Assembly: GCA_038046645.1 (NCBI GenBank)
Contig: JBBSVU010000002.1
Span: forward strand, 1 to 34,894
DNA length: 34,894 nucleotides
From: an archaeon
Lineage (GTDB): Archaea > Iainarchaeota > Iainarchaeia > Iainarchaeales > 0-14-0-20-34-12
Reading direction: 5' to 3'
In this document: in pieces, positions 1 to 34,894 of the stretch
Layout of the letters: each line of letters opens with the position of its first letter
How positions within the stretch are numbered: position 1 is the stretch's first letter
Position numbers and translations under genes: made by a program
Notes under the pieces: model-generated
What the model saw: the letters and a program-made list of their open reading frames with translations, nothing else
Databases searched by the model: none
Told to the model about the DNA's origin: nothing

Positions 1-161
1 ATGAAAGAATACATAAATGTGCATGTGGCCTTGAAATAGATAGAGACTACAATGCAGCATTGAATATATTAAAAGCTGGCCAGGAACTGGCCTCAGCGCC
101 TTTGGAGCTTCCTCTTAAGGAAGCGATGAATCAGGAAACTGCAGCCTTTGGGTTGCGGTAG
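1..161 (+). CDS. tnpB: TnpB (IS200/IS605-family RNA-guided nuclease), C-terminal fragment truncated by the window start
   Basis: Manual translation from nt 3: ERIHKCACGLEIDRDYNAALNILKAG...GLR*, stop TAG at 159-161. It carries the Zn-ribbon half-site CxC(G) and the RuvC-III motif DRDxNAAxNI typical of TnpB/Cas12f. Not in the ORF track. Confidence 0.88.
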   Translation, partial: ERIHKCACGLEIDRDYNAALNILKAGQELASAPLELPLKEAMNQETAAFGLR

Positions 162-166
162 TTCAC
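78..166 (+). mobile_element. IS200/IS605 right end and 3' part of the omegaRNA (reRNA) scaffold
   Basis: Hairpins GGCCAG-gaa-CTGGCC (78-92), GCTTCCT-ctta-AGGAAGC (107-124) and CTGCAGCC-tttg-GGTTGCGG (139-158), followed by TTCAC (162-166), which resembles the TCAC/TCAA right-end cleavage motif. All overlap the tnpB 3' end. Confidence 0.78.
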
Positions 167-172
167 ATAGAT

Positions 173-1000
173 TTATCTGAGCCTAGGCCGGCCTCTACTT
201 ACATTTCTTTGCCTTCTTACATTTCTTGCCTTTCTAACCTGCCTTGGCACCCTTGTTTTTGTCAGATAATGCGACCTTAATGCACTTGTTACATTTTGGA
301 TTATTTCATTGCCCTTTCCTCTTATTACAATCCACCCCCTTCTGCCTGCGTATTCTTCAAGTTCGTGGGAAGGGTTTACTGCAACAGGCACCCTTACTGA
401 GGATAACATTACCCTATCTTCAAAACTGTCACCAAATGCAAAAGATTTCTTCAAGAAGTTTCTGTATTTTGAAGCAAGCAATCGTATGCTTCGCCATTTC
501 TGGTGGAAAACAGAATTATTAATTAATACACGGCCTGTGTACACACCATTTCGTGTTTCCAATTCTGTTCCAGTATAATCACTAAACCCAAATTTTCTTG
601 CAATAGCCCTTGCAAGTTCAATTGGCTGCCCGGTAACTAAGGTAGTAATGCAATGTTCATTCATTAAATTAATCAAAGGTTCAGCAAAATCATGCATTCT
701 CAATAGTTTTGGGTCTCGGACAAATTCAGAAGCCATCTGTTCTATTGCAGTTGCAGGCTTTCCTTCTAATGCTTTGGCATAAAGTTTCATAATGTTTGTA
801 GCGAATATTGGCAGATAAGGTTCGCCTTTTTTTCCTAGGTGTCCAGCCTCAACAAGCATGCTTTTCCAAATAGCATCATCGATTAGTTTTGCTTCATGCA
901 GGTAAGTAAACCATTCTGCAAGATCGCCTTTCCTTAATGTTTTGTCCAAATCAAAAAAAGCGATTCCATCCCTTTTTGGGGTAATGGGTTTTGCGGCCAT
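173..1000 (-). CDS. HAD-IB family hydrolase (SerB/phosphoserine phosphatase-like) with Arg-rich C-terminal tail
   Basis: Motif I FFDLDKTL, motif II LVTG, motif IV FGDSFED...VAVNP. Confidence 0.85.
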   Translation of the reverse strand: MAAKPITPKRDGIAFFDLDKTLRKGDLAEWFTYLHEAKLIDDAIWKSMLVEAGHLGKKGEPYLPIFATNIMKLYAKALEGKPATAIEQMASEFVRDPKLLRMHDFAEPLINLMNEHCITTLVTGQPIELARAIARKFGFSDYTGTELETRNGVYTGRVLINNSVFHQKWRSIRLLASKYRNFLKKSFAFGDSFEDRVMLSSVRVPVAVNPSHELEEYAGRRGWIVIRGKGNEIIQNVTSALRSHYLTKTRVPRQVRKARNVRRQRNVSRGRPRLR

Positions 1001-1164
1001 AATAATCTAGTTATGCTAAGCAGTTAAAACCTTTTTGGGTTGATTAAAAATCAACCATTAAGTTTACTTTTTGAAACAAAATCTTTTAATTAAGATAAAT
1101 ACAATTATTCTTTTGCTAAAAGGGTTGGAAATGAAAATAATAGGATTTAGTTTAACATATAGTT

Positions 1165-1183
1165 TTATAACTTGTTATAACAA
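1165..1183. promoter_or_regulatory. Palindromic operator upstream of the toxin-antitoxin operon
   Basis: Perfect palindrome TTGTTATAACAA (1172-1183) overlapping the inverted repeat TTATAAC-tt-GTTATAA (1165-1180), ~25 nt before the ATG at 1207. Confidence 0.5.
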
Positions 1184-1206
1184 TATATTTTTAGGCGGGT
1201 GCTTTC

Positions 1207-1491
1207 ATGCTAGAAAGCATTAAATTTGAAGCACATGCCTTAATGAGATTGCGTCAAAGATCTTGCCAATATGGTTTAAGTTTTCAAGAGGCAAGAAAAA
1301 GGATTATTGAAACAATAAAAACAAGAAATAGAACTAAAAAGAAACACATAGCAAAAACTATGTGGTATGTGACATACTATCGTTATTTCAGTGACAATTT
1401 ATCGTTTTATGTTATCTGTAAAGAAAATAAATTTGGAGTGAACAAAAAATATCTGATAAAAACAATAATAATAGAGTACGGGAGAGGATAA
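1207..1491 (+). CDS. Putative type II toxin, DUF4258/RelE-like RNase
   Basis: 94 aa, basic, with N-terminal HAxxRxxQR and C-terminal IKTI; 1 nt from the downstream antitoxin-like gene. Confidence 0.6.
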   Translation: MLESIKFEAHALMRLRQRSCQYGLSFQEARKRIIETIKTRNRTKKKHIAKTMWYVTYYRYFSDNLSFYVICKENKFGVNKKYLIKTIIIEYGRG

Positions 1492-1492
1492 A

Positions 1493-1825
1493 ATGGATAG
1501 AAAAACTTTCGAAAAAATGTGTGTTTGCGGAGGAAAACTGCATAAAACATCCATAAAATATAAAGGAATATTATTGGAAGGAGAAGAATGTAGCAAATGC
1601 CATGAAAAAATGTTCAGTGAAGAACAGGCGACAAAAGCAATTGATGAAATAGAACAGCATGACTTAAAAGAAAAATATGTAAAACACCCTGTAAAGATTG
1701 GCAATAGCTGGGGAGTAATCTTCCCTAACGAAGTTTCAAAAAAGTTCCAGTTGAACCAGAAAAAAACAGAATTAATAATTCATCCAATGCTTTCAAAGAA
1801 AATGATTGAATTGCAGATAGAATAA
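1493..1825 (+). CDS. Putative antitoxin: YgiT/MqsA-type Zn ribbon plus AbrB/MazE DNA-binding domain
   Basis: CxC...CxxC Zn ribbon (CVCGG, ECSKCHE) and the AbrB signature KIGNSWGVIFP. Confidence 0.72.
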   Translation: MDRKTFEKMCVCGGKLHKTSIKYKGILLEGEECSKCHEKMFSEEQATKAIDEIEQHDLKEKYVKHPVKIGNSWGVIFPNEVSKKFQLNQKKTELIIHPMLSKKMIELQIE

Positions 1826-1833
1826 AGAAATAG

Positions 1834-2535
1834 TTATTTCTCTAGCAAACCTAAAATCTGCGTTACCCTTCTTTTATTTGGATTTAATTCATATACCCAA
1901 AAATAACCCACAAAAGGTTCGTATGGGTTTCGCACTGGTTTCTTGTGAAAAAACCTGTCAATTAGAGGCGCATATGTTTTCTTTACTTCTAGAGAATCCC
2001 CAAAATCCATGTAAACAGTATACCCTTGCCTTATCTTATTCCTCATCCTATGCAAGAACTCAGATAAAATGAATTCGGATGGATGCATTTCCAATTGTTC
2101 TGCAAATTTTTTGCTTTCTCTAGTTTCAATTTCAGGGGAATAATCCTCGCTTTCCTGCTTTCGTTCATCAACACCAACATATGCTGGCTTTGTTCTTTCA
2201 CGCTGAATTGATTTAATTACAATGCATTTATCACTTACCTTATGGTAAAGAGTAAATCTTGCAGTCCCTGCAGAATCTCTAAGCACTAGGTATGGTCTAT
2301 AGACCTCGAGAGGAACAAGGGCATTATTGGATTTTTTTACTAAATAACGATCACGATGCACATACTTTTCAGTTTCTTCAAAAGAATAATTTTTCGGGTC
2401 AACCCTGTCTTTGTAATAAGTAGGGGAAGTCTTCAATGCCTTTTGCATTGCTGCACGCCTTCTCAAGCGAAGGCCTTTTGCACTTTGCAGGAGAAGCCTT
2501 CTTCTGCGCAGGGATTTAAGCGATGGTTTCTTCAT
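1834..2535 (-). CDS. Hypothetical protein with Arg/Lys-rich N-terminus (paralog of 3835..4629)
   Basis: 233 aa ORF sharing blocks with 3835..4629 (ALKTSPTYYKDRVDPK, IVIKSIQRERT, ESKKFAEQL, PLIDRFFHKKP). Confidence 0.8.
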   Translation of the reverse strand: MKKPSLKSLRRRRLLLQSAKGLRLRRRAAMQKALKTSPTYYKDRVDPKNYSFEETEKYVHRDRYLVKKSNNALVPLEVYRPYLVLRDSAGTARFTLYHKVSDKCIVIKSIQRERTKPAYVGVDERKQESEDYSPEIETRESKKFAEQLEMHPSEFILSEFLHRMRNKIRQGYTVYMDFGDSLEVKKTYAPLIDRFFHKKPVRNPYEPFVGYFWVYELNPNKRRVTQILGLLEK

Positions 2536-2549
2536 TTTGTTCTATAAAT

Positions 2550-2609
2550 CTATTTGCACAAAACCTTTTCAATCCTTTCCAATGCCCAGTCGATTTCTTT
2601 TTTTGTTAT
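2550..2609 (-). pseudogene. Duplicated 3' remnant of rocD (last 19 codons plus stop)
   Basis: Translates ITKKEIDWALERIEKVLCK* versus the RocD C-terminus ITKKELDWAFERIKKVLCK* (4644-4703); 53/60 nt identical, offset 2094 nt. Confidence 0.9.
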
Positions 2610-3796
2610 TTTCTTTCCATAAGCCATTCTTGAATGTTTTTATTTTCAATCCCAATGTTTTCTTCAGTTTCTTTGTTCGTCTTTCCTGAGTAAAGAATTG
2701 TTGCATTTCTTACCTTGTTTTTTTTGCAGAATTCAATCAGACCATCTTTTTCTCTCTTGGGCAGTTCTTGAGAATAGCAAACGTTTATTGGCAAAAGATT
2801 TGTTTTTTTCTTAGCAATAAAATCAACTTCTCTTGAATTTTTCCAATAATATGCCTCAAATTTCCTGTGTTTGAGCTCAATTGCAATGACTGCTTCTGCA
2901 AGCCTGCCTTTGTCTTCAGTAAAAGACTTTGAAGCATACTGCTGCATGCCTAAATCAAAAGCAAAAATCTTTCGGGTTTTTGAGAGGGACTCTTTCAAGG
3001 AATATGAAAAGAAAGGAACTTGAAAAATCAAAAAAGCTGCTTCTAAATATTCCATAAACTGCCTTATTGTATCATATGACAAGCCAAGCGTTGCCCTTAT
3101 CTTCTTCAAGCTAATATGTTTTCCGGAATTTGTCAAAAGGTAAAGCGCGAGGTTCCGCAAGGCGGCTGAATCCCTTACTCCATAGCGTGTAATTATATCT
3201 TTTATCAAGGCAAGTTCAAAATATGATTCAAGCAATTTCTCTCTTTTCTCAGGGTTCAAAACAACTTCAGGATAACCCCCTATTTTCAAGTAATCATCAA
3301 AACTTTTTTTGGTTACGCGATGAAATTCACTAAACGAAAAAGGCAGTACCTGAAAACCTATCCCTCTCCCACCGAGAGAGCTTGCAAACTCGCTGCTTAA
3401 CAACTTTGCAGAAGAACCAGTGACAATTACCTGACATTGCCTTATATCAACTGCTTTTCTCACCCACTTCTCCCAGCCATTAATCAATTGCACTTCATCA
3501 AAAACAACAGTATCTTTAGCAGTTAATCCATCAGCAAAAGACTCCAATAAATCTGTGTTTAATGAATCAATAAGCTTTGGGTCCTCTAGATTAACATATC
3601 TTGTCAGAGTATTTTCTGGCATTTTCTCCAAAAGCCTCTTAGCAACAACAGACTTTCCAGAACGCCTAGGGCCATATAGGAAAACGACATTTTTGTTACT
3701 AATAAAGGGCAAAATTTCATCTTCAATATCTCTCTTAACTGTGTGTTCCTTTACTGCCCATTTTTTCAAAAGGCTATCTAATTCCTTTGAAAGCAT
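2606..3796 (-). CDS. AAA+ ATPase, AAA_14/DUF4143 (COG1373) family
   Basis: Walker A GPRRSGKS, Walker B FDEVQ, TGSS, GGYPEV, central HTH and a C-terminal nuclease-like EVDFI motif. Confidence 0.92.
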   Translation of the reverse strand: MLSKELDSLLKKWAVKEHTVKRDIEDEILPFISNKNVVFLYGPRRSGKSVVAKRLLEKMPENTLTRYVNLEDPKLIDSLNTDLLESFADGLTAKDTVVFDEVQLINGWEKWVRKAVDIRQCQVIVTGSSAKLLSSEFASSLGGRGIGFQVLPFSFSEFHRVTKKSFDDYLKIGGYPEVVLNPEKREKLLESYFELALIKDIITRYGVRDSAALRNLALYLLTNSGKHISLKKIRATLGLSYDTIRQFMEYLEAAFLIFQVPFFSYSLKESLSKTRKIFAFDLGMQQYASKSFTEDKGRLAEAVIAIELKHRKFEAYYWKNSREVDFIAKKKTNLLPINVCYSQELPKREKDGLIEFCKKNKVRNATILYSGKTNKETEENIGIENKNIQEWLMERK

Positions 3797-3834
3797 GAAA
3801 GAATAATATACAAAAGAATATATAAAGGGTTACG

Positions 3835-4629
3835 TTATAACGTAACCTTATGCGAATAAGGGATTGAAAATGGATTTGTTGCTAAATTCCAAGGATTTGC
3901 TTTACCCTTTTTTTTACCTAGATTTAGTTCATACAAGTGAGTTCTTTCTATTGGCTTTTTATGAAAAAATCTGTCAATTAAAGGACGATAAGTCTTCACA
4001 ATGGCCTCAAGCCAGCTTGATAAATCCAACACAACAGTACGCTCTTCCTTTATTTTATCCCTCATCCTGTGCAAAAATTCACATAAAATAAATTCAGAAG
4101 AATGCATTCCTAATTGTTCTGCAAACTTTTTGCTTTCGACTCGCTCACGTTCAGGAGAATAGCGACTCGCATCACCCCAAACACCGTGATAATAAAAAGG
4201 GCCCCTTTTATCCTTGAAAGGGTCGTCTCTAACAAAGTCGGGCACGTCTCTTTCTACAATACCTTCATATGCTAGATTAGTTCTTTCTCTTTGAATAGAT
4301 TTAATTACAATCCTTTCAGGTTCTGTAACATATTGAAGAGTAACTCTCGGAGTTCCATGAGAATCTTTAAGAATCAGGTGGGGATTATAATTTTTAGCAT
4401 AACCCATGCTCATTCCCCCTTTTTCATCGCTTACTTGATAACGGTCTTTATAAAACCATTTATTAGTCTCTTCAAAAGAATAAGCTTTCGGGTCAACCCT
4501 GTCTTTGTAATAAGTAGGAGATGTTTTCAATGCCCTTTGCATTGCTGCGCGCCTTCTAAAGCGAAGTTTTCTTGCATTTCTCAACAAAAGCCTTCTTCTG
4601 TGCATTGCTGTTAAACTCGGTTTCTTCAT
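3835..4629 (-). CDS. Hypothetical protein with Arg/Lys-rich N-terminus (paralog of 1834..2535); C-terminus altered by a +1 base in an A8 run
   Basis: Clear paralogy. Removing one A from the run at 3908-3915 gives YELNLGKKRVKQILGI* (stop 3882-3884), matching the paralog's YELNPNKRRVTQILGL. Confidence 0.8.
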   Translation of the reverse strand: MKKPSLTAMHRRRLLLRNARKLRFRRRAAMQRALKTSPTYYKDRVDPKAYSFEETNKWFYKDRYQVSDEKGGMSMGYAKNYNPHLILKDSHGTPRVTLQYVTEPERIVIKSIQRERTNLAYEGIVERDVPDFVRDDPFKDKRGPFYYHGVWGDASRYSPERERVESKKFAEQLGMHSSEFILCEFLHRMRDKIKEERTVVLDLSSWLEAIVKTYRPLIDRFFHKKPIERTHLYELNLGKKKGKANPWNLATNPFSIPYSHKVTL

Positions 4630-4643
4630 TTTGTTCTATAAAT

Positions 4644-5852
4644 CTATTTGCACAAAACCTTTTTTATCCTTTCAAATGCCCAATCCAGCTCTTTTTTTGT
4701 TATAACAAGCGGCGGTGCAAACCTTATTACCTGTTCATGTGTCTCTTTGCAAAGCAAACCTTCTTCCATTAATAATTCGCAAAAAGGCCTTGCCTTTCCT
4801 GAGCTTGTTTTTATTTCAATCCCAATAAATAAACCCTTTCCCCTGATTTTTTTAATATGCCTGCTTTGAATTGTCCTTAATTTTTTTAAGAAGTAATTTC
4901 CAAGTTTTTCTGATTTTTGCGGCAATTTTTCTTTCACAATAACATCTAACGCTGCAATGCCAACAGCACAAGCAAGTGGGTTTCCCCCAAATGTTGAGCC
5001 ATGGTCTCCAGGAACAAACAATAATACCAATTCCTTGCGTGCAGCAATTGCTGAAATAGGCATTATCCCTGCGCTCAGAGCTTTACCCATTATTAAAATA
5101 TCTGGTTTTACTCCCTCTTCATGCTGATAAGCAAACAGTTTTCCAGTTCTCCCAAATCCTGTTTGTATTTCATCCATCAAAAGCAGGACATTGTGCTTTT
5201 TGCATATATCGTAAACCTTTTTCAAATATCCTTTATCAGGAATTATTATTCCTCCTTCTCCCTGAATTGGCTCTACAAGAAAAGCAACAGTATTTTCAGT
5301 AATAGCATTTTCCAATGCCTGTGCATTATTGTAAGGAATTAGTTTGAATGCATTTTCAGCGTAAGGCCCGAATTTTTCTTTGTACTGTTTCTCAGAAGAA
5401 AATCCAACAATAGTGGTAGTTCTTCCATGAAAATTGCCTTCGCAAACAATTATCTCTGCCTTATTCAAAGGCACTTTTTTTACGTCATAACCCCATTTCC
5501 TTGCGAGCTTTAAAGAAGTTTCAACTGCTTCTGCACCGGAATTCATTGGCAGGACCATGTCGAAGCCCGAAACTTTGCAGAGCTTTTCTGCAAAGTCCCC
5601 TAATTTGTCATTATGGAATGCCCTTGAGGATAAAGTTAATTTATCAAGCTGTTTTTTTGCAGCTTTTATTACATTTGGATTGCAATGCCCTTGGTTTAAA
5701 GCAGAATAAGATGCAAGCATATCAAGGTATTTCTTGCCTTCAACATCCCAAACCCAGCATCCCTTAGCTTTTGAGATTACAATTGGCAGAGGATGGTAAT
5801 TATGTGCAACATATCTTTCAATCTTTTCAATGCATGCTTTTGAATCAGACAA
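4644..5852 (-). CDS. rocD: Ornithine--oxo-acid aminotransferase (class III PLP enzyme)
   Basis: AHNYHPLP, YSALNQGH, NSGAEAVET, NFHGRT, EPIQGEGG, DEIQTGFGRTG, GKALSAG, HGSTFGGNPLAC; TTG start. Confidence 0.95.
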   Translation of the reverse strand: MSDSKACIEKIERYVAHNYHPLPIVISKAKGCWVWDVEGKKYLDMLASYSALNQGHCNPNVIKAAKKQLDKLTLSSRAFHNDKLGDFAEKLCKVSGFDMVLPMNSGAEAVETSLKLARKWGYDVKKVPLNKAEIIVCEGNFHGRTTTIVGFSSEKQYKEKFGPYAENAFKLIPYNNAQALENAITENTVAFLVEPIQGEGGIIIPDKGYLKKVYDICKKHNVLLLMDEIQTGFGRTGKLFAYQHEEGVKPDILIMGKALSAGIMPISAIAARKELVLLFVPGDHGSTFGGNPLACAVGIAALDVIVKEKLPQKSEKLGNYFLKKLRTIQSRHIKKIRGKGLFIGIEIKTSSGKARPFCELLMEEGLLCKETHEQVIRFAPPLVITKKELDWAFERIKKVLCK

Positions 5853-5868
5853 GAAAACACCGCTTATT

Positions 5869-5890
5869 CAATATTGGTTACACAATATTG
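5869..5890. promoter_or_regulatory. Candidate operator upstream of rocD
   Basis: Two palindromic CAATATTG 8-mers (5869-5876, 5883-5890) between a minus-strand TTTTAA TATA-like box (~5892-5897) and the rocD start. Confidence 0.35.
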
Positions 5891-5903
5891 CTTAAAAGAT
5901 TAT

Positions 5904-6434
5904 TTAAACTTTTTCAAACAAATCAATGAAATTGTCAGCCAGATCATCAAACAAGCCTTTTCTGTATTGGCTTAGAAGTTCAATTACCTTTTCTGGATTT
6001 TTTAAGGAGTATATTGTTTTTCTTCCGCGCTTATTTCGGTCAATTAGCTGAGCGTCAACAAGCTTGTTTAAATGGAAAGAAATTGTGCTTGGTGAAAGAT
6101 TTAATTGCTTGCTTAAAAATTCATTTGTTATTTTTTTCTTTTTTAGCATGTGCAATAGCGCTAATTTTATCTTAGGGTCATTTGCCAAGGATAAAATTGT
6201 TTTATCCTCCTCTTTGGAATAGAAATCAAGCGGGAAATATCTTGCAAACTTCTTCTCTTTGCGGCAGATTACAAAACTGCCTCTTTCTAGTACACTTAAA
6301 TGATATTGTAAAGAACCGATAGCTAAATTAGACCTTCTTTTAAGCTCGCGGAAGTGAACCCCTGGGCTTTCCTTTATCAATTCATAAAGCCTTTTCCTCA
6401 CATCCAATGCTAAAATTTTTTCCCTGTCGTACAT
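5904..6434 (-). CDS. Double winged-HTH (ArsR-like) transcriptional regulator
   Basis: Two HTH units: PGVHFRELKR...GSLQYHL and LSPSTISFHLNKLVDAQLI; common archaeal architecture. Confidence 0.85.
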   Translation of the reverse strand: MYDREKILALDVRKRLYELIKESPGVHFRELKRRSNLAIGSLQYHLSVLERGSFVICRKEKKFARYFPLDFYSKEEDKTILSLANDPKIKLALLHMLKKKKITNEFLSKQLNLSPSTISFHLNKLVDAQLIDRNKRGRKTIYSLKNPEKVIELLSQYRKGLFDDLADNFIDLFEKV

Positions 6435-6461
6435 ATTTCACCGCAAATCCATTGTACTAAT

Positions 6462-6800
6462 TTACTTGTCTCTCCTTAATAAAGCAAGGAAAAGCATTGC
6501 GAATATTACTAACTCAAATACCGTTTCAACAGGGCTTGAAAAGAAGAATCCCGGGCTATAAAACAGGTCAATAACCTTAATTATCCATTTTACTGAGAAT
6601 AATGCAAATGCCACGGTTAAAAACAAAAACCTGTTCGACTTGTGCTTAGTGTATGCTTTTGCTGCAATTGCTAGTAAAACCAAAGCAAGCAAAAGGACTA
6701 TTATATTTATAAAAAATGAATATTGTTCTGAGAACTGTACCAATGGCCTTAGTACATCCCATACTGGAATATCTGAAGCTAAAAGAACTGTACCAATCAT
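6462..6800 (-). CDS. Small integral membrane protein (~3 TM), probably co-transcribed with the HTH regulator
   Basis: 112 aa with hydrophobic segments; SD-like GGATGTGAT upstream. Confidence 0.7.
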   Translation of the reverse strand: MIGTVLLASDIPVWDVLRPLVQFSEQYSFFINIIVLLLALVLLAIAAKAYTKHKSNRFLFLTVAFALFSVKWIIKVIDLFYSPGFFFSSPVETVFELVIFAMLFLALLRRDK

Positions 6801-7003
6801 AATATCACATCCTAATTATAAGCAGAAAAGAATAAAAATGAGACTGAATGGCATTTTTCGAAAGTGAGGGAAAATGATGAGAAAAAACCATTCAATCTTT
6901 TTATCATCTGTACAGTATACTTGCTTCTCCCTTTATAAAGGAATTTTGGTACACCTAAAAAATAGTACATTTTTGGTTTTTTATTTAAAATTGATTGTAC
7001 CAA

Positions 7004-7867
7004 TCAAATAGATGCAAGTTGTGGGGCAGTAAGCAGCAGGTAAATTATGCAGGAGGTAATCACTATTGTTGCAAATATTGTCCTTTTTTTCAGCCTTTCC
7101 TTAAGTATTATTACATCTAAAAAAGTGGCTACAAGTGGCACTGAACTTAAGATTATTACTGTATCTATGATGCCTATTATCTCATAGCTCTTATACTCAA
7201 AAAACAGGCTTAATATCCACAAGGCATTTGTTAAAAAAGCGCTTATCCAGTTAAGCTTTGTTGTGCCTTTAAAGCTTTGTCTTAGTATGACCAATAAGGC
7301 TATTTCCATAAAAAAAATCTGAATTATGGTTACAATAAATGGGTCGATTGACAGCACTAAACCCTTTGCCAATATTTTGCTTAGTGCCAAGAAAAATGTT
7401 GATGAAAGCAGTATTATGCTTGCTTTTGAAAAAACCAAATGCTTTCTTTCAAAGTTTGACAGTATTAAAACTCCGGTAGCTATTAATGCAATAATTAAGT
7501 GATTTACTCCTGTTATATCCTGTGGATAAATAACTGAAGCCATTATTACAATAAAGAAAAATGAAAAAGTAAGGTATGGCTGGGCATCACTTACGCTTGT
7601 TAGCGAAAGCCCTTTGAAATAAAGCATAAAATCAAATACTGCGGTTAAAACCAAAGCGGCAAATAATGCTATTGTAAAAAAATCAAAATTGAATTCCAGT
7701 ACATTTATCTTAAATACAAAAATTCCCAACAGGCTTAGGGTTATTACTGAAATTGCTGATGTTAGGGCAACAGCTTTTTTATAATCAAGATGCTGGTAAT
7801 GCATCATATGCTTGTCTATGATTTGCGAGCTTGCATACAAAACAGAAGAAAGTATTCCATAAAGCAT
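7004..7867 (-). CDS. EamA/DMT-family transporter
   Basis: 287 aa, ~10 TM segments, C-terminal ILKERL motif. Confidence 0.8.
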   Translation of the reverse strand: MLYGILSSVLYASSQIIDKHMMHYQHLDYKKAVALTSAISVITLSLLGIFVFKINVLEFNFDFFTIALFAALVLTAVFDFMLYFKGLSLTSVSDAQPYLTFSFFFIVIMASVIYPQDITGVNHLIIALIATGVLILSNFERKHLVFSKASIILLSSTFFLALSKILAKGLVLSIDPFIVTIIQIFFMEIALLVILRQSFKGTTKLNWISAFLTNALWILSLFFEYKSYEIIGIIDTVIILSSVPLVATFLDVIILKERLKKRTIFATIVITSCIIYLLLTAPQLASI

Positions 7868-7906
7868 ATGTTCACCAATTAAATATTTTACCGGAATGTT
7901 CAGCCA

Positions 7907-8695
7907 TCAAAAATCAGCATTAATTATCCTCAATAAATCCTTATGTATCTTCCCATTGGTTGCAATCATAAATCTATCAAAAGGATTCCATATTTTGCCA
8001 TCTCCTTTTGTAACCTTGCCTCCGGCTTCCTGAATTATTAAAGCACCAGCAGCAGTATCCCATGGTTTAAGGTTAAATTCCCAATGCCCGTCCAATCTTC
8101 CGCAGGCAATATATGCCAAGTCAAGAGCAGCAGAGCCTGCTCTTCTCACGCCCTGTACCCGTTTCATTACATTTCTCATGTTTTGCATATTAAAATCCAT
8201 TATTTTGCCTCGGTCGTACCAAAATCCCGTAGATATCAAGCATTCTATAAGTTTCTTTTTGTTTGATGAATTAATTCTTTTTCCGTTTAGGAAAGAGCCT
8301 TTTCCTTTTTCAGCAACAAACATCTCTTTTGAAATTGGATTATAAATTACGCCGAGAATTGTTTCCTTGCTTTTCTGCAACGCAATTGATATGCAAAAAT
8401 AAGGATAAGCATGTGAAAAATTAGTTGTGCCATCCAATGGATCAATAATCCAGCAGAATTCTGAATCTTTATCTGAATTATTTGACGTTCCTGATTCTTC
8501 ACCCAAAAAATTGTGTTCAGGAAATCTTTTTTTTATTATTTCAATAATCTTCTTTTCAGATTCTTTATCTGCAACAGTAACAAAATCATGCTTGCTTGTC
8601 TTATATTCAATCTTTTTAATGTTGCCGAAATATTTCAATAAGATTTTTGCAGCTTCCTTTGCTGCTTTTACTGCTGTTTGTTTGTATGGTGGCAT
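7907..8695 (-). CDS. suhB: Inositol monophosphatase family protein
   Basis: DFVTVAD, GEE, WIIDPLDGTTNF, GSAALDLAYIACGR, WDTAAG. Confidence 0.93.
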   Translation of the reverse strand: MPPYKQTAVKAAKEAAKILLKYFGNIKKIEYKTSKHDFVTVADKESEKKIIEIIKKRFPEHNFLGEESGTSNNSDKDSEFCWIIDPLDGTTNFSHAYPYFCISIALQKSKETILGVIYNPISKEMFVAEKGKGSFLNGKRINSSNKKKLIECLISTGFWYDRGKIMDFNMQNMRNVMKRVQGVRRAGSAALDLAYIACGRLDGHWEFNLKPWDTAAGALIIQEAGGKVTKGDGKIWNPFDRFMIATNGKIHKDLLRIINADF

Positions 8696-9064
8696 AATAA
8701 CATATAATCAATAAAGATAAACATTATAAATCAAACCTTGAAATCTTAGATATATGACAGATGCTGCAATTGCAAAGACTAATTCTGCTGGTGGCAGAAG
8801 GAGTACAAAGCCAGCTGAACATTTGGCTGAAGAAGCGCTGTAGAAATACTCAAAACAGAATTTTAAACTAAGTTAAAAGTATGAAATAAGCCATTTGATG
8901 AACACTAAAAAGTGCCTTTGTATATCATTTCTACAGAGCCAAGCCATATGTAACATATGCAGATTGCTGCAAAAAGAATTCAGCCTAGGCGTTTTATCGC
9001 TTAAAACGATCCAAAAACAGCCATACAATTTTAAACCCATCAAACAATAAAGAATTGTAATAAT

Positions 9065-9137
9065 AGCCCCGTAGTGTAGTGGCCAAGCATACGGGCCTTT
9101 GAAGCCTGGGACAGGAGTTCGACTCTCCTCGGGGCTA
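9065..9137 (+). tRNA. tRNA-Gln(TTG), intronless, CCA not encoded
   Basis: Acceptor stem AGCCCCG/CGGGGCT plus discriminator A; anticodon arm CGGGC-CTTTGAA-GCCTG; T arm AGGAG-TTCGACT-CTCCT. The A1-U72 pair is typical of archaeal tRNA-Gln. TTTAAA box ~30 nt upstream. Confidence 0.95.
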
Positions 9138-9286
9138 AATTTTTTCTTTTAGAAAAAGAAAAACTTTAATTAAAAAGAAAACTAAATTTCATTAATATTA
9201 ACGAAAAGCCTTTAATGGTTTAAAGAAAGAAAAAAAACTAACTGGCAAAAGAGAAAACTTTTGCCAAGAAAAAGAAATTGTGTTTT

Positions 9287-11140
9287 ATGGCTAAATCGAT
9301 TCTCATAACCGTTTGTCTTGCAAACGATATGGTTTGTCCTGTTGAAAAAAATCAGCCATTGCCAAATACATTGCATATAGGATATTACGAGTCTGTCAGA
9401 TTGCTTGGCACCGAATGGAAAAAAGGCCCATTGATAAAATTTTTGCAGTTCTGCCACGGAAAGCAGGCTAAGGATTTAAGTATTATCCATATGAGGGACT
9501 GGCACAACCCAAAGGATCCCCTGCAAAAATATGAATTGGAAAAATATGGGCCACATTGCATTGAAAACACATGGGGTGCAAAATTTGTTTGGGAAGATAA
9601 GGGATTGTTGCCAGAAAAAAAGAATGCGCATATTTTAAATTCAAAAAAAATAATGACTGCTACAGAGCCTGAATTTGTAAAATTGTTCAAAAAAGTAATA
9701 GGAAATACCCCAAAAGAAGAAATAAAGGTTGGGATAATTGGTGTTTTAACAAACATTAAAGTTCAGCAGATGGCAATAGGCCTGCAGGGATTGTTTGATA
9801 TAAATAATATTGCCATTTGTTCTGCATTGTGCGCAAGCAATAATGTAAGAAGGCATTTTCAGGGTTTAGATGATTTATCAAATTTATACGGGGTTAATGT
9901 TTTTGACAGCATAAAACAATTTAGCACATGGTTAAATGTAAAAACATCTTCTTCATTAAAGATGCAGAAGTTCGATGTGCCAACAATAAAACTTCTGGAC
10001 GGCAAAGTGCTGGATAAAGACCAAATTACTATTATTACTTATTTGTTCAAAGAATGCAAATCCATAAAATTAAAGCCATTATTTGGGGGGTATAGCGGAG
10101 CGCAGGTTTACTATGCTAACAGTTCAGACAGGCGTGGTTTCGAAGAGGTTCCGACTGTTGTGAAATTAGATCGAATGGAAAACATTGGAAAAGAAAGGGT
10201 TGGATTTGAAAAATTGCAGCATATTTTAGGGCCGCATTTGCCAAAAATTGTTGATTCAATCGAAACAGATAAAGGTGCTGGTATAAGGTACTCTTTCACA
10301 ATGATGAATACAAAAATAGGTGCAAAAACATTTAAGGAATTTTATGAATCCCTTAACGGAAGAAACAAGAAAGACTTGCTGCAGTTAGAAGAACAATTGA
10401 CTATTATATCTGAAGAGATATTTGACCCTTTGTATGCAAACTGGACCCTTGACCAGAAACAGCTTTGGGCATCAAACACATTTAAGATTGAATACCTGGG
10501 CGGCATAAAAGCAGCAATAAAGAAAATTTTAGGGTATTTGCCCTATGATGATACTATATCTATCCCAAATATAGGGAAATTCTATAATCCGGCATTATTT
10601 TATGCCGAGCAAAATATAACTGCCAGATTAAATGAGCCTGTTGTGTATGTTAGGCAATCTTTGGCACATGGCGATCTTAATGCGACAAATATTCTGATGG
10701 ATAACAACAAAAACATCTGGTTGATTGACTTTTACCACAGCGACTATGATTACCATGTGATTCAAGATATTGTTAAATTAGAAAATGACTTGAAATTTTT
10801 GCATACTCCCGTAAATTCAGAAAAAGAACTTTTGCAGTTGGTGGAATTTGAGAAACTTCTAATGTTGCAGAAAAAGCTGTCTGAACCAATAAAGAACCTG
10901 CCAAAGAATCTTGCGAAAAACAAAGATATTTACAAGTTGCACAAAGCAGTAAAAATGATTAGGGCTTTTGCGTTTAAAGTATCTAATGATGCCAATATGA
11001 GAAATTACAGGATTCCGCAGTTAAGATACTCAGGCCATACCTTAAACTTTGAGGAAGCTACCTTATTGCAAAAGAAATACGCTCTGATATCCACAGCACT
11101 GCTTTGCGAATATTTCGAAGGGGATATGCCTAGGGCTTGA
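9287..11140 (+). CDS. Fusion protein: isochorismatase/nicotinamidase-like domain plus APH/protein-kinase-like phosphotransferase
   Basis: N-terminal CLANDM, RDWH, HCIENTWGA, GVLTNIKV; C-terminal GGYSGA, VVK, AHGDLNATNIL, WLIDF. ATG 9287 preferred over TTG 9278. Confidence 0.8.
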   Translation: MAKSILITVCLANDMVCPVEKNQPLPNTLHIGYYESVRLLGTEWKKGPLIKFLQFCHGKQAKDLSIIHMRDWHNPKDPLQKYELEKYGPHCIENTWGAKFVWEDKGLLPEKKNAHILNSKKIMTATEPEFVKLFKKVIGNTPKEEIKVGIIGVLTNIKVQQMAIGLQGLFDINNIAICSALCASNNVRRHFQGLDDLSNLYGVNVFDSIKQFSTWLNVKTSSSLKMQKFDVPTIKLLDGKVLDKDQITIITYLFKECKSIKLKPLFGGYSGAQVYYANSSDRRGFEEVPTVVKLDRMENIGKERVGFEKLQHILGPHLPKIVDSIETDKGAGIRYSFTMMNTKIGAKTFKEFYESLNGRNKKDLLQLEEQLTIISEEIFDPLYANWTLDQKQLWASNTFKIEYLGGIKAAIKKILGYLPYDDTISIPNIGKFYNPALFYAEQNITARLNEPVVYVRQSLAHGDLNATNILMDNNKNIWLIDFYHSDYDYHVIQDIVKLENDLKFLHTPVNSEKELLQLVEFEKLLMLQKKLSEPIKNLPKNLAKNKDIYKLHKAVKMIRAFAFKVSNDANMRNYRIPQLRYSGHTLNFEEATLLQKKYALISTALLCEYFEGDMPRA

Positions 11141-11146
11141 TTATAA

Positions 11147-12403
11147 CTATTTTTTCATTCTCCTTTGCAGTTCAGAAAATATCTGTTTTTGTGAAATATT
11201 TTGCTTAATTGCAGCTGTTGCGAGAAAATAAATTAAATCACTAATCTCCCATATTAGATTTTCTGAATCATTTTTTTTCATTGCTTCAATTACTTCGTCT
11301 GATTCTTCCCTGATTTTCTCAACTAGAAGTTTTTTATTCTTCAATAGCTTGGCAGTGTATGATTCTGCTGGCATTTTATCCTTGCGGCTGCGCAAGGTTT
11401 CAAATAATGTATTCAAGCTGCTTGCATTGTTTTCTTTTATTCCTGAAAAACAGGAATATTTGCCAGTGTGGCAGGCAACATTCTTCTGCTTCACTTGATA
11501 AAGCAAAGTATCATAATCACAATCTGCTTTTGCTCGCACAATCTGCTGATAATTCCCTGAAGATTCCCCTTTCTGCCAGAGTTTCTTTCGGCTTCTGCTG
11601 TAATAAAAGCATTTTCCTGTTTCAAACGTCTTTAAGACCGATTCTTTATTTGAATATGCAAGCATTAAAACTTGTTTAGTGTCAAAGTCCTGAACAATTG
11701 TCGGGATTAATTTGTTCCTGAATCTTAACTGCTGCAAAAATGCTTCCTCAAGATTAATTTTTCTTGTATACAGTGCCATTCCTAAGATTGAATCAACATC
11801 AATTGAGTTTAATTTCACAATTTCAGGAATTGAAGAAATTCCGCCAGCTGCACTAAACTGATTCCTTGTAAGTTTTTTTAATTTTTTAATTTCTTCAATG
11901 TTTGTGCCCTGCATTAAACCTTCGTTATCCACGCAGGTGTAAAAAAATTCAGAGCAGTAAGGCTCTAATTTTTTAATTATGCACTCAGCTTTCTGTTTTG
12001 TGCTTTTTCTCCAGCCATCTTTCACAACAAAACCATTTTTCGAATCAAGAGCAACAATAATCCGTTCTTTTGGTATTTGCTTATTCAGCTGTTTGAGAAA
12101 TTTTTTGTTGGATTTTGTGCCAATAATTATTTTGTCAGCACCAAAAACAATCAATTTTTTGGCATACTGCACTGTTCTTATGCCGCCGCCAACCCTTACT
12201 TCGGCAAATTTAGCAATTTCTTTTACTATCTCTAAATTATCCCCTTTCCCAAATGCTGCATCCAAGTCAATTATCTGAATAGGCCCAAATACGGCTAGTT
12301 TTTTTGCTATTTCAACAGGGTTTTCAAACTCCAAAACCTTTGTTTTGCCCTGTACGAGCTGAACTGCTTTGCCATTCATCAAATCTATGCTTGCTATTAT
12401 CAT
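11147..12403 (-). CDS. hisA-hisIE: Triple fusion HisA-HisI-HisE
   Basis: HisA barrel (SIDLMNGKAVQLVQG, IDLDAA, VGGGIR, AAGGISS), HisI (YSRSRKKLWQKGESSGN, DCDYD, ACHTGKYSCF), HisE (SYTAKL, KIREESDE, EISDLIYF). Confidence 0.92.
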   Translation of the reverse strand: MIIASIDLMNGKAVQLVQGKTKVLEFENPVEIAKKLAVFGPIQIIDLDAAFGKGDNLEIVKEIAKFAEVRVGGGIRTVQYAKKLIVFGADKIIIGTKSNKKFLKQLNKQIPKERIIVALDSKNGFVVKDGWRKSTKQKAECIIKKLEPYCSEFFYTCVDNEGLMQGTNIEEIKKLKKLTRNQFSAAGGISSIPEIVKLNSIDVDSILGMALYTRKINLEEAFLQQLRFRNKLIPTIVQDFDTKQVLMLAYSNKESVLKTFETGKCFYYSRSRKKLWQKGESSGNYQQIVRAKADCDYDTLLYQVKQKNVACHTGKYSCFSGIKENNASSLNTLFETLRSRKDKMPAESYTAKLLKNKKLLVEKIREESDEVIEAMKKNDSENLIWEISDLIYFLATAAIKQNISQKQIFSELQRRMKK

Positions 12404-12404
12404 A

Positions 12405-13171
12405 TCAAACCCTTACATCAATATTTTTTGATTTTAAATATTCCTTAACCTGTTTAATCGAATACTTTCCATAATGAAAAATGCTTGCTGCAAGAACAGC
12501 ATCTGCCTTGCCAAGCATAATAACTTCTGCCAAATCCTGCAAAGTGCCACAGCCACCAGAGGCTATTACCGGAATATTTGAATTTTCAGATATTTTCTTT
12601 GTCAGTTCTATATCATATCCTGTTTTTGTGCCATCTTTTCCGATTGATGTTAAAAGAATTTCCCCAGCACCTAATTCTTCCGCTTTTTCGCCCAGTTTTC
12701 AGTAATCAAAATTGTTTCAGTTTTACCGGCAGATGCAAAAACCTTGTTTAAATTATTTACCTTGTTTGAATCAATTGCAACAACGCAGGCCTGCCTTCCA
12801 AACTGATTGCTGATTTCAGAAATTAATTTTGGGTTTTTAATTGCAGCAGTGTTTATTGCCACTTTATCTGCGCCATTTTTGAATAATCTTTCTGCATCCT
12901 TTATTGTCTTAATGCCACCTCCAACAGTCAAAGGTATGAATACCTTTTGGCTTACTTTTCTGACTGTTGAAATCATGGTTTTTCTGCTTTCAACAGTAGC
13001 GCCAATATCTAAAAAGCAGAGCTCATCCGCTCCCTGTAAATAATATTGTTCAGCCAATCTTACAGGATCATTTACTATTCTGAGATTTTCAAAATTCCTA
13101 CCCTTGACTACCTTAATCTTGTTATTTATGATTGTGCAGTCCAAGCACGGAATTATTCTTTTTTTAAGCAT
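12405..13171 (-). CDS. hisF: Imidazole glycerol phosphate synthase cyclase subunit, interrupted by a one-base frameshift at ~12684-12688
   Basis: ORF 13171-12671 ([23 protein letters not shown]) stops early. The -1 frame continues [24 protein letters not shown]...IASGGCG...AASIFHYG...DVRV* (TGA 12407-12405). Span is 767 nt, one short of 256 codons. Confidence 0.92.
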
Positions 13172-13172
13172 T

Positions 13173-13778
13173 TTAAAACCCTGAAAAATTTTCCAATATT
13201 TTTAAACCTATTTTACCGGATTTTTCCGGGTGAAATTGTGTCGCAAAAATATTTTTTGATTCAATGGCTGCTGGGAATTTTTCAGCATATTTTGAATATG
13301 CTGAGATTATCGCTTTTTGTTCAGGTAAGGCAAAATAACTGTTTATATAATAAACATCAGCATTGTTTGCAATGCCCTTCAGCAATCTGCTGTTTTTGCT
13401 TGTTATCTGCAGGGAATTCCACCCTATTTGTGGAATTCTCTTTGCCATTGAAAACTTTTTTATCTTGCCTTTAAAAATTCCCAAACCATTAATGCCTTGG
13501 GTTTCCTCACTTTCTTCAAACAATAGCTGCATGCCTAGGCAAATGCCTAAAAATGGTTTTTTATCTGCAAGGATTGATTTCTTCAAAGGAGTTGCAAGCC
13601 CCTTTTTGTCAAGAGCCTGCATTGCAGCACCAAATGAACCTACTCCAGGCAAAATTATGGAATCTGCTTTATTAAAATCAGCCTTGCGGCTAATTAAAAC
13701 AAAGCGTTCATTAATTTTTTCCAATGCATTTTTCACACTTTGGATGTTTCCTATCCCATAATTCATTACTCCTATCAT
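13173..13778 (-). CDS. hisH: IGP synthase glutaminase subunit
   Basis: LPGVG, GICLGMQ, QFHPEKS. Confidence 0.95.
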   Translation of the reverse strand: MIGVMNYGIGNIQSVKNALEKINERFVLISRKADFNKADSIILPGVGSFGAAMQALDKKGLATPLKKSILADKKPFLGICLGMQLLFEESEETQGINGLGIFKGKIKKFSMAKRIPQIGWNSLQITSKNSRLLKGIANNADVYYINSYFALPEQKAIISAYSKYAEKFPAAIESKNIFATQFHPEKSGKIGLKILENFSGF

Positions 13779-14350
13779 AAAATTCCCTTGGTGCTTGGCA
13801 TTTCAATGGTTTTATCATCTGAGGTTGCAATCCTTAATGCTTTGCCAAAGCATTTGAATATTGCTTCAGTAATATGGTGTTTATTCGTACCATTAAGGAC
13901 CTTTATTTGCAAGGTAACCTTAGCATTATTTGAGAATGCACGCATGAATTCCCCAATATTCTCAAGATCAAAGCCTTCTATGCTAAAATTTTTGAAATTT
14001 TGCTCATTGAATTCAACTGAGCAGTAAGGCCTAGAGCTTATATCTATGGATGTTAGCACAAGTGCATCATCCATCGCAAGGATAAATGAGCCATATCTTG
14101 CGATGTTTTGCTTGCTCAATTCTTTTTCAAAGGCTTGGCCTAAAAGAATGGCGCAATCCTCAATAATGTGGTGCTGTAAATCCCCTCTAGCATTTAATTC
14201 TAAGTCAAATGCAGCATTTTTAACAAATGCTTCAAGCATATGCTGGAAAAATGGCTGGTTTTCAACATTAATTTTGTAATTTCCTTTGCCTTTTATGCTC
14301 AACTTAATTGCTATTTCAGTTTCATTTGTTTTCCTTTCACACGAAATCAT
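13775..14350 (-). CDS. hisB: Imidazoleglycerol-phosphate dehydratase
   Basis: RKTNETEI, FFQHML, HHIIED, MDDA, NKHHITEAIFK, PSTKG. Confidence 0.95.
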   Translation of the reverse strand: MISCERKTNETEIAIKLSIKGKGNYKINVENQPFFQHMLEAFVKNAAFDLELNARGDLQHHIIEDCAILLGQAFEKELSKQNIARYGSFILAMDDALVLTSIDISSRPYCSVEFNEQNFKNFSIEGFDLENIGEFMRAFSNNAKVTLQIKVLNGTNKHHITEAIFKCFGKALRIATSDDKTIEMPSTKGIL

Positions 14351-16044
14351 TTTACCACCTTAAAAATCCCTGAGAAATTATTAATTCTTGCAATGTTTCC
14401 GGCAATTTTTGGCATCCCGCAATTTTTTCTTATGGATACAATCGGTTTTATGCCGGCTTTTTTTGCACAAATAATATCCTCGGCAGAATCGCCAACATAG
14501 TATGCATTTTTTGCATTAAACTCCTGAATAATTTGATTCAAACCCCTTGGATTTGGTTTAAGTTTCGGAAAAATATCCTCTAAACAAATAATTCTTGAAA
14601 AATATCTATCAATGCCAAATTTCCCCAGAATAAAGCCGGTTTCTTTTCTTGGCCTCCCAGTGAATATGGCTAGGCGGTATTTTTTTGAGAGTTTATCCAA
14701 AATCTTTTTTGAGATTAGAAGTTTTTCATTTCGGATATAGCCGTTAAAATTTTTTCCAAGATAAATTTCCTGAAACTTTGCCCTTATCTTTCTGAAAGCA
14801 ACATTATATCCTGCTTTTGACATAAGCTCTTGCGTTAAATACCAGTCATTGTTGAAATAGCCGGTATTTTTTAATTTTTGAATTTCAGAATTAGGTATTT
14901 TCTTGCCCGTGAAATAGCCAAAAGTCTCTTTTATTGATTTTTTCTGGGATTTATTAATATCTATTAGGGTATTATCAAGGTCAAAAATCAAAAGAGGCAT
15001 ATTTAGTATGCGATCTAGTTCTGCTACCAACATTTTCATCTGTTTTTTTGTCCCTATTGTTATTCTGAGACAATTTTCAAGCAAGGGATTTGAAGAAACA
15101 TCCCTGACAAGAATGCCTTTTTCAAGAAGTTTATTCCTAACAAAATTTTTGCTTTGGCCAAAATTAACAAGAATGAAATTTGCACTGCTTTTGCAGTATT
15201 TTATCTTTCTTTTTTTCAGGAATTCCCCCAATATTCTTTTGTTTTTGTTTATTTCCCTTACATAATCTTTGACATAACCCAAATCACCCAATGCCAGAAA
15301 AGCTGATTTAACTGCAATCAGGTTTACGCTATAGGGCGATTTTGCCTTATTTATCTGTTTGGCTATTTCCTTATTGGCAATCATATACCCTAATCTTAAA
15401 CCAGCAAGCCCAAATGCCTTTGAAAATGTCCTTAATATAATTATATTTTGGAATCTCTTTAGCAAAGGGATTGCTGAAAGCCCAGAAAATTCAAAATATG
15501 CCTCATCAACCAGGACAATTGAGTTTTTCGCTTTTTTTGCTATTTTTCTAATGTCTGCCAAAGAAACTGGTGTGCCGGTTGGGCTATTTGGGTTGCATAT
15601 AACAACAAGTTTTGTTTTTTTGGTGATTTTTCTAAGAATTTCCTTTGTTGGGAAAGAAAAATCAGGACTGTAAAGAATTTTCTTTATTTTTGCACCAGAA
15701 AATTGTGCGTAATTGTAGAAGAGTTTGTAAGAGGGGGTAGGAATTATTACCTCATCATTTTTATTCACAAAACACCGCATTGCCAAATCGATGCCTTCAT
15801 CCGAACCATTAGTCAAAACCAGATTTTCCGAATTTGCCTTTGCGTATTCTGCGATTTTTTCTTTCAGGCCAGCATAGCTTGGATAAACATTCAAAACTGG
15901 TGAATCAAGATTAATGCTATTTCTTACTTTTTTACTTGGGCCTAATGTATTCTCATTAAAATCTAGCTTTAGCATCTTCTCCCTGAAATCAAGCGGAGGA
16001 ATATATGATTCCATACGCTCAATCTCTTCCTTAATCTTTATCAT
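14347..16044 (-). CDS. hisC: Histidinol-phosphate aminotransferase fused to a C-terminal HAD phosphatase (probable histidinol-phosphatase)
   Basis: DFNEN, NGSDE, NPNSPTG, DEAYFEF, RTFSKAFGLAGLRLGY; then FDLDNTL, NNDW, FTGRP, KPNP, YVGDSAED. Confidence 0.92.
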   Translation of the reverse strand: MIKIKEEIERMESYIPPLDFREKMLKLDFNENTLGPSKKVRNSINLDSPVLNVYPSYAGLKEKIAEYAKANSENLVLTNGSDEGIDLAMRCFVNKNDEVIIPTPSYKLFYNYAQFSGAKIKKILYSPDFSFPTKEILRKITKKTKLVVICNPNSPTGTPVSLADIRKIAKKAKNSIVLVDEAYFEFSGLSAIPLLKRFQNIIILRTFSKAFGLAGLRLGYMIANKEIAKQINKAKSPYSVNLIAVKSAFLALGDLGYVKDYVREINKNKRILGEFLKKRKIKYCKSSANFILVNFGQSKNFVRNKLLEKGILVRDVSSNPLLENCLRITIGTKKQMKMLVAELDRILNMPLLIFDLDNTLIDINKSQKKSIKETFGYFTGKKIPNSEIQKLKNTGYFNNDWYLTQELMSKAGYNVAFRKIRAKFQEIYLGKNFNGYIRNEKLLISKKILDKLSKKYRLAIFTGRPRKETGFILGKFGIDRYFSRIICLEDIFPKLKPNPRGLNQIIQEFNAKNAYYVGDSAEDIICAKKAGIKPIVSIRKNCGMPKIAGNIARINNFSGIFKVVK

Positions 16045-16055
16045 TTTTTCACCGT

Positions 16056-17327
16056 TTATCTTGATTTTTTCAGCCTTAGAAGGGCAGCTTTTTTGTGCCC
16101 TTCTAGCCCTTCTATTTCTGCCAATTTGGCAGAAATCTTTGCCAATTCCTTTGAAGCTTTTTTTGAAACCTTCTGAAAACTAATCTTTTTGACAAAATCT
16201 TCAGTACTCAAGCCAGCACGATATTTTGCTGCTTGGTTTGTTGGCAAAACATGGTTTGTGCCAGAGCAATAATCTCCGAATGTCTCGCATGAATATTCAT
16301 CAATGAAAATTGCCCCAGCATTTTTTACCTTTGAGATAATATTTCTGCTGCCAAATATTTCCAAGTGCTCTGGCGAGAATTTATTTGCCAGTGCTATTGC
16401 CTGATTTTTATCTTCAACAAGAATAATTGCGCCATTCCTCAAAATTGACTTTGATGCAATTTCTTTTGTTGAAAGTTCTTGCAATTGCTTTGAAATTTCT
16501 GATTTAACTTTCTCAGCAAGCGCACGATTTGCCGTTAGCAATATTGCAGAGGCATTTTCATCGTGCTCTGCCTGCGCAAGAAGATCTGCCGCAATAAAAT
16601 CAGGCCTTCCTTTATCCGCAAGAACCATTATTTCTGTCGGGCCAGCAATAAAATCAATGCCGACAGAGCCATACACTAGTTTCTTGGCTGTGCTTACATA
16701 AATATTTCCCGGGCCAACAATCTTGTCAACTTTTTCTATTGATTGCGTGCCAAAAGCTAGGGCAGCAATTGCCTGAGCTCCTCCAATGCGATAAATCTCA
16801 GTTATTCCACAAAGATATGCTGCTACTAAAATTTCTTTTTTACTTGATGGGGGAACACACATTACAATTCTTTTTACGCCAGCGATTTTTGCAGGAATTG
16901 AATTCATCAGAACAGAACTTACTAATGGATATTTGCCGGCAGGCACATAAATTCCAACAGAATCTATTGGCTTAATTATTTCGCCAAAAACCATACCTTT
17001 ATTCAGCTTAATTTTCCATGGTTTTGGCTTTTGTTTTTTTGCAAAAAGTTCAATATTCTTTTTTGATTTTTTCAGGGCAGAAATAAATGACTTATCTGCG
17101 GAGAAATATGCCTTTCTGATCTCAGTTTTTGAGATTTTTAGGTTTTTTGCACTAAGTTTAAACTTATCAAACCGTTTTGAATATTCGAAAAGTGCTGAAT
17201 CGCCATTCTGTTTTACATTTGACAAAATTTCAGTAACTTTTGATTCGACATCAGCGTTGCTTTGCTGCCTTGACAATATTAACGATTCAAGAAATTGTTC
17301 TTGATCTCTTGTAATTATCCTAATCAT
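16056..17327 (-). CDS. hisD: Histidinol dehydrogenase
   Basis: GGAQAIAALAFGT, GPGNIYV, AGPTEI, QAEHD, PEHLE, GDYCSGTNHVLPT. Confidence 0.96.
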   Translation of the reverse strand: MIRIITRDQEQFLESLILSRQQSNADVESKVTEILSNVKQNGDSALFEYSKRFDKFKLSAKNLKISKTEIRKAYFSADKSFISALKKSKKNIELFAKKQKPKPWKIKLNKGMVFGEIIKPIDSVGIYVPAGKYPLVSSVLMNSIPAKIAGVKRIVMCVPPSSKKEILVAAYLCGITEIYRIGGAQAIAALAFGTQSIEKVDKIVGPGNIYVSTAKKLVYGSVGIDFIAGPTEIMVLADKGRPDFIAADLLAQAEHDENASAILLTANRALAEKVKSEISKQLQELSTKEIASKSILRNGAIILVEDKNQAIALANKFSPEHLEIFGSRNIISKVKNAGAIFIDEYSCETFGDYCSGTNHVLPTNQAAKYRAGLSTEDFVKKISFQKVSKKASKELAKISAKLAEIEGLEGHKKAALLRLKKSR

Positions 17328-17889
17328 AACCCTTACTCCCGATTAAAACAAAATCGCTGGAAAATATTGTTTCAGAAACATAAAGGCCTAGATTAAAAGC
17401 TGTTTTGCCTGTGCAAACAACATCAATGCAGGCTTCAGCCAAACCCTGTTTTACCGCTTGTTCTGTTTCTCCATTAAATAGCAGAATTTCAGGCCTTAAT
17501 GAATATTTTTTCTTAAAGTATTCTACCGCTAGCCTATAATACTTTTTATTTACTGCAAATTTAAGATAGGAAATATCAGATAAATTTCTGTTTTTTGGCA
17601 GCAGAACCGATAATGTCGGTTTCCTATATGCAAAATTAGGGTCATCCCAGGTTTCTTTTAGAATTAACTTAAGATTTGATTTTTTGTTTACTTTCAATAA
17701 GTATTCAGAATAGAGATCCTCACCAGTAATGCCTAAAACCAAGATATTTTTTAAGGAGAATTCTTCAATAAGTGCAGGAATATCTTCCCCCCTAAATGAA
17801 AGAAGTTCTGTCCTGCCAAGGTTTATTTCATTTTTTATCCTTTCAACTATTTGTTTAAAGCCTGTATTCTTAGGCACAAGGACCTTGAT
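17320..17889 (-). CDS. hisG: ATP phosphoribosyltransferase, short form, divergent; HisG-like sequence starts upstream of the first canonical start (GTG 17877)
   Basis: RGEDIP, GITGEDL, GETE...GLAEACIDVVCTGKT. The in-frame residues IKVLVPK (from 17889) resemble the HisG first strand (l.iAlPK). No C-terminal regulatory domain. Confidence 0.82.
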   Translation of the reverse strand: MKVLVPKNTGFKQIVERIKNEINLGRTELLSFRGEDIPALIEEFSLKNILVLGITGEDLYSEYLLKVNKKSNLKLILKETWDDPNFAYRKPTLSVLLPKNRNLSDISYLKFAVNKKYYRLAVEYFKKKYSLRPEILLFNGETEQAVKQGLAEACIDVVCTGKTAFNLGLYVSETIFSSDFVLIGSKGYD

Positions 17890-18002
17890 GAAGACAATCC
17901 CGTTCCTTAGCTAGTTTATTCAAATAGTCAGAGATGAAGACACTCACTTTGTGCATTTTCACTCATTTGGATTCCCTTTAGTGGGAAAAAAGTGGGATTC
18001 AT
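17870..18002 (-). promoter_or_regulatory. his operon leader with overlapping uORFs and two TGTCTTCATC (Cys-Leu-His) candidate +1 frameshift sites
   Basis: uORF1 runs from 18002 (or 17966) to 17928 and ends ECLHL*. uORF2, in the +1 frame, ends DCLHQGPCA* at 17870. hisG is +1 relative to uORF2. TTTAAA TATA-like box at 18033-18028. Confidence 0.65.
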
Positions 18003-18072
18003 AAGATAATAAATGCAGCATAACTGTTTTTAAATAGTGCTGTTACTTTCAGCAAAAAGGATAAGCAAAAAA

Positions 18073-18462
18073 TCAGTTAATTTTCTCAAAGCTTACTTTT
18101 ATTACTTCTTTCAGGTTTTTTAATTCTTTTTTTATTTTTTCAATGTCTGTCTTGTGGAAATCAGCAAGGATAGACCATACTGCCTCTTTTTTCCTTTTTA
18201 CGCTCCTTGACTCAGTATAAATCAAATCCACATTATTATTGGCGAGAATTTTTGCTACTTTGGACAATGACCCTGACTGGTCCTTCAGAGTTATCAAAAG
18301 TTTGCGGCCGGTTTTTTCAATAGGGAATAACAACAAGCGTTCATTTGTTTTATCAATTTCCAGGCAGATATTTTCCCCAGTTTTTATGCCCAAAGAGTCC
18401 CTAAACTGCTTTGGCAGCATTATTCTTCCTTTGGAATCTACCTTTATGTTTGTGCTGTCCAT
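18073..18462 (-). CDS. AbrB/MazE/SpoVT DNA-binding domain plus ACT domain protein
   Basis: KVDSKGRIMLPKQFRDSLGI (AbrB) followed by LKDQSGSLSKVAKILANNNVDL (ACT); alternative start 18489. Confidence 0.85.
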   Translation of the reverse strand: MDSTNIKVDSKGRIMLPKQFRDSLGIKTGENICLEIDKTNERLLLFPIEKTGRKLLITLKDQSGSLSKVAKILANNNVDLIYTESRSVKRKKEAVWSILADFHKTDIEKIKKELKNLKEVIKVSFEKIN

Positions 18463-18475
18463 ATTAAGCCATAAT

Positions 18476-19849
18476 TTATTTGCGTACAATATTCCTTTTT
18501 GGAATATAAATTATCTGGAAGTCCATTACATTTGTGCCTGTATGCCCTGTGATAATTTCATCGCCTAAAATCTTGAAAAAATGGTTTGAATCATTATTCT
18601 CTAAATAATCGCGATAATCCAAACTTAATTTTTGGGCTCTTTGCATTGTTTTTGTGTCAACAATAGCACCAGCAGCTTTGCTGAACCCGTCAATTCCGTC
18701 AGAACCGAATGAGCCAAGCACTGCATCCATATGCGCAATCTTGCCTGTTGTGCCTAATGCAACCTCCTGGTTTCTGCCGCCTTTACCATCGCCCTTTACT
18801 GTAACAGTGGTTTCACCGCCTGAAAGCAGGATGAAATCTTTTTTATACCTTTTTGCAAATTGGTCTGCTTCTATCAGTAATTTTAATCCTACAACCCTTG
18901 CTTCCCCCTCTATCTGGTTTGAATATATTTCACAATCCAGGCCATGTTCAAGCGCTTTAGAGCGCATTGCTGCAAGCGAAGCATAATTGTTAAGCAAAAT
19001 AATGTTAGTGACTTTTTCAAATATTTTATCATGTTCTTTTGGAGTTTCAGGGATTAACCCCTTTGCGCCCTTAAGAAGCCTTCTCTTTACTGTTGCCGGG
19101 GTTTTTCTCCATAACCAGAATTTCTTCAAATACTCAATGGCTTTTCTGTATTGGCTGCCGTCAGGAGCTGTCGGCCCAGAAGCTATAACATCAAGTTTAT
19201 CGCCGACAACATCAGAAATAATTAAGCTGACTAAAGTAGCTGGATGAACTGCTTTTGCAAGCAATCCCCCCTTTATTTGGGAAAGATGCTTTCTTATGCA
19301 ATTGATGTACTGAATTCTCATATCCGATTTTAAGAATAAGCGGTTCATGTTGATTAGGTCCTGCAAGGAAATGCCTTCAGCTGGCAGAATCATTAAGCTT
19401 GAACCACCTCCGGAAATTAAGCAGATAATCAAATCGTCCTTAGTTGCTTTCTTTGCAATCCTCATTATTTGTTTTGTCCCTTCCAATGATGTTTGATTAG
19501 GTATTGGGTGTCCGGCTTTAATTACGCGAATATTGCCATACCTTGCATCCCTTACTGAATTAATCCAGCCTTCCTTTATTCTATCCCCGATAATATCCTT
19601 TAATGCCTTTGCCATCTTCCATGCGGCTTTTCCAGCACCTATTACATAAGTATCCTTATATTTTGAAAGATCAAATTGCTTATCTGTTATTTTCAGAATA
19701 TTGCCTTCAAGCGATATTTTTTCCTTCATTAATTTGTCAGTATCTATTGTAGCTAGAGTTTCTTCAATTAAATCAAGAACTATCTTTCTTTCTCTTATGT
19801 AATAAGGGGAATTTTCAAGAAGCATCTGATAATTCTTTATTTTATGCAT
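18476..19849 (-). CDS. Glycerate 2-kinase (DUF4147/MOFRL family)
   Basis: GAGKAA, AGHPIP, ISGGGSSL, SDVVGD, IASGPT, GGETTV, GGRNQE, DGIDG, TGTNVMD; alternative start 19864. Confidence 0.93.
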   Translation of the reverse strand: MHKIKNYQMLLENSPYYIRERKIVLDLIEETLATIDTDKLMKEKISLEGNILKITDKQFDLSKYKDTYVIGAGKAAWKMAKALKDIIGDRIKEGWINSVRDARYGNIRVIKAGHPIPNQTSLEGTKQIMRIAKKATKDDLIICLISGGGSSLMILPAEGISLQDLINMNRLFLKSDMRIQYINCIRKHLSQIKGGLLAKAVHPATLVSLIISDVVGDKLDVIASGPTAPDGSQYRKAIEYLKKFWLWRKTPATVKRRLLKGAKGLIPETPKEHDKIFEKVTNIILLNNYASLAAMRSKALEHGLDCEIYSNQIEGEARVVGLKLLIEADQFAKRYKKDFILLSGGETTVTVKGDGKGGRNQEVALGTTGKIAHMDAVLGSFGSDGIDGFSKAAGAIVDTKTMQRAQKLSLDYRDYLENNDSNHFFKILGDEIITGHTGTNVMDFQIIYIPKRNIVRK

Positions 19850-20570
19850 ATTTCCTTTCTCCAAACAGTAAAGAACCCAATCTTACTATAGTAGAGCCTT
19901 CCTCAACCGCAATTTTATAATCATTGCTTGTTCCCATAGATATTTCACTTATGTTAAAATTCTTGGAATTCATTTGTTTTGCCCTATCGAATTGTTCCTT
20001 CAACTGTTTAAAATGTTTTCTGTTCATTTCTGAAATCTGAAATTTAGGCATACCCATGAATCCTAGCACGCAAATATGGCTAAGTGGGCTGATTTTCCCA
20101 CAAAATTCTGATATTTGTCCAATATCTATGCCGTATTTTGAATCTTCTTTTGAGATATTTACTTCTATGAAAACACCAGTAATTTTATTTAATTCCGCGC
20201 TTCTATCGTTGATTTTTTCTGCCAATTCAAAAGAATCAAGGGATTCAATCACATTAATATGCGGCAAAATTGATTTTACCTTATTCCTCTGCAAATGCCC
20301 TATAAAATGCCATTCAATTTTTTTGCCGTTTATTTCATTTCCAAGGATAGAATATTTTTCCAAAAATTCCTTGGCATAGTTTTCCCCAAACAGTGAAATG
20401 CCCAAGTCGGCAGCAATTTTTATTTTTTCAGTGCTTTGCGCTTTTGATGCCGCAAGAATTCTGATTGAATTTTCTGGCCTGCCTGCTTTTTTGCAGGCCT
20501 CATTAATATTGTTTTTTATGCTTGAAATATTGCGCTTTATTTCTTCCTGAATTTCCATTTCCTGCATCAT
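19842..20570 (-). CDS. yggS: PLP homeostasis protein, YggS/PROSC family
   Basis: AASK, FGENY, WHFIGHLQRNK, SMGTSNDY, GSTIVRLG. Confidence 0.93.
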   Translation of the reverse strand: MMQEMEIQEEIKRNISSIKNNINEACKKAGRPENSIRILAASKAQSTEKIKIAADLGISLFGENYAKEFLEKYSILGNEINGKKIEWHFIGHLQRNKVKSILPHINVIESLDSFELAEKINDRSAELNKITGVFIEVNISKEDSKYGIDIGQISEFCGKISPLSHICVLGFMGMPKFQISEMNRKHFKQLKEQFDRAKQMNSKNFNISEISMGTSNDYKIAVEEGSTIVRLGSLLFGERKYA

Positions 20571-21487
20571 TAATCAGATTTTTCAGATTTCAAATATTTT
20601 GAAACAGCAAGCGCTGCCTTGCAGCCTTCTGCAGCAGAAACCACTAGCTGTTTTACACCTATATTTGTAACATCGCCTGCTGCAAAAAGGCCTTTTACCG
20701 AGGTCATATTATTTTGGTCAATAATTATTTCCTTAAAGTTATTTTTTTCACAATCAACGAATTCTGAATTAGGGTCTTCTCCAATATTCACAAAAATTGC
20801 TGCAATATCCAAGGTTTTTTCCCTGCCTGCCATTAAATCTTTATATTTTAAGCCTGAAACCATTTCCTTTCCAAATACTTCTGTTACCTGCGCTTTTGTA
20901 ATAATTTCAATATTTTCCTTCCTCAGAACTTCTTGCTTAGTTATCTCTTCCCCATTTATTTCAGAACCAAACTCCAGGAGAAATACCTTCCTGCAAAAAC
21001 CGCTTAGGAAAAGTGCATTTTCTATTCCAGCATATCCTGCGCCTATGACTGCAACATCCTGCTCTGCATAAAGAGGGCCATCGCAGATAGCGCAATGGTG
21101 CATTCCTTTGCTTTCAAACAAATCCGCATTTCTTACTTTTAATTTTCTTGGCCTTTTCCCTGTCGCAATAATAACTGCTCTGCTTTCATATTCCCCTTCC
21201 TCAGTTTTTATTGTGAAATTGTTGCCTTTTTTTGAAATATTTTTTACCTTTGCCCCTTCAATTGCTTCAACAGGATATTCTTTTAGATGCTCTGATAAGG
21301 CAATGCTCATCTCAACACCTGAAATTGTTTTTATTCCTGGATAATTTTCAATTGATTCTGTTTCAAGTAATTGCCCGCCAAATTCCGTAGTAATAAGCAT
21401 TGTTTTCAGGCCTGCGCGCGCAGCATATATTCCTGCTGAACAGCCTGCACCAGCCCCACCTATAATAATCAAATCAAACAAATCCAT
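20570..21487 (-). CDS. trxB: Thioredoxin-disulfide reductase
   Basis: GAGAGCSAGIY, IENYPG, IATG, redox motif CAIC(DG), FAAGDVT; start taken at MDLFDLIII (21487). Confidence 0.9.
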   Translation of the reverse strand: MDLFDLIIIGGAGAGCSAGIYAARAGLKTMLITTEFGGQLLETESIENYPGIKTISGVEMSIALSEHLKEYPVEAIEGAKVKNISKKGNNFTIKTEEGEYESRAVIIATGKRPRKLKVRNADLFESKGMHHCAICDGPLYAEQDVAVIGAGYAGIENALFLSGFCRKVFLLEFGSEINGEEITKQEVLRKENIEIITKAQVTEVFGKEMVSGLKYKDLMAGREKTLDIAAIFVNIGEDPNSEFVDCEKNNFKEIIIDQNNMTSVKGLFAAGDVTNIGVKQLVVSAAEGCKAALAVSKYLKSEKSD

Positions 21488-21770
21488 AGTAACACAAAGT
21501 AAAGAGCAAAACATTATTATTCTTTTCAGAAGTGAATTCAAGATATTTGTCCGCATTCGGCAAGAGCCTAATTTTTCTGGTTTGAATTTTGGAATTTTTC
21601 ATCAGGAAAAAGTTAATTTTATGTACTTCAAGCCAAGCTTTATAAATAAGAAGGACATACTAAATATGTTCTCAAATTTTTTCATTGAACTTATTCTCCT
21701 GACACATCTAAAGCGCAGACTAACTATTCTAAATGAGTATTATTTGAAATTGAAATCTTGGGGTGCCTGT

Positions 21771-24700
21771 ATGAAGAGTAAATTCGATTTTATCCAGAAA
21801 AGGGAAGGTAGGTTAGTGCCATTTGATAAGGAAAAGATAATTAATGCTGTGTTCGCGGCAGCAAGGGCTGCTGGCGGCAGTGACAGAAAATTAGCTGAGA
21901 AGCTTGCTGACCAGGTTGTTTCCCATCTAAATAGGAATATTAAGCAAAAGTACCCGACAGTTGAGCAGATACAGGATTCTGTCGAGCGAATTTTAATTGA
22001 GGAAGGGCATGCAAGGACAGCAAAAGCATATATTTCCTACAGGCAAAAAAGGACAGAGGTAAGGTCTGAGAAAGCGCAGGTTCTGCAGAAGGAAAGGATT
22101 GATGAAGTAGACAAATGCTTTGATTTGAATGCATTGAAGGTTTTGACATCAAGATATTTACGAAAGGATGAATCAGGAAAATTGGTTGAATGCCCGAAGG
22201 AATTATTTACTAGGGTAGCAGTCCATACTGCCTTGCCAGATCTTTTATATGATACAGTTGTTTTTAGCAAAGTCCCTAACCAGAGGAAAAACGGGCACGA
22301 AAAATTTATCCCAGCAAAATACGAAGGAAAAATTTTCATAGGGAAATATGAATTGAATAAGCATCATCTTGAGGGTTTGAAAAGAACCTATGATAGGATG
22401 GCTTCAAAAGGGCACATGAAAATTTCCTGGAAAAAGTTTTTTGACATGCTTTCAAAAAGGAAATTTGAGAAATATGAAAAAACAATTGACGCTTTCTACA
22501 ACCTGATGGTTTCAAAGAAATTTTTGCCTAATACCCCGGCTTTGGCTAATTTTGGCAATCCTTTAGGAATGGGTTCTGCTTGTTTTGTTTTAGATATTGA
22601 TGATTCAATGGAAGAAATCATGGAAACTCTGAAGAAAACCGCATTAGTGTTTAAGGCAGGCGGAGGCATGGGCTATAATTTCTCAAAATTAAGGCCAGAA
22701 GGTGATTTTGTATCTAGCACGCATGGCTTAGCTTCAGGCCCTCTTAGCTTTATGCGCCTTTTTGACACAATGACTGAGGTGATAAAACAAGGGGGAATAA
22801 GAAGAGGCGCCAATATGGGCATTTTGAACAGCAATCATCCAGACATTGAAAACTTTGTAAAGGCAAAAGAAGGAAATAAGGCATTGAAAAATTTTAATAT
22901 TTCTGTAATGCTGATGGATGATTTTTGGGAATGTTACAGGAAGAATAAACCTTATCCTTTATTGAACCCGAGAAGTGGAAAGGTAATGAGAACAATTGAT
23001 GCAAAAAATTTGTTTGACATTATTGTGCACCAGGCATGGGAATCTGCCGAGCCAGGAGTAATCTATTTTGACAATGTAAATAAGTACAACCCATTGCTTG
23101 AAGGATTGGGGCCAATATATTCTACTAATCCTTGCGTTAGTGCAGACACATTAATTCCAACAGCAAAGGGTCTGGAAAGGATTGATTCTATTAAAGCAAG
23201 CAGTATTGTAGTGGATTCAAGAATCCTTAACCAAAATAAGGATAATGTTACTTTACAATTAGGGACAATGGCAGCTGAGCATTTGCAGGCAATTAAAACA
23301 GGGATAAAGGAAACATATAAGATTACTACTAATTCAGGCTATGAATTAATTGCAACCCCTGATCATAGAATAATGACAACCAATGGCTGGAAACCATTGA
23401 TTGAATTGTCAACAGAGGACGAACTGCTTATTCAAAGTGGGGAAGGTTTGTTTAACAGCAATGCTGCTTTGCCCTTTGTGGTTGAAAACAAGCATATTGG
23501 AAAAAACGGCAGGGAATATTCATTTAATCTTCCAACTCAATGGGATTACCATTTAGGATTAGTGCTAGGTTGGCTCACTGGGGATGGCTGGTTTAATAAA
23601 AAATATAATCAAGCAGGTTTTGTATTCTCTAAAGAAGATAAACTTGCAATGGACATAATAAAGCCAATACTTGAAAAGTATTTTAATGGAGTAACGGTCA
23701 TGAACCAAGCAAATGGCTGCATTCAGCTTAGGAGCAATAGCAGATATGTATCAGACTATTTAAACCAATTAGGGCTGAAATCATTCCCTGAAGAAAAAGA
23801 AGTGCCATCTGCATTATTTACTGCAACAAAGGAAGCAATACTTGGATTTTTAAGTGGCTTATTCTCAAGTGATGGAACTGTTGCATTAGGCTCAAAAAGC
23901 AGAAACTATATAAGGTTAAATTCAAGTTCAGTGAAATTATTGAAACAAGTGCAGCTCCTGTTGCTTAACTTAGGAATAAGAACAAGTATTTATGACAGGT
24001 CAACAAAATCAAAATGTTTCAAATACACATCAAGCAAAGGGGAAGAAAAAATATACAAAACTAGCGGGATTAATTATGAGCTTAATATAAGCAAGGAAAA
24101 CCTTGCTAGATTTATTGGCTTAATAGGTCTTATCAATAGCAATAAGAGCCAAAAGATGGATAAGCTTAAAGAATTTGAATTTTATAAAGAAACATTTACT
24201 GATGCTATTGAGTCAATTGAATATGCAGGAATGAGGGAAGTATGGGATATCACAGAACCATTAACGCATTCCTTTATAGCAAACGGAATTTTAGTTCATA
24301 ATTGTGGTGAGGTTTTGCTTTACCCGAATGAATCATGCAATTTAGGCAGCATAAATATTTGGGCTTTTTGCAAAGAGGATAAAAATGCAAAATTGCATTT
24401 TGACTGGGATGGTTTGAAAGAAACCATAATTTTGGCATCCCATTTTTTGGATAATGTTATAGACATCAACAAATTCCCGTTAAAAGAAATTGAAGAAATG
24501 TCACTGAATACAAGAAAGATTGGGTTAGGTGTAATGGGAGTAGCTGATGCAATGTTTGAAATGGACATTCCTTATGACAACCCAAAAGGCAGGGCGTTCA
24601 TGGAGCAATTGATGGAATTTATCAATTATTATTCTAAGGTGCAATCAATAGATAATGGCAAAAAAAAGGGAAAATTCCCCTTTTACCACAAGAGTTTCTA

Positions 24701-25517
24701 CTCAAAAGGAAAGCTGCCTTTCAAAGGGATTGAGGAAAAGAAAAGCTGGCACTTTGACTGGAATAAGCTGGCAAAAGATATCAAGAAACATGGATTAAGG
24801 AATAGTTTTACTACCGTAATCGCGCCAACAGGCAGTATTTCAATGATTGCCGGTTGCTCCTCAGGGATAGAACCTATGTATAGTTTAGTATTTGAAAAGA
24901 ATGTAAAGGTCGGAAGTTTCTATTATGTGAATAGGGTCCTGGAAAAAAGGCTTAGCGAAGAAGGATTGTTTGATGATCTTCTTGTTGAAGATGTCGTGAA
25001 ATGCAATGGGAGTGTGCAAACGATTGGATATATTCCCCCTAGAATAAAAAATGTGTTTGTAACCTCTCATGATATTGTTGCTGAAGACCATATCCGGGCT
25101 TTGGCTTCATTCCAAAAATGGACTGACTCAAGCATTTCTAAAACAATTAATTTCCCTGCTGATGTCAGTCTGGAAGAGATGGAAAAATCATATGTATTGG
25201 CACACGATTTAGGCTGCAAGGATGTTACAGTATATAGAGACAGTTCACTGAAGGAACAGGTTTTGATCACAAAGAAAAGGGAAAGAAAAGGAAGCTCTTA
25301 TGAATTAACGGCAGAATCAGCAAAACCTGATTCTGAATATATAGTTGTTGGCCCTGCAAATGTTCCGGAGAATTCAGCTGCTGCAAATAATGACAATGGG
25401 CACCATTCAAGTAACATGAATGTGAAAAAATGCCCGAATGATGGCACAGTCCTAATAAAAAAAGAGGGCTGCACAGTCTGCCCGGTTTGTGGTTATGGCC
25501 TTTGCTCAAATGATTAA
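21771..25517 (+). CDS. nrdJ: Adenosylcobalamin-dependent (class II) ribonucleotide reductase with N-terminal ATP cone and an intein
   Basis: ATP cone (KREGRLVPFDKEKI, VEQIQDSVE), PNTP, SACFV, GGGMG, QGGIRRGANM, TNP|CGE, CNLGSIN, IAPTGSIS, C-terminal C-x2...CTVCPVCG. Confidence 0.95.
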   Translation: MKSKFDFIQKREGRLVPFDKEKIINAVFAAARAAGGSDRKLAEKLADQVVSHLNRNIKQKYPTVEQIQDSVERILIEEGHARTAKAYISYRQKRTEVRSEKAQVLQKERIDEVDKCFDLNALKVLTSRYLRKDESGKLVECPKELFTRVAVHTALPDLLYDTVVFSKVPNQRKNGHEKFIPAKYEGKIFIGKYELNKHHLEGLKRTYDRMASKGHMKISWKKFFDMLSKRKFEKYEKTIDAFYNLMVSKKFLPNTPALANFGNPLGMGSACFVLDIDDSMEEIMETLKKTALVFKAGGGMGYNFSKLRPEGDFVSSTHGLASGPLSFMRLFDTMTEVIKQGGIRRGANMGILNSNHPDIENFVKAKEGNKALKNFNISVMLMDDFWECYRKNKPYPLLNPRSGKVMRTIDAKNLFDIIVHQAWESAEPGVIYFDNVNKYNPLLEGLGPIYSTNPCVSADTLIPTAKGLERIDSIKASSIVVDSRILNQNKDNVTLQLGTMAAEHLQAIKTGIKETYKITTNSGYELIATPDHRIMTTNGWKPLIELSTEDELLIQSGEGLFNSNAALPFVVENKHIGKNGREYSFNLPTQWDYHLGLVLGWLTGDGWFNKKYNQAGFVFSKEDKLAMDIIKPILEKYFNGVTVMNQANGCIQLRSNSRYVSDYLNQLGLKSFPEEKEVPSALFTATKEAILGFLSGLFSSDGTVALGSKSRNYIRLNSSSVKLLKQVQLLLLNLGIRTSIYDRSTKSKCFKYTSSKGEEKIYKTSGINYELNISKENLARFIGLIGLINSNKSQKMDKLKEFEFYKETFTDAIESIEYAGMREVWDITEPLTHSFIANGILVHNCGEVLLYPNESCNLGSINIWAFCKEDKNAKLHFDWDGLKETIILASHFLDNVIDINKFPLKEIEEMSLNTRKIGLGVMGVADAMFEMDIPYDNPKGRAFMEQLMEFINYYSKVQSIDNGKKKGKFPFYHKSFYSKGKLPFKGIEEKKSWHFDWNKLAKDIKKHGLRNSFTTVIAPTGSISMIAGCSSGIEPMYSLVFEKNVKVGSFYYVNRVLEKRLSEEGLFDDLLVEDVVKCNGSVQTIGYIPPRIKNVFVTSHDIVAEDHIRALASFQKWTDSSISKTINFPADVSLEEMEKSYVLAHDLGCKDVTVYRDSSLKEQVLITKKRERKGSSYELTAESAKPDSEYIVVGPANVPENSAAANNDNGHHSSNMNVKKCPNDGTVLIKKEGCTVCPVCGYGLCSND
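23133..24302 (+). mobile_element. Intein (390 aa) with LAGLIDADG homing endonuclease
   Basis: Starts CVSADT after STNP; block B ATPDHRI; LAGLIDADG motifs LGWLTGDGW and LSGLFSSDG; ends VWDITEP...ANGILVHN, followed by Cys. Confidence 0.95.
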
Positions 25518-25688
25518 ACAAGCAGAATACGAGGCAAAAAGCAAATTTTACCTCTAAGAGGCATTTAAATGCTTTTTGCTGATTCAGTCTATTAGAAATT
25601 TAGGTTTTAGTAAAAAATTTAAGTATTAATAAAAAGACTAGAGTTTAGTAAAAGATAAAGCATTAATAAAAAATTGGAGGTAATTTTA

Positions 25689-25841
25689 ATGGCTAAACCA
25701 GCATTTGGAGGATATAGTATTTGTTTCAAGGGTTGTACAGACTCAATTGAATCAGTATTTGGTTCAGGAAAGATTTCACCAAGTGAAATGACCAAGAAAA
25801 TTTGGGCATATGTAAAAAGCAAGAAATTGTCAAGTAAATAA
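25689..25841 (+). CDS. 50-aa stand-alone SWIB/MDM2-like protein (missed by the ORF track)
   Basis: MAKPAFGGYSICFKGCTDSIESVFGSGKISPSEMTKKIWAYVKSKKLSSK*. Strong GGAGG SD; G..ISxxEMTKKIWAYVK resembles the SWIB core. Confidence 0.72.
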   Translation: MAKPAFGGYSICFKGCTDSIESVFGSGKISPSEMTKKIWAYVKSKKLSSK

Positions 25842-25943
25842 ATTGCTTGAAAATATCTTTCAATAAAGTAATTAATTAAGTATGCAGCAATTTTGCTGCA
25901 TGCTAATTCTATTTTTTATTTTAAAAAGCAGGAAATGATTTTT

Positions 25944-26174
25944 ATGGGCTTGGCTGATTTTTTAAAATTCGGGAAGAAGGAAGAAAAAACCGAAGAGAAA
26001 AAAACTGCCGAATCGCAGGAAGATTCAGGGCAAGAATCTTCAGAAGATGCGAAATATGCAGACAAGGCATGCGCCTTATGCGGCAGAGACCAGGCAGAGA
26101 AGCAATGGGCCGGGCAATACTGGCACAAAAAATGTTTTCGCCAGGTGAAGAAGGGCGCAAAAAGGATGATATAA
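25944..26174 (+). CDS. Small hypothetical protein with acidic linker and C-x2-C...H-x2-C Zn finger
   Basis: MGLADFLKFGKKEEK...CALCG...YWHKKCFR. Confidence 0.7.
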   Translation: MGLADFLKFGKKEEKTEEKKTAESQEDSGQESSEDAKYADKACALCGRDQAEKQWAGQYWHKKCFRQVKKGAKRMI

Positions 26175-26225
26175 TCTCAGACATTATTTAAACACTATTT
26201 GATAGATAGATTGCTATGATTGCAT

Positions 26226-27263
26226 ATGGCTGCGCGGGTTAGGAGACTTTACAAGAGCAGGGCAAGAAATAAAACAGACCTTGAGCGATTTAGGGATTTT
26301 ATCAGGAAAAAAAGATTAAAGCCAAAACTGCTAGGCACTAATTCAAAACAAAGAAAAATAGGTCTTTTAGGAAGGGTTGAGAGGGCTGTCAACATCAAGT
26401 TGCATAGGCAGAAGCAGGACCGGCAGGCATTGCTAAGGCGCATGCATAAAGAAGCATTGCGTGAGGAAAAGACAGAACAACGAAGAAGGTCTTTAGTGCG
26501 TTCTTTGTCCGACAGGTCTCAATTTGCTGAATGGTTCAACTGGTTTAGCTTGAAAGAATCTGAAAGAAAATCTGCGCAATTAACCTTTAACCAGAAAAAT
26601 GCCCTTGTGAGCAAGGAAGGCAATGTGATTTATGACGGCAGGCTTCATTTTATTGACCCTAAAACAAATAAAAGAATTGTGAAAAGAGTGGCAATAAAGA
26701 CTTTTAAAAATCAGTTGGATGATGCCAAAGCAGCAAGGTATCAGCAGATTATATCCGAGTTAGTAATGGCTGGTGTCGCAATACCTAAAATGGGAATGAT
26801 GCGCGCAATAAATCCTGTTACTGGAAAGGAAGAATGGGTGCAGGTATCCCAGATGTTTGGTTCTGTAAAGAATAGCAAGGTTAGGTATGCTGAATCATTA
26901 AAAGAAATATTAAATACAGGAAAAACACCCGAAATAGTTGATTTTGCAAAAACATATGCGAGCCTCTTGAATAAAGGATATGCCGTACCGGCAGGTATGA
27001 TAAGGCATCTTAGCACTGCCTTAGGTATGGAAACAATTCCTTTTGATATTGATATGCTGTATGAGCAAAGGTTTGAACATCCATTAGCAAAGCCTCTTGC
27101 AGATGTTGTGGCTGAAACCATACACCCCTTTAGGAATGCCCCTGCAATAAATAAAGTAAAATATGATTTCTTTGTTGAAATGCTGCTTAAGAGAATAAAA
27201 GACCCTTTTTTGCAGCTTGAATTGAGAAAAAAAATTGTTATCCTAATTGAATTATATCCTTAA
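26226..27263 (+). CDS. Hypothetical protein with Arg/Lys-rich N-terminus and a possible degenerate kinase-like domain
   Basis: 345 aa. RVAIKTF and GVAIPKMG resemble a kinase N-lobe; no canonical HxDxxxxN. Confidence 0.65.
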   Translation: MAARVRRLYKSRARNKTDLERFRDFIRKKRLKPKLLGTNSKQRKIGLLGRVERAVNIKLHRQKQDRQALLRRMHKEALREEKTEQRRRSLVRSLSDRSQFAEWFNWFSLKESERKSAQLTFNQKNALVSKEGNVIYDGRLHFIDPKTNKRIVKRVAIKTFKNQLDDAKAARYQQIISELVMAGVAIPKMGMMRAINPVTGKEEWVQVSQMFGSVKNSKVRYAESLKEILNTGKTPEIVDFAKTYASLLNKGYAVPAGMIRHLSTALGMETIPFDIDMLYEQRFEHPLAKPLADVVAETIHPFRNAPAINKVKYDFFVEMLLKRIKDPFLQLELRKKIVILIELYP

Positions 27264-27428
27264 AAATTCCCATTCAGCCCAAACAAAAAAGAATAATACA
27301 ATAAAACCTATCAAAGTAAAAAGTCCTCCTGAAATTATTGGGAAACCCAAGCCAAATAATGCGCTGAAGAGAATATACAAAACTGTTGTAATGCACAAAC
27401 TTTTTATTATTCTATTTATAATTGTCAT
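27252..27428 (-). CDS. 58-aa two-TM membrane protein (missed by the ORF track)
   Basis: MTIINRIIKSLCITTVLYILFSALFGLGFPIISGGLFTLIGFIVLFFFVWAEWEFLRI*; ATGA overlap with the upstream gene's stop. Confidence 0.65.
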   Translation of the reverse strand: MTIINRIIKSLCITTVLYILFSALFGLGFPIISGGLFTLIGFIVLFFFVWAEWEFLRI

Positions 27429-27799
27429 ATTATTCCCCCAATAAATAAGTTGTAAAGAATTAATGGGATAAAAAATGCCAATTCATTCAATTTAATCAAA
27501 TGCGGCCTTAATTTAGGATCTTCATCTGCCGCAATCCAAACAGCCATTTTGCAGATATAAAATAAAAGTAAAAATCCGCCGACAAATGTTACCAACCCCA
27601 TGAGAGTTAATGCCTCATCCATTGCCCAGACATATATGAAAAAAAATGCCGCTGATGGAATCGCTTTCTTCATTTTGAACTGGAATAATATTGCAAAAGG
27701 CGCCAATATCATAAATGCAATAAGAATATTGCCCCTGAATAATTCAACAAACCATGCAACATTCAAATTCAGAAGATTATAAATGAATTCAATAAACAT
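27425..27799 (-). CDS. Hypothetical membrane protein
   Basis: 124 aa, ~4 hydrophobic segments. Confidence 0.7.
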   Translation of the reverse strand: MFIEFIYNLLNLNVAWFVELFRGNILIAFMILAPFAILFQFKMKKAIPSAAFFFIYVWAMDEALTLMGLVTFVGGFLLLFYICKMAVWIAADEDPKLRPHLIKLNELAFFIPLILYNLFIGGII

Positions 27800-27908
27800 T
27801 TTTATCAGCTCGATAAATAATACTGCACATAGGTTATTGTTAAAACCTTTAATCTATTTTTTTGCATAAACGCAATATTTATATACTTTTATTGCATTAA
27901 TTAACAAT

Positions 27909-28889
27909 ATGGTCCAAATAGATTTGAAAGATAGGAAAATACTGGCTGAGCTTGATTTGAATGCAAGGATGCCTTTTTCTCAGCTGGCAAAAAATGTTGG
28001 ATTATCAAGGCAGGTTGTTGAATACAGAATAGATCGAATGAAGAAAGAAGGAATGATCTTTGGTGCAAAAGCTATTTTTGATTCTGTAAAAGCAGGCTTT
28101 AATTGGTATAGGATAGCATTTAGACTCCTAAATATTTCTGAAAAGGAAAAAAATGAATTTATTCAATATCTGAAAAATAATGAATATGTTTTTTGGTTGG
28201 GCGAGGTAGGGGGCAATTGGGATATCGTTGTGAATTTTATCTGCAAGGATAATTTCAAATTTAATGGATTATTTGAAGAAATTATTGAAAAATATGGCGC
28301 AAAAATAAGGGATTATGAAATTCTGATTTACATTAATGTTTGTGATTTTAATAGAGCATATCTTCTGCCAGAGAAAAAAGGAAGAAATGAATTTTTCCAT
28401 GAGATGAAATATGATTCAGAAATCAAAATTGATGAAGTTGACATAAAAATTATTTCTGAATTAAGCGAAGATGCCTGGCAAACAAATATTGAACTAGCAA
28501 AAAAACTGAATTTAGCACCAAATACAATAAAAAACAGGATTGATTCTATGATGAAATCAAAATTATTGCTCGGATTTAGACTTTTTATAAATCCTTCAGC
28601 TTTAGGCTATAAATCACATATGCTTTTCTTGGAAATAAACAAATTAGATTTGGAAAAAGAGAAAGAATTGCACAATTATCTCGAATCTATCCCGAACATC
28701 ACGTTTGTTGTGAAGCATATTGGAAAATGGAGAATTGGTTTAGAAATTGAGACTAAAGATGAGAAAGAATTTCAGGATATTTTTGTAAATATTCGCGGGA
28801 AATTCAGTGATATTATCACTAATTTTGAATTATTCCCGCTTTTTAGGGACCACAAGATAAATTATTTTCCAGAAGGGAATTTGAAATAA
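27909..28889 (+). CDS. Tandem (double) Lrp/AsnC-family transcriptional regulator
   Basis: Two HTH+RAM units: DLKDRKILAELDLNARMPFSQLAK and DEVDIKIISELSEDAWQTNIELAK. Confidence 0.9.
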   Translation: MVQIDLKDRKILAELDLNARMPFSQLAKNVGLSRQVVEYRIDRMKKEGMIFGAKAIFDSVKAGFNWYRIAFRLLNISEKEKNEFIQYLKNNEYVFWLGEVGGNWDIVVNFICKDNFKFNGLFEEIIEKYGAKIRDYEILIYINVCDFNRAYLLPEKKGRNEFFHEMKYDSEIKIDEVDIKIISELSEDAWQTNIELAKKLNLAPNTIKNRIDSMMKSKLLLGFRLFINPSALGYKSHMLFLEINKLDLEKEKELHNYLESIPNITFVVKHIGKWRIGLEIETKDEKEFQDIFVNIRGKFSDIITNFELFPLFRDHKINYFPEGNLK

Positions 28890-28947
28890 TTTTTAAGGGC
28901 ATTTGGCAATAAATATATTTTAAACCACCATTAGCCTAATTATAATC

Positions 28948-29097
28948 ATGTCAATAAAACCAATATGCGACAAGTGCAAAAAAGAGCTTACTGCTTTCGG
29001 GGCTATTTTACTCAGCCCGCCAAACAAGAAAAGCATGGTTAAGAAATTTCATTTGTGCAAAAAATGTTATTCTCAGCTTGCGGGATGTCTGAACTAA
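28948..29097 (+). CDS. 49-aa C4 Zn-finger protein (missed by the ORF track)
   Basis: MSIKPICDKCKKELTAFGAILLSPPNKKSMVKKFHLCKKCYSQLAGCLN*; TTTAAA box ~28 nt upstream. Confidence 0.7.
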   Translation: MSIKPICDKCKKELTAFGAILLSPPNKKSMVKKFHLCKKCYSQLAGCLN

Positions 29098-29122
29098 GTA
29101 AAATAAACCCTTAAGCCTATGC

Positions 29123-30184
29123 TCATTTTTCTACAATCATAGCCATCTTTGCGAATGCTTTTTCAAGTATCTCTTCTTCCTGATTTATGCTTATCCTTAT
29201 GAACTGCTTGAAATTGCCGAATGCCAGGCCAGGGGCAATTGCAACCCCCTCATTTAGAAGTTCCCTGTAAAAATGCCTGCTATCTTCTATGTTCCTATGC
29301 TTTGCAAACAGGTATATTCCTGATTCAGGTTCGGAAAATTCAAATCCATTTTTCCTCATCACCTTTGATGCAAAAAGCATGCGCTTGTGCCATATGTCCC
29401 AGTGTTTCTTTAATATCTCAGATTCATTTTCAAGGCAGGCCAATCCGGCTTTTTGCACGAATTCAGGCACACATGCGATGCACATATGGTTGAAGTCAAT
29501 CATTTTATTTACAATTTCTTTTGGCGCAATCGCATAGCCTAATCTGTAGCCTTCCATATTGAATTCTTTTGAGAATGATCTCACTCTGATGGCATTCTCA
29601 TAATTAGGGATTTTTTTAAAGGCCAACGCTTTATACGCTTCATCAAGTATTACAGTCAATCCCGACTCATTCGCATCATCAATTGTTTTTTTAAGTAAGT
29701 TTTCATTATATACTGTGCTAGTAGGATTTAAAGGATTGCAAAGGATGAGCATTTTTTCATCCTTAAATTCAAGCCCGTCAAAAGACCATTTTTTATCGAG
29801 CGATGTTTCTATAATTTTTGCCTCTAATCCTAAATGCCAGGCATTTAACCCATAAGTAGGCCATGTAGGTTCGGGGATGATTATGCTATCCCCTTTTTTC
29901 AATAACATGCTCATAAGGCCGAAAATAATTTCTTTTGAACCAGTGCCAACAATCACATTGTCTATGCTGCAGTTTTCCCTTTCGGCAATTTTTGTCCTTA
30001 ATTCCTTAAGGCCCGCAGCAAAGGAATAACCAGCATCGCTTGTTTTTAAGTGGGTTATTGCTGCTTCAATGCCACATTCAGGCACAGGCATGTTTGTCTC
30101 CCCCAGATTTAGGCTTATTATTTTTTTGCCGCTATTCTTTAGCCTGAAAACCTCTTCAGCAACTTCATACAGCAACTTATTCAT
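29123..30184 (-). CDS. Class I/II PLP aminotransferase (aromatic/aspartate type)
   Basis: NLGET, NPLNPT, DEAY, SFSKEFNMEGYRLGY; last gene of the aro/phe/tyr operon. Confidence 0.9.
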   Translation of the reverse strand: MNKLLYEVAEEVFRLKNSGKKIISLNLGETNMPVPECGIEAAITHLKTSDAGYSFAAGLKELRTKIAERENCSIDNVIVGTGSKEIIFGLMSMLLKKGDSIIIPEPTWPTYGLNAWHLGLEAKIIETSLDKKWSFDGLEFKDEKMLILCNPLNPTSTVYNENLLKKTIDDANESGLTVILDEAYKALAFKKIPNYENAIRVRSFSKEFNMEGYRLGYAIAPKEIVNKMIDFNHMCIACVPEFVQKAGLACLENESEILKKHWDIWHKRMLFASKVMRKNGFEFSEPESGIYLFAKHRNIEDSRHFYRELLNEGVAIAPGLAFGNFKQFIRISINQEEEILEKAFAKMAMIVEK

Positions 30185-30953
30185 TTAGATTACCCCTTAA
30201 TTTCCTAAGCACTTCTTTCATCTCTTCATATTCCCTTGCGTTTATCACGTGTTTTAGAAATTCTAATTGTGCCGTTATCTTATTAAGTTGTTCGACCGAA
30301 TATGGGTTGAATAGAATTTCTGAAAGCAGGTTATCATCTTCAGATAATAATCCCTTTGCAATCTTTTTGTGCCTTGCAAATGTTGTCCCTGGCACTACCT
30401 TTGAAGTAACACATCCAGAAAAAACCATTGAAGAGATAAAAGGCAAGGTTAGGGAATATGCCATCATGCGGTCATGTTCATCAAAAGTGTACTCAAATAC
30501 ATTTAACCCATATTGCATAAAAAAATTCCTGAAAAATTCCTTTCCCTTTTCGTCAGATTCTTTTATTATAACTATATTCTCCTCTTTTAATGAATCCATA
30601 TCTGCGAAGGTAGGGCCGAACATAGGGTGCAAAGAAACAAATCTAAACCCGGATTTAACATAGAATGCCGGGATTTCTCCCTTTACTGATGCAACATCGC
30701 AAATAATGCATGTTTTTGAAATGTAATTTACTGATTCTTCGAATGCTTTTAATGTATTTTGCAAGGTTACCGCATTTATCAATAACTCCGGGTTAAACGA
30801 TTCCAATTCTGAAAGACTTGAAAGCACCTTTACGTTTTCAATTTCATTTATTTTTCCTTTATCGAGGTCATAGACTGCAATTTTATTTTCCTTTTTTAAT
30901 TCCCTTGCTAGCCAAGAGCCCATATGGCCTATCCCTAAAATTGCAATTTTCAT
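30177..30953 (-). CDS. tyrA: Prephenate/arogenate dehydrogenase
   Basis: GIGHMG Rossmann motif, DVASVK, HPMFGP, EHDRMMA. Confidence 0.92.
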   Translation of the reverse strand: MKIAILGIGHMGSWLARELKKENKIAVYDLDKGKINEIENVKVLSSLSELESFNPELLINAVTLQNTLKAFEESVNYISKTCIICDVASVKGEIPAFYVKSGFRFVSLHPMFGPTFADMDSLKEENIVIIKESDEKGKEFFRNFFMQYGLNVFEYTFDEHDRMMAYSLTLPFISSMVFSGCVTSKVVPGTTFARHKKIAKGLLSEDDNLLSEILFNPYSVEQLNKITAQLEFLKHVINAREYEEMKEVLRKLRGNLNE

Positions 30954-30987
30954 CTTATCACCCCAAGTTCGATCTTACCCGATTTGC

Positions 30988-32031
30988 TCATTTGTAACAA
31001 CCCAAAATATTCAACATTATTGTCTCCTTTTTTACTTTTTCTAATGCGTTGATAATTTTACCATCTTTGTCTGAACCCTCAAAATCAAGCAAGAATGCAT
31101 ACTTTCCAGGGTCATTTCTTATAGGCCTAGATTCAATCCTTGTGAGATTGATATTTTCATCAGAAAATATTTTTAATACTCCAAATAATGCCCCTGCTTT
31201 GTGCGCTGTCTTGAAAGCAATCGAACATTTCCCCCCAGTAGAACTTTTATCCCTGGCAATCACCAAAAAACGCGTGGAATTTGATGCATTATCCTCTATA
31301 TTTTCTTTCAATATCTCTAAATTATAAAGCTCAGCAGACAATCTGCTTGCAATAACTGCTATATTTTCCTGCTTTGTCTGCGAAAGCATTCTTGCAGCCC
31401 CTGCAGTGTCGTAAAAAGGCCTTGGCTCCAGCTTATTTCTCGAAAGGAAATTCCTGCATTGCGCTAAAGCCTGAGGATGGGAATACACTACCTTGATATT
31501 TCTGTAGTCTGATTCCGGCAGAATAAGAAGGCAGTGATGAATAGGCACACTTACCTCGCCAATTATTTTCAAGTCTGTTTCAACAAGCAAATCATTTACT
31601 TCGTTTACTGATCCTTCAATTGAATTTTCCACAGGGACTATTCCAAAATCAAAAAATCCGGTCTTTACCCCCTCAAAAATCTCGGGAAATTCATTGCACG
31701 GGATATTCACATTAGAATTATCATATATTCTTGAAGCCATTTCGCTGTATGCGCCGTGTTCTCCCTGAAATCCTATTAATTTCAGTCCTTTCTTCTGTAC
31801 CTTTACGCTTTCATCAATTATCCGGCTAAAAAGATTTTCAATAAAAGAATTATCAAGAAGGCTTCCTTTCACATTCTTTGCATTTTCCACCACTTTTTTT
31901 TCCCTTGCAGAATCTTTTATCTCTTCCTTGAATTTTTTGGCCCTTAATGAAAGCTCCATTCTTTCATTTAGCAGTTTCAATAATTCAAGGTCTATAGAAT
32001 CAATCTTCTTCCTTGTTGAATCCAAATTCAT
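30988..32031 (-). CDS. pheA: Chorismate mutase/prephenate dehydratase (P-protein)
   Basis: RKKIDSID...ER (CM), FQGEHGAYSE, PVENSIEG, SHPQALAQC, NSTRF, NLTRIESRP. Confidence 0.95.
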   Translation of the reverse strand: MNLDSTRKKIDSIDLELLKLLNERMELSLRAKKFKEEIKDSAREKKVVENAKNVKGSLLDNSFIENLFSRIIDESVKVQKKGLKLIGFQGEHGAYSEMASRIYDNSNVNIPCNEFPEIFEGVKTGFFDFGIVPVENSIEGSVNEVNDLLVETDLKIIGEVSVPIHHCLLILPESDYRNIKVVYSHPQALAQCRNFLSRNKLEPRPFYDTAGAARMLSQTKQENIAVIASRLSAELYNLEILKENIEDNASNSTRFLVIARDKSSTGGKCSIAFKTAHKAGALFGVLKIFSDENINLTRIESRPIRNDPGKYAFLLDFEGSDKDGKIINALEKVKKETIMLNILGCYK

Positions 32032-33035
32032 TTTTTCACCTTGGTTTTTGGCATATTTTGGTAAATATCATTTATTAGCTTTAAATCTGCAAAAACTATG
32101 GCAGTTATTGCCTCTAGAATAACCGGAATTCTCAATGCAATGCATGAATCATGCCTGCCCTCTATTTTAATCTCAGTTACTTTTCCGGTTTTAAGGTCTA
32201 TTGTTTTTTGTTCTCTCAAGATGCTTGACGTTGGCTTTACTGCAACCCTGAATATTAGCTCATTCCCATTTGTAATGCCGCCATTTATCCCTCCGGCATT
32301 ATTTGTTTTGGTTTTTCCTTCAGCATTAATTATTTCATCATTGCATTCATGCCCTTGCATTTCTGCAGATTTGAAACCAGAACCGAACTCAATCCCCTTT
32401 ATTGCAGGTATTGAAAATGCCGCATGGCTTAATGATGATTCAACAGAATCGAAAAATGGTTCTCCTAAACCAATAGGCAAGTTTTTTGTTCTGCACTCAA
32501 CTACCCCGCCAACAGAATCATTTTCGGCAATTGCTTTATCTAATGCCTTTTGAATGTCTTTTGTGCCTCCTACTTCAATTACTTTAGCATTTATTTCAAT
32601 GCCCCGGAGTAATTTCTTTGCGATTACTCCTGCAATTACCAGGCAAGCGGTTAATCTTCCGGAGAAATGCCCTCCTCCCCTATAATCATTAAACCCGTGG
32701 AATTTCTTGAATGCGGTAAAATCAGCATGCCCGGGCCTTGGAGTATCTTTCAATTTTTCGTATTTGCTAGAATCAATATCCATATTCTCAATCAAAATCA
32801 TAATTGGGGCACCAGTTGTTTTTCCCTTAAATATGCCACTTTTTATCTTTGGCATATCTTCTTCTTTTCTTGCTGTTGTGCCTTTCTGCCCGCTTTTTCT
32901 TTTTTCCAATTTTTCAATTAAATCATTTTCAGTTAATGGAATGCCCGCGGGACATCCATCAATAACTATTCCAATACATTCACCATGTGATTCACCAAAA
33001 ATGTTTATCCTAAATAATCTTCCAAAAGAATTCAT
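32028..33035 (-). CDS. aroC: Chorismate synthase
   Basis: GESHG, RPGHAD, GGGHFSGR, GGINGGITNG, KPTSS, GRHD. Confidence 0.97.
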   Translation of the reverse strand: MNSFGRLFRINIFGESHGECIGIVIDGCPAGIPLTENDLIEKLEKRKSGQKGTTARKEEDMPKIKSGIFKGKTTGAPIMILIENMDIDSSKYEKLKDTPRPGHADFTAFKKFHGFNDYRGGGHFSGRLTACLVIAGVIAKKLLRGIEINAKVIEVGGTKDIQKALDKAIAENDSVGGVVECRTKNLPIGLGEPFFDSVESSLSHAAFSIPAIKGIEFGSGFKSAEMQGHECNDEIINAEGKTKTNNAGGINGGITNGNELIFRVAVKPTSSILREQKTIDLKTGKVTEIKIEGRHDSCIALRIPVILEAITAIVFADLKLINDIYQNMPKTKVKK

Positions 33036-34297
33036 AAAACATCAGCCCCAATCTTTTTTAAATCATCAAAAAATTCAGGATAAGATTTTGAAATGCATTT
33101 TTCGCCAATTATCCTAACCCCATTTTCAGAAGTTAAGCCAGCAATCGAGCAGGCCATTGCTATCCTGTGGTCGTTATGGGAATCTGCTTTTGCGAAATGC
33201 ATTCCGCTCTGTTTAATCTCAGCATGATTTTCAAATACATTTATTTTTGCACCCATTTTTTTCAACTCTTGTGCCAAAATAAATGCCCTATTGCTTTCCT
33301 TATGCCTTAATCTTTCAATGCCCATAATCTTGCTTTTGCCCCTGCAATTGCACGCTAAAACAGCTAGTGCCGGGAAAAGATCAGGGCAATTTGAAATATC
33401 AAATTCAAATGCCTGAAGATTGTTTTTTTCAACAACAACCGAATTTTTCTTTATCTCAAGCAAAGCACCTGCGCATTTTAATGCCGCAAGAATTGATCTG
33501 TCCGCTTGTTCGCTATCCTTATTAAGGCCTTTCAATTCCACCTTTCCTGCGATTGCACCCGCAACAAGCAAGAATGCAGCGCTTGACCAATCATTTTCTA
33601 TTTCAAATTCGCATGGTTTGTATTTCTGATTTCCGGCCACACGAATCTCTTCCAGATTTTTATCTGCATTAACCTTAATCCCAAACTTATTCAATACCCT
33701 AATTGTCATATTAACATAAGGTTTGCTTTTTAGGTTTGAAATAGCAATTTCTGAATCATTTTCACATAATGGCAAAGCCATTAACAAGCCAGTTAGAAAT
33801 TGCGAGCTTATTGAACCATCTACTCCAATATTGCCGCCTTTTATCGGCCCTTTAATTTCAATAGGCGGGAATCCGTTTTTAGCAATGCATTTTGTTGCCC
33901 CAAGCAAAGTAAGCGGTTTTTCAATCATGCCAACCGGCCTTGAAAGCAAAGAACCCTTTCCAGTAATAATAATTTCTTTGTCAAACAGCGCGGCAATCGG
34001 GGAAAACATGCGCACGCATAACCCTGATTCCTGGCAATCTAGCCTTAATTTTTCTGAAGTTAAATTTTCTTTAATATTAATGCCCCTAATTTCAACTTTT
34101 TTGGGTGTTTTATTTATCTTTGCGCCGAATTTTTTTGCAATTCCCAAGGCAGCAAGGGAATCATCACAAAAAGATGGATTCCTTATGGCAGATATGCCTT
34201 CGGCTAGCATAGAGGCTGCAACAGCCCTTTGCATGAGGCTTTTTGAAGGCCTTGCTTCAACCGAACCATTAATTTTGCTTGGTTTTATTAATTTCAT
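33032..34297 (-). CDS. aroA: EPSP synthase
   Basis: SKSLMQR, ESGLCVR, SSQFLTGLL, LRHKESNR, DHRIAM, KSYPEF. Confidence 0.96.
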   Translation of the reverse strand: MKLIKPSKINGSVEARPSKSLMQRAVAASMLAEGISAIRNPSFCDDSLAALGIAKKFGAKINKTPKKVEIRGINIKENLTSEKLRLDCQESGLCVRMFSPIAALFDKEIIITGKGSLLSRPVGMIEKPLTLLGATKCIAKNGFPPIEIKGPIKGGNIGVDGSISSQFLTGLLMALPLCENDSEIAISNLKSKPYVNMTIRVLNKFGIKVNADKNLEEIRVAGNQKYKPCEFEIENDWSSAAFLLVAGAIAGKVELKGLNKDSEQADRSILAALKCAGALLEIKKNSVVVEKNNLQAFEFDISNCPDLFPALAVLACNCRGKSKIMGIERLRHKESNRAFILAQELKKMGAKINVFENHAEIKQSGMHFAKADSHNDHRIAMACSIAGLTSENGVRIIGEKCISKSYPEFFDDLKKIGADVL

Positions 34298-34894
34298 CCA
34301 AAATCACTTTTGCTATTTCTTCCGGCTTTTTCTTATTTGAATTTACTAAAAAATCACAGGCATTTGCATATTTTCAAATCCTTTCTGAAAGCAATTCCTT
34401 AATCTTCTTTTTTTTATCAGCAACATTGAGCAAAGGCCTTGCATTTCCCTTAACCCTCTTTAAAATTGTTTCAGGATTAGCCCATAACCATGCCACAATT
34501 GAATTGCTTTTCAACAGATTCACATTTTTATCATTAAGTACAATGCCGCCACCGCAGGAACATACCCTATTTTTGCCTTTGATTATTCTCTTCAGTTCTT
34601 TTGCCTCAAGTTCCCTGAATTTTTTCTCACCAAATTTCCCAAATATTTCTTTTATGGGCATTCCAGCATTTTTTTCAATGTTCTCATCAATATCCACATT
34701 TTCCATTTTATTTTTTTTGGCAATTTCTTTCGCAACAGCTGATTTACCGGTTCCCATAAAGCCAATTAAGGAAATATTTTTCATTATTCTCGCATTGCCT
34801 TTTGTGCTAAAAATTGCATTTCTCATTTTTTTTATAGGGGCTTTTTTTCCGCTGAATATTTCAAATGCCTCTGCTCCCTGAAACAACAACCATT
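34269..34894 (-). CDS. aroE-aroK: C-terminus of shikimate dehydrogenase fused in frame to a bacterial-type P-loop shikimate kinase; in-frame TGA at 34376-34374; truncated by the window end
   Basis: WLLFQGAEAFEIFSG (AroE C-terminus) runs into MKNISLIGFMGTGKS...FRELE...CGGG...RPLL. After the TGA the frame continues KYANACDFLVNSNKKKPEEIAKVILDEI...* (TAA 34271-34269). Confidence 0.85.

Follow-up and report, generated by a model that had tools for sequence, protein, structure and literature searches.

The window, a contig stretch of 34,894 nt from an archaeon of the Iainarchaeota, carries on its minus strand a histidine biosynthesis operon whose hisG is preceded by a leader with three successive reading frames. 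The features of this leader and its surroundings, in the direction of reading, are:

18073-18489, minus strand: gene with AbrB/SpoVT and ACT domains (Pfam ACT and MazE/AbrB-type domains, NCBIfam AbrB family), directly 5' of the leader
18029-18034, minus strand: TATA-like box TTTAAA, 32 nt 5' of ATG 18002
17981-18002, minus strand: conserved 22-nt box ATGAATCCCAC-N6-CCCAC, covering the predicted mRNA 5' end and codons 1-7 of uORF1 (MNPTFFP)
17928-18002, minus strand: uORF1, 24 codons plus TGA (17930-17928), MNPTFFPLKGIQMSENAQSECLHL, ending ...SECLHL
17870-17962, minus strand: uORF2, the middle (+1) frame, open from 17962, stop TAA 17872-17870
17934-17948, minus strand: site 1, with SD-like AGTGAG 17948-17943, spacer TGT, P-site CTT 17939-17937 and A-site His codon CAT 17936-17934
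17911-17913, minus strand: TAG shutting the hisG frame 5', with no ATG, GTG or TTG from there to GTG 17877
17888-17902, minus strand: site 2, with SD-like CGGGAT 17902-17897, spacer TGT, P-site CTT 17893-17891 and A-site His codon CAT 17890-17888
17320-17892, minus strand: short-form hisG as it would be read after the shift, F-IKVLVPKNTG... to TAG 17322-17320

The HisG product (about 190 aa) matches PF01634 in Pfam (E 5.8e-16) and has no HisG_C, i.e. it possesses the catalytic domain without the C-terminal regulatory domain, as is characteristic of short-form HisG-S. Its TIGR00070 score of 59.6 bits, below the cut-off of 75.75, marks it as divergent. In the AlphaFold model (pLDDT 89.6) strand 1 comprises residues 2-7, IKVLVP, so that site 2 leads into the first beta-strand of HisG, as a previous sequence-only reading of this DNA had claimed; a start at GTG 17877 would delete most of that strand. 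Downstream, HisD, HisC and IGPD are recognised by Pfam, and the end of hisG overlaps the hisD ATG at 17327 by 8 nt. On the other side of the leader, a blastp homologue of the AbrB-ACT protein is directly adjacent in 17 of the 17 leader variants (see below) with enough upstream sequence, and this protein may act as an amino-acid-binding regulator of his operon transcription.

The 10-mer TGTCTTCATC occurs on the minus strand at 17942-17933 and 17896-17887 and has no third copy in the window, in which 0.08 matches are expected and none of 100 shuffles reaches two. The copies lie 46 nt apart, a distance of 3n+1, and the repeat lengthens to 18 nt with 83% identity. Both contain CTT-C, that is, a P-site CUU followed by a base that would allow tRNA-Leu to re-pair in +1, and at site 1 the take-off codon is not followed by a stop. 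The middle frame reads ...VSVFISDYLNKLAKERDCLHQGPCA* and has GTG 17962, ATG 17956 and GTG 17947 as possible starts of its own. The hisG frame does not open before 17910 and reads LRNGIVFIKVLVPKNTG; the +1 frame from TTC 17892 in site 2 is HisG. The tandem CUU-CAU motifs, their three frames and a hisG frame closed by a TAG with no ATG, GTG or TTG before GTG 17877 had all been described in the sequence-only reading, and each was found at those positions.

Nineteen distinct leader variants of the Iainarchaeota (Diapherotrites, DPANN) share this three-frame layout, among them a same-genus genome (G001) and one whose HisG is only 43% identical (G002). Each variant has a presumably leaderless mini-ORF (MNPTFFP...) with a site, a +1-frame spacer ORF with the same motif and a his gene one more +1 step away, and both sites are composed of an SD-like hexamer, N3, NUU and CAY. 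Since the first 22 nt were held constant in the pattern search, the sample of these box-type leaders is biased; chance matches were dropped, namely three of 16 genome loci (L045, L048 and L051) and 11 of 22 metagenome loci, mostly one Bacteroidetes coding gene. Site 1 is in frame with the 5' ATG in all 19 variants (NTTCAY at offsets 33, 36, 39 and 63, all 0 mod 3), and site 2 is always in +1 to it, at offsets 76, 91, 94, 100, 103, 109, 202 and 262. In all variants the long his ORF lies in frame +2, and frame-blind scoring found the longest ORF there in 18 of 19; in the exception, L060, the longest is the next gene, with hisE still in +2. CUU-CAU-type +1 junctions, which the sequence-only reading had suggested looking for in orthologous loci, are thus conserved, with their frame relations kept over eight spacing classes.

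All 38 A-site codons of the box-type leaders specify His (CAT 29, CAC 9; at site 1 CAT 13, CAC 6), and the P-site codons are CTT (29), ATT (5), GTT (3) and CTC (1, from a variant with a TTG start), always followed by the C of CAY. Between the sites the spacer frame has no stop in any of the 19 variants, in accordance with the open middle frame claimed for the window (shuffling gives P 0.2-0.6 per variant), and the other two frames have stops in 19 and 17 of the 19. Just after site 2, the his frame contains synonymous changes (CTT to TTA, CCT to CCC, ACA to ACC to ACT, GAT to GAC, TCA to TCT). Among the variants listed, AGT is the only Ser codon used within the SD-like hexamer, which points to a constraint at the nucleotide level. 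Every leader found precedes a his biosynthesis gene, either hisG or hisE.

Seven of the 19 variants (the window, G001, G002, L073 and three hisE-type leaders) have no ATG, GTG or TTG in the open his frame before site 2, and 12 have a GTG or TTG 3-10 codons before the junction. uORF2 has its own GTG or ATG in 18 variants, the GTG lying inside the SD-like hexamer; L073 has no canonical start for uORF2 either. In two of the three hisE-type leaders (L016 and L060) a TAG stands directly before the entry codon TTC, so that entry by initiation is hard to see there, and the codons that follow (ACA AAA...) are not near-cognate starts. The match to the PRA-PH profile (positions 4-86 of 86) starts at residue 11 of the hisE-type ORF, whose first canonical start lies deep inside the domain. 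The missing HisG start to which the sequence-only reading had drawn attention is thus repeated in other leaders, and several lineages have a stop directly ahead in the target frame. Two non-canonical starts were considered and rejected: ATT 17898, since the matching ATT or ATC is directly followed by TAG in L016 and L060, and the AUC after the His codon, since the hisE types, G021, G172 and G177 have ACA or ACT at this position.

A HisG profile survey of the order found this hisG in 35 of 196 genomes. The 5' region was readable in 29, leaving out G146 (contig end), G155 (masked N), G144, G156, G167 and G094; the junctions of L091, L097, L105, L108, L109 and L112 were read by eye, and L105 and L109 were also rescored. 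A CAY codon in the -1 frame is present at the hisG junction in 29 of 29. Three families (f20, f24 and f10) have a single junction, its CAY inside a uORF led by an SD and ATG. No canonical start precedes strand 1 in eight of the 29 loci, and in G148, G149, G151 and G172 a TAG stands directly before the entry codon; 21 of the 29 genomes have a GTG or TTG before the junction, at 3-10 codons or, in f10, further away, up to 28 codons before the P of PKN. In f10 the hisG-frame extension from junction to PKN (18-30 codons) has no stops in the eight loci scored, the other frames having 0-4. Most families have the SD-like element 3 nt upstream, f10 has it 6 nt upstream, and a prfB-like geometry is therefore not universal. 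Long-form HisG genes of the same order, which have the feedback domain, possess an ordinary SD and ATG and no such junction in three of three cases; a phylum-wide HisG search of 19 more genomes yielded no further short-form hisG. The lack of the device in the long-form genes fits the proposal of the sequence-only reading that the leader device might replace the allosteric feedback lacking in short HisG.

The leader sequences also bear on how translation may start. In 18 variants a TTTAWA precedes the leader ATG, at -28 to -32, and its genome-wide peak lies at -32 to -27 from the ATGs of long ORFs, a spacing that points to a leaderless his transcript. ATG 18002, one of two uORF1 starts considered in the sequence-only reading, is the conserved one and lies 32 nt below TTTAAA; the other, ATG 17966, is not. 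Other families of the order carry the 22-nt box with 91-100% identity over 22-35 nt, and G172 keeps it without ATG and in another frame, which makes a DNA or RNA role, for example as an operator, likelier than a role of the peptide. Its interpretation as a tRNA 3' fragment or att site was rejected, as ARAGORN found no tRNA in the 14 loci with the box.

The 16S 3' end of the genome is GGATCACCTCCT, and the genome uses GGTGA-N4-ATG, as seen in a GGTG peak at -9 of ATGs. Predicted duplexes with this 16S end amount to -3.9 kcal/mol at site 1 and -3.8 kcal/mol at site 2. Anti-SD pairing reaches -3.8 kcal/mol or better at 38 of 38 leader sites, and about 17% of 155 control in-frame NTT-CAY sites reach -4 or better. 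The tRNA-Leu(GAG) that the sequence-only reading invoked is encoded in the genome, and tRNA-His(GUG) has one gene. In the look for HisZ, the HisRS paralogue that partners short-form HisG, PF13393 gave a single match, a 441-aa open frame, presumably that of HisRS itself (genome 89% complete). A scan for the site motif across genome G000 gave 10 matches, close to a rough chance estimate, and no second relay of sites.

Rfam detected neither RF00514 nor any other match in the leader at E <= 1, save a chance snoRNA match far below its gathering score, and no terminator-like site or hairpin is present in 17750-18150. Without such a site and without a run of cognate codons, an attenuator of hisL type was rejected. 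MFE folds of the 19 leaders have no common fold and no usable covariation; in some of them the 5' AUGAAUCCC is paired with site 2, and in others the SD-like hexamer lies in a small hairpin. An aromatic leader elsewhere in the window genome is a classical mini-ORF with an F/Y/W run, its DAHP synthase having its own ATG, and is not a device of the his type.

From this anatomy we infer that the his leader is probably a histidine sensor, working by programmed +1 frameshifting of the prfB/Ty1 kind that depends on His-tRNA. All elements of the sequence-only reading find support in the comparisons, and none of the results speaks against it. The his mRNA would be leaderless, ribosomes loading on the 5'-terminal AUG (18002) and reading uORF1 until CUU occupies the P site and CAU the A site, with the SD-like hexamer 3 nt upstream, abutting the E-site codon, as a putative stimulator. 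When His-tRNA is plentiful, CAU would be decoded and translation would terminate two codons on with no downstream product. When charged tRNA-His is scarce, the A site would stay empty and peptidyl-tRNA-Leu(GAG) could re-pair from CUU to UUC, exchanging G34:U for G34:C; Ile-tRNA would then read AUC and translation would go on in the +1 frame. Fifteen codons later the motif repeats, and a second +1 shift would lead into hisG at F-IKVLVPK, with hisD and later genes made via coupling at overlapping stops and starts. The HisG so produced is predicted to bear a variable N-terminal extension of about 37 aa in the window, longer in L019 and L021.

The components of this model differ in strength. That +1 recoding takes place at the junction into the his gene is likely and, given recoding, its dependence on His is very likely. 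Serial use of both sites in the window genome is as likely as not; in 18 of 19 variants uORF2 has a GTG or ATG of its own, and other families of the order make do with a single junction. Hungry-codon shifting in bacteria, from Gallant's work, reportedly usually amounts to a few per cent, and at such a rate two shifts in series would yield very little. Re-pairing would also be imperfect, with a first-position mismatch, for the P-site codons AUU, GUU and GCC. A GTG or TTG near the junction in 12 of 19 variants and 21 of 29 genomes, together with the uORF2 GTG inside the hexamer, means that ordinary initiation could serve and that the hexamer may simply be a start region. We also give even odds to the broader proposition for the Iainarchaeota, in which his biosynthesis would be switched on by a natural hungry-codon +1 shift at NUU-CAY into hisG or hisE, the two sites of box-type leaders forming a multiplicative gate on a leaderless mRNA that replaces the feedback domain missing from short HisG.

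The GTG codons raise the possibility that uORF1, uORF2 and hisG are initiated separately by termination and reinitiation, at the GTG of the hexamer, a TTG or a non-canonical codon, with stalls at His codons occluding or exposing the next start and with no change of frame. A GTG three codons before the entry codon, which 18 of 19 variants possess at site 1 and many possess at site 2, would suit this explanation, as would an ATGA stop/start overlap between two leader ORFs of G021 and the position of the SD-like hexamer where a start region would be in a genome using GGTGA-N4-ATG. We nevertheless regard it as unlikely, because seven of 19 variants and eight of 29 genomes offer no canonical start, a stop stands directly before the entry codon in L016, L060, G172, G151, G148 and G149, and the codons after entry (ACA...) in the hisE-type leaders and G172 are not near-cognate starts. 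It also leaves the need for an open spacer frame unexplained, and stalling at the His codon would place the ribosome over the GTG 10 nt upstream, so that starvation would lower expression unless a double-negative scheme is assumed.

Recoding might, on the other hand, be constitutive, with a fixed efficiency giving a low, unregulated level of HisG and with a His codon that is slow for reasons other than supply. The anatomy would be the same as under dependence on His, and prfB-type sites can shift efficiently without starvation. Against this, the A-site codon is one for His without exception, in 38 of 38 box-type sites and in each of the 29 hisG junctions surveyed, the use of both CAT and CAC indicates that the amino acid matters and not a rare codon, and each leader found precedes hisG or hisE; constitutive recoding is therefore improbable.

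It is more improbable still that the repeat is a signal in DNA or for bypassing, i.e. a pair of operator half-sites for the AbrB-ACT protein, or the ends of a 46-nt hop of the T4 gene 60 type that joins MHKVSVF to IKVLVPK. In its favour, the two copies agree at all 10 nt in this genome and change together from genus to genus (TGTCTTCATC as against TTTACTTCAYC), the leader always has the AbrB-ACT gene as its neighbour, and a hop would give a neat HisG N-terminus. However, neither a hop nor an operator needs an open frame, and the intervening frame is open over 43-226 nt in 19 of 19 variants; in many variants the copies differ outside NTTCAY, families f20, f24 and f10 have a single junction, and an operator would not explain the missing start codons. 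A bypass of gene 60 type was rejected, for although matched codons are present, no stop follows the take-off codon and the gap is open throughout.

That the leader is an assembly error or part of a decaying pseudogene in the window genome has a negligible probability: hisF of the same operon does have a frame break of 1 nt (12684-12688), located in an A5 run and absent in four relatives, so that errors or decay are conceivable for this genome alone, but the leader is identical in contigs of four DNA runs from three studies, the architecture is kept across families whose HisG is 31-43% identical to that of the window, and the his frame has substitutions of synonymous type right after the junction. 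Over the part of 17650-18150 that each contig spans, no substitution and no indel is seen; X6 and X3, the latter possibly the source sample, span all of it, X7 spans 17776-18063 and X8 17650-17993. This comparison excludes an assembly error at the leader, which the sequence-only reading had proposed to check by mapping reads. Of the 16 runs listed with this sequence, none is an RNA run.

Should frameshifting dependent on His-tRNA prove true, it would constitute a purely translational amino-acid sensor for archaea, a group in which we know of no attenuators, and would reveal a new way for a cell to sense amino-acid shortage in tiny groundwater archaea. It would mean that leaderless operons can be regulated after initiation, and annotators would have to consider that a "start-less" gene at the head of an operon may be recoded and not broken. 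Regulatory +1 frameshifting is known from release factor 2, antizyme and the Ty elements, and amino-acid sensing by leader peptides from bacterial attenuation. Our literature search found no published description of a His-sensing frameshift device, and with no published case found, a conserved device that joins the two principles appears not to have been described before. A 2016 recoding review states that for starvation-specific trans-frame proteins "no examples are known" (PMC5009743), and the abstract and passages of a 2021 review on archaeal recoding mention one -1 case and no +1 case (PMC8211752).

The leader resembles the enterobacterial hisL (RF00514) in that a short ORF with His codons lies before hisG and would report charged tRNA-His by way of the ribosome. 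It differs in having one or two His codons (one per mini-ORF) compared to a run of seven, it has no Rfam match and no terminator hairpin, and its output would be a change of frame and not transcription termination. In the eukaryotic antizyme (OAZ), which regulates its pathway, polyamine acts on a +1 frameshift at a stop codon, with a pseudoknot and the nascent peptide as stimulators. Here, too, a metabolite-responsive +1 frameshift would control a pathway, but the signal would be the supply of aminoacyl-tRNA.

The closest parallel in mechanism is the autoregulatory +1 frameshift of bacterial prfB, encoding RF2 (reviewed in PMC5009743). Shared with it are a P-site CUU with a base permitting +1 re-pairing, an SD-like element 3 nt upstream, a short zero-frame product and, as proposed, an output that answers to the abundance of the factor reading the A-site codon. 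In contrast to the CUU-UGA-C of prfB, where UGA is read by RF2, the A site at 38 of 38 sites contains a sense codon, for His, that a tRNA decodes; moreover, the host is an archaeon, two sites stand in series, the product is a biosynthetic enzyme and not a decoding factor, and the SD-like element is of GGUGAU type and 6 nt away in f10. The device would hence work like prfB, but is not a member of the prfB family. With Ty1, ABP140 and EST3 of yeast (CUU-AGG-C; PMC5009743) it shares a CUU-XXX-C heptamer and, as proposed, a slip of tRNA-Leu while a sense A-site codon awaits a scarce tRNA. In yeast, however, scarcity stems from a fixed low tRNA gene dosage, whereas in the his leader it would come from a physiological drop in charged tRNA-His, and the element lies in a prokaryotic leader and not at a retroelement gag-pol junction. 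The likeness to the hungry-codon frameshifting of Gallant and co-workers in E. coli (PMC5009743) would lie in an empty A site at a starved codon that lets the P-site tRNA shift; what is known only as an error or laboratory phenomenon would be a conserved and selected regulatory device in the Iainarchaeota.

The 10-mer TGTCTTCATC occurs twice in the his leader on the minus strand, at 17942-17933 and 17896-17887, as the sequence-only reading had reported (two matches in a search of the whole window, against 0.08 expected). The copies are spaced by 46 nt, and the repeat can be extended to 18 nt with 83% identity. Translation of all three frames reproduced the earlier three-frame reading of this leader:

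ATG 18002 to TGA 17930-17928, minus strand: uORF1, the mini-ORF, with a translation ending in ...SECLHL and stop
minus strand: the middle (+1) frame, uORF2, with a translation ending in ...VSVFISDYLNKLAKERDCLHQGPCA and stop
from 17910, minus strand: the HisG frame, open in translation only from here, after a TAG at 17913-17911
18073-18489, minus strand: a gene with AbrB/SpoVT and ACT domains, directly upstream of the leader

The HisG frame was described as having this upstream TAG and no start before GTG 17877, and translation of the window gave the same result, with no ATG, GTG or TTG in the open frame ahead of that codon. AlphaFold modelling of this HisG (pLDDT 89.6, pTM 0.84, 15-sequence alignment) places residues 2-7 (IKVLVP) in the predicted first beta strand, most of which would be lost with a start at GTG 17877. 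According to Pfam the ORFs encode short-form HisG, HisD, a HisC-HAD fusion and IGPD, and farther downstream HisH, a HisF-like protein and a fusion with His_biosynth, PRA-CH and PRA-PH domains. Elsewhere in the window, a ribonucleotide reductase ORF of 1311 aa (21582-25517, plus strand) appears to contain an intein-like insert.

The leader was compared by blastn with 196 genomes of the order; in several other families, identity over the first 22-35 nt amounts to 91-100%. Further leaders came from pattern scans of genome and metagenome collections, in which the first 22 nt were fixed by the search pattern and chance matches were dropped (3 of 16 genome loci, 11 of 22 metagenome loci). Nineteen distinct variants are known in this way, 16 ahead of hisG and three ahead of hisE. 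uORF1 begins with MNPT(F/L)(F/Y/I)P in all of them, and TTTAWA stands 28-32 nt upstream of its ATG in the 18 variants with sufficient upstream sequence. Site 1, composed of an SD-like hexamer, 3 nt, an NUU codon and a CAY codon read in the uORF1 frame, is present in 19 of 19, as is a zero-frame stop 1-7 codons past the His codon; site 2 has the same form in the +1 frame, again in all 19, and the his gene lies one further +1 step away. Sites and ORF frames were located frame-blind: the offsets of site 1 from the ATG (33, 36, 39, 63) are all 0 mod 3, those of site 2 (76, 91, 94, 100, 103, 109, 202, 262) are all 1 mod 3, and the longest ORF is in frame 2 in 18 variants (in L060 the longest is the next gene, hisE itself being in frame 2). 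The A-site codon is His at all 38 sites (CAT 29, CAC 9) and the P-site codon is CTT (29), ATT (5), GTT (3) or CTC (1); the CTC-CAT of variant L014, which possesses a TTG start, is the only non-slippery site. The Ser codon of the hexamer is AGT throughout the listed variants, which would argue for a constraint on the RNA rather than on the peptide.

Seven of the 19 variants offer no ATG, GTG or TTG in the his frame between the last upstream stop and site 2: the window, G001 of the same genus, G002 of another genus, the three hisE-type leaders and the metagenome leader L073. In L073 the spacer ORF is start-less too, so that the 5' ATG is the sole canonical start. In the hisE-type leaders L016 and L060 a TAG directly precedes the entry codon TTC, which rules out a neighbouring ATT or ATC as start; the codons next in frame (ACA AAA ...) do not qualify as near-cognate starts. 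The hisE ORF aligns from its residue 11 with positions 4-86 of the 86 of the PRA-PH profile, and its first canonical start lies far within that domain. Past site 2, relatives differ in the his frame by synonymous-type changes (CTT->TTA, CCT->CCC, ACA->ACC->ACT, GAT->GAC, TCA->TCT), which suggests that this frame is translated from the junction onward. What the hisE-type leaders (L016 of G047, L060, L068) precede is a hisE-hisI operon rather than hisG, and behind it lies an ORF that has HisG_C but, of the HisG domain, just the C-terminal half; a hisE-type genome also encodes a long-form HisG elsewhere, in a gene that starts normally.

A HisG profile search found short-form hisG in 35 of the 196 genomes, and its phylum-wide extension yielded no additional such gene. 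For 29 of these 35 genomes the hisG 5' region was read; G146 (contig end), G155 (masked) and four more were left out. At the junction, the -1 frame shows a CAY codon in 29 of 29, so the comparison with related archaea proposed earlier found the His codon at the frame break in every readable locus. Families f20 and f24 have a single SD+ATG-led mini-ORF (MNS... or MNT...), an SD-like-N3-CUU-CAY site and hisG in +1. Family f10 has an SD+ATG mini-ORF of the type MNGK...S(D/E)xxLAHQH and variants, with a GCC- or NUU-CAT-C junction; its SD-like hexamer lies 6 nt upstream, versus 3 in the others, and the 3-nt spacing is thus not universal. The f10 HisG extension comprises 18-30 codons, the hisG frame being stop-free in 8 of 8 scored loci. 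The three long-form HisG genes of the order, so classed by their length (290-294 aa) and taken as a control, have a plain SD+ATG and no such junction. In f10 (L098-L106) the gene upstream of the mini-ORF, possibly HisRS, ends like a class II aminoacyl-tRNA synthetase C-terminal domain, and the N-terminus of HisG is extended by a conserved stretch, (P/F)I(N/D)xxT(D/N)FI..., absent in other families. In four f20 and f24 loci (L096, L102, L111, L101) the site motif also occurs on its own, in the stretch that separates a tRNA gene from the mini-ORF SD; one example, AGTGAT-TTAGTTC-ATCACT, is a perfect 6-bp hairpin.

Several explanations other than a frameshift switch can be considered. On the one hand, the frames could form a relay of separately initiated ORFs: a GTG in the hexamer or a TTG nearby is a possible uORF2 start in 18 of 19 variants, and GTG or TTG a possible his gene start in 12 of 19 variants and 21 of 29 genomes. 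A relay fails where the start is absent, however, and eight of the 29 genomes have no canonical start ahead of strand 1, with a TAG immediately before the entry codon in G148, G149, G151 and G172; its regulatory sign is also wrong unless it is elaborated. Alternatively, the +1 shift might be constitutive, which leaves both the universal His codon and the exclusive link to his genes unexplained. A translational hop or an operator repeat leaves the open spacer frame unaccounted for: the +1 frame is stop-free in 19 of 19 variants, and the other two frames are stopped in 19 and 17 of 19. The probability of no stop under shuffling is 0.2-0.6 per variant, and jointly about 1e-5 if some 11 lineages are taken as independent, an independence that is only partial.

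A sequence error or pseudogene is contradicted by contigs from four DNA runs of three studies, identical over 17650-18150 with no indel wherever covered, and by the architecture conserved in 19 variants; the assembly indel suspected at the frame breaks is absent from all four. G001 has the identical repeat at the same 46-nt spacing, and G002, with a HisG 43% identical, has TTTACTTCAYC at 52 nt. In favour of error, the HisF-like gene (within 12408-13171, minus strand) is interrupted at 12684-12688, where its frame breaks by 1 nt in the A5 run of GCG AAA AAG CGG, and is unbroken in four relatives (G001, G002, G126, G129). The frame would be rejoined by one extra A or by slipping -1 on G_AAA_AAG; the break may reflect slippage, a mutation of recent date or an error in sequencing.

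On comparative grounds (conserved sites, frames and missing starts), the His-sensing +1 frameshift switch into hisG proposed earlier is the best-supported explanation, and more likely than not the right one. The 16S rRNA of this genome ends 3' in GGATCACCTCCT. Upstream of the ATG of 735 long ORFs, GGTG is most frequent at position -9 and GTGA at -8; together they form GGTGA-N4-ATG, which indicates that the genome uses SD initiation. For TTTAWA the maximum in the same ORFs falls at -32 to -27, indicating that leaderless genes are frequent, and the TTTAAA of the his leader has its first base at -32 relative to ATG 18002. Predicted anti-SD pairing reaches -3.8 kcal/mol or better at 38 of 38 box-type sites, which are homologous and not independent; of the 155 in-frame NTT-CAY sites taken from ORFs of this genome as controls, about 17% reach -4 or better. 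The duplex at the leader sites would leave 3 nt to the P-site codon and adjoin the E-site codon, and the SD duplex of prfB ends at the same distance. ARAGORN, run with introns, found one tRNA-His(GUG) and the tRNA-Leu(GAG) earlier said to re-pair on UUC, an event argued here from base-pairing rules. On an NUU codon read by a GAN anticodon, a +1 shift would replace the G34:U wobble by G34:C and keep A35:U, and by the same rules the first position would become a wobble for CUU and a mismatch for AUU and GUU. Little product would be expected from two inefficient shifts in a row, and HisG made across the frames would have an N-terminal extension that varies.

The AbrB-ACT gene lies directly upstream in 17 of the 17 variants with enough upstream sequence for a blastp match. 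The 22-nt box is kept in G172, where the ATG is absent and the frame is another, and a DNA or RNA role therefore explains its conservation better. We infer that the invariant CCCAC-N6-CCCAC box (17981-18002, at the predicted transcription start) is a candidate AbrB-ACT operator, which would add a second, transcriptional layer of histidine control. The 5' end AUGAAUCCC (17997-18002) is complementary to the UUCAU shift site and to GGGAUU, the hexamer of site 2 (17888-17902) in start-less lineages, and pairs with site 2 elements in the MFE folds of several variants (L018, L016, L068). This pairing could be a gate on the 5' AUG or on site 2, or could be coincidental, CAU being the complement of AUG. 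Beyond the window, contig C2 of the same genome has a classical aromatic leader mini-ORF with an F/Y/W run at its end (about 37,700-37,800, minus strand), and the DAHP synthase behind it has its own ATG; leader ORFs seem to be used on more than one amino-acid operon in this genome.

A full-text literature search, with subscription journals outside its range, found no published description of such a device. For trans-frame products specific to starvation, the accessible text of one review states that 'no examples are known' (PMC5009743), and that of another article gives a single -1 case as the only archaeal programmed frameshift (PMC8211752). The proposed device would work like the +1 sites of prfB and Ty1, would follow the hungry-codon logic of Gallant's starvation experiments and would have the same physiological role as the enterobacterial his attenuator. 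It belongs to none of these families, because its A-site codon is a sense His codon, in contrast to prfB, the leader has no Rfam match and no terminator, and, unlike the attenuator, it is without a run of His codons. If confirmed, it would be both a novel form of regulatory +1 frameshifting and a novel mode of controlling an amino-acid operon.
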